NCBI GenBank assembly: GCA_963727625.1
Contig: CAVSHR010000004.1
Coordinates: forward strand, 800,001 to 864,000
From: an uncultured delta proteobacterium
GTDB taxonomy: Bacteria; Desulfobacterota; Binatia; UBA9968
Length of the DNA stretch: 64,000 nt
Direction: 5' to 3'
In this document: in pieces, positions 1 through 64,000 of the stretch
How the letters are laid out: each line of letters begins with the position of its first letter
How positions within the stretch are numbered: the first letter of the stretch is position 1
Position numbers and translations under genes: made by a program
Notes under the pieces: generated by a model
Databases searched by the model: none
Seen by the model: only the letters and a program-made list of their open reading frames with translations
What the model was told of the DNA's origin: nothing

Positions 1-72
1 TTCGCGGCGCGCTGGCCTCGGAACCGCCGCCAAAGTAGTGTCTTTATCTCGCGAATCAAGCAGGGAGATCGC

Positions 73-795
73 ATGTCTACCAAGATCGGCTTCATCGGGT
101 CCAGCGCGCCCTCAAGCCCGCACCACGATAGTTTTCGCCTGCTTATTCCCAAAGATCTCGAATTTACTTTCGTCCAGGAAGCCGGCGCCAAGAGATCACT
201 CTACGAAGCTCGCGGCAAGGTCGATAACCTGATCGGACAAGTGCGGCAATTGATTGCGGAGCAACATTGGCACGGCGTCATTATCAGCGGCGCGCCCAAA
301 GAAGCGCTCAATCCCGGCATGTGGGAGCGAGTGTCCGCCGAACTAAGCGTGCCGGTATCGTTGGCGCTCAGGTCATCGGTCGCGGCGTTGACGGCGTTCG
401 GCGCGAAGCGCATCCTGTTGATGACGCCGGTGGACGATCAACTCAAGAAACTGTACCGCGACTACATCGCCGAGTTTGGCATCGAGTCGTTCTTCCCCCC
501 GCAAACCCTGCGCGCCCACACCGACGCCCTGAAGCTCACTCCGGCCGATGTCGAGTCGATGACCCGAAGCGCGCTGGCGAAATATCCGAAGGTCGACGCG
601 ATCTATTTTCAGGGCGCGTTGCTCGATCCAATTCCGGTGCTGGAAAAATTGGAAGAGGAGCTTAACCTGCCGATCGTCGCCAGCAACCCCGCCATGCTCT
701 GGCTGATTCTCTCGAAGCTCGGCTCGATCTACAAAATCGCCGGCTACGGCAGCCTGTTGTCCGGCTGGCCGGCACTGCCGGCTGGACCTTTTTAG
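73..795 (+). CDS. Asp/Glu racemase / maleate isomerase / arylmalonate decarboxylase superfamily protein
   Basis: AALTAFGAKRILLMTP, LEKLEEELNLPIVASN and C-terminal GYGSLL are typical family segments; SD GGGAG upstream. Confidence 0.8.
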   Translation: MSTKIGFIGSSAPSSPHHDSFRLLIPKDLEFTFVQEAGAKRSLYEARGKVDNLIGQVRQLIAEQHWHGVIISGAPKEALNPGMWERVSAELSVPVSLALRSSVAALTAFGAKRILLMTPVDDQLKKLYRDYIAEFGIESFFPPQTLRAHTDALKLTPADVESMTRSALAKYPKVDAIYFQGALLDPIPVLEKLEEELNLPIVASNPAMLWLILSKLGSIYKIAGYGSLLSGWPALPAGPF

Positions 796-810
796 TTTCC
801 GAAACAACTC

Positions 811-1755
811 ATGCGCACCATCAGGCTCGCCTACCGCGACAACGACCGCACGCCGGTGATCTATTGCGTCAAAGCGATGGCCGAGCAGCACTACGATATG
901 ACTGTCGATGTCGTTCAGATCGAGGACCGGGAACAATTCGAAGCCGCGCTTTTCACCGGCGCGTGCGATGCGATCATCGAGCACATCGAGTACCTCCACA
1001 CCGACGCCGCCAAGGGGAAAAGAATTACTTTTTTCTGCGCGCCGCAGATCCGCCGCGGTCTGAAGCTGGTCGTGCCGCATAAGCTCACCGCACTCGATGA
1101 ATTGCGCGGCAAGACCATGGCGGTGCGCGACCTGGGACGGCCGCATACGATCACGCTGTGGCTGAGAAAAATGGGGTTGGAAAAAGACGTTGAAACCGTC
1201 ATCGTCAAGGACAAGGAGATCGGCCGCTGGAAGCAGTGGAAGAAAGTCGCCAGCGGCGATTGCGCCGCCTGCTTCATGGCGCCGATTTACTTGCCCGACG
1301 CGCTGGCGGCGGGCCTGAAAATCTTTCCGGTATCCGAAGTCGAGATCGTCAGCAACTTCGCCCAGGCCTGTCTATCGAGCTTCGCCTATCAAAACGCCGG
1401 GCTCATGCGGGATTACCTGAAGGCGGTGGTCCACGCCATCGCGCTGCTGATCTTCGCCCGAGACGAGGCGATGGCTATCATCGCCAAAGAGCCCATGCGC
1501 CTGATGAAGGTAGCGAAGCTCGGCGAGCTCGCCCGCCAGGTCGACTCCATCGCCGAAATGCTCCAGGTTAAACCCTACCCGACCGTCGAGGCGATCATGA
1601 ACACCAACGAGATCGCCGCCCACGAATACGGCGCAGGCGTGGAAAATCCGCTGACTCTGTGGGATCTCCACTGGCTCAAAGAACTCGACGATGGAGGCTT
1701 CATCGACGGACTCATCGCCGGCTTATCATCAAATGTGAATGACGTGGATGATTGA
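811..1755 (+). CDS. NitT/TauT (SsuA/THI5-like) substrate-binding-fold protein, no signal peptide
   Basis: LDELRGKTMAV, YLKAVVHAI, KPYPT, WLKELDDGGFID; shares motifs with other binding proteins in the window. Confidence 0.75.
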   Translation: MRTIRLAYRDNDRTPVIYCVKAMAEQHYDMTVDVVQIEDREQFEAALFTGACDAIIEHIEYLHTDAAKGKRITFFCAPQIRRGLKLVVPHKLTALDELRGKTMAVRDLGRPHTITLWLRKMGLEKDVETVIVKDKEIGRWKQWKKVASGDCAACFMAPIYLPDALAAGLKIFPVSEVEIVSNFAQACLSSFAYQNAGLMRDYLKAVVHAIALLIFARDEAMAIIAKEPMRLMKVAKLGELARQVDSIAEMLQVKPYPTVEAIMNTNEIAAHEYGAGVENPLTLWDLHWLKELDDGGFIDGLIAGLSSNVNDVDD

Positions 1756-1903
1756 CCACGGAGGCGTTGAGTGCGTCGAGTAGAGGATTTTATTGAGAAA
1801 TCTTCCGGCCTCTGCGAACTCGGCGCCTCTGCGGTGAAATCACGCATGCTCTTTTGCTTGCGACTCCGCGCGCTTTGCGGCTTCGTGTGAAAATCTTATT
1901 CCG

Positions 1904-2395
1904 ATGAAACAAATCTTGATTGTCTTTCATTCTAAAACCGGCGGCACCTATCAGATGGCCGAGGCGGCGGCAAAAGGTGTCGCGAGCGAACCGGGCACGG
2001 ACCTGAAGCTCGTCCACGCCGCCGAAGCGGGCCCGCAGGAGCTGTTCGATTCGGACGGCTACATTTTCGCAACGCCGGAAAATCTCGCCATGATGTCCGG
2101 GATAATGAAAGATTTTTTCGATCGCACGTACTACCCCGTGTTGGATCGGCTCGTCGGCCGTCCCTACGCCACGCTCATCTGCGCCGGCAGCGACGGCGAA
2201 AACGCCGCCCGGCAAATCCGGAGAATCGCCGCCGGCTGGCGCCTCAAAGCGATCGCCGAGCCGATCATCGTCTGCACCCACGCCCAGACGCCGGAAGCGA
2301 TCCTCGCACCGAAGCAAATCGGCGCATACGATTTGCAGCGCTGCGAAGAGATCGGCTTGACTCTGGCCGCGGGGCTAGCTTTGGGGATCTACTAG
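1904..2395 (+). CDS. Flavodoxin-like / WrbA-family FMN-binding protein
   Basis: FHSKTGGT FMN loop, ATPENL, MKDFFDR, GSDG. Confidence 0.85.
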   Translation: MKQILIVFHSKTGGTYQMAEAAAKGVASEPGTDLKLVHAAEAGPQELFDSDGYIFATPENLAMMSGIMKDFFDRTYYPVLDRLVGRPYATLICAGSDGENAARQIRRIAAGWRLKAIAEPIIVCTHAQTPEAILAPKQIGAYDLQRCEEIGLTLAAGLALGIY

Positions 2396-2608
2396 CAGTG
2401 CAGCAGGGGGCGCGCGGGATATTAATACGAACGCAATCCACACAGGGGTCGAGGCCGGCACAAGCGCATCCGAAAGTCGGGTTATCTCGCTCCAAAGGCG
2501 CAAAGGTCGCCAAGCAAACCGAATTGTCATTGCGACCAAAGCTAACACACACTCTCTCTCTCAGATCCCTCGCATTTGCTTGGGATGGCGGGCGTTGATC
2601 CGGCCGCC

Positions 2609-3226
2609 TTACTTTGCCTGGGAGTCGCTCGCGCGCGACAGAGTGGACGTGAGAATTTTCAGATTCTCGCTTCTCTCGATATAGCGCACGAACCGGTATT
2701 TATTTTCCTGCGAGTCCAAAGCCGCTGCGGGCACGTCGCCCGCTCCCGCCTCCACCTTCGCCAGCATGAAGTAAAGATCGTTGCCCTTGATAGCGCGCGA
2801 AAATTCCGCTTCGAACTCGGCTACCGTGTTCGCCTTAAGCACGTTGGCAATCCCGCAGCCGCGCGCGACCGCGGCCAGGTCGGCTTGCCCCGCCGTCGCC
2901 GTCGGCGCGCCGCGCGAGGACTCGTAGCACTCGTTGTCGAAAACGATATGAATCAAGTTTTTCGGATGTTGGTTCGCGATCGTAGCCAGGCTGCCGAGAT
3001 TGAGCAGCAAAGAGCCGTCGCCGTCGAAGGCCACGACCTTGCGGTGCGGCAGCGCCAAGGCCAAGCCAAGCGCCACCGACGAGGTCAGTCCGAGGTTCTG
3101 CAGATGGTAATTGCCCGGATGCGGCCTCAGCGCCTGCCATTCATGGCGCACCGCGCCGATGTTGGTGACCACCAGTTCCTCGCCGAAGTGCGGCGCGATC
3201 GCGCGCAGACAATCGTATCGTTTCAT
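2609..3226 (-). CDS. comE: Sulfopyruvate decarboxylase beta subunit-like (TPP-binding)
   Basis: TPP motif FDGDGSLLLNLG...FDN; follows a ComD-like gene by 3 nt. Confidence 0.75.
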   Translation of the reverse strand: MKRYDCLRAIAPHFGEELVVTNIGAVRHEWQALRPHPGNYHLQNLGLTSSVALGLALALPHRKVVAFDGDGSLLLNLGSLATIANQHPKNLIHIVFDNECYESSRGAPTATAGQADLAAVARGCGIANVLKANTVAEFEAEFSRAIKGNDLYFMLAKVEAGAGDVPAAALDSQENKYRFVRYIERSENLKILTSTLSRASDSQAK

Positions 3227-3229
3227 AGA

Positions 3230-3730
3230 CTACCTCAGGGCTTGTTTGTTGAGCACGATGGCCGTCGGCCGTCGCGACGAGCGCGCGAGCATATGGCTAT
3301 CGCGAATAGTCGAACGAATCTCCTCGAAGCGGCCGACTTTTTCGTAGACGATATGCATCGCTTGCAGCACCGGCTCGGTCAGAGCGCCGACGGTGGCATG
3401 CCCGGCATTTTCCTCGCCGACGCCGCCGCTATGGCCGATCAGCATCAAGACGGGGATGCCCGGATGGATGCAGACGGTCGCCAGGGCATTGGCCGACAAC
3501 AGAAAACCCGCGTTCATCATCACCATCGCCGGCCTCTTGCCACCGAGGTACGCGCCCGCGCAGACGCCGATCCCCTCTTCTTCACGGGTGACCGGCACAT
3601 GGTGAAGGTCCTTATCTTCGCCCAGCGCCATAACCAGGTCGTGGAGATTCGCTTCGGTTAGCGTCGCAACGAAATCGACGCCGGCTTCTTTTAACGAATC
3701 GACAATTTCCGCAGCCACTTCTCTTTTCAT
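3230..3730 (-). CDS. comD: Sulfopyruvate decarboxylase alpha subunit-like
   Basis: VTREEEGIGVCAGAYLGGKRP signature; SD GGAGG upstream. Confidence 0.78.
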   Translation of the reverse strand: MKREVAAEIVDSLKEAGVDFVATLTEANLHDLVMALGEDKDLHHVPVTREEEGIGVCAGAYLGGKRPAMVMMNAGFLLSANALATVCIHPGIPVLMLIGHSGGVGEENAGHATVGALTEPVLQAMHIVYEKVGRFEEIRSTIRDSHMLARSSRRPTAIVLNKQALR

Positions 3731-4087
3731 TTTTCCTCCTAGGGCAGATCCGAACCTGTTATCGCGAAGAGCCGGCGGACAGTCAAGAGAATTTCGCCCG
3801 GTAAAAGAATCGGGCGCGGGGTTTTCTCTCAGGTTTTCAGCAATACGACCACCGCCGGCTAGACAATAGTAAAGGACGCGGCCGACAAACTGCTTGACAC
3901 AAATTCTTGGCTCTGCTAGCCGTCGCGAAAAGAAAGTGGTGCTAGCTAATCGCTGCTTGGGCTAATTTACTCGAACTTGGTGACCATTCCCCGCCTCTTT
4001 CCTCCCCGCCAACGCAGGGGAGGATGAAGGAGGGGCGTGAACGATTTGAACGCTTGAACCGCTAAAGAACTGGAAGGAGTATCTCCG

Positions 4088-5173
4088 ATGAATAACCGCG
4101 AACCTAAAGGCGCAGTTCACTGGATCGATCACTTTGTCGTCGGCACCAATGACATGGTCGCGTGGGTGGATTGGGCGGTAAACGCCACCGGCATCACTCG
4201 ACAGCCGATTATCGGACTCACCACCGCGGCACGGAAAAGGAATATCAAAATCACCAGCTTCCTGTGGTGGGACGGCGGCTCGTGCCGCATCGGCGCGTTC
4301 CTTCAGCCGGAAATCTATCCGCCGGCAAAAGAGCTGGGAAAAGATCTGCCGCGCTGCGGATTCTATATCCGGCCCGAGGACATCGACAAACATTTGCGCC
4401 GCCTCGACCGACACAAGATTCCGCACGCCGATCCCGTCAAGACCGCCGCCGACGGCGACGAAGGCACGGTAATCCATTTGGCCGATCCGGACGGCAACCA
4501 GTATGAGTTTTGGGCACCCTTGCAGATGCCCGAGGGCGCCATGGAGATTGCCACCGAAGAAAAAGTCGGCCGCATCAGCCACGTCGTCCTCGGCGCCCGC
4601 GATCTGGCGCGCAACGCCGCGTTCTTCGAGCATTACTGCGGCATGCAAACAGAGCAGAATGCGAAAATTGCTGAAGGAACCCTGGTTTTGCGTCTGCGCG
4701 CGGGCGGGCGCCTGGTCTACAAGCTGATCGACCAGGTCGACGAGCGTGTCTCCGGACATGGGACCTGGTGGGATATGCACACCGCGCTGACCGTTCGTCA
4801 AGAAGAGTTCCTGCCCAGCTACCGGCGCATGTGGGACGGGATTCCCGAAGAAAAGGGCTATAAGGCAGACCTCAATCTTTCCATCAAAGAGCAAGAGGCG
4901 CTTCCGGCGCGAACGGGTTTGCACCGCAGTCCCGTCGGTATCCGCTGGAAAGAGATCTGCAGCCGCGGCGATGAGTTTTACGATTGGGATTGCCACTCCT
5001 TTCACTTCATCGGCGGCAAACCGCTCAAGAACGACGGTTCGCTCGCCTTATACGAAGCGATAGAACAGGAAGAATACTTGCGCGATCTCGCGGAGTCGCT
5101 GAATAAAGGAGACGACCCCGGCTTGATGAAAGGGCTCGGCAACGAAAACCCTTTCAACCCACGCGATGAATAA
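4088..5173 (+). CDS. VOC superfamily (glyoxalase/extradiol dioxygenase-like) two-domain protein
   Basis: WIDHFVV, ADPDGNQYEFW, GRISHVVL, HTALTV, YDWDCHSFHF; SD AAGGAG. Confidence 0.8.
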   Translation: MNNREPKGAVHWIDHFVVGTNDMVAWVDWAVNATGITRQPIIGLTTAARKRNIKITSFLWWDGGSCRIGAFLQPEIYPPAKELGKDLPRCGFYIRPEDIDKHLRRLDRHKIPHADPVKTAADGDEGTVIHLADPDGNQYEFWAPLQMPEGAMEIATEEKVGRISHVVLGARDLARNAAFFEHYCGMQTEQNAKIAEGTLVLRLRAGGRLVYKLIDQVDERVSGHGTWWDMHTALTVRQEEFLPSYRRMWDGIPEEKGYKADLNLSIKEQEALPARTGLHRSPVGIRWKEICSRGDEFYDWDCHSFHFIGGKPLKNDGSLALYEAIEQEEYLRDLAESLNKGDDPGLMKGLGNENPFNPRDE

Positions 5174-5508
5174 CGTTTTGCCGAAGTCGCTCGCGTCATT
5201 CGCGTGAGCGCGTTGAAATCGGCTAAGCGCTCGATCCGCCATTTGAGCGGACCAAGTTTAGGAAGTCTTTTGACGTTCTGCTCCCGTAGGTGCGAAAGTG
5301 CGGCTCGGCCCGTTCGCGGCATGCGAAACGCTCCACCGCGATCGGAACCCTCCTGTTGATCAAGGCCTATAACGCCGGCGCCTCCTTAGGCCCGATCGCG
5401 CGGCGCATGGTGAGAGGAATCAGAACACTCGATGCGGCTTTTGGGCTGAACCCGCCGCGGTGGAAACAGCCCTTTAGTAAAACTAGCAGTAAAGCTGAGC
5501 GGCTGGCC

Positions 5509-6168
5509 CTAGACCGATCTGTGTTGGAGTACGACCGGCGCAGCCAGGTCTTTTCCGACGATACCGCCGGACATGATAAATTTGAACGCTTCCTCGACCG
5601 TGAAGTCCACCTCGATAACGTCTTCGGGAGAAACGATGACCAGATACCCCGATGTCGGATTGGGAGTGGTCGGAACAAAAACGGTAAGAACCTTGCTGCC
5701 TGAACCCAGATTGAGAGTATCCGCGCGCTCGGAAGCCACGAAGCCGATGCTCCAGACCCCTTGGCGGGGGTACTGGATCAAAACGACCTGCTGAAAGCTT
5801 CGCCCCGGTCCTTGGAACGTCTCTACCACCTGTTTCGCGCTGCTATAGATGGTCTTGACCAAAGGCACTCTCAACAGAAGTGACTCGAATCGTGTCAGGA
5901 TCTGCCGACCGAGAATATTGGTTCCCACCAACCCGAGAACAAAGATCACCGAGAGCGAGAGTAACAGGTTGACAAACGGTACCAGGGGATCGGCTAATTT
6001 ATCGGCCCCCACGATGCGGAGGAATCCCGCGACCAGCGGAGCGCCGACTCCGGTAAAGATATTGAACAGAAAAGAAATCAGGATGTAGGTGATAAACAAA
6101 GGTAAAAGTATGAGCAAACCGGCGAGAAATGTGCGCCGAATAAAGTGGGGTGTCTTATCCGCAGGCAT
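5509..6168 (-). CDS. DUF502 family membrane protein
   Basis: FLAGLLILLPL, RVPLVKTIYSSAKQ, VFVPTTPNPTSG. Confidence 0.9.
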   Translation of the reverse strand: MPADKTPHFIRRTFLAGLLILLPLFITYILISFLFNIFTGVGAPLVAGFLRIVGADKLADPLVPFVNLLLSLSVIFVLGLVGTNILGRQILTRFESLLLRVPLVKTIYSSAKQVVETFQGPGRSFQQVVLIQYPRQGVWSIGFVASERADTLNLGSGSKVLTVFVPTTPNPTSGYLVIVSPEDVIEVDFTVEEAFKFIMSGGIVGKDLAAPVVLQHRSV

Positions 6169-6369
6169 GACTTTACGCTCCTAGAGAAAGTGTGTTTCGA
6201 AATTCGGTCCGCGACTGGCATTAAGTCTAACCTGAATTTTGAAAAATTTCTCTTCTAGCCGACTATGGAACCATCCGATCATAGGAAACGGCGTAAAAGA
6301 TTGAAGCGCGCCAGGGGCAATGCTTGCCGCTGGCAAACCTGAAGGGTGAACCGTGTTGCGGCGTTCCAA

Positions 6370-6615
6370 CAACTTAAACGGCGTCGTCTCGGCGCTCCGG
6401 CCGCGCGACGAGCTGGCGAAGGACATGGGCGTGACCGCCGATCCTGTCCCGGCCTACCGAGGTTACGCCGTGGCTCACAATACCCGAAGCGAATCTGAGA
6501 GTGATGGGATCTTTGCCCGGCTACGGGATTACGGTGCGAAAATCGTCAAGCAACCGCAAAAACCCTCTGGGGGGCGGTTATTCCGGATACTTTTCCAATC
6601 GCGACGGCCATATAG
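6370..6615 (+). pseudogene. Glyoxalase/VOC family gene fragment, cut at its 3' end by an IS701 element
   Basis: PRDELAKD...YRGYAVAHNTRSE...GAKIVKQPQ, then a frameshift in the (W)GGYSGYFS region; 5' part missing; boundaries approximate. Confidence 0.75.
6446..6615 (+). repeat. ~170-bp direct repeat, copy 1 (copy 2 at 14798-14966)
   Basis: GTCCCGGCCTACCGAGGTTACGCCGTGGCTCACAATACCCGAAGCGAATCTGAGA...GCCATATAG nearly identical in both places. Confidence 0.9.
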
Positions 6616-7150
6616 TACTACTGTGTCATTAATGTTGGCGCACCATGTTGCAAGGGGGACAACGAGGGAGTTGTGTGATGATATCGCAAGCGAGCCTGAA
6701 GCGCAGTGTCGCGATGGAATCGGGCACGTGACGTTGCGCGCGCCGGGCTGCCGCGCGGGGTGTAATTTTGGGGTAAGCCAGGCATTTTTGATCGAGAGGA
6801 GTTTTTTTTAGAGCCGCCATGTTTAAGCCGGTCTGCCAACAAGAAGCCATAGGCGGCAATGCACAAGGTGGCGTGATGATGAAAGCCACGCCACCCCGTC
6901 CCTCGTAGTGGCTCAGGCCAAATTCCTGTTTAAGCTCCTGATAGTCCCGTTCAATGCGCCAGCGCATCTTGGTGGTCTTGACCAAATCGAGCAGCGCGGT
7001 GTCAGCGGGCAAGGTCGACAACCAATACTTGGTCGGTTCGGTTTGATCTTGAGGCCATTCGATCAACAACCATTGCTCTTGGCGTGGAGCCCTGAGGCCT
7101 TCTTGTTCCCGATGCGCAACCCGTACTCGCACCGCGGCAAAGCGCGACGA
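6616..7150 (-). mobile_element. IS701 family transposase 3' remnant, frameshifted
   Basis: SRFAAVRVRVAH, WLLIEWP, KYWLS, RWRIERDYQELKQEFGLSHYEGRG, then HHHATLCIAAYGFL in another frame; typical ...MTQ* end. Confidence 0.88.
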
Positions 7151-7340
7151 ATTCTACGATTGGGATTGTCACTCCTTTCACTTTATCGGCGGCAAACCCT
7201 TGGGCACCAACGACTCTATGGCGCTTTACGAAGCCATCGAACAGGAAGATTACCTGCTCGAGCTTGCCCAATCCTTAGACAAAGGGAACCACCCGGACCT
7301 GATGACAGGACTGGGGAAGGACAACCCTTTCAATGTTTAG
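7146..7340 (+). pseudogene. Diverged copy of the 3' end of the VOC gene 4088-5173
   Basis: Reads DEFYDWDCHSFHFIGGKPLGTNDSMALYEAIEQEDYLLELAQSLDKG...NPFNV*, matching the C-terminus encoded at 4970-5173. Confidence 0.88.
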
Positions 7341-7531
7341 ACTTAGAGTTATTGGAAACGATTAAAACGCAAGAAGCGTACTATCTCATCTGCGTCGTGA
7401 ATCCGTTCTAACATTTAGCAAGGCGTTTTAATAATAATCTTGACCACATTGGCACCAAGTCCCGGCTAATTATACTGCGTGAGCCGGTGTGAAAATCACT
7501 TTGCCGTTAAACCGCACCATGATTATTTTTC

Positions 7532-7561
7532 TTGACACAGCTTTGCCCTGGTGGTTAGAGT
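7532..7561 (+). promoter_or_regulatory. Putative sigma70 promoter upstream of the small orphan gene
   Basis: TTGACA-N18-TAGAGT in an AT-rich intergenic region. Confidence 0.4.
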
Positions 7562-7790
7562 CTGCGTCTATTTAACTTTAACGATTTTTTTTAAATTTCG
7601 CACCGGCTCAACTTACGACTTGGTTGAATGGGTTATCGGCCAATTTAGGCGGATAATATGTTTCCAGCAGCGAAACCTTGTACGTGGGTTGCTTTACCCT
7701 TGTTAGGACGCAGCGCTTCGTTTTTCCGGACGAATGCCGCGTACGCAAACATTCTTACAGGTCAAAAAAAACACGAGGAGGGAAATCTTT

Positions 7791-8078
7791 ATGTCACTTA
7801 CTTTTCAGGTAACAGTTGACACAGGAAACCTCGGCGATCCAAATCAGAGACCGAAAGCACCGGAGGGGTCGCCTCCCATCACTGTCAGTCGATTGAACCC
7901 CAATGACTTCGTCGGAAAATTAAATTCTGGAAACGTAGCCATATACGGGTTTATTTGCAAAGATGTGAGCATTCCAAGCATAGAACAAGGTGCGGCTGAC
8001 TGCGATCCCAAATACCTTGCGGACGATGGCTGCGTTATTATTTATCTAGGTGGTACGCCTTACCGGATGTGTCCGTAA
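7791..8078 (+). CDS. Small hypothetical protein (95 aa) with C-terminal C-x5-GG-x5-C motif
   Basis: Strong SD GAGGAGG before ATG 7791; ends GCVIIYLGGTPYRMCP*. Confidence 0.7.
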   Translation: MSLTFQVTVDTGNLGDPNQRPKAPEGSPPITVSRLNPNDFVGKLNSGNVAIYGFICKDVSIPSIEQGAADCDPKYLADDGCVIIYLGGTPYRMCP

Positions 8079-8201
8079 TAATAGGGTTCGGCTTCTGAGA
8101 CATTGGCGCCTCACAGGCTGCTCGGGGCCCCGGTCTAAAAATTTTACTGAATTCGAAATCGTGAGAATACTCGTCGCCGGCCGGGCATCTCCGGCTTACC
8201 A

Positions 8202-11200
8202 TTACGGTAGTGCTATGGTGATTTTGCCAAAGAGCATCCTGCCTGGTCGTAGGCTTGGGTTATTAAAGTCACGGTCGTAGAATTTGAACTTACGGTCGGT
8301 GAGATTGGTTACGCCGACCGTTACGATACCGTAACGGTCGGGCAGGCGATAATTGAGACCCGCATCCACGGTCCAAAAGGCGTCGGACCCGTTCGCACGA
8401 GCGCCATTCGTGGGAACGAATCTTCCGGCTTGATTGACGTAAGTAGATGAGAGCGTCGCACTGAACCCCGATGGATGGAAGAAGTTAACGCCTAACGGGA
8501 TTCGATAAGTCTGCAAGCGTATAGGCAAACCGGCCACCCCGTCGCTTTTAAAGTGCTCAAATTGGTATTCTGCGCGTAGGGCCCACCAACGATGTGGTGC
8601 CCAGAAAAGGTAGAGTCGGCTTAAATCCTCTTGCATATCATCTTTTCGAAGAGTTGTAGTTGCGGCGAAAATGTTTCTTTGAACCACCTGACTATTCAGG
8701 TCTCGACGCGTATATTCCGCGCCTGTGAAGAGTTCTTTTGTAAATTTCTGGTCCAGGGCAACACCGTAGTTCCACGCGGATGTGCCGTTGAAATCGTCGA
8801 AGAATTGGTTGAATCCCGCCACCTGAGTCGGTTCGATTGTTTGATCGGTGATCAGAGTTCTTTTTAAGGTTCTGAATGCCGCTGCGCGGATGGTTGTGTT
8901 CAGCCACGGATTCCACGTAACACCGAACTTTGGATTAAACTGTCGACGATCACCGACATCGGGGCTTTTCCCATTGGTGAACTCGCCACTTGCACCGAAA
9001 GTAACAGTCGCGTTCTTCAAAGGACTCCAATGGAAGTAGGCGTAAGTATTGGCTTGTTTAAGGTCCGTAGGGAACCGCGAGAAGAATAAGCTGGGAAACG
9101 GCGGAGGAAGAGCTAGCTTTGTCGCAATGTCAGAATGACCGTCGACTTTGGCATAGCCGATGCCGCTCGTCAAATTGATCGATCCTAAACGAAAGAGATG
9201 TTCAAGCTCTACGCTAGTCGCGCTCTCGGGCCTTTTCGAGTTGATATAGGTGAACGGAAACGGCAACTGCTGAACGTCGCTTCGAAAGACGACCTCTTGA
9301 TGAATCAATGAGCCTATAACTATTGAATTTGGCGAGAATGCGTGGCGCAGCCCGAAACGTCCCGTGTTTCTCTCTTCGGCATCTCTTTGCCCGGGAAAGA
9401 AATCGTCGGGAAAAAATCGTAAGCCAATGTCGCCGCTTTTAAAATTTCGGTATCGATATTCACCTTGCACACTCGTTTCTGGAGAAAGTTCCAGTTGCAA
9501 AAAAGCGTTGCCGATAGAGTCTTTCTGGTCTGCGTTCGTTCTCCAACCGTCCGTCTGAAAGTGAAATCCGCCCAAGCTAAAAGCCGCCTTCTGATAGATT
9601 CCCGAGAGCACGCCTTCACCCGCATAAGTATTATTATCTCCCCCGAGAGCAGTCGTTTGAAAATTAACCCCATTGCGATTGAACAGTGGATTGAATTCAT
9701 TGAAAGACAGCGCCGCCGGTCCTCCGGCGCTGATCAGGAACAGATTGCTTTCGGCTAAACGGGGTTGGATAGGCGTCATATTGAGAGGCTGGAGCAACTG
9801 CGACTGTAGCAATTCGCTCACTCGAGCAATCTCGTGACGTGGTAGAACCGCGTACGAGTCGGCAAGAAAACGATGGGCAGAGAAATTTATCGGGTCAGTG
9901 TTGACCGACTTCCATCCTTCCACCAGTGCCAATTGCTGGAAGCCGAGATCGCTGTAAATACGTGCTTGGCTAGCGCTCCGAGCGGCTAGGTCGGAATCAA
10001 GCTCGAGACGCGAGCGGTAGATTGCGCGATTGTCGTTCAACTCAATCGCCTTCTCCATGTCATGCAAAGCCTCGACTGGCCGGTTGGTGGTTTGCTTAGC
10101 AATCGCATCATAGAACCAGGGTGTAGGGTCTTTCGGGTCCAGTTCCTTGGCGATGGCATATTCCCGCTCATCCAATCGACCCCGTTTCTCCTCATAGTAG
10201 GCTTTGCCCAAATAACTTCGGACGATCGAGTTATTAGGAGCCAGGCTTACAGCTATCTCAATCTCTCTTCTTCCTTCTTCCAATCCGCCTTCTCGGATCT
10301 TTGCCAAACCCAGACCCAACCTCGGCAGATAATCCGACTGGTCGAACTCAATCGCTTTTGCGAAAGCAGCCTTTGCTTCATCGGTGTCGACCTGGGTGAG
10401 ATAAGCGAATCCGAGGACCGTGCGGGTTCGCGACAGGCTTGGATCCAAAGCGACCGCTTTCTTGGCCGCCTCGAGGGCTTCGTCCAAATCCGCAAATGAC
10501 ATGTGAAGTTCCGCTAGCCGGGCCCAGGCAAGCGTGTTGTTTGGATTTGATTCTACAGCCCGTTGCAAACCCGCTCGCGCGCCTTCGAGATCGAAGTTCG
10601 CCTGCTGCGCGTAAGAGAGAGCGATCAACGCAGAAGCCGACTTGGGATCTGCGGCAACTGACTTCTGCGCCAGGGCGAGTGCTTTATCCTTGTCGTTTTG
10701 AACGACCGCTATTGTCGACTGGAGCGCCAACGCTTCGCCGTAGTTCGGATCCAAGCTGAGCGCCCGATCGAGGTCCGGTCCGGCTTCATCGACGCGTCCG
10801 ACGGCGAGCAACAAAGAGGCCCGATAGGCAAAAAAACGAGGCTCCCGGAGATCGTTGGGCACGCCCCTGATGGCTTCGAAGGCGGCCTGAAAATCGCCTT
10901 TCATGTAAGACTCGAGCGAATTCCGCACCATCCCCTGCCAGCCCGGTCCGGCTGGGAACTCGTTAGGTCGTAGATAGAGGGCGGGCGGATAGTATAAGGC
11001 CCATTGAACCGCATCCCGAGGACGCACGACAGTCCGTAATACGGGAGCTTGTCCCCTCTCGGCCACAGCTGATTGGCCGTCGGTCAGGATCAGGCTCCCG
11101 GCCTGGTTCGAAGCCAATACCTTGCCTTCAAATATGGTTATCAAGGCTCTGTCGGCTTCGACTTGAACGAGGCCCTCGGTTCCCTCCACTCCTGCATTGA

Positions 11201-11588
11201 CGAAGGCGGTAATGATTTCTAGATTTCGTGGCAAACGACTGAAGAAATACAGCGCGCCTTTCACCAATTCGACGAGGGAGGTTTTTTCCTCCCGTACTCC
11301 TCCGAAGGTGATGGTGGTATCCTGATTGAGGCGCAGGACGGGTTGATTGACTAACGCCACATCCGCGCGGCTCTTCTCGCCCACTTGAACCCTGTCACCC
11401 GGGCAAAAAGTGTCATTCAAACGCACCGGCTGCCACTGGGTCTGGCCGGCGCGGCTAATCTGGACGCTCCCTTGTACCGAGACCAACTTGGCCACCCAAG
11501 GATCGCACGGCGTCGCCGCCAGCGAGAGATCAGAGGAGAGAAGACAGAAACTTGTGCACGCAATCGCCAACCATCGTGTGCGGATCAT
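8202..11588 (-). CDS. FecR-domain / TPR-repeat / outer-membrane beta-barrel receptor (NsrA-like)
   Basis: Signal peptide; FecR-type segment ending AGVEGTE; WALYYPP; many TPR helices; C-terminal barrel-like alternating strands; SD AAGGAG before ATG 11588. Confidence 0.88.
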   Translation of the reverse strand: MIRTRWLAIACTSFCLLSSDLSLAATPCDPWVAKLVSVQGSVQISRAGQTQWQPVRLNDTFCPGDRVQVGEKSRADVALVNQPVLRLNQDTTITFGGVREEKTSLVELVKGALYFFSRLPRNLEIITAFVNAGVEGTEGLVQVEADRALITIFEGKVLASNQAGSLILTDGQSAVAERGQAPVLRTVVRPRDAVQWALYYPPALYLRPNEFPAGPGWQGMVRNSLESYMKGDFQAAFEAIRGVPNDLREPRFFAYRASLLLAVGRVDEAGPDLDRALSLDPNYGEALALQSTIAVVQNDKDKALALAQKSVAADPKSASALIALSYAQQANFDLEGARAGLQRAVESNPNNTLAWARLAELHMSFADLDEALEAAKKAVALDPSLSRTRTVLGFAYLTQVDTDEAKAAFAKAIEFDQSDYLPRLGLGLAKIREGGLEEGRREIEIAVSLAPNNSIVRSYLGKAYYEEKRGRLDEREYAIAKELDPKDPTPWFYDAIAKQTTNRPVEALHDMEKAIELNDNRAIYRSRLELDSDLAARSASQARIYSDLGFQQLALVEGWKSVNTDPINFSAHRFLADSYAVLPRHEIARVSELLQSQLLQPLNMTPIQPRLAESNLFLISAGGPAALSFNEFNPLFNRNGVNFQTTALGGDNNTYAGEGVLSGIYQKAAFSLGGFHFQTDGWRTNADQKDSIGNAFLQLELSPETSVQGEYRYRNFKSGDIGLRFFPDDFFPGQRDAEERNTGRFGLRHAFSPNSIVIGSLIHQEVVFRSDVQQLPFPFTYINSKRPESATSVELEHLFRLGSINLTSGIGYAKVDGHSDIATKLALPPPFPSLFFSRFPTDLKQANTYAYFHWSPLKNATVTFGASGEFTNGKSPDVGDRRQFNPKFGVTWNPWLNTTIRAAAFRTLKRTLITDQTIEPTQVAGFNQFFDDFNGTSAWNYGVALDQKFTKELFTGAEYTRRDLNSQVVQRNIFAATTTLRKDDMQEDLSRLYLFWAPHRWWALRAEYQFEHFKSDGVAGLPIRLQTYRIPLGVNFFHPSGFSATLSSTYVNQAGRFVPTNGARANGSDAFWTVDAGLNYRLPDRYGIVTVGVTNLTDRKFKFYDRDFNNPSLRPGRMLFGKITIALP

Positions 11589-11900
11589 AATATCGCCACT
11601 CCTTATCACCCCGAGAGGTGATCGTGCCGAAATCCGAAGTTGACGCTTCGACAGAGTCTCGATGACCAGCTAACTTGTTATTTCTCCGTATGCCAGCGTC
11701 CGTTCGTTGAGAGCGTGTCGGACAAGGAGTAAACTTTTGACGCAGTGAGAAAGTGTAAGCGCGAACTCGTTCCGGGCGGCGCGCTCGCGAAGAGAAAATT
11801 GACTCGATATAGAACCATGGCAGGACCGGGCATTTTTCATGACGCGTTTTCGCCTATTATTTGGAACTCAGAGGTATAACACACCGGAAGCCTGGGGTCA

Positions 11901-14153
11901 CTACTTTTCGTCTATCGGGATCACAGCCTTCCACGGCTCTTCAGGGGGATGCGCCTTATATTCCGCACACAACTTTAAATAGAAGCGCGAGAGGCCATCT
12001 TCTTCGAGAATACCGATACATTGATGAAATTTCACTGCCGCGTCGGTCCACGCGCGTACTTTGAAGGCGCCGAGGGCTTCGGAAAAAATGGCGCATGCTT
12101 TTTTTCTCTGATCATCCGCTTCTGCCGCGCGTCCTAACAATTCATAGACAACGACCGGCTGCGCCTTCCCCTTGAGCAAGAAGCTTCCCGCTTCCCGAGT
12201 CAAGAACCCCTCAGACTCGCCGACGGCTTCGCGAGACACCAAAATTTTCGTCTCGAGGTATTTGTTCAAGCCATCGAGCCGGGATACGGTATTCACCGTA
12301 TCGCCCGTGACGCCATATTCGTAGTGATCCCCGGCGCCGATATTGCCGAGGAAAAACTCGCCCGCATGGACTGCAATGCGCGTAGGAAGCTTGGCGTTCA
12401 TAGCACCCTGGTTGAACTGCCTAACGGCATCGGCGAGAGCCAATGCAGCCCCACAGGCTCGTTGACCAAGGCTAGAATCCGGCCGTTGTGCCTTCCAGAG
12501 GGCTATGATCGAATCTCCCTTGAGCTCCACGATAAGGCCGCCGTTTCGCTTGATCGGATCGAAGGTGACCTCGAAATACTTGTGCATCAAATCGCTCAAT
12601 TCACGAGGCCCCATCGTCTCCGATAGGTTCGTATACCCCGCGGCGTCGGCGAATAAACAAGCGCCGTAAACCATCTGGCCGCCGCGCCTAATATCGACGA
12701 TGTTTTGCGCCAGTTGGTTGACCACGTCACTCGGGACATAGTATCCGAGCGCGCTCCTAATATTCTGTCGCTCTTTATTTGTCTCGAAATAGCCGACTAA
12801 TACCGCGGCGACAAAACCGAGCGGCGCCTGCAGATAAAGCGGTACAATTATCGGATACCACATACTGTTGACCTTGAACTGGTACTCGGCAGCGGCGAGA
12901 TAAAAACCTCCCAAGGCCACCAAAGCAACCGCGGCCACCATCGTTCCATTGGTCCGAGAGAGCAACCCGACGACGATTCCCCATATTAGGATTAGCATTA
13001 CATAGGGCCAGTAGCTGAGCATTTTTACCGAAGCATCTTCGAGCAGATTCGCAAATGCCGTGGCGGCGATTTCGATGCCGCTGATGAACACGCCGTTGGC
13101 CTGGGAAAATACCGTATGAAAACTATCCTGCCTTTCCGCCAGCAATATTTCGGAGTAACCGACGAAAACGGTCTTTCCTGCAAGCGATAGCGGCTTGCGA
13201 CCGTGCGAATCTTGACCGAGGCGCAGAGCTTGATCGTACGGGATGGTCGTTAGGGTGCGGGGCGGACCGTAAAAATTGAGATAACGGCGATTGTTACCGC
13301 CATACATTCGCACGAGGGATTTGATTAGCCGGTAATCGTCCGCTTTGTAAGCCGATGGGCCGATGCGATCCAATTCCGTCATCATTTTTTCGGCAAGGGT
13401 CGGATCGCTTTCAAAAATTTCTCGGATGTCTCGAAGAAATCTCCCTGCGCCCCGCGTTTTAAACGCACTAGCCGCATCCCGCGGCAGCTCTCCCGCCAGC
13501 GACGGACTCACCCTCTCAATTAAATCTCTAAAATGGCCGTAAACGGACAAGGCCGAGAGTTGAAACGCGATAATAGGGAAGGTCGGCGTATCCCCCGCGC
13601 TGGTCTGAAACGCCCAATACTGGCTGACCCTGACGGGCATTCTGGGCAAAACAAACGGCGCGGTCGCGAAAGCTGCTTCTGAGATAGGTTCGATGGTCTG
13701 CAGCTTTTTCACGATCAAGTGCCCCGCCGTTGATCCAACGGTATCTAAGGAACGCACTTGTTCCGCTCTCAGAGGCTCGGCGAGCACAACGTTTTGCGCT
13801 CGGTGGATTGCTGCGGCAAGGGATGCATCTTCCGTACCGGAACGGGGCTCGATGAAATAAATATCGAGAACGATGACTCTGGCGCCTTCGCGGACGAGAT
13901 TCCTAATTAACTCGGCATGGAGCGAACGCGGCCATCGATCAGGATTCGGCGAGACCTTCAGGCGCTCGGCGGACTCTCGATCGATGCTGATAACGACGAC
14001 ATTGGCGGGCGGTTTTCTGGGGCCTCGCAATTTGAACAGCAATCCCAGTCCCACGTCTTCCTCAAGATCGTGGACGACGGGGAAAAAACTAATCAGTAAG
14101 CCGACAATCCCGATGAGCAAACCGAAGGCGGCGGCCTCTAGGAGGCGCGACAT
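11901..14153 (-). CDS. CHASE2-domain class III adenylate/guanylate cyclase
   Basis: CHASE2 motifs VVVISID, WPRSLHA, GARVIVLD, GIEIAA; TM helices; cyclase LFAD, KGD, GDTVNTVSRL, KGK. Confidence 0.92.
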   Translation of the reverse strand: MSRLLEAAAFGLLIGIVGLLISFFPVVHDLEEDVGLGLLFKLRGPRKPPANVVVISIDRESAERLKVSPNPDRWPRSLHAELIRNLVREGARVIVLDIYFIEPRSGTEDASLAAAIHRAQNVVLAEPLRAEQVRSLDTVGSTAGHLIVKKLQTIEPISEAAFATAPFVLPRMPVRVSQYWAFQTSAGDTPTFPIIAFQLSALSVYGHFRDLIERVSPSLAGELPRDAASAFKTRGAGRFLRDIREIFESDPTLAEKMMTELDRIGPSAYKADDYRLIKSLVRMYGGNNRRYLNFYGPPRTLTTIPYDQALRLGQDSHGRKPLSLAGKTVFVGYSEILLAERQDSFHTVFSQANGVFISGIEIAATAFANLLEDASVKMLSYWPYVMLILIWGIVVGLLSRTNGTMVAAVALVALGGFYLAAAEYQFKVNSMWYPIIVPLYLQAPLGFVAAVLVGYFETNKERQNIRSALGYYVPSDVVNQLAQNIVDIRRGGQMVYGACLFADAAGYTNLSETMGPRELSDLMHKYFEVTFDPIKRNGGLIVELKGDSIIALWKAQRPDSSLGQRACGAALALADAVRQFNQGAMNAKLPTRIAVHAGEFFLGNIGAGDHYEYGVTGDTVNTVSRLDGLNKYLETKILVSREAVGESEGFLTREAGSFLLKGKAQPVVVYELLGRAAEADDQRKKACAIFSEALGAFKVRAWTDAAVKFHQCIGILEEDGLSRFYLKLCAEYKAHPPEEPWKAVIPIDEK

Positions 14154-14797
14154 TTTGCTGCTCCCGTCTGAATCTCAAACTATGCGTTTGTGTTAAACAG
14201 CGCTCTTTCTCGGCTCCGACTCTACCGTGATTCGGTATAGTCCAAGCCGATTGCGCGCGCAAGGTTTGGTTGTCGAGAGCACAAGGTCAATATCATTTCG
14301 GAGTTGAAACAAATTTGAATCAAACACTTCATGTTTTGAGCGCGCCAATGCGACGACCATGATCGACGGCAAATTACGACCGCTCTGAAACCCACGGCGC
14401 GTCCAGCTCACCGTTAGCAGGTCGGCAGACGTGCAACAATTTGGGAGGCATTCACTGCCTCGAATTTAGCGCTTCAATATTTTGACGACCTATGGAAGTT
14501 TCTATGGGCGCGGTAAAATTGCCAAATGGCTTGAACAGAACGAAGCCCTTGAGCGGCTTGAGCTTTTTGAGCTTAAATCTTAGACGCGCGCCCTCACAGG
14601 CAACGATTAAATGAGATTTTTTCAGCCGCACTCCGGTGGAAACTTTTTCTCTACCCTTTGGTCTCTTTACTCTGGGATTGAATCTTCCATGCCGGCCGGA
14701 TTGAAATCAATTTTGGCTTCTCACTGCTCATGCCTGGGGCTATCTGCAATATCGCCTGCGCGGCCGGTATTGTGGACGACGGACTGGCGCCGAATCA

Positions 14798-15022
14798 GTC
14801 CCGGCCTACCGAGGTTACGCCGTGGCTCACAATACCCGAAGCGAATCTGAGATTGATGGGATCTTTGCCCGGCTACAGGATTACGGTGCGAACATCGTCA
14901 AGCAACCGCAAAAAATCCTCTGGGGCGGTTATTCCGGAAATTTTTCCGATCTCGACAGCCATATAGGAGAGATCGCTTACAATCCGTTTTGGATCATCCG
15001 GACGGATGGCCGCGTGCGATAA
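14798..15022 (+). pseudogene. Glyoxalase/VOC gene 3' fragment (includes direct repeat copy 2)
   Basis: AHNTRSESEIDGIF...WGGYSGNFSDLDSHIGEIAYNPFW; no 5' half. Confidence 0.78.
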
Positions 15023-15063
15023 AGAAGGATTGATCCTAGGACAGAAGATTTTCACGGCGGAGG

Positions 15064-15594
15064 TTAGTTCCAAAAATCAAGCTGCGGGATGGCCGTTCGA
15101 ATGAGTTGCTCGGGCCATTCGATCACCGGCCCCGGCCAGGGCAGATGAAGTATCTGGTCGAAAAGGAGATCAAAAAAAATAAACGTCGCCAACGTCAAGC
15201 CGATCGAGATCAGCCACCGCTCCCGGGCTTGCAATTTGAGGTAGAGAAACGTGTAAAGCGGCACCGCGACAAAGAAGCCGAGCAGCCAAATACAGAAAAA
15301 AAATCCCAGCAGCCAGGCGAAAAACCTGCCGGCCTTGGCCACAACGACCTTGGAGCTCATGCTCAAGTCAACTTGTAAATCTCCCGTGTCTTCCTTCGGT
15401 CGCACGGCGACCGAGCGCGATTGATAGATTTCCAGCGCCAGCTGAATCATCGATAGAATCATGACGGGGATACCGACGATCCAGGGAAACAATTTCGTCG
15501 ATAGTGGCCAGTCCCACGCCGATAGCACCGCATAGGTTGAAAAAACAACGATGGCCAGCGTAAAAAACATTCGGGCCCGGAATTTCATCATCAA
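15064..15594 (-). CDS. tctB: Tripartite tricarboxylate transporter small membrane subunit
   Basis: Hydrophobic protein with FP and LGF motifs, overlapping tctA by 4 nt. Confidence 0.85.
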   Translation of the reverse strand: MMMKFRARMFFTLAIVVFSTYAVLSAWDWPLSTKLFPWIVGIPVMILSMIQLALEIYQSRSVAVRPKEDTGDLQVDLSMSSKVVVAKAGRFFAWLLGFFFCIWLLGFFVAVPLYTFLYLKLQARERWLISIGLTLATFIFFDLLFDQILHLPWPGPVIEWPEQLIRTAIPQLDFWN

Positions 15595-17078
15595 CCCACC
15601 GCGGAAAATTTCCGCGCTTTTCTTTCCTGCCAGGTGCTATAGACCACGGTGGCTATGGTAATCAAAATGATCACGATGACGAGAGGACGCATCATCCATC
15701 CAAAACCGTAGGCCTTGACAGAGATGACCGCATAACGCTCGATGAGCGTACCCAGGAGAAAACCCAACAGCAGCGGCGGCCTCGGCCACCCGGATCGTTT
15801 CATAATCCAGCCCAAGCCCCCGATGATTAGCAGCGTAATGAGATCACCCATGCTTGCGCTCGCCTGGAATGCCGCCAGAAACACGACGACCATAACCAGC
15901 GGCGCCAGGATTTGAATGCGCACGGCGGATAGCTTGGCCAGCTGGTTGGTAAACAGCAGCGCAATCCCCGTGGCCAAGATGTTGGCAATCGCGGTGCTCC
16001 AGACGATCGCATAGGTGACATCGAGATGCTTCGTGAGCATTTCCGGACCGGGTTGGATGCCGTGGATCAAAAAAGCTCCGATCAAGAGGGCCATGGAGGC
16101 GCTTCCCGGCACTCCGAATGCAAGCGTCGGTACGAGTGCACCCCCTTGTTTCGCGTTGTTGGCGCTTTCCGGAGCGATGACCCCACGAACGTCGCCCTTG
16201 CCGAATGTCAACGCCGCGTCCTTGCAGGTCTGCCGCGCGTGGCCATAGGCCAGCCAGTCCACGACGGCCGACCCGAGGCCGGGTATAATGCCGATCCAGG
16301 TGCCCAAAAAGCTGCAACGCAGCATCAACCAGCGGTGCGTATAGACGTCGCGCATTCCCTGCCCGACCCCTTTCATGGCAGACTTCGGCACGCTGCTGAT
16401 TTTAGAGCCTTCGATGACCATGTCCGCGAGTTCCGGAATGGCGAAGAGTCCGAGGCTCACAACGATGATATTCAATCCGTCGATGAGATAGATCGTGTCA
16501 AAGGTCCAGCGCAGCAGGCCCTCCTGCTTGTCGGTACCGATCATGGCCAGGAGCAGTCCCAGCCCCCCCGCGATAATTCCTTTGAGTGGAACGTTGCCGC
16601 TTAAAATCGCGACCATGGAAATTCCCATGATTCCCAAAGCGAACAACTCGGGCGCCGCGAAGTACAAGACCACCGGCTTTAAGACGGGAATCAACAAGCC
16701 TAGGCAGGCAGCGCCAATGATGCCGCCCAACATGGAGGACAGGTAGGCCGCGCCAAAGGCGCGACCCGCCTCGCCCTTACGCGCCATGGGGTGGCCGTCT
16801 AATATCGTAGCTTGAGAGCCGACGGTGCCGGGCACAGCAAACAAAACCGACGGGATCGTGTCCGTCGTCGTCGGCACGGCTGTTAATGCAACGAGCATGG
16901 CGATGGCCGAGGTGCGATCCATTTCGAAGGTAAACGGCAGAAGAATAGCCACGCCGACAACTCCGCCAAGGCCCGGAATCGCGCCGAGCGCCATGCCGAT
17001 CAGCACTCCGATAACTAAAAACATCATTCGGTCAGGGCTCATGAGAGCGCCAAACCCTTGCGCCATCGCTTCTAGCAC
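15591..17078 (-). CDS. tctA: Tripartite tricarboxylate transporter permease
   Basis: GAIPGLGG, DGHPMARKG, APESANNA, PTLAFGVPGS, GIQPGP. Confidence 0.95.
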   Translation of the reverse strand: MLEAMAQGFGALMSPDRMMFLVIGVLIGMALGAIPGLGGVVGVAILLPFTFEMDRTSAIAMLVALTAVPTTTDTIPSVLFAVPGTVGSQATILDGHPMARKGEAGRAFGAAYLSSMLGGIIGAACLGLLIPVLKPVVLYFAAPELFALGIMGISMVAILSGNVPLKGIIAGGLGLLLAMIGTDKQEGLLRWTFDTIYLIDGLNIIVVSLGLFAIPELADMVIEGSKISSVPKSAMKGVGQGMRDVYTHRWLMLRCSFLGTWIGIIPGLGSAVVDWLAYGHARQTCKDAALTFGKGDVRGVIAPESANNAKQGGALVPTLAFGVPGSASMALLIGAFLIHGIQPGPEMLTKHLDVTYAIVWSTAIANILATGIALLFTNQLAKLSAVRIQILAPLVMVVVFLAAFQASASMGDLITLLIIGGLGWIMKRSGWPRPPLLLGFLLGTLIERYAVISVKAYGFGWMMRPLVIVIILITIATVVYSTWQERKARKFSAVG

Positions 17079-17134
17079 ATGTCACCCCTCAACCGTCGCC
17101 AATCCTCGTCGATAGACCGTCGATAAAATCCTGG

Positions 17135-18178
17135 CTATTTTTTCTTGCCCCCGCCAAAAACCTCCGAAACGATCTCGAACATATCGGGCGAGGGATGGAT
17201 GTCTTTATTCACAACTTCTTGAAGCTCTTTTCCCGGCATGGGATCGACCGGACGGTGCAGCTTCTTGGCTTCTGCCCGAAACTTCTCATCTGCCAACGTT
17301 TTGTCGAAGGCGTCGCGCAGAGTCTGCACTGATTCAGCCGGCACGTCCTGAGGTAGAAAATAGGGGCGCCCGTAGTGTTGAAAGAACAATGTCGCCTCGG
17401 CGATTTCCTTGCCCTTATTACTATTGGCCAACTCCTTGAGCGTCGGCACGTCGGGAAAATCCTTGTCTCTGCCACCCTTGAGAGTGCCGGCCTGAGCAAC
17501 CACGACGAGCTTGCCCGCCTTGTACATATCGCCCAGCTGATCGTAGAAAGAAGATTTGGTGTTGCTCGAGGTGTCCACCTCCCCCTGCCGAAGCGCGAGA
17601 CTGTATTGACGCGCGCCGGGATAAGCCATCACCATGTCGAACAGCTTGTATCCGGTCACCTTTTCGATAAGGCGGCCGAGAATGAAGCCGGTGGATTGCC
17701 GCCCGCTCACCCCTACGGTCGCAAGCTTGCCGGATTTGTGAATCGCTTCGATGCTCTTGTAACGATCCGGCCTGGAGTAGAAAAGCGCGTTTTCCACCAC
17801 GATCGCGCCGACCGCGTGCATCTTGCCAAAATCGAATCTGGCGCGTTTGTCTTTGATGCCCTGATAGTGCCAGACGCCCCAGTTGATTTGTTCCATAGTC
17901 GTGCCATCGCGCCGCGCCTGCTCATAGAGGTAATTCGCTGCGACCAACCCGCCGCCGCCGGGCATGTTTTCCACGATGATCTTCGGCTTGCCGGGAATGT
18001 GACGCACCAGATGGCGCGCCAACAGCCGCGTATAGGTGTCGTTGCCGCCGCCGGGCGAGGAAGAAACGATGATGCGCACCGTCTTGCCCTGGTAAAATTG
18101 GCCGAACGCATTCGGCGAGAGCCCGAAACTCACCATACCGGCGAATCCCAGAACCAGTGAAACATTTCTCAATTTCAT
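17135..18178 (-). CDS. tctC: Tripartite tricarboxylate transporter substrate-binding protein (Bug family)
   Basis: Signal peptide, SPGGGNDTYTR, VENMPGGGG, PDVPT. Confidence 0.92.
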   Translation of the reverse strand: MKLRNVSLVLGFAGMVSFGLSPNAFGQFYQGKTVRIIVSSSPGGGNDTYTRLLARHLVRHIPGKPKIIVENMPGGGGLVAANYLYEQARRDGTTMEQINWGVWHYQGIKDKRARFDFGKMHAVGAIVVENALFYSRPDRYKSIEAIHKSGKLATVGVSGRQSTGFILGRLIEKVTGYKLFDMVMAYPGARQYSLALRQGEVDTSSNTKSSFYDQLGDMYKAGKLVVVAQAGTLKGGRDKDFPDVPTLKELANSNKGKEIAEATLFFQHYGRPYFLPQDVPAESVQTLRDAFDKTLADEKFRAEAKKLHRPVDPMPGKELQEVVNKDIHPSPDMFEIVSEVFGGGKKK

Positions 18179-18729
18179 TTTTTCCTCCTTCTATTGAGTA
18201 GTTTTTAATCCGGCGTTGGACTTCACCTTCGCGGCTGACCCGGCCGATGTACGCTGGTTGCGTGTGGCGTGGAACCCAGGTTATGGATGCTGCTCGATGC
18301 CAGGGCGCGGCGATGGGAAAATATTCTGGTTTTTTTCTTCATCTTCTCGATTGACTGAGTGCTATTCACCAGGCAAACAATGCACCGCGTTTCACGGACA
18401 GGTCGCACGCCAGGCCCGCAGCGATCTAGCCAACGATGCTCTAAGTCCCTCGTCCTGCTTTGTCGCGCGGTTTCGGCAAAAACCAAATACTCGAACTTTC
18501 CACCCGCCCCTACGCGTACGCGGGCACAAAACGACGCAGGCATAAATCCTGCACTTAGACTCCAACTATGAATTTCTAATTCAAGGCCTTTGAGTTAATT
18601 TAACGGTAAGAAAATTTCTGCGGCGATTTTACCAGCGGTTGCATTCTATTTCGCATTAACCCGCTATCGCTAATTGTCATAGACGAGCGCCTTCGGTAAG
18701 CTCTCCACCGATGACTCAAGGAGGTACTC

Positions 18730-20043
18730 GTGCAAATCTCATCGAGGGGAAGTTGGTCCGGTGCCGTAGGTTTTATCCTGGCATCCATGGGATCCGCCGT
18801 AGGCCTTGGCAACGTTTGGCGCTTTCCGTACATGACCGGGCAGTACGGCGGCGCCGCGTTCATTCTTCTTTATATCGTTTGCGTGCTGGCCGTCGGCATC
18901 CCACTCATGCTCGCCGAATTCCTCATCGGCAGAAAAACTCAACGCAACCCCGTCGGCGCGTTTAGAGCTCTCCGTCCCGGTTCGCCATGGGCGGTCACCG
19001 GCTGGCTCGGTGTCGTCAGTAGTTTTGTGATCCTGTCTTATTACGCCGTCGTGGGCGGCTGGGTTTTGCACTACGTTTATCTCTCGCTGATCGACTCCTT
19101 TACCGGCAAATCCCCCGAGCGACTCGCGGCGATTTTTACCAGCATGAGCGCCAGTCCCTGGCTGCAAATTTTAGGTCTGCTGATTTTTATGCTCCTCACC
19201 ATCATCATCGTTTCAGGCGGCGTATCGAAGGGCATCGAAATCGGCAACAAGATCATGATGCCCCTGCTCTTCGTGCTCCTGGTCGTTCTCCTTGTTTACG
19301 CGCTCCAGACCGATGGCGCCGCGGCGGGACTTGAATTTTTGCTGCGGCCGCAATGGCAAAAGTTAGGTCCTGCAGCATTTCTCGAAGCGCTGGGGCAGGC
19401 CCTTTTCTCTCTCAGCCTCGGCATGGGGGCGATGATGACCTATGGGAGTTATCTTTCGCGCCAAACCAATCTCGTCGGCTGCACGTTTTTTGTCGCGATC
19501 GGTGACACTCTGGTGGCGATACTTGCGGGGTTCGTGGTCTTTCCACTGGTCTTTACTTTCGGTCTCGAGCCGGGAGCCGGGCCGGGATTGATCTTTCAAA
19601 CTCTTCCCATTGCCTTTGCTTTACTGCCGGCCGGTTATTGGGTGGCTCTGGCTTTTTTTGTTCTTCTCAGCTTCGCCGCCGTCACCTCATCGATCTCGCT
19701 CCTCGAAGTGGCCTGCGCCTATTTTGTCGACGAGCAAGGATGGTCGCGCCAGCAAGCGAGTTGGACCTTGGGCGTGGTTATTTTTTTGCTCGGTATTCCA
19801 TCGGCGCTAACCACAGACTTCCTCGGTCTCATGGACGGGATCGCGACAAATTATCTGCTCCCGATTGGAGCGCTCCTGATCGCCGTTTTCACCGGATGGG
19901 CGCTCACACACCGAGAGCGAAAAGAAGAATTCAGCGCCGGCGAAGTCTCAGAGCTCCGCTTTGCCGGCTGGTCGCTTCTCATCCGCTTCGTGAGTCCCGT
20001 AGCCCTCATTCTGATCTTTCTTCATCAACTCCAAATATTTTAG
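18730..20043 (+). CDS. Sodium-dependent transporter, NSS/SNF family
   Basis: GSAVGLGNVWRFPY signature, FSLSLGMG, GPGLIF. Confidence 0.95.
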   Translation: MQISSRGSWSGAVGFILASMGSAVGLGNVWRFPYMTGQYGGAAFILLYIVCVLAVGIPLMLAEFLIGRKTQRNPVGAFRALRPGSPWAVTGWLGVVSSFVILSYYAVVGGWVLHYVYLSLIDSFTGKSPERLAAIFTSMSASPWLQILGLLIFMLLTIIIVSGGVSKGIEIGNKIMMPLLFVLLVVLLVYALQTDGAAAGLEFLLRPQWQKLGPAAFLEALGQALFSLSLGMGAMMTYGSYLSRQTNLVGCTFFVAIGDTLVAILAGFVVFPLVFTFGLEPGAGPGLIFQTLPIAFALLPAGYWVALAFFVLLSFAAVTSSISLLEVACAYFVDEQGWSRQQASWTLGVVIFLLGIPSALTTDFLGLMDGIATNYLLPIGALLIAVFTGWALTHRERKEEFSAGEVSELRFAGWSLLIRFVSPVALILIFLHQLQIF

Positions 20044-20266
20044 GACTGGAATCATCACCCACGCCGGTAAAATCAGCCTGTCTCAAAATGCGCGGGCGGG
20101 CATTCGTTGATCCAGGCTGAAAAACCTCCGGCGTCCGTCGGGCGTTTAAAAACACTTGTCCGTGTTGTAGTGTCTGGCTCCCCGGATCGGCTGCCCCTCC
20201 GCTGCTGTTTCGAAACACCGTTCGCTATGCGGTCGCAGGCCGAGGCCCGAAACTTGGCCCTACTCT

Positions 20267-21241
20267 TTATCGATAGAGCTGATCTATAAATCCTGACTTT
20301 TGGATCTCGTCGATCAAACTGGTGTCCCAGTGATCCTTCTCGCTCATTTGTTGCGCCTGCGGATAATCCAGGGCAACGAGGTCGAGCAACGCGCGCACCG
20401 CCTCCTTTTTTGGCCGCAAATCCTTTTCTACTCGAGTGGTTATCTCCCCGTAAAGGTACGCCATGATGTCGAGATCCGAATTACGTGTATATTTGGAAAA
20501 GATCTTCAGGCTTTCCTGCTTGTGCGTCTTTAGATAGTGAATGCCCTCAATATACGCTTTTAAAAATCGAACCAGTGCCGGCCGATTCTTCTGCGCCGTC
20601 GATTTCATCGTGCTGAGCCCGCCACCGACGTTATCGGCGTCGATCTTGGAGATAATTTTCATGCCCGCGCGCTCCGCGATCATGTCGGTCGGGGGAGTGA
20701 ACATCGTCGCGTGAATAACACCGCTCGAAAGCGCCGCGAGCCTTCCCGCAGGCCCTTCAGCTATCGGAAGAAACTTGACGTCTCTGCTGGCGTTCATACC
20801 GTTGTCGCGCAGAATTTTCACCACTCGCGAGTAGGCCGCGTCCCGGCCCTGAGTAATTCCAATGATTTTGCCCTTCAGGTCGCGCAGGCTTTTGAGATTG
20901 GGCTGTCCGACCATTGAATAACCTAGAGTATTGGTCGTCACCCCCAATTTGGTTATTTCCGCGCCTTTGAGAATCGCTGTGACCGAGCCAACGTCCGAGC
21001 CGATAATGAGATCGATGCTTCCCCCAATCAGAGCAGAAACGGTTCGCGAACCACCCCGGAGATAGATCAGCTCGACCTCGAGGCCGTGCTTTCTCCATAT
21101 CCCCTTGTCCGCAGTCACCCACGAAGGAGCGAAGCCCGTCGCCAACGAAGGAAATCCGACCCTGAAGGTTTCCGCTCGGAGCGAAGTTGCTCCAAACACC
21201 AAAGCAACGGTGACGACTAAAACACAAAACCAACGAATCAT
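20267..21241 (-). CDS. NitT/TauT family ABC substrate-binding protein
   Basis: Signal peptide MIRWFCVLVV after SD GGAGG; KHGLEVEL, DLKGKIIG, SGFIDQLY. Confidence 0.88.
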   Translation of the reverse strand: MIRWFCVLVVTVALVFGATSLRAETFRVGFPSLATGFAPSWVTADKGIWRKHGLEVELIYLRGGSRTVSALIGGSIDLIIGSDVGSVTAILKGAEITKLGVTTNTLGYSMVGQPNLKSLRDLKGKIIGITQGRDAAYSRVVKILRDNGMNASRDVKFLPIAEGPAGRLAALSSGVIHATMFTPPTDMIAERAGMKIISKIDADNVGGGLSTMKSTAQKNRPALVRFLKAYIEGIHYLKTHKQESLKIFSKYTRNSDLDIMAYLYGEITTRVEKDLRPKKEAVRALLDLVALDYPQAQQMSEKDHWDTSLIDEIQKSGFIDQLYR

Positions 21242-21485
21242 CCTGTACCTCCCTGTCCTCAAAAACCGAAACACGAGCAAAAGGTTCAAGCCATCCCAAC
21301 TACCGTGAACGCTTGAACCATTGAATTTTTCAAGCGGCACCTAATGTTTACGCCATCGCAGCCCACGCATGCAAATATTTTTCACAGATATTTTTTCGAT
21401 ACGCCGCCATCTGGCGGAAGACAACGGGTCGGGAGCATTTCTTGGTTCGCCTGCTACGATAAAGGGGTTGCTCGCTCACGGCCCC

Positions 21486-21692
21486 CTACAGTTCGTCTTC
21501 GGAAACTCCGGATACTTTGAAAAGGTATTTAAGGAGACCGATCTTCAGGGATGCGTTGCCGTGAATGGGTGCGGAAATGCGTGCCGGATTGCCGGCTTTA
21601 GCGTAGATGTGAAGACTGCCGGTCACTCGCTTTAGCTCCCAGCCGTGCTTTTCGAGTCACCGAGCGAAATCTTTTCCCGAGACGGTTTTCAA
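21486..21692 (-). pseudogene. hicA: HicA toxin pseudogene (in-frame TGA at codon 12)
   Basis: Hand translation MKTVSGKDFAR*LEKHGWELKRVTGSLHIYAKAGNPARISAPIHGNASLKIGLL...EDEL*; TTG start overlaps the hicB stop. Confidence 0.82.
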
Positions 21693-21892
21693 ACTGCGAT
21701 GTCTAAAACTTTGTCGTTGGCAGAGATCTGAATATCCTTAACGTCAACCGAAAGGCAACCTTCGACAGCCTCATAAATATTTTTCAAAAGCTCATCGAAG
21801 GTGTCTCCCTGCGTCGCACAGCCCGCAATGGCGGGGACTTCAGCCCAGTAACCGCCCTCTTCAGCCTCATGTACGATGACCTTGAGTTTCAT
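21689..21892 (-). CDS. hicB: HicB family antitoxin (short form)
   Basis: EEGGYWAEVPAIAGCATQGDTFDE...NIYEAV signature. Confidence 0.9.
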   Translation of the reverse strand: MKLKVIVHEAEEGGYWAEVPAIAGCATQGDTFDELLKNIYEAVEGCLSVDVKDIQISANDKVLDIAV

Positions 21893-22022
21893 ATTCTCTC
21901 TATCTTCTGTTTTTTCCTGTCAGTCGATACTATCTATTTGAAATCCCAACAGTGCGGCAATCGGTCACACTCGACGACTTCTCTGCTTCTTCGGCTGGGT
22001 TGTCAAACTTCTCATTGTTTTC

Positions 22023-24527
22023 TCATTCCCGAAAATATTCTCGATCCGTCGGTTCCCGCTCGCGCTGCTCGCGCTTCTGTCGCAAAATCTCCAACAGCCG
22101 CTGGCGCTCGCGTTGCCTGGCGATGGTCCGTTGCTCTTCCGGATCGCTGCCTAAGGCTCCATGGTTTTTCATCTCCTCGGGTCGCGGCGCTTCGCCCTCC
22201 AGCTCGCGCCGAGGCGCACGCGGCGGCAGGGGGCGCGGTCCGGTCCGATTGCCAAACAGCCAATCGCTGAGCAGCTCGATCCAATCCTTGGCCGCATCCA
22301 AATAGGGCTCCAAAGTAGAATCCCGCGGTCTGGCGAACGGGAACCCGACGCCCTCGGCGATCAATCGCGAGGCGAGCGCTTGCTGAAAGAAATCGCCAAC
22401 CACGAGCAAAGCGTTATGGGCGCCCTGGCCCCAATAATTGCTGCGCATGGTAACGCGGGGGTCATTAAAACCGACCCACGCCCCGGCGACCAGCCGCGGA
22501 TGCATCAAGATGAACCAGCCATCGGTATTGTTTTGGGTAGTGCCAGTTTTCCCGGCGACATCGGCGCGCACGCCGAATTGCGTTCGCACCGCTTGCCCGG
22601 TGCCGATGTCCACCGCGCCGCGCAACATGTCGATCAAATATCCGACTGTTTCGTAGGATAGGACGTGCTTTTTCTCGGCCTTGAATTGGGCTAGCACGTT
22701 ACCGTTCTTGTCGGTGATACGGGTGACGAAAATCGGCTGGCGGTAATCGCCGAGCGAAGCGACGGTGCCGTACGCGGAGACCATTTCCAACGGAGTAACC
22801 GGACTGGTGCCGAGGGCCAACGAGGGCACCTCGTCGAGCTTGCTTTGGTTGACCCCCATGCGGCGCGCAAGGTCCGCCGTTTTTTTCGGGCCAACTGCCT
22901 GCATGACCTGCGCGGTGATGGTGTTCTTTGAATAGATGAGACCTTCGCGCGCGGTCATCCGCCGGCCGCTCGGCTGGGATTGATCGGAGGGGCGCCAGAC
23001 GGTGCCGTCCGGCAGGGGAATTTCCACTGCGCGGTCGGTGAAACGTTGGTCGGGCGACATTCCCTGCTCGAGTGCCGCGCCGTAAACAAACAGTTTAAAC
23101 GTCGAACCGGGCTGCCGCCTGGCCTGCGCCACATGATCGAACGGGTCGGTGGTGAAATCGCGGCTGCCGACCCAAGCCTTCACCTGGCCGGTGGCGGGAT
23201 CGATCGCCACAAAGCCCGCCTGCAAACGCGTTTTTTCGGCGCGCAATTTAACCATAAATTCCCGGTTCATCTTCAGCTGCTTGATGGCGGCTTCAGGGGC
23301 CGTACCGGCCCCAATCGCGCTGCGGTAAGCGGCGGATTCCCGGATAAACACGTCGATCAGGTTGGCTTTGGTTCTCCAGAAATAGGCGAAAGGCTGCACC
23401 CGCCGGCGCATGTCGACATACGCGTTCTTGTTCGTCGATATCAATCGCGCGGAGCCCAGCCCCCACTCGACGTCCGCGACCGCCTGCAAGGCTCCCATCT
23501 GCCGCCGGACGGCTCGGTTGGCCACCGCCTGCAAACGGGAGTCGATCGTCGTGTAGACAATCAGTCCATCGGAATAAATGTCGCGGTCGTTACGGTCCGC
23601 CCAGTCGATCAGCCATCGACGAATCTGCACGGCTAGATGAGGGGCGGAGCCGAGGCCATCCGGCTGGCGCTCAAACGCAAGGCGTATCGGCCGGGTCTTC
23701 AGCCGATCGAAATCGACCCGGCGCAACGCCCCGTATTTGACCATTTGCGACAACACCAAGTTGCGGCGCTTCAAAGCGCGCTCGGGATTAAGCACCGGGT
23801 TGTAGTAGCTGGTGCCTTTCAACATGGCGATCAGGGTGGCGCTTTCGAGGATATTGAGTTTTTGCGCCGGCTTATCGAAGTAGGTGCGCGCCGCCATTTC
23901 GATGCCGAACGCGTTGTACAAAAACGGAATCGTGTTGAGATAGGTTTCCAAGATATCTTTCTTGCTGTAGGCATATTCGATTTTGATCGCCGTGATCGTC
24001 TCCTTGATTTTCCGGGTGAGTGTCCGTTTGCGGCCGATCTCCTCCGGATAAAGATTGCGCGCGAGTTGCTGGGTGAGCGTGGAACCGCCCTCCGGATCAC
24101 CGATCAAGGTGCGTAGGATGCCCATCGCGGTGCGCCGCAAATCAACGCCGTGGTGGCGGTAAAAGCGGTGATCCTCCGTGGCGATCAGCGCGTTAATGAC
24201 ATACGGCGAGACTTGACCTAAGCGAACCCACTCGCGGTTCATCGGCGCAAGAGTCGCCAGCCGCTTGCCATCGGAGGAAATCAGCACGCTGGGTTGGTGA
24301 ATTTTCGCTTTTTTTATGTCCGAAATACTCGGTGTGAAGGGTATCAAAACTATCGTGTAAGCGGACAAGAGCACCAGGGCACCCGCTCCCAACGCGGCCA
24401 GTCCTTTCGCACCATGAATAATCCTCGCGCGCAGAGTCAAGCTCGGATCGATTGCGGCTCTGAAGTAACCGGCGAGCCGCCGGTGCCAGCGTCTATGCGG
24501 ATCGAGAGGCGGTGCGTCTTCAGCCAC
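22023..24527 (-). CDS. Class A penicillin-binding protein (PBP1A family)
   Basis: Transglycosylase EDHRFY, GGSTLTQQL, RKIKE; transpeptidase STFK, SKN, KTGT. Confidence 0.93.
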   Translation of the reverse strand: MAEDAPPLDPHRRWHRRLAGYFRAAIDPSLTLRARIIHGAKGLAALGAGALVLLSAYTIVLIPFTPSISDIKKAKIHQPSVLISSDGKRLATLAPMNREWVRLGQVSPYVINALIATEDHRFYRHHGVDLRRTAMGILRTLIGDPEGGSTLTQQLARNLYPEEIGRKRTLTRKIKETITAIKIEYAYSKKDILETYLNTIPFLYNAFGIEMAARTYFDKPAQKLNILESATLIAMLKGTSYYNPVLNPERALKRRNLVLSQMVKYGALRRVDFDRLKTRPIRLAFERQPDGLGSAPHLAVQIRRWLIDWADRNDRDIYSDGLIVYTTIDSRLQAVANRAVRRQMGALQAVADVEWGLGSARLISTNKNAYVDMRRRVQPFAYFWRTKANLIDVFIRESAAYRSAIGAGTAPEAAIKQLKMNREFMVKLRAEKTRLQAGFVAIDPATGQVKAWVGSRDFTTDPFDHVAQARRQPGSTFKLFVYGAALEQGMSPDQRFTDRAVEIPLPDGTVWRPSDQSQPSGRRMTAREGLIYSKNTITAQVMQAVGPKKTADLARRMGVNQSKLDEVPSLALGTSPVTPLEMVSAYGTVASLGDYRQPIFVTRITDKNGNVLAQFKAEKKHVLSYETVGYLIDMLRGAVDIGTGQAVRTQFGVRADVAGKTGTTQNNTDGWFILMHPRLVAGAWVGFNDPRVTMRSNYWGQGAHNALLVVGDFFQQALASRLIAEGVGFPFARPRDSTLEPYLDAAKDWIELLSDWLFGNRTGPRPLPPRAPRRELEGEAPRPEEMKNHGALGSDPEEQRTIARQRERQRLLEILRQKREQREREPTDREYFRE

Positions 24528-25217
24528 TATTGTTCCCTTTAAATACGACTAAATATTTACCGAAACCGATACGAAACCCAAGGCGCATGCATTTTTAAAG
24601 CGTGCAACCCCTCGCGCCTGATAGCGCCGCACGAACCTGAATCATTCTACCAGTATAACCGACTCTTGCTGCCCATTCAGCAGCGCGCAAAAGACCCTTC
24701 TGACCGGAACCATCCCATCGGAAAGTTAATCGATCGGAGCGACCCCAGCGGTCTGCCACGCAGGAATAGCGCGTACGTTTAGACGAACGGATCGTGAAAT
24801 AAGTTAATGACGGTAGCCCGGCGGCCGGAATTTTTTGACGAGAAACCGATTGACTTTAGGCGCTAGAATCGTTCCGAGTTAATTAGATCGGCGTGGTTCC
24901 AGTAGTCCCAAACGCTCGACACATTGCAGCCGTTTTAGAACCAATGGTGCGGCCAGCCGAGAATTTCGAATCCACGCCAAACGGTATGATCTGCGTGATT
25001 TTTTCATTTGCTATTGGCTTTGACCTCGGCAAGGGTCGGTGGCTGTAGCAGGCTGCCTGCGGTGTCAAAAAATAAAAGAAGCCGCTGCTCGGCCGATCCC
25101 CGCGCGGCAGCTTCGCGGCTCAGGCAAAAACGCCGGCCTGGAATCGCTTGATTGCTTGACAGATACGCCCTTTCCCCTATTAACTAAGGCGGATCTCGAA
25201 AGGACATAACTGGCTTT

Positions 25218-26429
25218 ATGGCATCCCCCGCAACAAATAAAAGGCTCAAGCTAGGCATCGTTGGCATCGGCGTCGGTGCATCCGAAATTTTGCCGGCAAT
25301 GGAGCAGATTCCGGAATTTGAACTGGTTGCCGCTGCCGATGTCAATCCGCGCGTGTTGGAGACCTTTCGCCAACGCTACGGCGCCAGGACTTACGATAGC
25401 GTCGAGAATCTCTGCGCCGACCCCGATATCGAAGCGGTTTGGGTATCGACACCAAATAAATTCCACGCCGCCCACACGATCATCGCCGCCAACGCCGGCA
25501 AGCATGTGGTGGTCGAGAAGCCCATGGCGATCTCGCTGGAGGAAGCCGAGCGGATGATTGAGGCGTCGATCAAAAACAAGATCAAGCTGCTGTGCGGCCA
25601 TACGCAGAGCTTCGGCCCGCATATCCGCACCATGCGGAAAATCATTCGATCGGGTGAGCTCGGCCGCCTTTGCGCCCTCCACGTCTGGGCCTATACGGAC
25701 TGGATGCTCCGTCCGCGCACCGCCGAAGAGCTGGACATCAACCAGGGCGGGGGCGTGCCCTACCGCCAAGGCCCGCACCAGATCGACACCCTGCGCCTGC
25801 TCGGCGGTGGCTTGGTGCGCAGCGTGCGCGGCTCAACCGGCCAATGGTTCAAGGGGCGGCCGATTCCCGGCTATTATTCCGGGTTCCTGGAATTCGAAGA
25901 CGGCACCCCGGCAACCTTGATGCACAACGGTTACGGCTACTTCCTTGCGTCCGAATTGGTGCCCTGGGGCGGGCAAAACAGCCGCTACAGCGAAGCCGAG
26001 CGAGCGAAGATCCGCCGGTCGCTCCTCGACGGCACACGCGACGAAAACGCCGATAAAGATGCCATGCGCATCGGCGGCGCCAACGAAAGAGAAGTCCGCG
26101 ACCGAAGCAAGGTAAAACCCTGGCTGCCCAACGATCTGGGCATACTGATCGCGACCTGTGAGAAAGGCGACATTCGCCAGTCCCGGTACGGCTTGTTCGT
26201 TCACTGCGATGAAGGAACCAAGGACGTGCCGCTGATCGGCGGTGGCGGCCCGGCGCGGCGCGGCGAGCTGATGGAACTTTACAATGCCGTCGTGCTCGAC
26301 CAGCCGATTCGCCACACCGGTCCCTGGGGCATGGCCACGCTGGAAGTCTGCCTGGCGCTCATCCAATCGGCCAAAGAGAGAAAAGAAATTTTTTTAAAGC
26401 ATCAGGTGTCCGCGCCGGAGGGAGATTGA
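25218..26429 (+). CDS. Gfo/Idh/MocA oxidoreductase (phthalate cis-dihydrodiol dehydrogenase-like)
   Basis: GIVGIG, AGKHVVVEKPMA, GGGVPYRQGPHQID. Confidence 0.85.
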   Translation: MASPATNKRLKLGIVGIGVGASEILPAMEQIPEFELVAAADVNPRVLETFRQRYGARTYDSVENLCADPDIEAVWVSTPNKFHAAHTIIAANAGKHVVVEKPMAISLEEAERMIEASIKNKIKLLCGHTQSFGPHIRTMRKIIRSGELGRLCALHVWAYTDWMLRPRTAEELDINQGGGVPYRQGPHQIDTLRLLGGGLVRSVRGSTGQWFKGRPIPGYYSGFLEFEDGTPATLMHNGYGYFLASELVPWGGQNSRYSEAERAKIRRSLLDGTRDENADKDAMRIGGANEREVRDRSKVKPWLPNDLGILIATCEKGDIRQSRYGLFVHCDEGTKDVPLIGGGGPARRGELMELYNAVVLDQPIRHTGPWGMATLEVCLALIQSAKERKEIFLKHQVSAPEGD

Positions 26430-26526
26430 GAACCACCCGTTCAAATGGTTCAAAACGTTCCAGCCGTTCAAGTCGTAAATCGTCAGGTCAACGAATTCTG
26501 TAGTCACAGGTAAACAAGGAGTTTCT

Positions 26527-27507
26527 ATGTACAATGGACAAACCGTCGTCGATGTTCACGGCCACATGACCACGCCTGCGGTGTTTCGCCAGTTCCTGGC
26601 TGAAACCGTTTCGCAGAACACCCCCGGGCGCAAGCTCGATCTTTCCGACGAGCAGCTCGAAGCCGCGCAGCAGCGCCATTTGAAATTCATGAACGATCGG
26701 AATATCGATGTCCAGCTCATCGGCCCCCGTCCTATCGCCATGTGGCACTGGATGCGTCCGTTCCTGCAAGAGTACTGGGCTTACATGACCAATAATGTGA
26801 TCGCACGCATCGTCAAGCTCCACCCCGAGCGTTTTCGCGGCATGGCGCAGTTACCCCAGTCCAAAGAGAAGGACACGCGCAATTGCCTGCCGGAGTTCGA
26901 GCGTTGCATCAAAGAGCTCGGCTTCGTCGGCGCCTATCTGAACCCGGACCCGGCCGGCGACAAACAGACGCCGGGAGTGCATGAGGAGTACTGGCACCCG
27001 CTCTACGACAAGGCGGTGCAATTGGATGTCCCGCTGATGGTGCATCCCTCGATCACCTACGATCGGAGACTGGAAATCATCCCCGCCAACTACCAGATGA
27101 ACAATTATCTGGAGGAATTCGTCGCCATGCAGCTTTACTCGCATAGCAAGATTTTTCAGACCTTCCCCAAACTTAAGATCGTCATCTGCCACTGCGGCGG
27201 CGGCTTGAATCGCTTTATCCCGACCGACCACCATGTTGGCCAGGGTGATTTCAGCCAAAATCTTTTTTACGACTCCTGTGTATACGACCGCAATTATCTC
27301 GAAGCCGGGATCAAACAGCGCGGCGTCGATCAGATTCTTTTCGGCACCGAATCACCCGGCTCCGGCGGCGCCGTTCGTCCGGACACCGGCAAGCCCTCCG
27401 ACGATATGATTCCGGTGATCGACGACCTGGGGTTTCTGAGCCCGGAAGACAAACTCAAAATCTTCCAGAAGAATCCGTTAAAGGTGTTCACGAAGGTGAA
27501 AATTTAG
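26527..27507 (+). CDS. Amidohydrolase_2 family protein (LigJ/4-oxalomesaconate hydratase-like)
   Basis: DVHGH, GMAQLPQ, LNPDP, ICHCGG, FGTESPG. Confidence 0.82.
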   Translation: MYNGQTVVDVHGHMTTPAVFRQFLAETVSQNTPGRKLDLSDEQLEAAQQRHLKFMNDRNIDVQLIGPRPIAMWHWMRPFLQEYWAYMTNNVIARIVKLHPERFRGMAQLPQSKEKDTRNCLPEFERCIKELGFVGAYLNPDPAGDKQTPGVHEEYWHPLYDKAVQLDVPLMVHPSITYDRRLEIIPANYQMNNYLEEFVAMQLYSHSKIFQTFPKLKIVICHCGGGLNRFIPTDHHVGQGDFSQNLFYDSCVYDRNYLEAGIKQRGVDQILFGTESPGSGGAVRPDTGKPSDDMIPVIDDLGFLSPEDKLKIFQKNPLKVFTKVKI

Positions 27508-27712
27508 TGTGCAGGCTCGCAGTTCCTTGAACATCAACTTCGTTCCGGACTTCGCCCGACTGTCAATTTGCGGTGAAGCCGAATAATCTGATCTTTCGGC
27601 TTCATAATCCGTGCAATGAACCGGCCATTTTAAGCTCTGAAAAGCAGATCCTTCGCTTTCAGCTCAGGATGACGGATAATCAAGTTCAAACAACGCGCAA
27701 TTGGAGAACTCA

Positions 27713-29941
27713 ATGGCTTACAAAAATCTAAACAGAGCGATTCCCCGAATCGAAGGCGCCGATAAAGTCGCAGGCAAGATGCGTTATGCCGCGGATATAT
27801 CATTCCCCGCCGCGCTGTCGGCGAGGATTCTGCGCACTTCGCTGCCCCATGCGCGCATTCTGGCCATCGACACAAGCAAGGCGGTGAAGTTGCCGGGGGT
27901 GCGCGGGATCATCACCGGCGCCGATGTCGCCGGCGTGATGGTCGGCTTGAGAATGAAAGACATGCCACTGTTGGCTCAGGATGTGGTTCGCTACGTCGGC
28001 GAGCCGGTCGCTGCCGTGGCGGCGGATAACGACGAGATCGCCGAAGAGGCGTTGAATCTGATCGACGTTCAATATCAAGATCTGCCGTTTGTCACCGATC
28101 CCCTCGAGGCGATCCGTCCGGGCGCGCCAGTGCTGCACCAGAACCCTGCCGGTTACAAAAACGCGCCGGAACGAGATACGGAACTCCCCAACGTGCAATC
28201 TTACGGCAAATGGTCCAACGGCGATCTTGGCGCCGGCTTCCAAAAAGCCGCGCGGATTTTCGAGCATACTTTTCGCACCCCGCTGGGTTTTCACGGCTAC
28301 ATCGAACCCCAAGCCTGCACGGTGCAGCTCAACGACGACGGCCGCGTCGAGATCTGGGCCTCGAACAAAGCTCCGTTCACGCTGCGCAGCCGCTTCGCGC
28401 GCGATCTCGGTCTCGACGAGGCTAAAGTCAAAGTTCATATCCTTCCGGTCGGAGGGGACTTCGGTGGCAAGACTTCTGTAGTCGAAGCGCCGGTTTGTTA
28501 TTTTCTCGCCAAGAAGACCGGCAAGCCGGTGCGTATGGTGCTTGAGTACACCGAAGAACTGACCGCTATTTCCCATCGCCATCCCGCCGTGATCACGCTG
28601 CGCACGGGCGTCGACCGCGACGGCAAACTGACCGCCATGCAAGTCAGGGCGGTTTTCAGCGGCGGCGGCTACGCCGCGCTCAAGGCCAACGCCGAGGTCA
28701 CGGTTCAGGGACCGCGCCGCGCCGCGAGTTATTACCGCATCCCGGCAATCCAGGTCGAAACCCTTTGTGTTTATACCAATCAGGTTCCCTGCACCCAGAC
28801 GCGCACGCCGGGCAGTCCGCAGACGACCTTCGCGGTGGAATCGCACATCGACATCATCGCCCGCGAGCTGAGTATGGACCCCGTCGAGTTCCGCATGAAG
28901 AATTTGCTCAACGACGGCGACCCGACACCCTTCGGACAAAAATTAAAAGGCATCGTCGTCAAGGAAACTCTCAAGAAAGCGCTCGACACCGCCGGATGGA
29001 AAAAACCCAAGGCGAAAAATATCGGTCGCGGCGTGGCGGTTTACGAACGGCCTTCAGGCGCGGGCAAATCCGGCGCTGCGATTACGATTGAAAACAATGG
29101 CGGCGTCAGCGTGAATTTAGGCGTGCCCGACGTCGGCCCCGGCATTCACACCGTGGTGCAGCAGATCGTCAGCGAAGTGCTCGAGCTGCCCCGGGAACGG
29201 GTCAAGATCGTCGTCGGTGACACCGACAGCTCCCCGTACGATTCCGGAACCGGCGGCAGCAAATCGACCAACAGCGTCGGCACCGCCGCATACCAGGCGG
29301 TCAACGAAGTTAAAGAAAAACTCCTTGCCCTCGCCGCGGAGCGCCTCGGCTGCAAGCCTGAAGAAATACAAGCGGCGAATGGCCGTTACACCTCTCCCGG
29401 GCGCAAGGCGATGCCGTTCAGCGATGTGATCGCTGTCGCGCTCGAACAAAACGGCGCGTCAATCACACACCTGAGCGTCTACGAGCCATCGCGCGCGCCG
29501 ATCACGTCTTTTGCCGCGCAGGTCGCCGAAGTCGAGGTCGACCCCGGCACCGGCCAAGTCAAGGTAAAAAAACTGACCACGGTGCACGATTCCGGCACCG
29601 TTTTGAATCATCTGAGCTACACCGGGCAGATCGACGGCGGCGTGATCACCGGCATGGGCTTCGCTCTGATGGAAGACAACTCCCTGGTCGATGGCAAAAT
29701 GCTGACCGCCAACCTCGGTGAATTTAAAATGGCCACGATTGCCGACGTGCCGAAGCTCACAACTGTGCTCATGGAAGGCGCCAACGGGCCGATCCCCTAC
29801 CAGGGCAAAGCCATCGCGGAGATCCCGAACGTACCCACCGCGGCAGCGATAGCGAATGCCGTCCAAGACGCTGTCGGCGTGCGCTTATTCGACCTGCCGC
29901 TCACATCGGAAAAGATTTACGCTGCGATCCATAACAAATAG
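27713..29941 (+). CDS. Xanthine dehydrogenase family molybdopterin-binding subunit
   Basis: PHARI, HGYIEP, GGDFGGK, EVEVDPGTG, GQIDGG, AIANA. Confidence 0.92.
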   Translation: MAYKNLNRAIPRIEGADKVAGKMRYAADISFPAALSARILRTSLPHARILAIDTSKAVKLPGVRGIITGADVAGVMVGLRMKDMPLLAQDVVRYVGEPVAAVAADNDEIAEEALNLIDVQYQDLPFVTDPLEAIRPGAPVLHQNPAGYKNAPERDTELPNVQSYGKWSNGDLGAGFQKAARIFEHTFRTPLGFHGYIEPQACTVQLNDDGRVEIWASNKAPFTLRSRFARDLGLDEAKVKVHILPVGGDFGGKTSVVEAPVCYFLAKKTGKPVRMVLEYTEELTAISHRHPAVITLRTGVDRDGKLTAMQVRAVFSGGGYAALKANAEVTVQGPRRAASYYRIPAIQVETLCVYTNQVPCTQTRTPGSPQTTFAVESHIDIIARELSMDPVEFRMKNLLNDGDPTPFGQKLKGIVVKETLKKALDTAGWKKPKAKNIGRGVAVYERPSGAGKSGAAITIENNGGVSVNLGVPDVGPGIHTVVQQIVSEVLELPRERVKIVVGDTDSSPYDSGTGGSKSTNSVGTAAYQAVNEVKEKLLALAAERLGCKPEEIQAANGRYTSPGRKAMPFSDVIAVALEQNGASITHLSVYEPSRAPITSFAAQVAEVEVDPGTGQVKVKKLTTVHDSGTVLNHLSYTGQIDGGVITGMGFALMEDNSLVDGKMLTANLGEFKMATIADVPKLTTVLMEGANGPIPYQGKAIAEIPNVPTAAAIANAVQDAVGVRLFDLPLTSEKIYAAIHNK

Positions 29942-30364
29942 ATACCCTACGGTGCGGCCGATTTGTTTCGAGGTAGAGGGTAGGTTTGAAACCTGCCCCG
30001 CGCCTACTTTATTCTCTGTCTAGTACTAGAAAGAATGGTTGAAATCCCCCGCCTCAGACAAAGTGAAGGTTCTCCATGCCGGCCAACGCCGGCATGGAGG
30101 TTCGTTTTCGATTAGTTCAAGAAACCCTTGGATTCGAGCTGCCACCGGAAGGACGGGACAAGAGTTGGATCCCGGTCGACCCGTTCCGAACGGCGCGGCC
30201 TGGAGACGATGGTTGGTTAAAGCGAAAACATCAGCTTGCGCAGTCCCGTCACAGGAACTCTTAACCTAATCCTTCCATTTGCTCGCAGCGCTCTGTCACG
30301 CGTCGATATTCCTTTTAAAACAGTTTATTTTGAAGTGAAATTTGCCGACAGGAAACAAATACCC

Positions 30365-31402
30365 GTGAAAGCAATTCGTATTCACCGGCATGGCGGCGTC
30401 GATCAATTGCGCTACGAAGACGCCGATGCCCCTAAGCTGGATTCTCCCGAGGACGTGATTATTAAGCTCGAATCCGCCGCCCTGAACCATATCGATATCT
30501 GGGTGCGCAAGGGCTCGACCGGGATGGAAATCCCGATGCCGCACATTCTTGGCGCTGACGGTGCCGGCGTCGTTGTTGAGGTCGGCAGCAACGTGAAAAG
30601 CGTTAAACCCGGCGACAACGTCTGCCTTTATTCTTTCACCGGGTGCGGTAAATGCGAATTTTGCCTTTCGGATCGCGATTTCATGTGCATCCGGGTGAGA
30701 GCGCTGGGTGAACGCTTGGACGGCACCTACGCGGAATACGTAAAAGCAGCTCCGAAAAACTGCTTTCGGATGCCTTCCTATATGACGTTCGACGAAGCCG
30801 CGGCGTTCCCTCTCGTATTTGTGACTGTGTGGCGCATGCTGGTTGCCAATGCCCGATTAAAACCGGGCGAAAGCCTGCTCATCATCGGCATCGGCGGCGG
30901 CGTGGCCAGCGCCGCGCTCCAAGTGGCGAAACGGATTGGCGCGCGCGTTATCGTGACTTCAGGCAGTGACGAAAAAATCGAGCGCGCAAAGCTCTTAGGC
31001 GCCGATCACGGCATCAATCATCATCGGAGGAACTTCGCCGAGGAAGTTCGTCTTGTGACCGACGATCGCGGCGTGGATGTCGTTCTCGACAGTGTCGCAG
31101 GCGAAGTATGGCAGAAGAGCTTAACTTCTCTTGCTCACGGCGGCCGGCTGGTCACCTGCGGGGCTACCGCGGGCGGCGAACCCGACGACGATTTGAACGC
31201 GATTATTTCGAAAGAGCTAAAAATTTACGGCTCGACCCTCGGCAGCCGGGAAGACTTTCGCCAGCTTCTGAACTTTCTAGAAGTCGCGCGAATTCATCCG
31301 ATCATCGACAGCAAATTCCCTTTGAAGGAGGCGGCATCGGCCCAGCGGCGCATGGAAGAAGGGCGGCAGTTCGGGAAGATTCTGTTGCAGAGTTCCCCGT
31401 GA
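30365..31402 (+). CDS. Zinc-binding medium-chain dehydrogenase/reductase
   Basis: LNHID, ILGADGAG, CGKCEFC...C structural Zn site, GGRLVTCGAT; probable GTG start. Confidence 0.9.
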   Translation: MKAIRIHRHGGVDQLRYEDADAPKLDSPEDVIIKLESAALNHIDIWVRKGSTGMEIPMPHILGADGAGVVVEVGSNVKSVKPGDNVCLYSFTGCGKCEFCLSDRDFMCIRVRALGERLDGTYAEYVKAAPKNCFRMPSYMTFDEAAAFPLVFVTVWRMLVANARLKPGESLLIIGIGGGVASAALQVAKRIGARVIVTSGSDEKIERAKLLGADHGINHHRRNFAEEVRLVTDDRGVDVVLDSVAGEVWQKSLTSLAHGGRLVTCGATAGGEPDDDLNAIISKELKIYGSTLGSREDFRQLLNFLEVARIHPIIDSKFPLKEAASAQRRMEEGRQFGKILLQSSP

Positions 31403-31692
31403 CGCGCTGGCAACCACGAGTAAGGAAATGGACCAGCGATGAGTACGAATCGTTCTAATCACCAGGGGTGGTTTTTCGCTTTGGGATTATTCCCGGCGAT
31501 CAGACACAGAGAGTTTTCGACTCCCTTGAACTAAGCTTGGAAATTTTCTTGATGTAGCGCTAGGTAAAAAGACCATAGGTGTTCGACGACATGCTACGAT
31601 CGCTGATGCCCGGCGCTGGATCGCGCGGGAGCTTCTCGATAGGGCTCAAAACTGCTTGAACTCCAGGCAGTCAACCCCTTAGAAACATTGCA

Positions 31693-32664
31693 TTATGGTT
31701 GCGGATCGCGCAGAAAACCGCGGCGCATGAGTTGCTCGGCGCAGTTTTCCAAATGTCTGATCTGATCGCTGGTGGCAATGCGCAGCACTAGAGTACGCGC
31801 GCCGGCATCAGCGTAGGCCTGGATCTGATCTATCACATGCTCCCAACTGCCCATCACGCAGATCATCGCCTTGGCCACCGCTTCGTAGGGCCGGTTGTAA
31901 TATTGCGACAAAAAGATCCGGCCTTCGCGGATGGCGCTGTCATCGCCGGCTGCAAGGGTGAAATAGAGTCCGGGCTCGATCGCTTGAGGATCACGCCCGG
32001 CTTCGGCCGCATAGGAGCGAATTTTTTCCAGGCACTCTCCGTAGATCTTTGGATCGGTGATGTTGTTGAGCCAGCCGTCGGCCATGCGTGCGACCCTCTT
32101 CAAGCCCGGCTCGATGTTATTGGACGCAAGCCAGATCGGCACGCCGCCGCGTTGGATGGGTTTCGGCTCCACCGTTACGTGCTCGAAGCTCGAAAAATTA
32201 CCCGCGTATGTGACGTCGTTTTCGCGCCATAGCTTGCGAATGATCTGAACCAGCTCTTCGCTTATTTTGATCCGTTTGGCCGGATCATGACCGAGAACCC
32301 TATATTCATGTTCCTGCACCGGATCGTTGGGCCGGCTGTATCCGATGCCGAGATCGACTCGGCCGCGGCTAAGCCAATCGACCGTGCCGACCATATGCGC
32401 GACCAGGACGGGATTTCTGAGCGCGGCGAGATAAACCGCCGTGCCCAAGCGAATGCGCCGGGTCCGGGCACCGACGGCGGCGAGCGTCGTGAGCGCGTCA
32501 AGGCGCGGCTTGGCCACCACACTATCGCCGACCCAGACCGAGTGAAAGCCGAGCGCCTCGGTACGTTCGGCCAGATCGTAGATACTGCTCGGTTCAGACC
32601 TGCCGGAGAGGATCACTTCCCGGGTGGGCAAAAGGATGCCGAATTTCGTTTGCGACTCGCTCAT
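31693..32664 (-). CDS. LLM class flavin-dependent oxidoreductase
   Basis: GFHSVWVGD, RTRRIRLGTAV, SRGRVDLGIG, EPKPIQ. Confidence 0.9.
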   Translation of the reverse strand: MSESQTKFGILLPTREVILSGRSEPSSIYDLAERTEALGFHSVWVGDSVVAKPRLDALTTLAAVGARTRRIRLGTAVYLAALRNPVLVAHMVGTVDWLSRGRVDLGIGYSRPNDPVQEHEYRVLGHDPAKRIKISEELVQIIRKLWRENDVTYAGNFSSFEHVTVEPKPIQRGGVPIWLASNNIEPGLKRVARMADGWLNNITDPKIYGECLEKIRSYAAEAGRDPQAIEPGLYFTLAAGDDSAIREGRIFLSQYYNRPYEAVAKAMICVMGSWEHVIDQIQAYADAGARTLVLRIATSDQIRHLENCAEQLMRRGFLRDPQP

Positions 32665-32733
32665 CTTGCAATGTTGAGGCGTGAGAAGTGAGAAGTAGGA
32701 CCTTATAAACTCGGCCTGTTCACCGCTCACTCC

Positions 32734-33201
32734 TCACTTCTTACTTTTTTTCTCATCCGCGCCGCGGATCAGTCGCGCGACATCATACTCCATGATCGTT
32801 TCACCGCGCTGATTCTTCACCCACTGGCGATAGCGCACGATGCCGCCGCCGCGCGCCGGCACCGGCTTGGTGTCGAGCACTTCGATCTCGACTTGGATCG
32901 TGTCGTTGATTTTAACTGGACCAAAGAGACGCATCTTGTCGAGGCCGGCAAAGGCCATACCGGTGCCATGAATGAGCCCGGTCTGCACGGTCAATCCCTC
33001 TGCCATGCCGAAGGTCAGGCTTCCGGGCGCGATGCGATCGCCGTAAAGGCTTTCCTTGCGGATATACTCCATGTCGAGAAACAGCGGTTCGGTAAGTCCA
33101 ACCAGCGTGACAAACTGCAAAATGTCATGCTCGGTGATCGTACGCCGGTCCGTGGAATAGCGGTCGCCGACATGAAACTCATCGAATGTTTTACCCGTCA
33201 T
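32734..33201 (-). CDS. MaoC family dehydratase
   Basis: RTITEHDI, PLFLD, RIAPG, PVKINDTI, NQRGE. Confidence 0.88.
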   Translation of the reverse strand: MTGKTFDEFHVGDRYSTDRRTITEHDILQFVTLVGLTEPLFLDMEYIRKESLYGDRIAPGSLTFGMAEGLTVQTGLIHGTGMAFAGLDKMRLFGPVKINDTIQVEIEVLDTKPVPARGGGIVRYRQWVKNQRGETIMEYDVARLIRGADEKKSKK

Positions 33202-34454
33202 ATAACCTTCTCTCTTTTTAGCTCCTCGACCGCTTTCGCGCTCAGGCCGAGCCAGTCTTTGAGAATCTCCCCGCTATGCTCGCCAAGCAGCGGCGGCGGG
33301 ATTCTGACCGATGCCGGCGTCACCGAAAACTTCACCGGTATCCCCGCCATGCGCACTTTGCCGGCCGTCGGATGTTCGACTTCCATCAGCATATTTCGAT
33401 GCAGCACCTGCGGCGCCTGAAAGACCTGATCGATGGTCTGCACCGGCGCGCAGGGTATTTCCGCTTCCGTCAGTAGTTTGAACCAGGTTTGATTATCGCG
33501 TTGTAGAAACGTCTCCGAGAGCAGCGCGATGAGTTCGGAGCGATATTCCACCCGCTTGGAATTGTTGGCGAAGCGCGGATCGTCAGCCAACTCGGCGCGT
33601 CCGACCGCAGAGCAAAAACGTTTCCAGATCACTTCGCTGGCAACTCCGATGACCAAATAGCCGTCGGCGCTTCTGAAATTTTGATAGGGCACGATGTTGG
33701 GGTGGGCATTGCCCCAACGCGCGGGTATTTTGCCGCCGACGAGATAATTACTGCCGACGTTGATCAGCGATGCGACTTCGGCTTCGAGCAGAGAAGTATC
33801 GACGCGCTGGCCGACGCCGATTTTCTCGCGCGCAAAGAGCGCCGCGACGATTGCCTTGCCAAGCATCAGACCGGCAACCAGATCGATGATCGCCACGCCA
33901 ACTTTCACCGGCTCGCCGTCCGGCGTGCCGGTAATGCTCATCAATCCGCCCCACGCTTGAACGATGAGATCGTACCCCGGCCAATCGCTCATCGGCCCGT
34001 CGGCGCCGAAGCCGGTCAGCGAAGCGTAGACCAGTCCTGGATTTTTCTCGCGCAGTTCCTTTTCGCCTAAACCAAGCCGCTCCATGGTGCCGGGGCGAAA
34101 ATTTTCGATGATTACGTCTGCTGCCGTGGCCAATTGCCGCAGTAGCTCGACGGCCGCCGGCGACTTCAAATCCAACGCGAGACTCTTTTTGTTGCGGTTA
34201 ATGCAAAGGTAATAAGCACTCTCGCCGCCGGCAAAGGGCGGCCCCCAGCCGCGCGTATCGTCGCCGACACCAGGTTGTTCAACCTTGACGACTTCCGCTC
34301 CCAGGTCGCCGAGAAACATCGAGCAGTAGGGACCGGCAACGACGCGCGTCAAATCGAGCACGCGCACGCCATGGAGCGGGCCATTGTAGGATCGATCATG
34401 GTTCAAATCGTTCAACCGCTTTGCTCCGTTCAAGCCGTTCAAAATGTATCGCAA
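33198..34454 (-). CDS. CaiB/BaiF family III CoA transferase (start uncertain)
   Basis: GVRVLDLTRVVAGPY, NRNKKS, ENFRPG, PGYD, PPLLGEH. Confidence 0.93.
   Translation of the reverse strand: MRYILNGLNGAKRLNDLNHDRSYNGPLHGVRVLDLTRVVAGPYCSMFLGDLGAEVVKVEQPGVGDDTRGWGPPFAGGESAYYLCINRNKKSLALDLKSPAAVELLRQLATAADVIIENFRPGTMERLGLGEKELREKNPGLVYASLTGFGADGPMSDWPGYDLIVQAWGGLMSITGTPDGEPVKVGVAIIDLVAGLMLGKAIVAALFAREKIGVGQRVDTSLLEAEVASLINVGSNYLVGGKIPARWGNAHPNIVPYQNFRSADGYLVIGVASEVIWKRFCSAVGRAELADDPRFANNSKRVEYRSELIALLSETFLQRDNQTWFKLLTEAEIPCAPVQTIDQVFQAPQVLHRNMLMEVEHPTAGKVRMAGIPVKFSVTPASVRIPPPLLGEHSGEILKDWLGLSAKAVEELKREKVI
34400..34443. repeat. GTTCAA/TTGAAC short-repeat element (one of ~6 copies)
   Basis: GTTCAAATCGTTCAACCGC...CGTTCAAGCCGTTCAA; similar tracts near 4037, 14530, 21283, 26439, 36680. 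Confidence 0.7.
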
Positions 34455-34548
34455 TTGCCGTTAAAGAAATCGACTCCCGTTCCACCATTCCGGCGCATTC
34501 CGGAATCCAGATTTTTTGATCCGGATCTTGGAAAGAGATTATGCTGCA

Positions 34549-34923
34549 TCATTTAAAGTCGATGCCTTTTGTCTTGAGAATTTCTTGGAGCGTGTCGACT
34601 CCCGCCCAGAGACCCGGCATGCCGCCGGGAATCGCCGCGACCTCCATCGCCTCGAGCACTTCCTTGGGCGTCGCTCCGAGAGTGAGCGCCCGCTCGCTGT
34701 GCAGACGAATGCCGCGTGGCCGGAGCAGAGCGCAACAAATGCCGACCATGATCAGCTCTTTAGTCTTTCGCGGCAGCGCACCCTCGCGCCCGAAGGTGCC
34801 GTCGACATAAAGCCCTTTGAGCTTGTCGAAATACTCAGGGTCTAATTTGAAAATTACATCGTAAGCGCTGTTCTCCGAGCCCAGGCCGACTTTCTTGAAA
34901 GCTTCTTTCGCTTCATCCGCCAT
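34549..34923 (-). CDS. Carboxymuconolactone decarboxylase / AhpD-like protein
   Basis: ALPRKTKELI, H-x-x-RA-x-x-LGAT; SD GGGAGG before ATG 34923. Confidence 0.82.
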   Translation of the reverse strand: MADEAKEAFKKVGLGSENSAYDVIFKLDPEYFDKLKGLYVDGTFGREGALPRKTKELIMVGICCALLRPRGIRLHSERALTLGATPKEVLEAMEVAAIPGGMPGLWAGVDTLQEILKTKGIDFK

Positions 34924-34936
34924 GTATAATCCTCCC

Positions 34937-36637
34937 CTAATCTTTTCGGGTGTTCTGCGCGATGACGACGTCGACCAGCGCCGGACCATTCTGTTCCAGC
35001 GCGCGCTTGATCGCCGGCTCGATGGCATCCGGTTCTTCGACCCGTTGGCCGTATATACCGAATGTCTCTGCGAGCCGAGCGAAATTCAGCTCGGGGCTAA
35101 CGAGCTCCGCGCCCATCTCAGCGGCCATGCGAATGCGCTCTTCCGAGCCACGGAATTGATTTTTAACCGCCATGTAGGCGCGGTTATTGAACACGATCAC
35201 CAACACCGGCACGCGATACTTCGCCAGAGTCCAAAGCCCTTGAAGGCCGAACATGCTGCTGCCGTCACCCAGACAGGCCACCACGCGGCGCTTCGGCGCG
35301 GCGAGCTTGGCGCCGATCGAAGCCCCCAACCCCCAGCCAAGATAGCCGCCCGATGAATTGGAAAAGTACGAGCGTCCCGGCGAGAATTGAAAATTCGCCA
35401 TCAAGATATCCTTGCTGGTGGGACTCTCGTTGACGATCAAAGTGTCCTTTTCGAGCAGGCGGTCCATCGTGCGTGCCAAACGGGCCGCGCTGATCGGCGT
35501 ACCATCCCAGCCTTGTTTCACGCGGGTTTCGAGCTCGACCTTCACCTGTTCTTGGGCTTTTTGAATCGTCGCCAATCTCTCTTCTCGACCGTTCGCTGAA
35601 CCGGTGACTTTGGGATAGCTATCGAGGAGCGCGCGCAGCGCGCTCTTGCCGTCGGCGATAATGCCGAGATCCACCGGAAATACCTTGCCGATCTCCCAGG
35701 GATCTTCCTCGATGTGGATGCAGCGCGTGCCGGGCTTCATTACCGGATCGGGCAGAAAGCGATATTCGCGGATCAACCGGCAGCCGATGGCCAAAATCAC
35801 ATCGGGGTCGCCCCACACCGGCAAATTAAAAGACGGGTTGCGCTCGGCGATCTGGAAGCTCTGCGGATGGTCTGTGGGAAAACTTAGAAACGAATAGCGC
35901 GGCTCCATCACCACCGGCGCGCCGAGCATCTCGGCGAATTTGACCAGCTCCTCAGTGCCGCGGGCCTTGGCGATGCCGCTGCCGGCGACGATGAGCGGTC
36001 TTCTCGCCTTGGCGAGCATTTGCGCCGCCTCTTCGAGCGCCTCGGGATCAGCGGCCACCCGCGGCGTGACCCGCGAACGTTCCGCCGCGGGATTCTTGAC
36101 GTCGATGGGGTCGCCGAGCAAGTTGCTCGGGAGAGCCAAATAAACCGGACCGGTAGGAGGCGTGGCCGCGACTTTGAATGCGCGATTTAAAAATTCCGGG
36201 ATGCGATCGGCGCGATGAACTTCCGCGCTCCACTTGGTGAACTGCTTGGTCATCTCGACCAAATCCTTGCCTTCGGTGTGCGAATCGCGCCCAACGATGC
36301 GGGTATCCACATGGGTCGAGGTAACCACGACGGGAGAGCGGTCGCGAAAGGCATCGTACAACGCTCCCACCGCGTTGCAGGAACCCGGCAGCGTGCTTAC
36401 TTGCGCGATCGACGGCCGGCCCGTAACCCGAGCGTAACCGTCCGCCATGGAGACCACACAGGTTTCGTGCAGTGCCAGCACGAAGCGGACCTTTTCCTGA
36501 TCGGCGATGGTGCCGATAAATTCCTGCCCGCTGGTGCCCGGCAAGCCGAAAACATAGTCGACACCATGGTCCACCGCGACTTCGAGATAGGCCTGCGCTG
36601 CGGTTTTTTGCATGCCGCCATTGTCAGCCATGTTCAA
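34937..36637 (-). CDS. Thiamine pyrophosphate-dependent enzyme, benzoylformate decarboxylase-like
   Basis: VFGLPGT, LHE...MADGYAR, GPVYL, GDGS...NN. Confidence 0.88.
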   Translation of the reverse strand: MNMADNGGMQKTAAQAYLEVAVDHGVDYVFGLPGTSGQEFIGTIADQEKVRFVLALHETCVVSMADGYARVTGRPSIAQVSTLPGSCNAVGALYDAFRDRSPVVVTSTHVDTRIVGRDSHTEGKDLVEMTKQFTKWSAEVHRADRIPEFLNRAFKVAATPPTGPVYLALPSNLLGDPIDVKNPAAERSRVTPRVAADPEALEEAAQMLAKARRPLIVAGSGIAKARGTEELVKFAEMLGAPVVMEPRYSFLSFPTDHPQSFQIAERNPSFNLPVWGDPDVILAIGCRLIREYRFLPDPVMKPGTRCIHIEEDPWEIGKVFPVDLGIIADGKSALRALLDSYPKVTGSANGREERLATIQKAQEQVKVELETRVKQGWDGTPISAARLARTMDRLLEKDTLIVNESPTSKDILMANFQFSPGRSYFSNSSGGYLGWGLGASIGAKLAAPKRRVVACLGDGSSMFGLQGLWTLAKYRVPVLVIVFNNRAYMAVKNQFRGSEERIRMAAEMGAELVSPELNFARLAETFGIYGQRVEEPDAIEPAIKRALEQNGPALVDVVIAQNTRKD

Positions 36638-36802
36638 TATCTCCTTTACTCTCCGTGTCCCCTGTACGCTCGATGGCCCCGTTCAAATGTTCCAATGTTC
36701 AAGGTTCAAGGTATAGTTCGGTCGCCAAGTCGCATTTGTTCCAGTTGTCATAACCGAAACCTTGAACTTTGAACGCTGGAAGCTTGTCCGGCAGTTAGCC
36801 CT

Positions 36803-37798
36803 TTATTGATACAACCGGTCGATAAAGCCGCTGTCGTCCAATTCTTTTAGCAATGAAATGTTCATGATCCGTTCCGGCGGAACATTCGCCGCCTCCGGCC
36901 GGTCCTTCGCCGCCAGTTCCAATAGCGCTTTGATTCCCTGCGCCGTCGGATAGGGTTTCTTGGGGACGATCTTGTTGGCGAAATAATCCCAGGTGGCGCG
37001 GACCGCTTCCATGTCGTTGGTGCGCATGTACCTGGCGATAATCGCCATGCTTTCTTTTTTCCGCGTTTTGTAAAAATGGATGCCCTCGACAAACGCCTTC
37101 ACCAGCCGAAGCGCCGCGGGGCGGTTTTTCTTGATAAATCTTTGGCTGCTCGCCAAACCGGTGATCTGGTACTCCGCTCCGAGCTCGGACATATCCATTA
37201 GCACGTTCATCCCCTGCCGCTGGGCAATGGTCGTAATCGGCGGCAATAGAATGGCTGCTTCGAGCCGTCCGGCGCTCATCGCCGCCAATCGGGTCGACTG
37301 CTCGCCCAACTGCAGGATCGTCACCTCGCTCGGCTCGATGCCCATGCGTTTGAGCGCGAAGCGGGCGGCAATATCCGGCGCAGTACCGAAGCGATTGACA
37401 CCGACTCGCCTGCCCTTGAGCTGCTCGGGTTTGGTGATCTGTTTCACGGTGACCACCTGAAAGGCAAAAGTGTTGACGATACCTGCGATCATCACTAGAT
37501 CGCTGCCGCTCAAATGACTGCTCACCACCGCCGGCCCGGCCATCGCCACGGCCTGCACCTCCCCGGCGATCATCGAAGCGGCCGCCGTCGGCCCGCCGGG
37601 AATGAAGATCAAGTTGACATCGAGTCCGTTTTTCCTAAATAGCCCGGCTTCTTTGGTGATCCAAATCGGCGCGAAAGCGCCGGCCTGGGCACTGTAGCCG
37701 ATATTCATTTTTTCCAGTTTATCTTGGGATCGAACAATCCCCGGCGCCAAGAACAGGTTCACAACCAAAATGCTGTAAAATAGTAAGCGACCTTTCAT
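36803..37798 (-). CDS. NitT/TauT family ABC substrate-binding protein
   Basis: Signal peptide; GLFRKNGLDV, LKGRRVGV, KPYPT, ELDDSGFIDRLY. Confidence 0.9.
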   Translation of the reverse strand: MKGRLLFYSILVVNLFLAPGIVRSQDKLEKMNIGYSAQAGAFAPIWITKEAGLFRKNGLDVNLIFIPGGPTAAASMIAGEVQAVAMAGPAVVSSHLSGSDLVMIAGIVNTFAFQVVTVKQITKPEQLKGRRVGVNRFGTAPDIAARFALKRMGIEPSEVTILQLGEQSTRLAAMSAGRLEAAILLPPITTIAQRQGMNVLMDMSELGAEYQITGLASSQRFIKKNRPAALRLVKAFVEGIHFYKTRKKESMAIIARYMRTNDMEAVRATWDYFANKIVPKKPYPTAQGIKALLELAAKDRPEAANVPPERIMNISLLKELDDSGFIDRLYQ

Positions 37799-37935
37799 TA
37801 AGTCTCTCCAAGTCCAATTTTGCTATTCAACAGGTTATCGGGCCAGGCCTCCATGCCTGCCCATTCCAAGGAGGCAACCACAGCGGGCCACCTCAACAAA
37901 ATTTTTTCTAAAACAAATCGCTGCTTTCTAAGAGG

Positions 37936-38775
37936 TCATGTCAAAAGCCCGAAAAGATTCCGCGCGTTCTCCCGTAGCAATTTTTCCTTCACGCTATCTT
38001 TGAAACCCATTTTATCGAAGCTAACCAACGCCTTCGCCAAGTCTACGTACGGAAAATCAGTGCCGAATAACGCTTTGTCCTGCAAGCGGCTGCCGATCGC
38101 CTTTTGAAAAACCTCCGGCAGTTGTTCGGCGAGATAGCCGGAGGTATCGACATAGAGATTTTTTTTATGGGTCACCACCCCGATGGTCTCTTCGACCCAA
38201 GGCCAGCCCGGATGGGCGGCGATGATTTTCATTCGGGGAAAATCCCTAGCGACGGCGTCTAGATGAATCGGCCGGCCGAAGTCAAGACCGATACCGCTGC
38301 CGCCCTCGGTATTGGCGCCGAGCACGGTAAACCCGACGTGGAACAACGATGGCTTGCCCCCCGCCTGCAAAACCTCCCAGATCGGATAATATTTTTTATC
38401 ACTCGGATAAAAACCCTGATCAGGGGGATGAAATTTAAAACCCACCACCTGCGGATTTTTGATAAGCTCTTCGGCGTAACCCGCCACCGCAGTCAGGTCC
38501 TCGGCGTTGGTATCCAAGGACGCGAGCACGCCGGCGAATGCTTTCGGATAACCGGCGACCAGCTCGAGCGCGTGACCATTGGTATTGCGCCCGCCCTCAT
38601 GAACCGTGGACGGATGCCAACCAATCAGCAGCGCCTTGACATCATGCCGCAAATACAAATCGGCGAAGCCTTGCGCCGTCTGCGGCACTTCGCTCAAGTC
38701 CCGGCGAAAATAATTGCACGCGTCGGTATCAAGGCCGCGCGTGCTTGGGTGTACGTGAACGTCAATGGCGCGCAT
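37936..38775 (-). CDS. Amidohydrolase_2 family protein
   Basis: DVHVH, GFKFHP, FHVG, AHPGWPW, FGTDFP; SD AAGGAG. Confidence 0.9.
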   Translation of the reverse strand: MRAIDVHVHPSTRGLDTDACNYFRRDLSEVPQTAQGFADLYLRHDVKALLIGWHPSTVHEGGRNTNGHALELVAGYPKAFAGVLASLDTNAEDLTAVAGYAEELIKNPQVVGFKFHPPDQGFYPSDKKYYPIWEVLQAGGKPSLFHVGFTVLGANTEGGSGIGLDFGRPIHLDAVARDFPRMKIIAAHPGWPWVEETIGVVTHKKNLYVDTSGYLAEQLPEVFQKAIGSRLQDKALFGTDFPYVDLAKALVSFDKMGFKDSVKEKLLRENARNLFGLLT

Positions 38776-39016
38776 GGCCGCTCCTTTCGACAAAGGCCGG
38801 CGCCCAAGGATTTGACTGACGGTCTTCGTAAAACCTTTGCCCTTGATCGGTCACGGCGTGCAGCTGCTTTGCCACGCCGTCGACGGCCTCCATACTCGCC
38901 CCCGCTTCGAGATCGTTGGTCTGCCCCGGTTTTCGCCCGCGATCGTTTAGAAAGGCGATGTCGAAACCCATCACGCCGAGACCGAGAACCCCGACGGTTT
39001 TGATCGCATCATTCAT
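38762..39016 (-). pseudogene. 3-hydroxyacyl-CoA dehydrogenase gene with large internal deletion
   Basis: KTVGVLGLGVMGFDIA Rossmann start, then only a short fragment; a full gene would be roughly 280+ aa. Confidence 0.62.
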
Positions 39017-39037
39017 GTGCTTCTTTCTCTCAAACAA

Positions 39038-39907
39038 CTAAACGAGATTCTCCACCAGCGCCGCCGGTTGAATATCGCGCGCGCGAGAGTCTTGCAGCGC
39101 CACTTCTCGCAATATGGAATTGATCGAATTCTCTGAAGGCGTCAAGGAAGAAGTGAATTCCGCCGCAAACAACCGATAACATTTCTCCACGACCTGCGGC
39201 GTCTTGGCGAGCGCCGGAAGCCAGCGGTTGATCTCTTTGATGGTTTGCTGCGGCTGGCTCTTGAAGAGTTGCACGCTTTCGCCGTAAATCGCAACTATTT
39301 TGCGCACCAACTCCGTGTTATCGCGCAGAAATCGACGGCTGGTCGCAAGCGGCACCCAATGGCAGTCGAGTTCCAAGCTGTCGGCAATGACGCGCAAGCC
39401 TTCGGCCTCCGCCAAAAATGCCTTCTCCGGCGGCAACAGAGCGGCATCGATCTGCCCTTCCATCAGCACGTCAAAACTTCTGTCGTTGATACCCGAATCG
39501 ACAACTTTCAAGTCCTTGCCGATCGCGAAGCCCCACTTTCTTAAAAGAGCGAGCATGACCATTCCTGCCATCCGCCGCGGCTGATTGATGCCGACGCGCT
39601 TGCCCCTGAGGTTCGCCACCGTGGCGATACTCGGATGTGCCGCCAAATAAAAAACCGGGCGATTGAGCAGTCCCGCGACGATGACTATATCACTCCCTTC
39701 GAGCACGGAAAAAACCAGCGAGGGCGCGTTCGGAGTACCGATGGGTGTCGCTCCGGAAACGATGTCCGGCACGGCCCGCTCTTCGTCCCGCTGATTGACG
39801 ATTTCGACCGGAACTTTTTCCCGTTCGAAAAGACCCGCAGCCTGGGCAACCAGCGGCAGAAAACGACCGATACTCGAAACTCCGATGCCGATTTTGATTG
39901 GATCCAT
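39038..39907 (-). CDS. NitT/TauT substrate-binding-fold protein, no signal peptide
   Basis: AGLFERE, NLRGKRVGI, GQIDAALLPP, QDSRA. Confidence 0.75.
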   Translation of the reverse strand: MDPIKIGIGVSSIGRFLPLVAQAAGLFEREKVPVEIVNQRDEERAVPDIVSGATPIGTPNAPSLVFSVLEGSDIVIVAGLLNRPVFYLAAHPSIATVANLRGKRVGINQPRRMAGMVMLALLRKWGFAIGKDLKVVDSGINDRSFDVLMEGQIDAALLPPEKAFLAEAEGLRVIADSLELDCHWVPLATSRRFLRDNTELVRKIVAIYGESVQLFKSQPQQTIKEINRWLPALAKTPQVVEKCYRLFAAEFTSSLTPSENSINSILREVALQDSRARDIQPAALVENLV

Positions 39908-40103
39908 AGAGTTTTTATAAAGCGGCAATTGTTAAACCGGTGCGGGCTCGAATCTTGCAAATAAGGTGTCCCACGCTCCGAAAAGGCGGACCGAGATCTC
40001 AATGATCAGTGCGGTGCGATGAAAATTATGCATTTCGGTTCCTTCGTATACGCCACCGGCGGTTTTTCGCACTAACGCTAGCCTTACTTTGCGGCTAATG
40101 TTC

Positions 40104-42344
40104 CTACTGCCGCATCGACCAATAAATTTTCTCTGCCGCCAGCGGCAATTCGAATAGCCGTACGCCGCAGGCGTCGGCGATGGCGTTCGCGATAGCCGCC
40201 GCCGTCGGGACATTGGGATTCTCCGCGATCGCTTTGCCGCCGAAAGGCGTCGGCCCGGTAGGGCTCTCCACCAAGACCGTCTTCAACGGCGGCACGTCGG
40301 AGATACACGGAAGCTTCGATTCGCCTAAAGTCAACGTAGCGATCTTGCCGTCGATCATCGGATTTTCTTCCATTGTAGCGAAGCCGAGGCCGGTAATAAT
40401 GCCCCCTTCGATCTGGCCAGTAAGCGTCAGATGATTAAGAACAGTGCCGGTGTCGTGTGCGGTGGTTAAGGTTAGAATCTTCACTCCTCCGGTGGTCGGA
40501 TCGACCTCGACCTCGGCGACTTGAGCGGCAAAGCCGGTCACTTTGGGCATGTCCTTGGGGACAAAATTAGTCAGATGAAACACCGGACCGCCGTTTTCTT
40601 TTACCGCCAGGGCAATCATTTTTTCGGTCGTTGTCGACTTCTTGTTCGGCGCCACGAGTTTACCACCCTGTTGCCGAATCTCCTCCGGCTGACAACCCAA
40701 CTCCCGCGCTGCCAAAGCGATCAATTTCTCGAGCACCTCGTGCGCAGACTGATTGACCGCGTGGCCGGAAGTGTTGGTCTGCTTGCTGCCGCCGGTGCCG
40801 GGATCGAAGGGCAAGCTATCCGTGTCTTTAAAAATCACGCCGACTTTTTCCGGCGGTAGTCCGAGAGTCTCACAAACCATCTGCTGGCTGACGGTGTAAT
40901 AACCCGGCCCGACATCCGGCACGCCGGTGAGAATATTGACCTTGCCGTCTGCCTCCAGGGTCAGCGCCGAACTCGCTTTTCCTTCCGGCGTACCGCGATC
41001 GTAGAGCGCGATCCCCCAACCGCGATTTTTCTTGGCGCCGGTCTTTTTCCAACCGGAAGCTTTGACGATGCGCTCGAGCACTTCACCCATAAGAATGTGA
41101 CTCCACTTTTCGCCCATGGGATTGGCATCACCGTCATGCAGAATATTTTTTCGGCGCAATTCGAGAGCATCGATGCCCATCTCCTTGGCGATGATGTCCA
41201 TCTGCGATTCGAACGCAAAGACCACCTGCGGGCTGCCGGGCGTGCGTGTCTGGGTACACGGCACTTGATTGGTGTATGCACAAAAGGTTTGCACGTCGAT
41301 GGCCGGGCAGCGGTACATGCTGGCCAGGCGCCGGCCGCCGAGAACGGTCACTTGCGGATTGGCTTTTTGCGAGCCGTAAGCGCCACCGCTGAAGTAGATA
41401 TCGCTCTTGACCGCCAGCAGCGTGCCATCCGCAGCGACGCCGGTTTTCAAAGTGATCACCGAGGGGTGGCGGTGTCCACCGATCAAGATTTCTTCGCTGT
41501 AATCGAGCACTAACTTCACCGGCTTGCCGCCAGCGGCTTTAGCTAGATAATAAGCGATCGGCACATCGATCAACGACGCCTTGGCGCCGAAGTCACCGCC
41601 GACGTGGACGATATGAACTTTGATGTTTTCTTTGGGCACGCCGAAGTCCTGCGACATCTGTTCGCGCAAACCCCAGGGCCCTTTGTTCGACGCCCAGACC
41701 TCAACGCGACCATTAGCGTGAACCTGTACGGTGCAGGCGCAGGGCTCGATGTAGCCATGATGCGACAGCGGCGTGCGAAAGGTATGTTCGAAAACTCGCG
41801 CCGACTTTGCGAAGCCGGCTTCGAGATCGCCGTTCTTCCATTGCACGTAAGATTGCAGATTGTGGCCGGACATCCCTTCCGGTAACTTTGGAGTGTTTTT
41901 ATATTTGTTCCGATCTTCATGAATCAACGGCGCGCTCGGCTTGAGCGCTTCCACCGGATCGTCGACGTACGGCAGTTCTTCAAACTCAACGTCGATCAAA
42001 CCTATCGCTTCATCGGCGATCGCTTCGCTGTCCGCCGCCACCGCGGCGATGGCGTCACCGCCCATCCGCACCTTGTCGTAAGCAAGTACCGGCTGGTCCT
42101 TCACACGCGTGCCGACATAAATATCTTTCACTTCCGCGCCGGTGAGCACTGCACGAACGCCTTCTAACGCCTTGGCTTTCGCCGTGTCGACTTTGACGAT
42201 GCGCGCATGCGGCACCGAACTGCGCAATACCTTCGCCCACAAGAGATCGGGAAATTCCAAGTCGGCGGCATATTTGGTTTGTCCGGTAACTTTGCCATAC
42301 CCTTCGATGCGCGGCAGCGCTTTTCCTACGGTGCGATAAGCCAA
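40104..42344 (-). CDS. Xanthine dehydrogenase family molybdopterin-binding subunit (paralog of 27713-29941)
   Basis: PHARI, HGYIEP, GGDFGAK, EVEVDPTTG, GQIEGG. Confidence 0.92.
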   Translation of the reverse strand: MAYRTVGKALPRIEGYGKVTGQTKYAADLEFPDLLWAKVLRSSVPHARIVKVDTAKAKALEGVRAVLTGAEVKDIYVGTRVKDQPVLAYDKVRMGGDAIAAVAADSEAIADEAIGLIDVEFEELPYVDDPVEALKPSAPLIHEDRNKYKNTPKLPEGMSGHNLQSYVQWKNGDLEAGFAKSARVFEHTFRTPLSHHGYIEPCACTVQVHANGRVEVWASNKGPWGLREQMSQDFGVPKENIKVHIVHVGGDFGAKASLIDVPIAYYLAKAAGGKPVKLVLDYSEEILIGGHRHPSVITLKTGVAADGTLLAVKSDIYFSGGAYGSQKANPQVTVLGGRRLASMYRCPAIDVQTFCAYTNQVPCTQTRTPGSPQVVFAFESQMDIIAKEMGIDALELRRKNILHDGDANPMGEKWSHILMGEVLERIVKASGWKKTGAKKNRGWGIALYDRGTPEGKASSALTLEADGKVNILTGVPDVGPGYYTVSQQMVCETLGLPPEKVGVIFKDTDSLPFDPGTGGSKQTNTSGHAVNQSAHEVLEKLIALAARELGCQPEEIRQQGGKLVAPNKKSTTTEKMIALAVKENGGPVFHLTNFVPKDMPKVTGFAAQVAEVEVDPTTGGVKILTLTTAHDTGTVLNHLTLTGQIEGGIITGLGFATMEENPMIDGKIATLTLGESKLPCISDVPPLKTVLVESPTGPTPFGGKAIAENPNVPTAAAIANAIADACGVRLFELPLAAEKIYWSMRQ

Positions 42345-42448
42345 GGTTCACCTCCAACAAGCGGTAATCATCGGAGTACTGAAGTAATAGAGGATTGGTG
42401 TCGGAAAGCATCGCTCCAATACTCCATGATTCCAGCACTCCTATCTTC

Positions 42449-43561
42449 TTATGACTCTAGGTTGTATAGCCGAGCGCAATTGTCCCAAAGAATCTTCTTG
42501 CGGCTCTCGTTCGACACCCCGTCCATCTCCAGGAACTCATCGACTCCTTCGGGAAAATCGGAGTCGCCGTGGGGATAGTCCGTTGAGAAAACGATATTAT
42601 CGTTGCCGATGAGATCGATGGTCATCGGCAGTTCCTTTTCATGCTCAGTGGAAATCCAGCATTGGCGTTTGAAATATTCGCTCGGTTTCAATTTTCCGGA
42701 GGTTGGAAAGCGACCCTTCGCCATGGCGTTGTCCATACGGTGCAATAGAAACGACACCCAGCCGCAGTAACATTCCAAGAACGCCAGTTTCAATTTCGGA
42801 TGGCGCTCGCACACCCCGCCGCCGATGGTGTCTACCATCGCCATCATATTCTCCAGCGGATGGGACACCACATGGCGCAAAAGCAGATTGTCGCCGAAAC
42901 GGTCGCCGATCTGCGGAAGCTCCCCGGCGGAAGTCGCGGAATGAAAACCCAGCGGCACCCCGAGTTCCTCCAGGGCCGACCATAGCGCGTCAAAGTAACG
43001 CGAATGCCATGGCAGATTGCGCAACGGCTCGGGCCGAACGAATGCGCCGACAAAACCCAGCTTGCCAATCGCGCGCCGCGCTTCCTTGACCGCTTCATTG
43101 GGATCATGCAGCGCGATCATCGCCACCCCTTTCAGTCGCTTAGGATCGGTCTGGCAAAAATCATAAAGCCAGTCGTTGTAGGCGTGGGCGATCGCGGCGG
43201 CGAGCTTGGGATCCATCTCGTTGCGCATCATGATGCCGAGACCGATGGACGGATAAAGCGCTGCGACGTCCAAACCTTCCCGGTCCATCGCCTGAAGTTG
43301 AGTCGTGGCGTCGAAGCCGCGCGCGCGGTAACCGGCAATTTCTTGATCAATTCGCGTCGCATCGAAAATCCCGCCTCGGTAGGTGGGCTTGTATCCCTGA
43401 AGAATCTTTCCGTCGATCATCACCATCGCCGAGCTGCGCGCTGTCGAGCTCAATATCTTTGGCGCCCGGTCACGCCACTCCGGGTCCATATAATTAACCC
43501 AGAGATCCGCCGGCTCACGTAGATGCATGTCGGAATCTAGAATCTTAAAACCTGATCTCAA
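42449..43561 (-). CDS. Amidohydrolase_2 family protein
   Basis: DSDMHLRE, LYPS, YNDWL, FSTDYPHGD. Confidence 0.9.
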   Translation of the reverse strand: MRSGFKILDSDMHLREPADLWVNYMDPEWRDRAPKILSSTARSSAMVMIDGKILQGYKPTYRGGIFDATRIDQEIAGYRARGFDATTQLQAMDREGLDVAALYPSIGLGIMMRNEMDPKLAAAIAHAYNDWLYDFCQTDPKRLKGVAMIALHDPNEAVKEARRAIGKLGFVGAFVRPEPLRNLPWHSRYFDALWSALEELGVPLGFHSATSAGELPQIGDRFGDNLLLRHVVSHPLENMMAMVDTIGGGVCERHPKLKLAFLECYCGWVSFLLHRMDNAMAKGRFPTSGKLKPSEYFKRQCWISTEHEKELPMTIDLIGNDNIVFSTDYPHGDSDFPEGVDEFLEMDGVSNESRKKILWDNCARLYNLES

Positions 43562-43689
43562 GCGGCAACCTCTCTTGGTAATATTTTACGTCAGAAACAG
43601 TGAAATATTCTTACGCTGCGGAGTATCGCCGTAACGGCAATTGCTGTCAACCAAGACGAGACAGAACCGGGACAAGGGAGAACCGCAGC

Positions 43690-43737
43690 GATGGAGTATT
43701 GGAGTTATGTTTGAATCAATACTCCAACCCTCCAATC
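43690..43737. repeat. TGGAGTATTGG...CAATACTCCA palindromic intergenic element
   Basis: Inverted arms here; related copies at 42372-42441 and 48285-48310. Confidence 0.65.
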
Positions 43738-43753
43738 GATAGGCGGGAAATTC

Positions 43754-44686
43754 TTACATCAACTCGCGCACCAGGGATTTTGCAGTTTCCCCGGATATGC
43801 CGAGGGGGCGGCGCGCCAGCGGTCCGCCTTTTTCGAGGACGGGCTCCAATTGGTCCAACGCCAGCAGATCGATGCGTTTCCAAAAAAGTCCGATCGCGAT
43901 TTCGTCGCCCCATTGGTAGCCATACTTCATCGCGGCGGCGAAATCGGTCGGATCATGATTCTTGTCTTCCAACTTGAACGTGCGTTGCTTGAAGAATTCG
44001 TGTCCATTTTCGTGATTGAACGTCACACATGGGCTGAACGCGTCGATCAGTGCAAAACCCCGGTGCTCAATCCCGCCCTTGATCAGTTCGACCAGATGCT
44101 TTACTTGGCCGGTGTAACCCCGTGCTACGTAGGTCGCGCCAGCGGCGATCGCCAGCGGAATTGGATGGATCGGGTTTTCCACGCTGCCGAACGGCGTGCT
44201 CTTGGTCGCCATGCCCTTGGCGCTGGTGGGCGACAACTGCCCCGTTGTCAGGCCGTATATTTGATTGTTCATCACGATATAAGTCAGGTCGACGTTGCGG
44301 CGCATGCTGTGCACGAAGTGGTTGCCACCGATCCCATAGCCGTCGCCGTCACCCCCGGTGACGATGACCTTGAGCTCATGGTTGGCCATTTGCGCCCCGG
44401 TGGCGACCGCGAGCGCCCGTCCGTGCAACGTGTGCATGCCGTAGGTGCTGATATAGCCGGGCAAGTTCGATGAGCAACCGATGCCGCTAATCACCATCGC
44501 CTGGTGCGGCAAAATACCAAGCTCGGCGAGGGCCTGTTTCAACGCCGTCAGCACGCCGAAGTCGCCGCAGCCCGGACACCAATCGGGCTCGGCCTTGCCT
44601 TTAAACTCCTTGATCGTTAAGCGCGCCCTACCTGAAGGGTTCTCCCCTGCTTTTGCTTTCATCTCGATTGCGGTTTCATTCATCAT
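43754..44686 (-). CDS. korB: 2-oxoacid:ferredoxin oxidoreductase beta subunit
   Basis: WCPGCGD, SGIGCS, LHGRA, GGDGD...NN, SPCVTF. Confidence 0.93.
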   Translation of the reverse strand: MMNETAIEMKAKAGENPSGRARLTIKEFKGKAEPDWCPGCGDFGVLTALKQALAELGILPHQAMVISGIGCSSNLPGYISTYGMHTLHGRALAVATGAQMANHELKVIVTGGDGDGYGIGGNHFVHSMRRNVDLTYIVMNNQIYGLTTGQLSPTSAKGMATKSTPFGSVENPIHPIPLAIAAGATYVARGYTGQVKHLVELIKGGIEHRGFALIDAFSPCVTFNHENGHEFFKQRTFKLEDKNHDPTDFAAAMKYGYQWGDEIAIGLFWKRIDLLALDQLEPVLEKGGPLARRPLGISGETAKSLVRELM

Positions 44687-44693
44687 CAACTCC

Positions 44694-46484
44694 TTAAACC
44701 ATGATTTCATGGACCGGAACATACCGCTGGGTTTGGCCCGCCAGAATCGCCTTGACCCCGTCGACTATATGATGCGGCATGAACGGCTCGCCGTCGTATT
44801 TACGGATGTGCCCGTCGGCGACAACCCCAGTCTCCGACCTGAGGTAGCGCGCGAATTGGCCGCTGTAGTTGTTCTCGACGATGATGAGTTTTTTACTCGT
44901 CGATCGTGCCGCCGTGATCGCGTCACAGTGCAACGGCACAATCCATTTGACCTGAAGCAGGTTCGCAATGACGCCTTCTTCTTTTTCAAGCTTCTCCATC
45001 GCCTCGCGAATGACGCCTTCCGTCGAGCCCCAGCCCAGCAATGTGACCTCGGCCTCTGCCGAACCCCACAGTTTGGGCGGCTCGAGCAGAGGCAGGATCG
45101 ATTCCATCTTGCGCATGCGCTTTTCGTGCATGGCTTGGCGTTTGTGCGGATTGGTGTACTCGTCGCTGATCAGAACACCCTCCTCGTCATGATCATCGGT
45201 CGCGACCACATGTTCGAACCCCGGTGTTCCAGGCAGCGCGCGCGGCGAGACGCCATTGTCGGTGATCTCGTACCGTTTGTAGCCGCCGTTGAGCGGAGGA
45301 GTCGCGCCGTTGAGGCCGATGACCGCACCGCGGTCAATTGGCACGTTGAAATCCAACTCCGCCGGGTCGACGCTCGAACGACCTTCCGAGAGCAGCAAGT
45401 CCGACAGGATGATGCCGGGGCATTGAAACTTGTCGACCAGGTTGAAAAGTTGGGTGACGGTTTTAAAGCAATCAGGGATGGTCGTCGGCGCCACGATGAT
45501 GCGCGGATAGTCGCCTTGTCCGGCGCCCAGCACTTGCCAGAGATCACCTTGCTCGGTCTTGGTCGGCACACCGGTGGCCGGCCCGGCGCGCTGCACGTTG
45601 ATGCAGACGAGCGGTATTTCCATCATCGCCGCGGCACCGAGCCCCTCGGTCATCAAGGCGAAGCCGCCGCCCGAAGTCGCGCACATGGCGCGGCAGCCGG
45701 CATGGGCCGCGCCGATCGCCATATTGATGACGCCTATTTCATCCTCCACCTGCCGCACGATGATGTCCAGCTGCTGCGCGTGCCGCGCCATCCAGTGGAG
45801 CACGCCGGATGACGGGCTCATCGGATAGGCGCAGTAAAACCGCACGCCCGCCGCCGCCCCACCCATGGCTAACGCCTGGTTGCCCTCGAAGAACGCCAGC
45901 TTCCGTCCCGTGTCCGGCAGCGAAACCGGTAGCGACTTGAATTTCCTGTCGGCGTAGTCGTAACCGGCGCGCGCTACTCTGACATTCTCAGCGATCACCG
46001 ATTGGCCCTTCCTCTTGAACTGCAAGGTGAGGATGTCTTCGAGGATCTTGAATTCGACGCCGATGAGCCGCAGCACGGCGGCCAGGGCGATGGTGTTCTG
46101 GACCAAGTCACCCCGAATATTCGGCGCCAGTTCTTTCACCGAGAACGGACAGAGCTGAACCCCGGCGGCGACTTCACCGGGTTTGATCTTGTCGCCGTTA
46201 AAAAGAACGGCCGATCCCGCTTTCATGAGTCCCAAATGGCGATTCATGGTGTCTTGATTGAGCGGTATCATCATGTCGAGCTTGTCCCCGAAGCTGAGCA
46301 CGGGCTCGTCGCTGGTGCGCAAGGTGAGGAAAATATGGCCGCCACGAACGATGGATTGATAGGCGTTGTAAGCGTTCAAGTGGAGGCCGCGCCGCACGAA
46401 GATGCGCGCCAGAATATCGCCGGGCGTGGCGATTCCCTGGCCGGCGGCGCCACCGATTGCAATCGAGAGATCGACTTTTGCCAT
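44694..46484 (-). CDS. korA: 2-oxoacid:acceptor oxidoreductase alpha subunit
   Basis: GGAAGQG, YPMSP, VEDEI, TSGGGF, QRAGPATGVPT. Confidence 0.93.
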   Translation of the reverse strand: MAKVDLSIAIGGAAGQGIATPGDILARIFVRRGLHLNAYNAYQSIVRGGHIFLTLRTSDEPVLSFGDKLDMMIPLNQDTMNRHLGLMKAGSAVLFNGDKIKPGEVAAGVQLCPFSVKELAPNIRGDLVQNTIALAAVLRLIGVEFKILEDILTLQFKRKGQSVIAENVRVARAGYDYADRKFKSLPVSLPDTGRKLAFFEGNQALAMGGAAAGVRFYCAYPMSPSSGVLHWMARHAQQLDIIVRQVEDEIGVINMAIGAAHAGCRAMCATSGGGFALMTEGLGAAAMMEIPLVCINVQRAGPATGVPTKTEQGDLWQVLGAGQGDYPRIIVAPTTIPDCFKTVTQLFNLVDKFQCPGIILSDLLLSEGRSSVDPAELDFNVPIDRGAVIGLNGATPPLNGGYKRYEITDNGVSPRALPGTPGFEHVVATDDHDEEGVLISDEYTNPHKRQAMHEKRMRKMESILPLLEPPKLWGSAEAEVTLLGWGSTEGVIREAMEKLEKEEGVIANLLQVKWIVPLHCDAITAARSTSKKLIIVENNYSGQFARYLRSETGVVADGHIRKYDGEPFMPHHIVDGVKAILAGQTQRYVPVHEIMV

Positions 46485-46502
46485 GAAGAACTCCCTTCCA
46501 GC

Positions 46503-46820
46503 TCATTTCGTTGCACTGAAATTACCCGCTAGAACTTTTTTTAGAATTCCGTTCATCTCTTCCGCGGAAAAGGCCCTGAGCGTTTGCGTGCGAATATTGC
46601 CGAGCGAACCCATGCTCATCGCAAAAGCCGTCATGGTTTCGTCGTCCGGCGACTCGGCGGTGAAAACCGCATCGAAAGCGCCCATGGTCCAGTAGATGTC
46701 CTTGATTCGGACACCGAGACGGGCTGCGGCGCTGACGAGTGTTTTGGCCCTCTCCGTAGTCTGGCGGATTTGACGCACACCCTGATCGGTAAAGTTCACG
46801 AGCGCGATGTAGGTAGCCAT
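46503..46820 (-). CDS. GYD domain-containing protein
   Basis: FTDQG, YWTMGAFD, GNIRTQTLRAF. Confidence 0.88.
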   Translation of the reverse strand: MATYIALVNFTDQGVRQIRQTTERAKTLVSAAARLGVRIKDIYWTMGAFDAVFTAESPDDETMTAFAMSMGSLGNIRTQTLRAFSAEEMNGILKKVLAGNFSATK

Positions 46821-47171
46821 AGGGAACCTCCTTTTCGCCCCGCAAATTAAAAAAACCGGTCAACACCTTGCGTGAACACGCGGAATCGACCGGCTTGATT
46901 GTTGGATACCTCGTGACGATCACATGGCGCTCATCGCTGCGAAGCTTTAGATCACGATGCCGTCCCACAGATGAGGTACGTATTGTTGTCTAGGAAAAGC
47001 TACCAACCTCGACAGAGGCTGTCAAGTTACTTTCTGAATTCCCGCCTCCAGCGGGCGCCGACAACCTTATCCAACGCTCGGTTTTTTTGTTTGGCATACG
47101 TGCGAGATTTTAGTAACGAGTGTATGGTTGTCAAAGCCGACGGCAACGAAGTGTCATCATCAGGAGGTTCT

Positions 47172-48281
47172 ATGTTCGATTTCCTATTCCCGAACCATCC
47201 CTTCGGCGGCCACACGCTCAGATTAGTTGCCCAAGCGCAGCAAGGCGGCGGCGATGTATTCGACATCGCCCGCGCGATGAAAGACGTCGATGTCGGCGAT
47301 AAAGATGCTTGGGAGCGCGCCTGGTTGGAACTCGCCCAGAAAACTGAAAATCGAGCAAGGGAAGCTCTCGCGGCTGGAAGACAAGGCACGGCGCGACAAT
47401 ATTTCTTTCATGCCAGCAATTACTATCGCATGTCCGACGTTCTGCTCACGATCGCCGAAGAGCCGAAACGCTGTGAACGTTTCATTAAGGCGCGAGACAG
47501 TTTCCGCGCCGCCGCTAAACTCAACGACGCCAGGATTGAAGTCATCAGCGTGCTCTGCGGCGACGAAGAGTACGACGGCTACTTCTGCCACCCGGCCAAC
47601 CCCAAACCCGGCAAGTGGCCGGCGGTATTGTTTCTCGGCGGTGCCGACGCCTACGCCGAGGAAATCTATTTCGGCGGAAAACAGATGCTGGACCGCGGCT
47701 GGGCCATGCTGCTGGTCGACACGCCGGGACGCGGCTCGTCTATTTATCTCAAAGGCATCAAGACCAGGCCTGACTACGAAGTCCCGGGCAGAGCTTGTAT
47801 CGATTATCTCGTATCCAGACCGGAAGTCGATCCGGGCCGCGTCGCGCTGCTCGGCATCAGCATGGCGGGCTACTACGCGCCGCGCGTGGCCGCGTTCGAA
47901 AAGCGTATCAAAGCGCTGGTTGCCTGGAGCGGCTGCTACAGCATCCTCGACGATCTCTACGATTGGTGCGTACACTTGCAACCGGTTTGTCAAAGGCTCT
48001 TGGGCGGCGTCAGCCACGAGGAGGCACGGCGTTTGCTGAAGGAGTTCACCATGGCGGGTATCGCCAAAAACATCACCTGCCCGACGCTCATCACCCACGG
48101 CGACAAGGACACGCTGATGTCCGTCGAAGGAGCCAAACGATTGTTCGCTGAGATCGGAACTAAAGACAAAACTCTAAAAATTTACGGCGAAGCGGACGGC
48201 GGTGGCCGGATCCATTGCAGCCACGATTACTGGGCGCACAATGTGCCGTTCATGCTGGATTGGCTGGAGAAGAGGTTGTGA
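47172..48281 (+). CDS. Alpha/beta hydrolase (2,6-dihydroxypseudooxynicotine hydrolase-like)
   Basis: RA/HASNYY, GGAD, DTPGRG, GISMAG nucleophile elbow, HGDKD, HC; SD AGGAGG. Confidence 0.85.
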   Translation: MFDFLFPNHPFGGHTLRLVAQAQQGGGDVFDIARAMKDVDVGDKDAWERAWLELAQKTENRAREALAAGRQGTARQYFFHASNYYRMSDVLLTIAEEPKRCERFIKARDSFRAAAKLNDARIEVISVLCGDEEYDGYFCHPANPKPGKWPAVLFLGGADAYAEEIYFGGKQMLDRGWAMLLVDTPGRGSSIYLKGIKTRPDYEVPGRACIDYLVSRPEVDPGRVALLGISMAGYYAPRVAAFEKRIKALVAWSGCYSILDDLYDWCVHLQPVCQRLLGGVSHEEARRLLKEFTMAGIAKNITCPTLITHGDKDTLMSVEGAKRLFAEIGTKDKTLKIYGEADGGGRIHCSHDYWAHNVPFMLDWLEKRL

Positions 48282-48400
48282 AGATTGGAATGGTGGAGTA
48301 CTGGAGTGATGAGCGCGGGAAAATACTCGTAAGCCGCGTCGCTGCCATCTTAAATCTTTCCAATTGCTGGAAAAATACTGGGGGAATGAGGTTTATATAA

Positions 48401-49906
48401 ATGACAACCAATGGACAAAACAACAACTGGGACAAAGAAGTCGACGTTATCGTGGTCGGCTTCGGCGCGGCGGGCGGCATCTCGGCAATCACCGCTCACG
48501 ATGCCGGCGCGAAAGTCTTGCTGATCGAAAAGATGCCTCACCCGGGGGGCATTTCGATTCTTTCCGGCGGCGGTGTCGCCTTTGCGCATAACGCCGAAGG
48601 TGCCTTTCAATACCTGAAACGCAGTTGCAACGGCACCACCCCCGACGACATCTTGCGCCGAATGGCCGAGGAAATGGTCGGCATGATCGATTGGGTTACC
48701 GAGCTTGCCAAAGTCAGCGGCACCGAGCCGAGCAAGACCGAGACCCGCGGTCACGGCACCTACCCATTTCCCGGCACCAACGATATCGACTCCATCAAGC
48801 TTAAAGATTTTCAAGCCTATTCGGAGTTTCCCTGGGCCAAAGGCCTGCGCGGCGGCGCGCGCCTATTCAAAGTGGTTTACGACAACGTGAATCAGCGGAA
48901 CATCGAAGTGATGCTATCGACGCCGGCAAAGGAACTGACCACAAACCCCGACGGCGAGATCCTAGGACTGCTCGCCGAGCACGATGGGAAATCCATCCGC
49001 ATCAAAGCGCGCAAGGGCGTGATCCTCGCTTGCGGCGGCTATGAGAATGACCCGGCGATGAAGCTGCAGCACTTCGAAGCCCAGCCGGTCTACCCGGTGT
49101 ATCTCGGCAATACCGGCGACGGCGTCAAGATGGCGCAGAAAGTCGGCGCCGGGCTTTGGCATATGTGGCATTTTCACGGCGGCTACGGCTTCAAGTTTCC
49201 GGAATTGCCGTTTGCCATCCGCCATGTCTGGGCCGGTCCGCGCAACGAGAACCGAAAAATGATCTGGATCGCCGTCGATAAATTCGGCAAACGCTTCATG
49301 GACGAATATCCGCCGGCGCCGCAGGATACCGGCACGCGGCCCTTGGAATTTTACGACGCCGATATCCAGGATTATCCGCGCATCCCCTGCTATCTGATCT
49401 TCGACGAAGAGGGACGCAAGCTCGGCCCGATCGGTATTCCCATCGTGAATGACGAGCGCTACGACGCCAACTGGAGCCAAGACAATCTCGCCGAAATTGA
49501 TAAAGGATGGATCAAGAAAGGTAACTCACTCGAAGACATCGCGGCGCAGATCGATGTCAACCCGAAAGTTCTACGGGAAACCGTCGACCGCTGGAACACG
49601 CTGTGCGGCGAAAGCATAGACAAAGATCACAAGCGCCCGCCAAAGACCATGATGCCGATCAAAAACGGTCCCTTCTATGTGGTCGAAGCCTGGCCCATCG
49701 TAAACAACACCCAGGGCGGCCCCGAGCACGATGTCGAACAGCGCGTGCTCGACCCGATGAAGAAACCGATCTCCCGTCTCTATGTCGCCGGCGAGATCAG
49801 CTCGATCTACGGCCATCTCTACTTGGAAGCCGGAAATATCACCGAGTGTTTCGTCGCGGGAAAAATCGCCGGGCAGAATGCAGCGGCCGAAAAGGGTTGG
49901 GACTAA
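48401..49906 (+). CDS. FAD-dependent oxidoreductase (FAD_binding_2; fumarate reductase/3-ketosteroid dehydrogenase-like)
   Basis: VIVVGFGAAG, SGG, ACGGYE, NTGDG, TQGGP, LYVAGE. Confidence 0.9.
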   Translation: MTTNGQNNNWDKEVDVIVVGFGAAGGISAITAHDAGAKVLLIEKMPHPGGISILSGGGVAFAHNAEGAFQYLKRSCNGTTPDDILRRMAEEMVGMIDWVTELAKVSGTEPSKTETRGHGTYPFPGTNDIDSIKLKDFQAYSEFPWAKGLRGGARLFKVVYDNVNQRNIEVMLSTPAKELTTNPDGEILGLLAEHDGKSIRIKARKGVILACGGYENDPAMKLQHFEAQPVYPVYLGNTGDGVKMAQKVGAGLWHMWHFHGGYGFKFPELPFAIRHVWAGPRNENRKMIWIAVDKFGKRFMDEYPPAPQDTGTRPLEFYDADIQDYPRIPCYLIFDEEGRKLGPIGIPIVNDERYDANWSQDNLAEIDKGWIKKGNSLEDIAAQIDVNPKVLRETVDRWNTLCGESIDKDHKRPPKTMMPIKNGPFYVVEAWPIVNNTQGGPEHDVEQRVLDPMKKPISRLYVAGEISSIYGHLYLEAGNITECFVAGKIAGQNAAAEKGWD

Positions 49907-49960
49907 CGTTTTGGGTGAGAGGCGCGCTCCGCCGCATCCTTCTCAACCCTATCGTTAGCT
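49901..49960 (-). mobile_element. Integron attC site closing the brnT-brnA cassette
   Basis: Minus strand AGCTAAC...GGGTTGAGA...TCTCACCC...GTTAGTC: R''/L''/L'/R' boxes with an extrahelical base. Confidence 0.82.
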
Positions 49961-49961
49961 T

Positions 49962-50213
49962 TCAGTTTTGACCCGAAAGCTCTTCGCGCACGATCTTGCG
50001 CACTATCTCTTCCGTAAGGGGCTTCGCCGTCAGACCGAGATAGGAGTTCAGCGCATCGTTAATTAGGGTCTGATACCCCTTTCCGGTTCTCTGGGATTGA
50101 GCCTTGAAGCGCTCCAGAATTCCATCGTCGAGATAGATCGTGATGCGGGTTTTCCCAACCTGGGGAACTACCGCTCCGCGTTTGCCCTTGGAAAAGTTAT
50201 ACTCCTTCTTCAT
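49962..50213 (-). CDS. brnA: BrnA family antitoxin
   Basis: MKKEYNFSKGKRG, RITIYLD, GYQTLINDAL. Confidence 0.9.
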   Translation of the reverse strand: MKKEYNFSKGKRGAVVPQVGKTRITIYLDDGILERFKAQSQRTGKGYQTLINDALNSYLGLTAKPLTEEIVRKIVREELSGQN

Positions 50214-50469
50214 AACTCCTTCTTTCCTTCGGCGTCGGTTTCCGAACCGAGATGATGCGAACATTGTCGTCCCGAGGTGTCCAGACCACAACCATCAGCG
50301 AGCCGAACGTGTTCGCACCCAGGGTCACGAAGCGTCGCTCTCCCTCAGCCGATTCATCTTCAATCGTGACTGCCAAGGGATCACTCAAGACACCATCCCC
50401 TTCGGTAAGCGAGACACCGTGCTTCTTAAGATTTGCGGCATCCTTTTTGGAATCAAAGGTTGCTGTCAC
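50197..50469 (-). CDS. brnT: BrnT family toxin (ribonuclease)
   Basis: FDSKKDAANLKKHGV, ERRFVTLG, RIISVRK. Confidence 0.92.
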   Translation of the reverse strand: MTATFDSKKDAANLKKHGVSLTEGDGVLSDPLAVTIEDESAEGERRFVTLGANTFGSLMVVVWTPRDDNVRIISVRKPTPKERRSYEEGV

Positions 50470-50475
50470 TAAGCA

Positions 50476-50504
50476 AGTGTATGCATAGAATGCATATATT
50501 GCAA
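50476..50504 (-). promoter_or_regulatory. Cassette-internal promoter with palindromic operator for brnT-brnA
   Basis: Minus strand TTGCAA-N17-TACACT; TATGCAT-N3-ATGCATA palindrome (50480-50496) in the spacer. Confidence 0.65.
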
Positions 50505-50542
50505 GCTCGCGGTAGAGCTGCGAGGTGGGCCCGCGAATTGGA

Positions 50543-50603
50543 AGCTAACGCGTCGGCGCTGAGCGCCCGAGACCCGCGAGCACCGCAATCCTCGGGTCGC
50601 CCC
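50543..50603 (-). mobile_element. Truncated attC site (hairpin, L' and R' only)
   Basis: Minus strand CCCGAG...CTCGGG hairpin, then GCTCAGCG...GTTAGCT; R''/L'' replaced by the duplicated gene fragment. Confidence 0.6.
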
Positions 50604-50965
50604 CGCAGATCGACGTCAATCCGAAAGTTCTTCGGGAAACCGTCGACCGCTGGAACACGCTGTGCGGCGAAAGCACAGATAAAGACCACAAACGTCCGCC
50701 AAAAACTATGATGCCGATCAAGACCGGCCCGTTTTGCGTAGTCGAAGCTTGGCCGATCGTCAACAACACCCAGGGCGGCCCCGAGCACGACGTCGAGCAG
50801 CGCGTGTTGGACCCGATGAAAAAACCGATCCCGCGCCTCTACGTCGCCGGGGAAATCAGTTCGATCTACGGCCATCTCTATCTGGAAGCGGGAAACATCA
50901 CCGAATGTTTCGTGGCAGGAAAAATCGCAGGGCAAAACGCGGCAACGGAAAAGGGTTGGGACTAA
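50604..50965 (+). pseudogene. Diverged copy of the last ~360 bp of the FAD oxidoreductase gene
   Basis: QIDVNPKVLRETVDRWN...EKGWD* matches 49545-49906, with mostly third-position differences. Confidence 0.92.
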
Positions 50966-51024
50966 CGACCGCGCTAAGCGGCCGAAGCAAGCGGCGAAGG
51001 TCCGTCTTCAGCACACGGTTAGCC
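50960..51024 (-). mobile_element. Integron attC site closing the HEPN-protein cassette
   Basis: Minus strand GGCTAAC...GCTGAAGACGG...CCGCTTAGC...GTTAGTC. Confidence 0.82.
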
Positions 51025-51119
51025 GTCTTTTGATACGCGATCATGAATCACCTCTCCATACAAGGCTACCCTGCCATACTCTGTCAACGTATCCGCCAAA
51101 ACGAGCGGGTGCGCCTGGG

Positions 51120-51655
51120 TCCGGCTACAAGCCGGCTAAAGTTCCCGCCCCAATGGGCGGCTGTAGATGGTCTTAACCGTCTACTTTGAAATCATCGTCA
51201 CGATCATGATTCTGATTCGATATATATTCCGCGATCACCTCGTCGGTCACATTCCCGCTACTGCAGCAGAATTATCCCCGTGCCCACAGATGCCGACCCC
51301 AAAACTGCTTCTGCAAATGCGGAAATTCTCCCATCAACTTGTACGAACTCTTCCCCTTCAACCATTGGATCAACGACTGATTGTCACTTGCGGCGGTATC
51401 GACACGAACAGATGCAGATGGTCCTTCGCCACATGTCCCTTCAGGATCGTTATTGTGTTGCCGCAGATATCACGGATTATGTCTCTTACTCGTGTGCCAC
51501 TTCCCCCGTCAACGCTGCCCGATGGTATTTGGTCGTCCATACCAGATGCAAATGTATCTCGAATACCGTGTGTGCTCCGCGTGATACTCTTCATCCGCAC
51601 ACACTACCACAGTATAAAAATGCTAAAGCGTGCTAAAGGGAGGGTTCAACTCAGA
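51120..51655 (-). mobile_element. tnpA: Decayed IS200/IS605 family element (Y1 transposase pseudogene ~51173-51594)
   Basis: HLVWTTKY, GHVAKDHLHLFVSIPP (HUH), LKGKSS, FWGRHLWARG, VTDEVIAEYI spread over several frames; element ends approximate. Confidence 0.88.
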
Positions 51656-52520
51656 GTGAGTGAAGAAGCGAAAACGAAGGCCGTACATCAATGCGCAGAT
51701 CTTCTGGAGCGAAGGCTGTTCCGTGGAACAGCTTGTCGCGCAAACGACCAGCCAGTTCGATGATATCGAAGTGATACTCTCGGCCCTCGATCGTCCAGGC
51801 CCTAACATGTCCGTCAACTGAGAAACCGAGTAAGTAGCGTACCGCTTTTCTCGACGGCAATTCCGCCTTGTTTTCGGAAGCAAGGCACTCGAGAACATTG
51901 AAGAGGCGGGCGATTCGAAATCTAGCGTTAGTTTCCGCCATGGCGTCATGAAGTAACGCCAATGCAAAGCTGTACGTTTCGTCTGCGCCCGCATGTGAAA
52001 ACATCTTTGCAAAAAGCTCTGGCGTCTCCAACGCCATTACGCTGGGAATACGGGTGCGGCTTCCTTCATGCTCCGGTCGAACAAGACGATAGAAACCCTT
52101 CGATCCTGCCGCGTGAACGAAGAGAGCGAACGGTATGAACGGTTGAGCGGCAGGGCATGAAAGCACATGCCGCGCCATATCAAGACGCTGCCTGACGGAC
52201 GCCTCCATATCCTTCGGATTGTCTACGTGAGGAGGAACACAAACAAGCGATACCACGGGTGAAGAGATCAGCCCACGCAATGTTGCGTCGAAGGCGCTTG
52301 GTACATCGAACGTCGCACCAAGTAGTTCGCGTGCATATCGAACCAGGAACTCAACCTGGTCGTCTGAGCCCAGGGGCTGAAGTGGAATAGCCATGAGATC
52401 GTCGTCAAACTGCACGACCTCGCGAAGAAACCCTCCAGAACACAGCTCATGCACCGCTGGTTGTCTGCAGAGAAACTGCTTTGCAGCGTCAGGAAGACCG
52501 AGGTTCTGCCAGGGGATCAC
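51651..52520 (-). pseudogene. HEPN-motif (ApeA-like) cassette protein, truncated by IS200/IS605 insertion
   Basis: SD GGAGG; helical C-terminal region with LECLA and RDKLFH (R-x4-H); probable missing tail HPLVLADTLTEYGRVALYGEVIHDRVSKDG* at ~51111-51019. Confidence 0.65.
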
Positions 52521-52670
52521 GTTGCCTCCGCGCGTCTAAGACGGCTAACTATTAAGTGAACGATTTAGACTGCGCAAGCATTGGCCGCCTATTCCAAACA
52601 ACTGCGTTGCTGATAGACAATAACATTTGCGCGCTGTATCGCTTAGTTCCTGCATGAAAGTCAAGATTTA

Positions 52671-54125
52671 TCATCCCGGCAATTGCCGCTTGGAACCGGA
52701 ACGAATGATCTTGCCGTGAATATTCCGTGGCAAGTCGGCTTTTATGGCGATCCGCCGCGGACACTTATAAGCGTCCAGATGTTGCGCGCAAAAGCTCAAA
52801 AGCTCGCGCTCCGTCACTTGTCCGAGAACAGCCACCTCAGCCTGAACGGCTTCGTGGGTGTCTCCAACTCGCACGCCGAAGGCCAATGCTTCGCTTACCT
52901 GCGGATGGAGCCGTAAAACATTTTCTACTTCGGCGGGTTCGACGCGGTTGGCGCCGACCTTGATAAAGGGACTTTTCCTCCCAACAACGTAAACATTGCC
53001 GTCATCATCGGCTCGCCCAAGATCCCCGGAGCGCAGATAACCGTCGTTAACATTCGGATTAGCTTGCAGCGTTTTGCGCCAGAGCGCCGGGCTCTTCGCG
53101 ATGTCGAAAGTGATCTCGCCGATCTCGGGCGCAGGGAGCTCATGGCCTTCCTCATCGAGGATGACAATGGGAAACAAACCATCGATACGACCCACGGAAT
53201 CGCGCGGGCCATTCAGGTTGAATGTAAAAGCCGGGTGAATCTGACTGCCCCCGTAACGCTGGCGGATCATCAGGCCGAAGCGCTTTTCAAAGCGGTGCGC
53301 CACCGCCGGCGACAATGCCGCGCTGCCCGAAACGCACATACGGACTGAGGAAAAATCGAGTTCGTGGCCGGCCGGAATACTCGCCAGCATTTCGAAAATA
53401 AAAGGTACCGCCCAGAGAATTGTCACCCGCTCCCGGTTGATCGCTTCCGCCGCCTTCACCCGCTCGAAGCGCTCTTGAACCACGATTGAGCAGCCGACAA
53501 ATACCGGCATGATCACGTGGTTATTGATCGCCGACCCGCTGTTGTAGGGACGCGTCGAGAACAACACATCATCGGCGCGCAATTCATGCGCCGCCGCTCG
53601 CATCTCCGCACGGTTCAAGATCTGCCGGGCTGAACGTAAATACAGAGAAGGTTCGCCGGTCGTGCCGGAACTCGAAACTGCGAGAATGGGTTCATCGTCA
53701 AAGCTCCGGTGCCGCGCCCCACATTCCTGACGGTGTGGAAAACGAAACTGCTCATCCGGTCCATAGCGGAGAAAGTGCACCACGCTCGGGCAGCGGTGGC
53801 GAACCTCTGCCAAAAAGAAGTCGGATCCGGCGACCACACGAGGCCCTGCTTGTCTAAACAAGACAGGAATTTTTCCCGAAGGCAGCACGGGCAGAACCAG
53901 AAGTCCGAGCGCGCATGCGGCGAAAAACATCACGTGGAATTCGGGCGACGGCGCAATACCGATAATGATCGGATCACCGGGCTGGAGTCCGAGTGCTTGT
54001 AGATACGCCGCGCAGTCCTCGACTTCTTCTATAAGCTCTCTGTAATCGAGTCGCCTTTGCTCTCCGACAATTGCCGGCGCGGTGGCGCGCAGGCGCGCCC
54101 GCTCACTCAAAAGATCGTAGAGCAA
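52671..54125 (-). CDS. Class I adenylate-forming enzyme (acyl-CoA/acyl-ACP ligase)
   Basis: SSGTTGEP, RYGGSQ, RSGDLG, GRK, YKCP, PRNIHGKI. Confidence 0.88.
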   Translation of the reverse strand: MLYDLLSERARLRATAPAIVGEQRRLDYRELIEEVEDCAAYLQALGLQPGDPIIIGIAPSPEFHVMFFAACALGLLVLPVLPSGKIPVLFRQAGPRVVAGSDFFLAEVRHRCPSVVHFLRYGPDEQFRFPHRQECGARHRSFDDEPILAVSSSGTTGEPSLYLRSARQILNRAEMRAAAHELRADDVLFSTRPYNSGSAINNHVIMPVFVGCSIVVQERFERVKAAEAINRERVTILWAVPFIFEMLASIPAGHELDFSSVRMCVSGSAALSPAVAHRFEKRFGLMIRQRYGGSQIHPAFTFNLNGPRDSVGRIDGLFPIVILDEEGHELPAPEIGEITFDIAKSPALWRKTLQANPNVNDGYLRSGDLGRADDDGNVYVVGRKSPFIKVGANRVEPAEVENVLRLHPQVSEALAFGVRVGDTHEAVQAEVAVLGQVTERELLSFCAQHLDAYKCPRRIAIKADLPRNIHGKIIRSGSKRQLPG

Positions 54126-54143
54126 CTGAAGCCTCCGCTGAAC

Positions 54144-54416
54144 TCAAGTCTTTCCCTGAACGCCTTCGATCTTGCGAATTACGAATTGCGCGATGGCAGA
54201 CAGATCCTGGAAGTTTTCCGGCTTGACGTCGCCATCCTCGACGGAAATGGCAAATTCAGTTTCGAGCGCGACCACGAGCTGCAGCGCCCAAACGGAATCC
54301 ATCAGCCCGCCGGCACCTAACTTAAAATCCGCAGAGACTGCGTCTTGCGCTCCTTCCGGATCCGTGAGGCGTTGCACGATTCGCGCAATGCGCTCAGAAA
54401 TATCGCCCGAGCCCAT
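54144..54416 (-). CDS. Acyl carrier protein
   Basis: GLMDS phosphopantetheine serine motif, LETEFAISV. Confidence 0.82.
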   Translation of the reverse strand: MGSGDISERIARIVQRLTDPEGAQDAVSADFKLGAGGLMDSVWALQLVVALETEFAISVEDGDVKPENFQDLSAIAQFVIRKIEGVQGKT

Positions 54417-54418
54417 TT

Positions 54419-55300
54419 TCACCACCAGGAGTCGCCTCGAAGCATGCGACGCCAAATCCGGGTGTATTCGGGATGCTCGTTCAGATACTTGGTGTAAAGG
54501 GCGCCGAATCCTTCCATGATTTGTTTCTTTACGGGAGCTACCGGTGGATGGATCTGAACGATGATGTTACCGCGCTTATCTGGCAACGTAAAACAAGGAA
54601 GCACCGGCGCTGCAAGCGTCTCCAGAAGCACCAGCGCCCGCGGTTCCAGAAAAAAGCTCCGGTAATCATTGCGTACCAAAACATCGGGCGATCCATCGGG
54701 CTGTCCTCGCACCGAGAGATGAACCACGCGGTTCTCCTTCAAGTGCCGGCGCGCGCTCAGTATTCTTTGCGCGTGATGCCAGAAATCGCCGCGAAAGTCG
54801 ATCACTTCCCAGCGCGTAAAATCACCATGTCCCCAGCGCTCCTCGATGGATTCACTCTCGAGAGGATTGGCCCAACGGCTTACCGGAACACCCTTTTGAG
54901 CGAGAATTGGATCCACGAGCCTGTCCAAGCCATAATAGTGACCGGACAACAGCACCGCACCACCGCCTTCATTTAGAGCACTCTGTAAATAATCCGCGCC
55001 CTCGATCCGTACGAACTGCTCTGCCCGCCACGCCCAGTTTTCCCAGGCAAGTTCCAGGTGATCTTGCCAGCGGCGATACAAGAGATGGCTGCGCGATCGG
55101 CGGCGCACGTGCGCCGGATCATGATGCTTGCGCAGCAGCCTGCCTAAAAATCGTACGCTGCGTCCCGCGTGCGGATAAACTGCGAATACGCAAGCGATTG
55201 TCGCCAATGTGACTAGAAAACACCATCGCGGAGGTGTTCGCCGGGCAAGCCAACGAAGCGGCGGCACTTTATGGAAAACTCGGGAGAAGGAAAATCTCAT
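54419..55300 (-). CDS. Lysophospholipid acyltransferase family protein (LpxL/HtrB-like)
   Basis: RIEGADYL...GAVLLSGHYYGLD (H-x4-D), APVLP, EHPEY..W. Confidence 0.72.
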   Translation of the reverse strand: MRFSFSRVFHKVPPLRWLARRTPPRWCFLVTLATIACVFAVYPHAGRSVRFLGRLLRKHHDPAHVRRRSRSHLLYRRWQDHLELAWENWAWRAEQFVRIEGADYLQSALNEGGGAVLLSGHYYGLDRLVDPILAQKGVPVSRWANPLESESIEERWGHGDFTRWEVIDFRGDFWHHAQRILSARRHLKENRVVHLSVRGQPDGSPDVLVRNDYRSFFLEPRALVLLETLAAPVLPCFTLPDKRGNIIVQIHPPVAPVKKQIMEGFGALYTKYLNEHPEYTRIWRRMLRGDSWW

Positions 55301-55354
55301 CGGTGATAATCGAAAAATCGCTGCAACCGGGCGCTAGCTAGCTCAACCAACCAC

Positions 55355-55758
55355 TCACCGCCTGTTAATCTGCTCGATGTACCCGTCGTCGTCAAGCTTC
55401 TTGAGCAACGTGTGATTGATAATGTTTTCCGGTTTGAGCGTGGCAACTACCGGGTCGGATTCGGCCATGAACTCGATCATCGAAGCGACGCCGACGGCAT
55501 CGATGTAGGGTTTCGGGCTCAGAACTTTCACCGCAGTTTGATAGTGCTCCTCCGCTTTATCGACGCAATCGAGGAGGAGATGCTTTGCCAGGACTTGCTT
55601 CTCCCGCGGCTTGTTTTTGGGGTCGAGGCTGAAGCTGTTGCCGCTGACCACGGCACTTCGACAAAAAGCTCACCGTAATTGAAGGGTCGATTTTCATCAA
55701 TAATCGCAACCCGCGCCGGTACCGCATCTGCCCAACGACTCAAAATGTCGTAAATCAC
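55355..55758 (-). pseudogene. Deletion chimera: AMP-ligase 5' end fused to the 3' end of a substrate-binding protein gene
   Basis: MIYDILSRWADAVPARVAII...FNYGEL resembles the N-terminus of 52671-54125; downstream frame PKPYID...LLKKLDDDGYI resembles binding-protein C-termini. Confidence 0.72.
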
Positions 55759-55812
55759 TGCCTCACCATTCGTATTCAGGCGCTTCTAGCGCGAACGGCC
55801 AGTATGCGTCCT

Positions 55813-56904
55813 CTAAGGATGCACGTCCTGCGTAAACCAATCCAGCGGTACTTCCCTGCCCGCCCCCTGCGCTCTGGCGGCGTCATAGACTTTCTTGCCC
55901 ACTGCCGCGAACTGGGCACCCAGTCCGATATTGTTCACAAAGCCGGTGATTTGATCGTCGCGCTCGCGTCCTTTGATCCGGCCTGCGAGCAAGTCCGGCA
56001 ACGTCGGTAAAGATTTCCAGTCGATGCCGCGTTCCGTGGGATGATCGCGCAGCTTGAAATCGTCCCGCTCAAAGTGGGCCAGCGCCGAGGACGTCACGTT
56101 ATTTTCGGTCGCATGGGTGTGCAACACTAGAGGCTGGCAACTCAGCAGCGCCTGGTCGTCAAATTCGTCGCGCTGCATGGCGCTTATGTGCATACCTTCT
56201 GCGAGCGCCCACTTACCGAGAAACGGCGTTCGAGAGTTGGTCGACGTGATGAGGATATCGACATCTTTGGCGGCTTCCTCGTAGGAGTTCACCGGCACGA
56301 TTTCGACGCCTACCCGTGCGCTGGTTTCCCTGGCGAAGTTTTCACGGTTAACTTTAGTCGGGCTGAACACTTTGATGCTCTTGATCTTGCGCGCCTCGCA
56401 GACCGCCATGACTTGAGTCCCAGCCTGCCAGCCAGAACCGACTAAGCCGACCCTTTCCGCGTCGGGTCGCGCGAGGTATTTCGTCGCCACACCATTGGCG
56501 CCGCCGACGCGAAAGCGCTGCAGCACACCGTCGTTCATGATCGCCAACAGCTCGCCGTTGGCCGTGCTGAAGAGCATGACGATCCCCATCCAGCGATCGC
56601 CCGGCAATTTGGGCAATTTTTCGCGGCGCACGCCTCCGCCGGTGTTCCGCCAGGCAACGATATCCGACGAGAAGCGCAGCGCCGCCGTGCCGAAGTGAGG
56701 ACAAGCACCGGTCATGCTTTTCAGATAATGCGCCATCGGTCCCTCGGCGTTTTGCGCCGCCGCCGTCGGCGAGTGCACGTCCGAGCGTGGCGCCGCCACG
56801 GCAATCCCGTCGCCCATTTCCTTGTATAGTATCTCCAGCGCCTCCATGGTGTCTTTCATGGTGAGCAATTGATCGATTTCTTCGTTGTTGATAAACAGCG
56901 GCAT
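55813..56904 (-). CDS. Ornithine cyclodeaminase / mu-crystallin family protein
   Basis: GELLAI, RVGGA, GSGWQA, GRIKGR...ITGF, GLGAQF. Confidence 0.9.
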   Translation of the reverse strand: MPLFINNEEIDQLLTMKDTMEALEILYKEMGDGIAVAAPRSDVHSPTAAAQNAEGPMAHYLKSMTGACPHFGTAALRFSSDIVAWRNTGGGVRREKLPKLPGDRWMGIVMLFSTANGELLAIMNDGVLQRFRVGGANGVATKYLARPDAERVGLVGSGWQAGTQVMAVCEARKIKSIKVFSPTKVNRENFARETSARVGVEIVPVNSYEEAAKDVDILITSTNSRTPFLGKWALAEGMHISAMQRDEFDDQALLSCQPLVLHTHATENNVTSSALAHFERDDFKLRDHPTERGIDWKSLPTLPDLLAGRIKGRERDDQITGFVNNIGLGAQFAAVGKKVYDAARAQGAGREVPLDWFTQDVHP

Positions 56905-56967
56905 GATGGCCTCGTGAGTGTTGTTCGCGGGTCGTGATCCCTATAAACGGCGGCTTAGGAAGATTGA

Positions 56968-57996
56968 TTATGGATTCTTGCCCCATAGCCTAGCAAAGAA
57001 TCCTTCGTCGACCAGCTCTTGCACCAAACTATTGTCGAAGAACTGTTCGGGCTTGGCCCGCTTCGCCTTGGGATTTTTTTTGGCGATCTGATCGAGGGTC
57101 ACCTGAAACGCTTGAGCTTTCACCAAGGGAATCTTTTCCATGAAATCGTAGGCGTATTGAAGGCTGCCCTCGAGCATTCCCGGATCGTTGATCTTGGTGT
57201 ACTTGGCGAAAATCGCCTTGGTTTCTTCCTTATGAGTATGCATGAAATAGATCGCCCGGCCGTATGCGCGAATGAAAGCTTTGGCCGCCGGGCGATGTTC
57301 TCGTACCCAGCGTTTTGAAGTGGTGAGGCCGATATGCATAAAAGGAATATCTTCCTTTGCCAGGTTGGCGAGCATCTTCATGCCGGCCTTCTGTGCCAAA
57401 TAGACCATCGGCTGCGACATCGGCGCGGCAAAAATGGTTTTCTTCGACAGTGCCGCGGCGAGCTCGGGCATGCCGCCGATTTGAATGAAAGGAACATCCT
57501 TGGCGGCTTCAAGCCCGTATTTGGAGAGCAACATGCGCATGCCAAAATCGGTGGACGCGCCGAATCGGGTAACGCCAACCACCTTGCCGCGTAGATCCGT
57601 AACCTTTTTGATTTCCGGCGCGGCCATGATGTAAAACGCGACCACGTTGGTGATGGCGCCCATCGCCACGAGGTCACCACCGTTCAAAGCCGCGTCGACG
57701 ATCACCTGGCTGTTGGCGCCGGACAAAACGATGTCGCCTGCCAGGGTGGCCCGCGCCACCGTCGGCGAGCTGGCGATGTAAACCAGCTCCATGTCCAATC
57801 CCTCTTGTTTCAGCAACCCCGCATCGTTCATCACCCAAAAGGGCGAATTGAGCGCGCTGACTGCCGACCAGGCAATGACGAATTTCTCTCCTCGCGCAGA
57901 GTTGGGTAACGCCAGATTGATAAACAAACACAAGTAGACAGCTACGCTAGCAAGCCGCGCGTGAATCCTTTTACTGCTTAGCCAATTTTTTTGCAT
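56968..57996 (-). CDS. NitT/TauT family ABC substrate-binding protein
   Basis: Signal peptide after SD GAGG; QEGLDMEL, DLRGKVVGVTRFG, DNSLVQELVDEGFF. Confidence 0.9.
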   Translation of the reverse strand: MQKNWLSSKRIHARLASVAVYLCLFINLALPNSARGEKFVIAWSAVSALNSPFWVMNDAGLLKQEGLDMELVYIASSPTVARATLAGDIVLSGANSQVIVDAALNGGDLVAMGAITNVVAFYIMAAPEIKKVTDLRGKVVGVTRFGASTDFGMRMLLSKYGLEAAKDVPFIQIGGMPELAAALSKKTIFAAPMSQPMVYLAQKAGMKMLANLAKEDIPFMHIGLTTSKRWVREHRPAAKAFIRAYGRAIYFMHTHKEETKAIFAKYTKINDPGMLEGSLQYAYDFMEKIPLVKAQAFQVTLDQIAKKNPKAKRAKPEQFFDNSLVQELVDEGFFARLWGKNP

Positions 57997-58180
57997 AGAC
58001 ACCTCATAGTTCAGGAAAACTTTGATCGATCGGAAGTAATCTCGCCAAATAGGTATCATCGCTGGACAAGACCGGTCAACCAGCGCAGTCAATTTCTCCC
58101 TTCTTAATCAGAAATGGCTGGACAAATGGCTGTTGGGTATCGATACTGGCGAGGCAAAGCGTTACTCTCCGAGTTCAACC

Positions 58181-61100
58181 ATGCCTGTGCCCATCGCAGC
58201 GATCTTCGTAAGCTCCACCTGGGTGGATTTGCAACCCGAACGGGCCGCCGTTGAAAAAGCGCTCCATCGCTTCCATGAGGCGAAGTTTGTCGGCATGGAA
58301 TATTTAGGCAGCCGCGATGAAACGACGCGCCGCGCATCGCTCGACGAAGTCGATCGCTCGCAGCTCTACGTTGGAATCTTCGCCGCTCGCTACGGGTCAG
58401 GGATCACCGAGGCGGAATATCGCCGCGCCCGAGAGCGCCAGCTCGATTGTCTAATTTATTTTAAAGCCGAAGACGCCATCGCGCCGGAGATGCGCGATGC
58501 CGACGCAGCGAGCGCGCAACGCTTGGCCGGCCTCAAAGAGGAATTGCGTCACCACACCGTCACGACGTTTTCGACCGCCGACGATCTCGCCGTTGAAGTC
58601 ACCGCCGACGTACACCGCTGGCTGTTTGATAAATTTCTCAAGGAACGTTTGCAGCAGGAATCGGTCGGCGAAATTTTTAGCTCAAAGACCGGTGAGATTA
58701 ATGCATCCGGCGCGGAAGCCTTCCGGCTCCAGGTCGGCTCATCGCTCGGCAGCGTCCTCTACGCGGCAGCCACGCCGGCACCGCGCCGCCGAACAACCCC
58801 GCTATTACCCAACGTCAGGCGCTTCCGCGGTTTGATCGATCGCACCATCGAAGTCGAAACCACGCTGGCGGCCCTGCCCACGGCGATACCCATCGAGATC
58901 CATGGCGAGACCGGCGTGGGCAAGACGGTGTTGCTGCGCACCATCGCGTATCATCCAAATTTGACCGGCAATCCCGATGGCGTCGTCTACCTCGACCGTG
59001 TCGGCGGCGAGCCCGCTGAAGACTTGCAGCAATGTTTGTACGAAAGTTTTTATGAAAGTGCGCCGCGGATCAAACCGCGCGAGGGCGAACTGCGCCAATT
59101 ACTGCGCGAACCGCGCGCCCTCGTTTTGCTCGATGATGTAACCCAACCCCAACCGGAGCTTGAGTCGCTCTTCAACCTACTGCCGAATTGCTTGTTTTGC
59201 ATCGCTTCCGAAGAACGACGCCTTCACGGCGAGGTTAAGGCGATCGCCCTCACAGGTTTGTCCGCCGCAGACGCGCTGACCTTGACCGAACGCGAGCTCG
59301 GCTCGACGCTTTCCGAAAAGGACCGCGCCGCGGCGCGCCAGCTCTGCGGGCAAGTCGATGGCATTCCGTCCCGGGTGATTTTGGCGATCGCGAGCGCGAA
59401 ACAACAAAGCATTCCTCTTGCTGATTTCGGCACGGCCGACGAATCCACTCGATCTTCCGAACAATCGCTGCGGCACAATATCGAGTCACGCAATACTACT
59501 GAGCGGCGCGTTCTGGCAATGCTCGGCGTGCTCGGCGCATTCGTCTCCAAGGACGCCCTTGCCGCCTGCCTGCCCTCCGGGTCTCTCGAGGCACCGTTGG
59601 AAGCGCTCGTGGATGGCAAATTGATCCAGATCGAGGGCAGCACGATCTCGTTATTCCATGGTGTGGCAAACGCCATGCAAACTGTAACCGACGCGGACGG
59701 AACCTGGCTTGAAGCTCTGCCCAGATTGGCCAGTTGGTCTGAACAACATCGTGCCAATGCCGAAGCGCTCTTGCTTAACTCGGAAGTGCTTCAACGGGCC
59801 ACCGACTGGGCGGCAAACCATGCCCAATGGCCCGAGGTTCTGCGCTTGGTGCACGCTCTCGAACCGACCTTGAGCGCCAGTGGTCGTTGGATGACGTGGG
59901 AGAAATTGCTTGACCTTGCCGCACGCGCCTCCGAAGCATTGGGTGATAGCGCGAGCCGTGCCTGGGCGCTGCATCAATTGGGCAGCCGGGCGATTTGCCA
60001 AGGTGAACGGGAGTCCGCAAATAACTTCTTGCAGCAGGCATTAGCCTTGCGCGTCGAGCTCGGCGACCATTGGGGCGCCGCGCTGACCCGGCACAACTTG
60101 GATCTCTTGCGGCCGCCCGTTTTACCCGGTGGCAGCAGCGCGCCACAGCCATCGGCGAAACACGATGGAGAAATCCCAACGGCTCGGTCCAAGCTAGCCA
60201 GGATTCCCCGCGTGCTTAAATTGACCGGCCTTGGAATCGTGGCGCTCGCCACCGGATTAGCCGCGCAAATTTTTTGGCGCCATGCGGCGATTCCGTTCAG
60301 GTTGGAATTCTCGCCGCCGAGTTTGGAGTTTGTGAGCGCGGCGCTCAATCAACCTAGCCCGGAGCAAACCCTGAGCGTCACCAATCCGGGAAACGCATCG
60401 CTGACCATCCGTAACGCGAGCCTTAGCGGCCCGAGCAGCGGCGCTTTCACTCTGATCGAAAACCGATGCGAGGCTAAACTGCTATCCCCTGGCTCTGCGT
60501 GCAGCGTTCGTCTACGCTTCACACCCGGTAGCACCGAACCAAGCACGGCCCGGCTGATCTTCAACGAAAGCGGCGGCGATCAAACCGCAACAATCGACCT
60601 GCGCGGCGGCATTGAATCGGCCCCCGAACCGACGGCCGCTCCGGTTTTGTCGGTACGGCCCGAATCGGTTGAATTCGGCGGTCGCGAGGTCGGCAACCGA
60701 GGGCGCATCGAGATTACCGTCATCAACAGCGGCAACGCTCCACTGCTGTTGGGCAAATCATCGATTGCCGGCAGCGCTGCCGAAGACTTTGCGGTGGCCC
60801 GCAACGCTTGCGCTAACAGGCCAATCGCACCGCAGGCCGAATGTGCCATCGATCTCACTTTTACTCCCCGCGCCGAGGGCGTGCGCGATGCCGCGCTGGT
60901 TTTAACCGCAAATGACGGCGCGCGCCAGCAAATCACGTTACGCGGCGCAGGAATTTCCCGGCCGGTCGGCGCGATCAGGGCGGAACCGGCCGAAGTGGGA
61001 TTCGGCGAAGTTGATTTACGTCGGCGCGCGGAAGGACAAATAAATCTTGTCCATGGCGGCGCTGCCGCCGTTGAGATCGGCAGAATTGCAATCCGTGGCA

Positions 61101-62476
61101 ACCAAGCCAGCGACTTCACCATCACCGCCAATGGCTGTCAGGGTATTACTCTAGCCGCAGGCAGACGCTGCCGGCTGATCGTAAGTTTTGCGCCGAGCGA
61201 GCCGGGCCGCCGCGAGGCGACCTTGATCATCGCCGACAACACCCCCACTGGCGAGCGCAGAATTCCGTTGACGGGTTTCGGCCGTACTCCAGCGGTGGCG
61301 CGCCTACAGTTCGATCCCGAATTCCTCGACTTCGGAGAACGCGCTCCGAATGCTCCGCCGTTGTTGCGCGGCGTTCTCGTTCGAAATAGTGGCAGGGTCG
61401 ATGTGCGCATGGGCCGCGCGGCAATTTTTGAAGCTAATGCGCGCAATTTTTCGATCAATTCCAATAGTTGCCAGGCTACATTGAGGCGTGAAGCGAGCTG
61501 CCGGATCACCGTAGCTTACCGAGCGCTGGCGGCAGGGGCGCACGACGCCGTGCTACGCATCGAATTTGACCGCGCCCGACGCGACATTGGACTGCGCGGC
61601 CATGCGTCAGCCAAGCCAATTCCGATCGCAGGTTTCGCCCCAAGGCGGCTCGACTTCGGCGAGCAAATTTTGCGCGGCCGGGGCGGGAGCCGGGATGTTA
61701 CCGTGCAAAACCGGGGAACCGGCGAGTTAGTCATCACCCGCGTGGAAATCAGCGGAAGCAACAGCTTCGCCGTGGCAAATCGCTGCACCACGCCGATCCG
61801 CGAGCGCGCCAGTTGCATGCTGCGCGTCAGCTTTTCACCGAGCACCCGCGGCCGCCAAAGCGCGGTTCTGCTCGTCGGCCACAACGCCGCCAACAGCCCT
61901 CAACGGATCCCTCTAAGCGGCGTCGGCGCTCTGCCTGCGACGCCGAACATCGACGTCAATCGCGAGCGCCTTCAATTTGGTGATCAGACGGCCGGCACCA
62001 CCAGCGCAGCACAAACGGTGACGATCACGAGCACGGGAGCGGCGCCTCTGGCGATCCGTGCGGTCTCCATTGAAGGCCGTCAAGCTGCTAATTTTACGAT
62101 GAGGGACGACTGTGCCAATCGGGTGCTTTCTCCTCGTGAGCGGTGTCAGATTTCCCTGCGCTTCGCGCCGAAGGCACAGGTGGCGGCCCGAGCTGCGTCA
62201 ACAAAGCAGCGCACCGCTGCTTTGGTCATCAACCATAATGCTGCGCGGAGTCCACGTAGAATCACCGCCAACGGCACGGCGGTGATAAAACCTACGAAAC
62301 CGGTAATTCCACGGGGTCTCAAGGTCGATCCCGATATCCGGGTTTTCGGGAGCGGCTGGTGCTGCACTAATGGTAGTGTTCAAAAATCAACACGCGCGCA
62401 GTGTGCCGAAAAGAAGGGAAGTTTCTTTGCGGACCAGCAAAGCGCTCAGAGCCGCTGCATTCCGGTCATTCGATAA
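58181..62476 (+). CDS. DUF4062 + STAND/NB-ARC-like NTPase + TPR + TM + six Ig-like (ASPM-SPD-2-Hydin/choice-of-anchor D) domains
   Basis: IFVSSTWVDLQPER...TEAEY; GETGVGKT, LVLLDDV, DGIP; AWALHQLG; TM LGIVALATGLAAQIFW; six repeats of F(G)-x-N-x-G...C...C; Cys-rich tail. Confidence 0.85.
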   Translation: MPVPIAAIFVSSTWVDLQPERAAVEKALHRFHEAKFVGMEYLGSRDETTRRASLDEVDRSQLYVGIFAARYGSGITEAEYRRARERQLDCLIYFKAEDAIAPEMRDADAASAQRLAGLKEELRHHTVTTFSTADDLAVEVTADVHRWLFDKFLKERLQQESVGEIFSSKTGEINASGAEAFRLQVGSSLGSVLYAAATPAPRRRTTPLLPNVRRFRGLIDRTIEVETTLAALPTAIPIEIHGETGVGKTVLLRTIAYHPNLTGNPDGVVYLDRVGGEPAEDLQQCLYESFYESAPRIKPREGELRQLLREPRALVLLDDVTQPQPELESLFNLLPNCLFCIASEERRLHGEVKAIALTGLSAADALTLTERELGSTLSEKDRAAARQLCGQVDGIPSRVILAIASAKQQSIPLADFGTADESTRSSEQSLRHNIESRNTTERRVLAMLGVLGAFVSKDALAACLPSGSLEAPLEALVDGKLIQIEGSTISLFHGVANAMQTVTDADGTWLEALPRLASWSEQHRANAEALLLNSEVLQRATDWAANHAQWPEVLRLVHALEPTLSASGRWMTWEKLLDLAARASEALGDSASRAWALHQLGSRAICQGERESANNFLQQALALRVELGDHWGAALTRHNLDLLRPPVLPGGSSAPQPSAKHDGEIPTARSKLARIPRVLKLTGLGIVALATGLAAQIFWRHAAIPFRLEFSPPSLEFVSAALNQPSPEQTLSVTNPGNASLTIRNASLSGPSSGAFTLIENRCEAKLLSPGSACSVRLRFTPGSTEPSTARLIFNESGGDQTATIDLRGGIESAPEPTAAPVLSVRPESVEFGGREVGNRGRIEITVINSGNAPLLLGKSSIAGSAAEDFAVARNACANRPIAPQAECAIDLTFTPRAEGVRDAALVLTANDGARQQITLRGAGISRPVGAIRAEPAEVGFGEVDLRRRAEGQINLVHGGAAAVEIGRIAIRGNQASDFTITANGCQGITLAAGRRCRLIVSFAPSEPGRREATLIIADNTPTGERRIPLTGFGRTPAVARLQFDPEFLDFGERAPNAPPLLRGVLVRNSGRVDVRMGRAAIFEANARNFSINSNSCQATLRREASCRITVAYRALAAGAHDAVLRIEFDRARRDIGLRGHASAKPIPIAGFAPRRLDFGEQILRGRGGSRDVTVQNRGTGELVITRVEISGSNSFAVANRCTTPIRERASCMLRVSFSPSTRGRQSAVLLVGHNAANSPQRIPLSGVGALPATPNIDVNRERLQFGDQTAGTTSAAQTVTITSTGAAPLAIRAVSIEGRQAANFTMRDDCANRVLSPRERCQISLRFAPKAQVAARAASTKQRTAALVINHNAARSPRRITANGTAVIKPTKPVIPRGLKVDPDIRVFGSGWCCTNGSVQKSTRAQCAEKKGSFFADQQSAQSRCIPVIR

Positions 62477-62610
62477 TCGCCGATCATGATGATTTGCGCT
62501 TTAACTTTCATGGATCGTGCGAGTGGTGCCGCGCGCATCCCACGCGCAAGATTTTCTTGCATTCGCGCGCGCGCTATTCTATGTTTGCAATAGTTTAGCG
62601 CGGATCAACT

Positions 62611-63804
62611 ATGAGTCTTCGCAACCAAACCACCATCGTCGCCGTCGGTGAGACCCCAACGGATCGTTTAGGATCGAAACCGGGTGAGCCGCGCAAGTCC
62701 AGCGCCGAATATATTTCCTGGGCCATGCGCCTTGCCTTGGAAGAATCCGGTCTCAGCTTGAAAGACTTGCAGGGCCAGGGTCTCGGTGTCACCATTCCCA
62801 CCGCTTACCCGCAACCCTTCTGGCCGGAGGAAGTCGCGGAAATTCTCGGCATCACGCCGGGATTCTTGCAGGGCGGCGCCACCGGCGGCGCCGGTGCCGT
62901 TTCACTGCTCGGCGGCATGGCTGCGGCGATCAATTCAGGGATAATCGACATCGCCCTGGTATGCGGTTCCGCCGCGCCATTCTCCGAACACTGGGGCGGC
63001 GGCATTCAACCCGGCGACATGCGCGATTGGGAAATTCCCTACGGCACCATGGGACCGAACAGCAAAATCGCCATGGTCATGCGACGCTATATGCACCAAT
63101 ACGGGGCGACGCTGGATCATTTCGGCAAGATCGCCGTTGCCGGCCGCTATCACGCGAGCTTGAACCCGCTCGCTTATCTGCGCAAACCGATCACCCTCCA
63201 AGACTACAAAGAATCTCGCCTGGTCGCCGATCCGGTGCGCTTGCTCGACTGCGTCATGCCGGCCAATGGTGGAAGAGCCTACATTCTCGCTTCTCCGGAG
63301 CGAGCGAAAACACTACGCAAGAAACCGATTTACCTAAAAGGATTTGGCGAACGGAGTAATCCATCCTACGGCCCGCGCGCCGGCTCCGATGCGCTTGTCA
63401 TGGGGGTCAAAGACGCCGGCAAAGTCGCTATGGAGATGGCCGGCGTCAAGCATGGCGACATTAATTTCCTTGAACTCTACGACGATTACATCATCGTGGT
63501 TTATTTGCAGATCGAAGACCTCGGTTTCTGCGCCAAGGGAGATGTCAGTTTTTACGAGCGGACGGATTTTACCTTCAATGGGAAGCTGCCGATCCAAACC
63601 GGCGGCGGCATGATCAACTGCGGCCAACCATCGACTGCCGGCGGTACGCTGCATATCATCGAAGCCGTGCGCCAATTGCGTGGTGAAGGCGGCGACAGAC
63701 AAGTACCGAACGCAAAGGCCGGGCTTGTCACCGGCTTGGGCGTGCTTCCCTACGGCAAAAACCTTGGCTGCTGCGCGGTGGCCATCCTCGGAAACGAAAT
63801 GTAA
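62611..63804 (+). CDS. Thiolase-fold protein (SCP-x/Ltp2-like)
   Basis: VGET, NPLA, LLDC, ELYDDY, EDLGFC, TGGG, EAVRQLRGE. Confidence 0.9.
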   Translation: MSLRNQTTIVAVGETPTDRLGSKPGEPRKSSAEYISWAMRLALEESGLSLKDLQGQGLGVTIPTAYPQPFWPEEVAEILGITPGFLQGGATGGAGAVSLLGGMAAAINSGIIDIALVCGSAAPFSEHWGGGIQPGDMRDWEIPYGTMGPNSKIAMVMRRYMHQYGATLDHFGKIAVAGRYHASLNPLAYLRKPITLQDYKESRLVADPVRLLDCVMPANGGRAYILASPERAKTLRKKPIYLKGFGERSNPSYGPRAGSDALVMGVKDAGKVAMEMAGVKHGDINFLELYDDYIIVVYLQIEDLGFCAKGDVSFYERTDFTFNGKLPIQTGGGMINCGQPSTAGGTLHIIEAVRQLRGEGGDRQVPNAKAGLVTGLGVLPYGKNLGCCAVAILGNEM

Positions 63805-63810
63805 GAATTT

Positions 63811-64000
63811 ATGGCCGAAGTAGACGTTAGAAAACCGGTGCCCGCGATCACCCCCGAAGCCAAACCTTTTTGGGACGCCGCAGCGCAGAGCCGTCTGGTG
63901 ATGCAACACTGCAAAGATTGCGGCGCTTGGGTGTGGACACCTCGACCGTTGTGCAACGAGTGCGGCAGCGAGCACATCGAGTGGACGCCGATGAGCGGCA
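63811..64000 (+). CDS. DUF35 Zn-ribbon/OB-fold protein (partial, runs off the window)
   Basis: Hand translation MAEVDVRKPVP...PFWDAA...CKDCG...PRPLCNECGS. Confidence 0.88.
   Translation, partial: MAEVDVRKPVPAITPEAKPFWDAAAQSRLVMQHCKDCGAWVWTPRPLCNECGSEHIEWTPMSG

Follow-up and report, generated by a model that had tools for sequence, protein, structure and literature searches.

The gene at 58181..62476 on the forward strand of the window (the whole stretch of 64,000 nucleotides that was analysed) raises the question of what a single bacterial protein might sense when an NLR-like switch and an array of Ig-like domains are carried on one chain. The reading that we lean towards, with a little more than even confidence, is an inner-membrane NLR-like abortive-infection sensor whose activation would follow clustering or disturbance of its periplasmic stalk. 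The coding sequence occupies a single open frame (58133-62476) and specifies 1431 residues plus stop from the ATG at 58181, and the collection's own copy of the protein (P0002) has the identical length. From N- to C-terminus the chain consists of a DUF4062/NIR domain, an NB-ARC-type STAND NTPase, a TPR-like arm, a Pro-rich linker, a hydrophobic helix, six choice-of-anchor-D domains and a WCC cap. The gene is no assembly chimera, and 24 aligned protein clusters show this order of parts again; the NLR-type architecture named in the original prediction is real and conserved. All of the motifs that it listed were found (FVSST, TEAEY, GETGVGKT at residues 242-249, LVLLDDV at 314-320, GIP at 394-396 and WCC...C...C at 1393-1426). 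Among 50%-identity representatives, a wider STAND-TPR-TM-Ig superfamily is visible.

Putative effector head and nucleotide-binding switch

The N-terminal NIR/DUF4062 TIR-like domain (residues 1-160; 58181..58660, forward strand, as are all features below) was recognized in a Pfam and NCBIfam profile search through a PF13271 match over residues 8-83 (E 2.1e-15, 57.1 bits against a cut-off of 24.7). An AF2 model of residues 1-200 (mean pLDDT 79.7) had as its best folds the RPS4 TIR (Z 12.8), MilB (Z 12.1), the RPP1 TIR (Z 11.7) and a nucleoside deoxyribosyltransferase (Z 11.6). This TIR/NDT-like predicted fold bears out the earlier description of DUF4062 as TIR-like, and excerpts of 2026 preprints report experimentally demonstrated NADase activity for DUF4062. 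The same excerpts describe it as an NAD+-depleting anti-phage effector, also at the N-terminus of the STAND protein Avs2 (10.64898/2026.09.04.749371; 10.64898/2026.05.01.722283). The T76-E77-A78-E79 motif (58406..58417) is strongly conserved, E77 being kept in 24/24 family members and E79 in 23 of the 24. In phmmer the head matched the solved KpSwz DUF4062 chain (E 0.0034), and E79 aligned opposite an Ala of that chain. This Ala appears to be the E97A mutant site given in the excerpted preprint, and E79 is thus the putative catalytic Glu of a head that may itself be an NADase. The head is followed by a linker with short beta elements (residues 161-225; 58661..58855; AF2 strands 163-168, 180-185 and 191-196, pLDDT 53-68).

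The STAND nucleotide-binding domain (residues 226-360; 58856..59260) was identified by an NB-ARC match over residues 238-335 (31.4 bits against a cut-off of 23.5, Pfam and NCBIfam). It holds Walker A (GETGVGKT, 58904-58927) and Walker B (LVLLDDV, 59120-59140), and G242, G245, G247, K248, D318, D319 and R346 are invariant in 24/24 members. The helical and winged-helix part of the module (residues 361-540; 59261..59800) carries the GxP motif at 59360-59368, in which G394 is near-invariant and P396 invariant in the family alignment, and is the most divergent cytoplasmic part of the protein. The variability of this part counts against a periplasmic sensing model in that recognition could be intracellular. 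A hydrophobic stretch at residues 444-462 includes K and D and is probably a buried core helix and no membrane segment. The short TPR-like arm (residues 541-645; 59801..60115) gave weak TPR matches, namely TPR_12 over residues 566-624 (22.5 bits, under the cut-off of 30.1) and, in phmmer, the Pins/LGN TPR proteins (E 0.009-0.06). It ends in a TRHNLD motif of which H638, N639, L640 and D641 are invariant.

Membrane segment, stalk and cap

Between the arm and the hydrophobic segment lies a Pro-rich, basic linker (residues 646-676; 60116..60208) that is poorly conserved (10-43% identity across the family), which argues for activation by clustering and against a rigid conformational relay. Its flexibility also counts against the model, as it is not evident how a conformational signal would pass through it. 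The segment itself (residues 677-699; 60209..60277) is a predicted transmembrane helix on the basis of hydrophobicity and conserved position. Its Kyte-Doolittle value over 19 residues is a borderline 1.65, and the value is at least 1.6 in 16 of the 24 family members and 1.2-1.5 in the other 8. The position of the segment is common to all 24, which fits the single membrane helix proposed earlier, and among wider relatives a segment of at least 1.5 stands at the equivalent place in 30/32 (17 of these at 2.0 or above, range 2.0-2.96).

The charges flanking the helix in the window protein are +5/0 on the N side and +2/-1 on the C side. This positive-inside signal is weak beyond its own clade. In favour of the topology, K+R are more numerous on the N flank than on the C flank in 17 of 30 relatives, equally numerous in 9 and less numerous in 4. 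In the relatives, cysteines make up 0.78% of the residues before the helix and 2.12% of those beyond it, and 27/30 have an even number of cysteines after the helix. The Ig array is of a type that is usually exported: a signal-peptide-like N-terminus was found in 70/110 non-NLR homologues of the array as against 2/89 soluble relatives. Taken with the conserved segment, these features suggest a single-pass inner-membrane protein with its N-terminus inside and C-terminus outside. This topology fits the type II receptor of the original prediction, in which signalling would run outside-in. The genome encodes Omp85 and LpxC, and the array therefore most likely lies in the periplasm and not on the cell surface. 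In such a diderm, sensing of a neighbouring cell or a surface becomes less likely than sensing of envelope events.

The stalk (residues 705-1365; 60293..62275) consists of six choice-of-anchor-D/ASH (PapD-like) beta-sandwich domains, with family matches at 60302-60565, 60632-60919, 60926-61246, 61262-61570, 61586-61894 and 61901-62194. They are clear members of NCBIfam choice_anch_D (NF012200; six stretches, 314 bits against a cut-off of 45), and the Pfam Cep192_D4/ASH/HYDIN Ig-like families matched six stretches as well (Cep192_D4 5e-41). Typical NF012200 members differ from the window protein in being secreted, with the N-terminal signal peptide counted above, and in lacking a cytoplasmic signalling part. 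Each of the six domains has a Cys pair 10-11 residues apart, and the stalk is probably disulfide-stabilised. A model of domain 6 resembled CEP192 SPD-2 (Z 13.7, rmsd 1.9, 104 aligned residues) and the VesB Ig (Z 11.2); the six disulfide-type repeats noted at the outset are thus present, and their Ig label is corrected to an ASH/PapD-like sandwich.

At the tip is a four-Cys WCC module (residues 1391-1431; 62351..62473), its length given as 40 residues, which is kept in 20/24 family members. Its cysteines (C144, C145, C158 and C176 in fragment numbering) are invariant in 21 sequences, and AF2 models it as a hairpin-helix-strand-helix at pLDDT 81-89. The unit occurs in tandem nine times in P0287 and four times each in P0305 and P0326. 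A search of phage genomes and the Atlas returned no match to the cap. Its conservation across distant clades is more in line with a ligand of the host than with a phage ligand that changes fast.

Distribution and divergence

The gene was found in 3/24 other genomes of the genus, at the same site, and G014 and G018 carry an empty site; the presence or absence of this one gene is polymorphic, with conserved metabolic genes on either side. It diverges far faster than its flanks: its identity is 65% and 35%, whereas the thiolase, binding-protein and OCD genes beside it keep 84-92%. The closest pair differs mainly in the linker, the helix and Ig1-2; identity is 50-54% in Ig1-2 and 84-88% in the cytoplasmic part. 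Such a patchy, fast-evolving, single-gene distribution is conflict-gene behaviour. As claimed originally, the gene stands alone among metabolic neighbours, and none of the 21 flanking ORFs in the window (about 23 kb upstream to 1.5 kb downstream) had a PADLOC match; for a defence reading, this last result counts on the negative side. In Acidobacteria-labelled MAGs the homologue likewise stands single, between two menaquinone genes, and at 2/7 such loci it adjoins a C5-methylase/HNH pair or a NACHT-FGE protein with XisH/XisI. The heads of wider relatives are NIR in only 5/32, the others being a short Q-x-G motif, Zn ribbons or unknown 200-residue heads. Outer modules on the same STAND-TPR-TM core also include a PD40 propeller and multi-TM blocks, and soluble relatives carry long TPR arrays in place of the helix and Ig stalk. 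This exchange of heads and outer modules on one core is expected of NLR modularity.

Proposed mechanism, alternatives and known systems

The signalling direction, ligand and defence role that we infer would be as follows. The cytoplasmic side would comprise the NIR/DUF4062 TIR-like NADase head, the NB-ARC-type STAND NTPase and the short TPR-like arm, and the periplasmic side the stalk of six ASH/choice-of-anchor-D domains with the small four-Cys cap at its tip. Resting molecules would be monomeric and ADP-locked until an envelope event binds or crowds the periplasmic stalks, the likeliest triggers being tail or ejection proteins of a phage on their way through the periplasm, or local distortion caused by them. 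Lateral clustering could then allow the STAND modules to oligomerise with ATP and bring the NIR heads together, and the resulting NAD+ hydrolysis would arrest the infected cell in abortive infection.

An unlikely alternative is a membrane-tethered NLR that senses in the cytoplasm, with its variable helical/TPR part binding the trigger and its helix and stalk serving to anchor it, to position it (for example near phage entry sites) or to hold molecules apart against auto-activation. Identity in residues 361-540 falls to 46-49% against 77-81% in the nucleotide-binding domain, the linker is flexible and variable, and all of the characterised NIR systems described in the excerpted reports sense intracellular phage proteins or processes (terminase, portal and replication). 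However, the TPR arm has about 100 residues, compared with the many TPR families in soluble relatives of 800-1000 residues; with 4-6 or more domains and a cap, the conserved stalk goes far beyond the needs of an anchor; outer modules such as the PD40 propeller are exchanged in a sensor-like manner; and the closest pair diverges most in Ig1-2 and not in the cytoplasmic part. It is distinctly unlikely that the protein is instead a sensor of envelope integrity or invasion that is not phage-specific, its stalk and cap gripping a host component (peptidoglycan or an outer-membrane partner, for example) so that a lost or distorted contact would cause NAD+ depletion and regulated cell death upon interbacterial attack, periplasmic predators, lysins or stress. 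A cap that the window clade shares with distant clades, and that is repeated in tandem, would be expected if the ligand is constant; in this diderm the stalk lies in the periplasm; and Zorya and Kiwa, in the excerpted account, watch the envelope by sensing perturbation (PMC13434031). Nevertheless, the searches of phage genomes and the Atlas tied no partner to the cap, and patchy distribution with fast evolution fits an arms race better than housekeeping surveillance.

That the hydrophobic segment is no membrane helix and the whole protein cytoplasmic, with the ASH domains as an intracellular repeat sensor like those of CEP192 and HYDIN, appears very improbable. The low hydrophobicity here and in 8/24 relatives, nearest solved folds that include cytoplasmic eukaryotic ASH domains and the absence of an N-terminal signal peptide would agree with it, but the segment has no charged residues, keeps its position and is strongly hydrophobic in 17/32 wider relatives, conserved Cys pairs and even Cys counts occur only after it, and most bacterial proteins with a homologous array carry a signal peptide. 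We give the least credence of all to a structural protein or adhesin, at the surface or in the periplasm, whose cytoplasmic NTPase regulates display (inside-out) and whose DUF4062 is inactive or regulatory, even though NCBI names a 67%-identical homologue merely 'choice-of-anchor D domain-containing protein' and homologous arrays occur in proteins labelled adhesin-like or enzyme-bearing. The putative catalytic Glu and Walker motifs are strictly conserved, the head is exchangeable with other death-type heads, and in a diderm another step of secretion would be needed to bring the array to the surface.

The abortive-infection sensor that we prefer would share with PsAvs2 and other NIR-STAND-TPR proteins, as excerpts describe them, a NIR head with conserved Glu, a central STAND NTPase, a C-terminal sensor region, a single-gene format and NAD+ depletion as expected output. 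PsAvs2 is, in the same excerpted source, soluble and switched on intracellularly by the phage terminase (Le Mouellic et al. 2026, 10.64898/2026.09.04.749371), whereas the window protein has a short TPR arm, a membrane helix and a periplasmic Ig stalk and matches none of the PADLOC Avs models. Neither 'transmembrane' nor 'extracellular' occurs in the main text of three 2026 DUF4062 preprints, that one included. Swarozyc KpSwz (Osinski et al. 2026, 10.64898/2026.05.01.722283) and Evangelion (Ibarra-Chavez et al. 2026), again from excerpts, belong to the same effector family and are activated by higher-order assembly, and KpSwz shares the Glu position; an auxiliary helical domain replaces their STAND NTPase, and they have no membrane segment or Ig array. 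STAND modules joined to membrane segments are described in parts of reports on bacterial NACHT/STAND proteins (Kaur et al. 2020/2021, Kibby et al. 2022, a 2025 protease-effector preprint), but these classes, as catalogued, are multi-TM or NACHT-type. The combination of one helix, NB-ARC-type NTPase, ASH-Ig stalk, WCC cap and NIR head that sets the window protein apart was not found in the searched texts, some of them partial. In the excerpted PMC13434031, Kiwa, Zorya and SNIPE resemble the proposal in that the periplasmic part of an inner-membrane protein reports phage entry to a cytoplasmic effector; they have no sequence or domain relation to the window protein, are multi-protein or nuclease-based and spare the cell, whereas here one chain would hold the NLR switch and the NADase. 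Toll-like and IL-1 receptors have in common with it an ectodomain, a single helix, a cytoplasmic TIR-type domain and activation by ectodomain clustering. They are type I proteins without an NTPase, with LRR or Ig-superfamily ectodomains and the TIR acting as scaffold and not as a NIR NADase, and the parallel drawn earlier is only an analogy, in which the orientation is opposite (N-in, type II here) and an NTPase is interposed.

Domain architecture of the predicted receptor

The gene at 58181-62476 (+) is a single unbroken ORF with an ATG start and a product of 1431 amino acids, identical to protein P0002 of our collection. The original prediction had described this product as a single-chain transmembrane NLR-like receptor with a DUF4062 head, a STAND NTPase and a TPR region inside the cell and six Ig domains outside. 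Every motif quoted in that prediction was found in the translation, and profile searches bore out the claimed layout, returning DUF4062, NB-ARC, a weak TPR_12 and six Ig-like domains in that order. An assembly chimera, raised beforehand as a possible explanation of the layout, is contradicted by its recurrence in full in collection proteins P0003-P0029, which derive from NCBI, ENA, JGI and Logan assemblies. Identity of P0003-P0029 to the window protein ranges from 81% down to 35% over the first 720 residues.

The N-terminal head (residues 8-83) matched DUF4062 (PF13271) with 57.1 bits against a curated cut-off of 24.7, and this domain is present once in the 6.6-Mb genome. An AlphaFold2 model of residues 1-200, built from a 44-sequence alignment (mean pLDDT 79.7), was compared with about 48,000 solved chains in a fold search independent of Foldseek. 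Among the top folds, TIR domains stood side by side with nucleoside-deoxyribosyltransferase-like enzymes; they included the RPS4 TIR (Z 12.8, rmsd 3.8, 144 aligned), the MilB CMP hydrolase (Z 12.1, rmsd 3.2, 132 aligned), the RPP1 TIR and Caenorhabditis elegans TIR-1 (Z 11.7), and a deoxyribosyltransferase (NDT; Z 11.6, rmsd 2.9, 119 aligned). TIR and NDT families also recurred when Foldseek was run on the model, amid flavodoxin-like noise. As modeled, the head has the flavodoxin-like beta-alpha fold common to TIR domains and nucleoside deoxyribosyltransferases; the TIR-like fold proposed for DUF4062 is upheld by the model and by its matches to RPS4, RPP1 and TIR-1.

Several anti-phage systems, among them an Avs2 STAND protein, are described as using DUF4062 for their effector, and the domain is reported to depend on a conserved glutamate, E97 in KpSwz (Swarozyc) and E108 in PsAvs2 (2026 preprints 10.64898/2026.05.01.722283 and 10.64898/2026.09.04.749371). 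An Evangelion family of DUF4062 systems is described in a further preprint (Ibarra-Chavez et al. 2026). In sequence comparison the head matched the DUF4062 chain of the solved KpSwz at E 0.0034, and there was a faint match to human TEP1 at E 0.22. Within the 24-member alignment of relatives with the full layout (hereafter the family), E77 is kept in all members and E79 in 23, and E79 sits opposite an alanine of the solved KpSwz chain. We infer that this alanine is the E97A substitution of the solved construct and that E79 is the putative catalytic glutamate, the counterpart of KpSwz E97 and PsAvs2 E108.

Residues 238-335 matched NB-ARC (31.4 bits, cut-off 23.5), while the NACHT profile scored lower and below its own cut-off (15.4 against 26.7 bits). 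The Walker A residues G242, G245, G247 and K248 (GETGVGKT), the Walker B residues D318 and D319 (LVLLDD) and R346 are invariant in the family alignment, as is P396 of the GxP motif (G394-I-P396), with G394 nearly so. Judged from profiles and motifs, the protein is a predicted STAND NTPase of the NB-ARC (AP-ATPase) type and not of the bNACHT type. A search with the 2023 version of PADLOC gave no Avs or AVAST match to the protein, the sole match being mad8 (E 1.4e-4 over 50 aa of the P-loop). The NTPase is followed by an arm of about 100 residues with weak TPR matches in the PDB (E 0.009-0.06) and a weak TPR_12 match at residues 566-624 (22.5 bits, below the cut-off of 30.1). This arm terminates in an invariant HNLD motif, and the cytoplasmic part of the protein finishes at about residue 645.

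The C-terminal half contains six Ig-like stretches of the ASH/Cep192/HYDIN type by Pfam, the same number matched by choice-of-anchor D (NF012200, NCBIfam; 314.4 bits against a cut-off of 45). A genome-wide search confirmed the six places and returned no other choice-of-anchor-D protein above the cut-off in this genome. Taken together, these assignments place the predicted protein in the DUF4062/NIR and NB-ARC-type STAND families, with choice-of-anchor-D domains. Cysteines occur as one pair in each Ig domain plus four in the tail. A model of the sixth Ig domain and the tail (mean pLDDT 85.8) matched CEP192 SPD-2 (Z 13.7, rmsd 1.9), a Porphyromonas protein (Z 12.5) and the VesB Ig domain (Z 11.2), and the sixth domain, as modeled, is an ASH/PapD-like sandwich.

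The last 40 residues are modeled as a hairpin, a helix, a strand and a second helix (pLDDT 81-89) with four invariant cysteines. The corresponding unit, [W/Y]CC-x8-10-C-x~17-C, was found in 20 of the 24 family members and in 25 of 375 proteins compared, every one from the STAND-TPR-TM-Ig superfamily. It occurs once in the window protein (62351-62473, about 40 aa) and in tandem in three collection proteins: nine copies in P0287 (aa 1261-1630) and four each in P0305 (aa 1080-1232) and P0326 (aa 1010-1209). No relative of the cap scored above 0.78 in an Atlas feature search, and a tblastn search of 50,697 phage records found nothing at E values up to 1. The tail thus modeled appears to be an undescribed small, disulfide-rich and repeatable module, which would make it a new Cys-rich module carried by the STAND-TPR-TM-Ig family. 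Three family proteins (P0025, P0027 and P0028) have an extra C-terminal domain of about 120 aa past this module.

Predicted membrane segment and orientation

Residues 677-699 (RVLKLTGLGIVALATGLAAQIFW) reach a Kyte-Doolittle value of 1.65 over 19 residues, which is borderline by itself. An uncharged Gly/Ala/Leu-rich stretch occupies the equal alignment position in 24 of 24 family members, with values of 1.2-2.7 (at least 1.6 in 16 of them). The sequence of the helix drifts among the members, and the linker preceding it is Pro-rich and basic. An exhaustive phmmer search of 1.84 billion representatives (50% identity) with residues 540-830 as query yielded 16,324 matches at E <=0.001, chiefly Ig arrays. 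Among the best 150 of these matches, 32 reach across the TPR/helix/Ig junction, so that the gene anchors a sizeable uncharacterised superfamily. A segment with a value of at least 1.5 was present in 30 of the 32, about 30-60 residues past an xRHNL motif and ahead of the Ig domains, and reached 2.0-2.96 in 17 of the 30; in the remaining two (P0262 and P0310) it was not clear-cut. That the helix does not insert in the membrane is, against this record of conserved position and hydropathy, highly improbable. A second hydrophobic stretch of the window protein (residues 444-462, value 1.71) was dropped as a candidate membrane segment; it contains K457 and D458 and probably lies within the winged-helix part of the STAND region.

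The flanks of the window helix carry charges of +5/0 on the N side and +2/-1 on the C side. Across the 30 relatives, Lys and Arg residues are more numerous on the N flank in 17, equal in nine and fewer in four. Cysteine density in these proteins is 0.78% ahead of the helix against 2.12% past it, and 27 of 30 have an even number of cysteines past it. A crude hydropathy rule recognized a signal-peptide-like N-terminus in 70 of 110 proteins outside the family that share the Ig array (many of the 40 others look truncated), in two of 89 soluble DUF4062-STAND-TPR relatives and in none of 28 family members. The flank charges and the cysteine pattern, together with Ig domains of an exported type, argue for an N-in/C-out orientation. 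Positional conservation, hydropathy, charge and cysteine pattern point to a predicted single-pass (type II) protein. The same topology is expected from function on the inner side, where cytoplasmic NAD+ for the head and ATP for the NTPase are required, and from the stalk on the outer side, as its domains are of the exported type with paired cysteines. Two Omp85-family proteins and LpxC are encoded in the genome, which indicates a diderm cell and hence a stalk that most likely lies in the periplasm.

Exchangeable parts and possible mode of action

The STAND core is combined with other parts in related proteins. P0030 joins STAND, helix and a PD40/WD40 propeller on the same core, P0031 has zinc ribbons, NB-ARC, helix and Ig, and in P0108 and P0118 an NIR (DUF4062)-NACHT unit is joined with 7-8 predicted membrane segments. 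In soluble relatives, which are 800-1000 aa long, DUF4062 is combined with many TPR families. Only five of the 32 junction-spanning representatives have an NIR head; about 14 have short heads (75-95 aa) and the others heads of no known type, of about 200-250 aa. Swappable heads and distal modules around a constant NTPase characterize NLR-like conflict proteins, a pattern described by Kaur et al. and Kibby et al. Superfamily members devoid of NIR share a short conserved head (...GDISGQVAVGNNILQIGSIHGGVVN...) with a phi-Q-phi-G core within the first 60 aa; such heads occur in P0237, P0263, P0270, P0304, P0305, P0326, P0349, P0369, P0310, P0280 and P0350 and in loci L084-L155. The core recalls the RHIM/BASS3 amyloid signaling motifs described at bacterial NLR N-termini (Dyrka et al. 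2020 preprint). A search of 79 metagenome loci containing 12 NLR ORFs that passed the motif filter returned no C-terminal partner motif within 3 kb, using a crude regular expression and many short contigs. In many of 31 metagenome loci with 192 flanking ORFs, the likeness is confined to the STAND-TPR part.

The simplest mechanism, and the one that on balance we favor, is an inner-membrane NLR-like sensor triggered by clustering of its periplasmic stalks. A multivalent or local periplasmic event would gather the stalks, the two-dimensional concentration of the cytoplasmic parts would rise, and at high local concentration the NTPase rings could close and the NIR heads meet. STAND proteins and NIR/TIR enzymes are both described as firing through oligomerization in the 2026 DUF4062 preprints. 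The connection between inside and outside consists of a Pro-rich stretch, which is flexible and poorly conserved, and of a helix rich in small residues, making a rigid push-pull relay unlikely. Sensing might instead be cytoplasmic with the stalk a mere tether; the winged-helix part is variable and such an arrangement matches what is known of other NIR systems, and we consider it unlikely overall. Were the stalk a tether only, the finding would shrink to one more architectural variant of the 2026 NIR-NLRs. The conserved cap would also fit a sensor of envelope integrity or of non-phage invasion, to which we assign a decidedly low probability, and a structural role for the window protein seems scarcely credible to us.

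Beyond stalk clustering itself, we entertain with considerable reserve a joint reading of the protein as a bacterial counterpart of Toll-like receptors that has a built-in NTPase and reads signals outside the cytoplasm. The ASH-Ig stalk and WCC cap would detect an intruder on its way through the envelope, be it a periplasmic predator, the spike of a secretion system or the tail or ejection proteins of a phage. Clustering would then drive STAND oligomerization, and the NIR NADase would fire before the invader genome is expressed. The STAND-TPR-TM-Ig chassis with its swappable death heads (NIR, RHIM-like Q-x-G and unknown domains) would accordingly represent a large unrecognised class of envelope-guarding NLRs.

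The interpretation in the original prediction is supported in part: the architecture is real, and its likeness to Toll/IL-1 receptors is a functional analogy only. Those receptors are the conceptually nearest systems; they are type I proteins in which a canonical TIR (PF01582) is combined with an ectodomain of the LRR or Ig-superfamily kind, whereas the window protein is of predicted type II with an N-terminal effector. None of the TIR, LRR or Ig-superfamily Pfam families is among the 19 Pfam families matched by the window protein, and by this comparison it falls outside the Toll/IL-1 receptor family. All characterized bacterial NLR/STAND immune sensors and, to our knowledge, the eukaryotic ones as well detect their ligands in the cytoplasm. 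Signals outside the cell are the province of other receptor classes. The union of a periplasmic stalk, an NLR switch and a TIR-like NADase in one chain would, if true, fuse both sensing logics, act as an early-warning abortive-infection system at entry and offer a simple model for testing whether clustering alone fires an NLR.

In function, the envelope sensors Kiwa, Zorya and SNIPE, as presented in a review (PMC13434031), come closest to it. Predicted membrane-linked bacterial STAND proteins go by the name of 'transmembrane STAND ATPases' in a 2025 preprint, and a DGR study predicted periplasmic lectin domains on STAND proteins. The literature searched describes no protein in which DUF4062 or NB-ARC is followed by a helix and by ASH/choice-of-anchor-D domains. 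Likewise, the terms transmembrane, extracellular and Ig-like are absent from the main texts of the KpSwz, PsAvs2 and Evangelion preprints, whose supplementary tables or trees may show such proteins.

Distribution and genomic neighborhood

A whole-protein search gave a match in three of 24 other genomes of the genus (identities of 65%, 61% and 36%, the 61% copy being truncated at a contig end) and no match in 16 genomes elsewhere in the order, several of the genomes searched being incomplete. In the window and in the two of these genomes that have enough flanking DNA (G006 and G021), the gene has a thiolase-like gene on one side and an NMT1-type binding-protein gene on the other. The thiolase-like flank is 92% identical to that of the window in G006 and 84% in G021, and in G006 the NMT1 flank is 85% and the OCD flank 90% identical; the gene itself is 65% identical in G006 and 35% in G021. 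In two other genomes (G014 and G018) the flanking genes lie next to each other, 95-300 bp apart, and the gene is wholly absent. Only the coding flanks align between occupied and empty sites; the intergenic DNA is unalignable, and no repeats or attachment-like sites were definable in it. Compared with the closest relative (P0003), identity is 84-88% in the head, NTPase and TPR arm, 33% in the linker, 60% in the helix and 50-54% in the first two Ig domains.

The full layout also occurs in MAG records labeled Chloroflexota, Acidobacteria/Blastocatellales and others. Full-length relatives bear very different labels (Chloroflexota, Verrucomicrobiia, Acidobacteria, Heliobacteriaceae and Syntrophobacter), and the taxon labels of MAG records for this family should not be trusted as given. 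In seven Acidobacteria-labeled loci (L021-L024, L033, L035 and L053) the homologue stands alone, with a CofH/MqnC-type radical-SAM gene on one side and VitK2_biosynth on the other in six of seven. These loci represent an insertion between two menaquinone (futalosine-type) biosynthesis genes. L022 carries an extra C5 DNA methylase and HNH nuclease and L035 an extra NACHT-FGE-sulfatase protein and XisH/XisI; in these MAGs the site resembles a small defence-gene hotspot. The homologue is split in L024 and L053, and the contig of one split copy is named as a long-read 'tig', making an error possible.

The window gene was described from the outset as standing alone among metabolic genes. Its neighbors are indeed metabolic, and PADLOC returned no match on 21 neighboring ORFs. 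Promoter and terminator scans gave scores no better than those of shuffled sequence. Among seven listed sequencing runs none containing the sequence was of RNA, and the DNA runs that contained it had small shares. The G+C content of the gene region is 0.60-0.62 (window 58000-62500) against 0.54-0.58 in the flanks, which could reflect an Ala/Gly/Arg-rich composition or foreign origin. The upstream region at 34937-58092 encodes three NMT1-type binding proteins, two Amidohydro_2 proteins, TPP enzymes, a molybdopterin oxidoreductase, 2-oxoacid:ferredoxin oxidoreductase subunits, an AMP-binding ligase and an OCD/mu-crystallin protein, and looks like a catabolic cluster unconnected with the NLR gene. 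G018 has three thiolase-like copies on contigs C3, C6 and C7, each 91-92% identical to that of the window and with NMT1 beside it on C3 and C6, a pattern that points to a bin of mixed strains or to segmental duplication.
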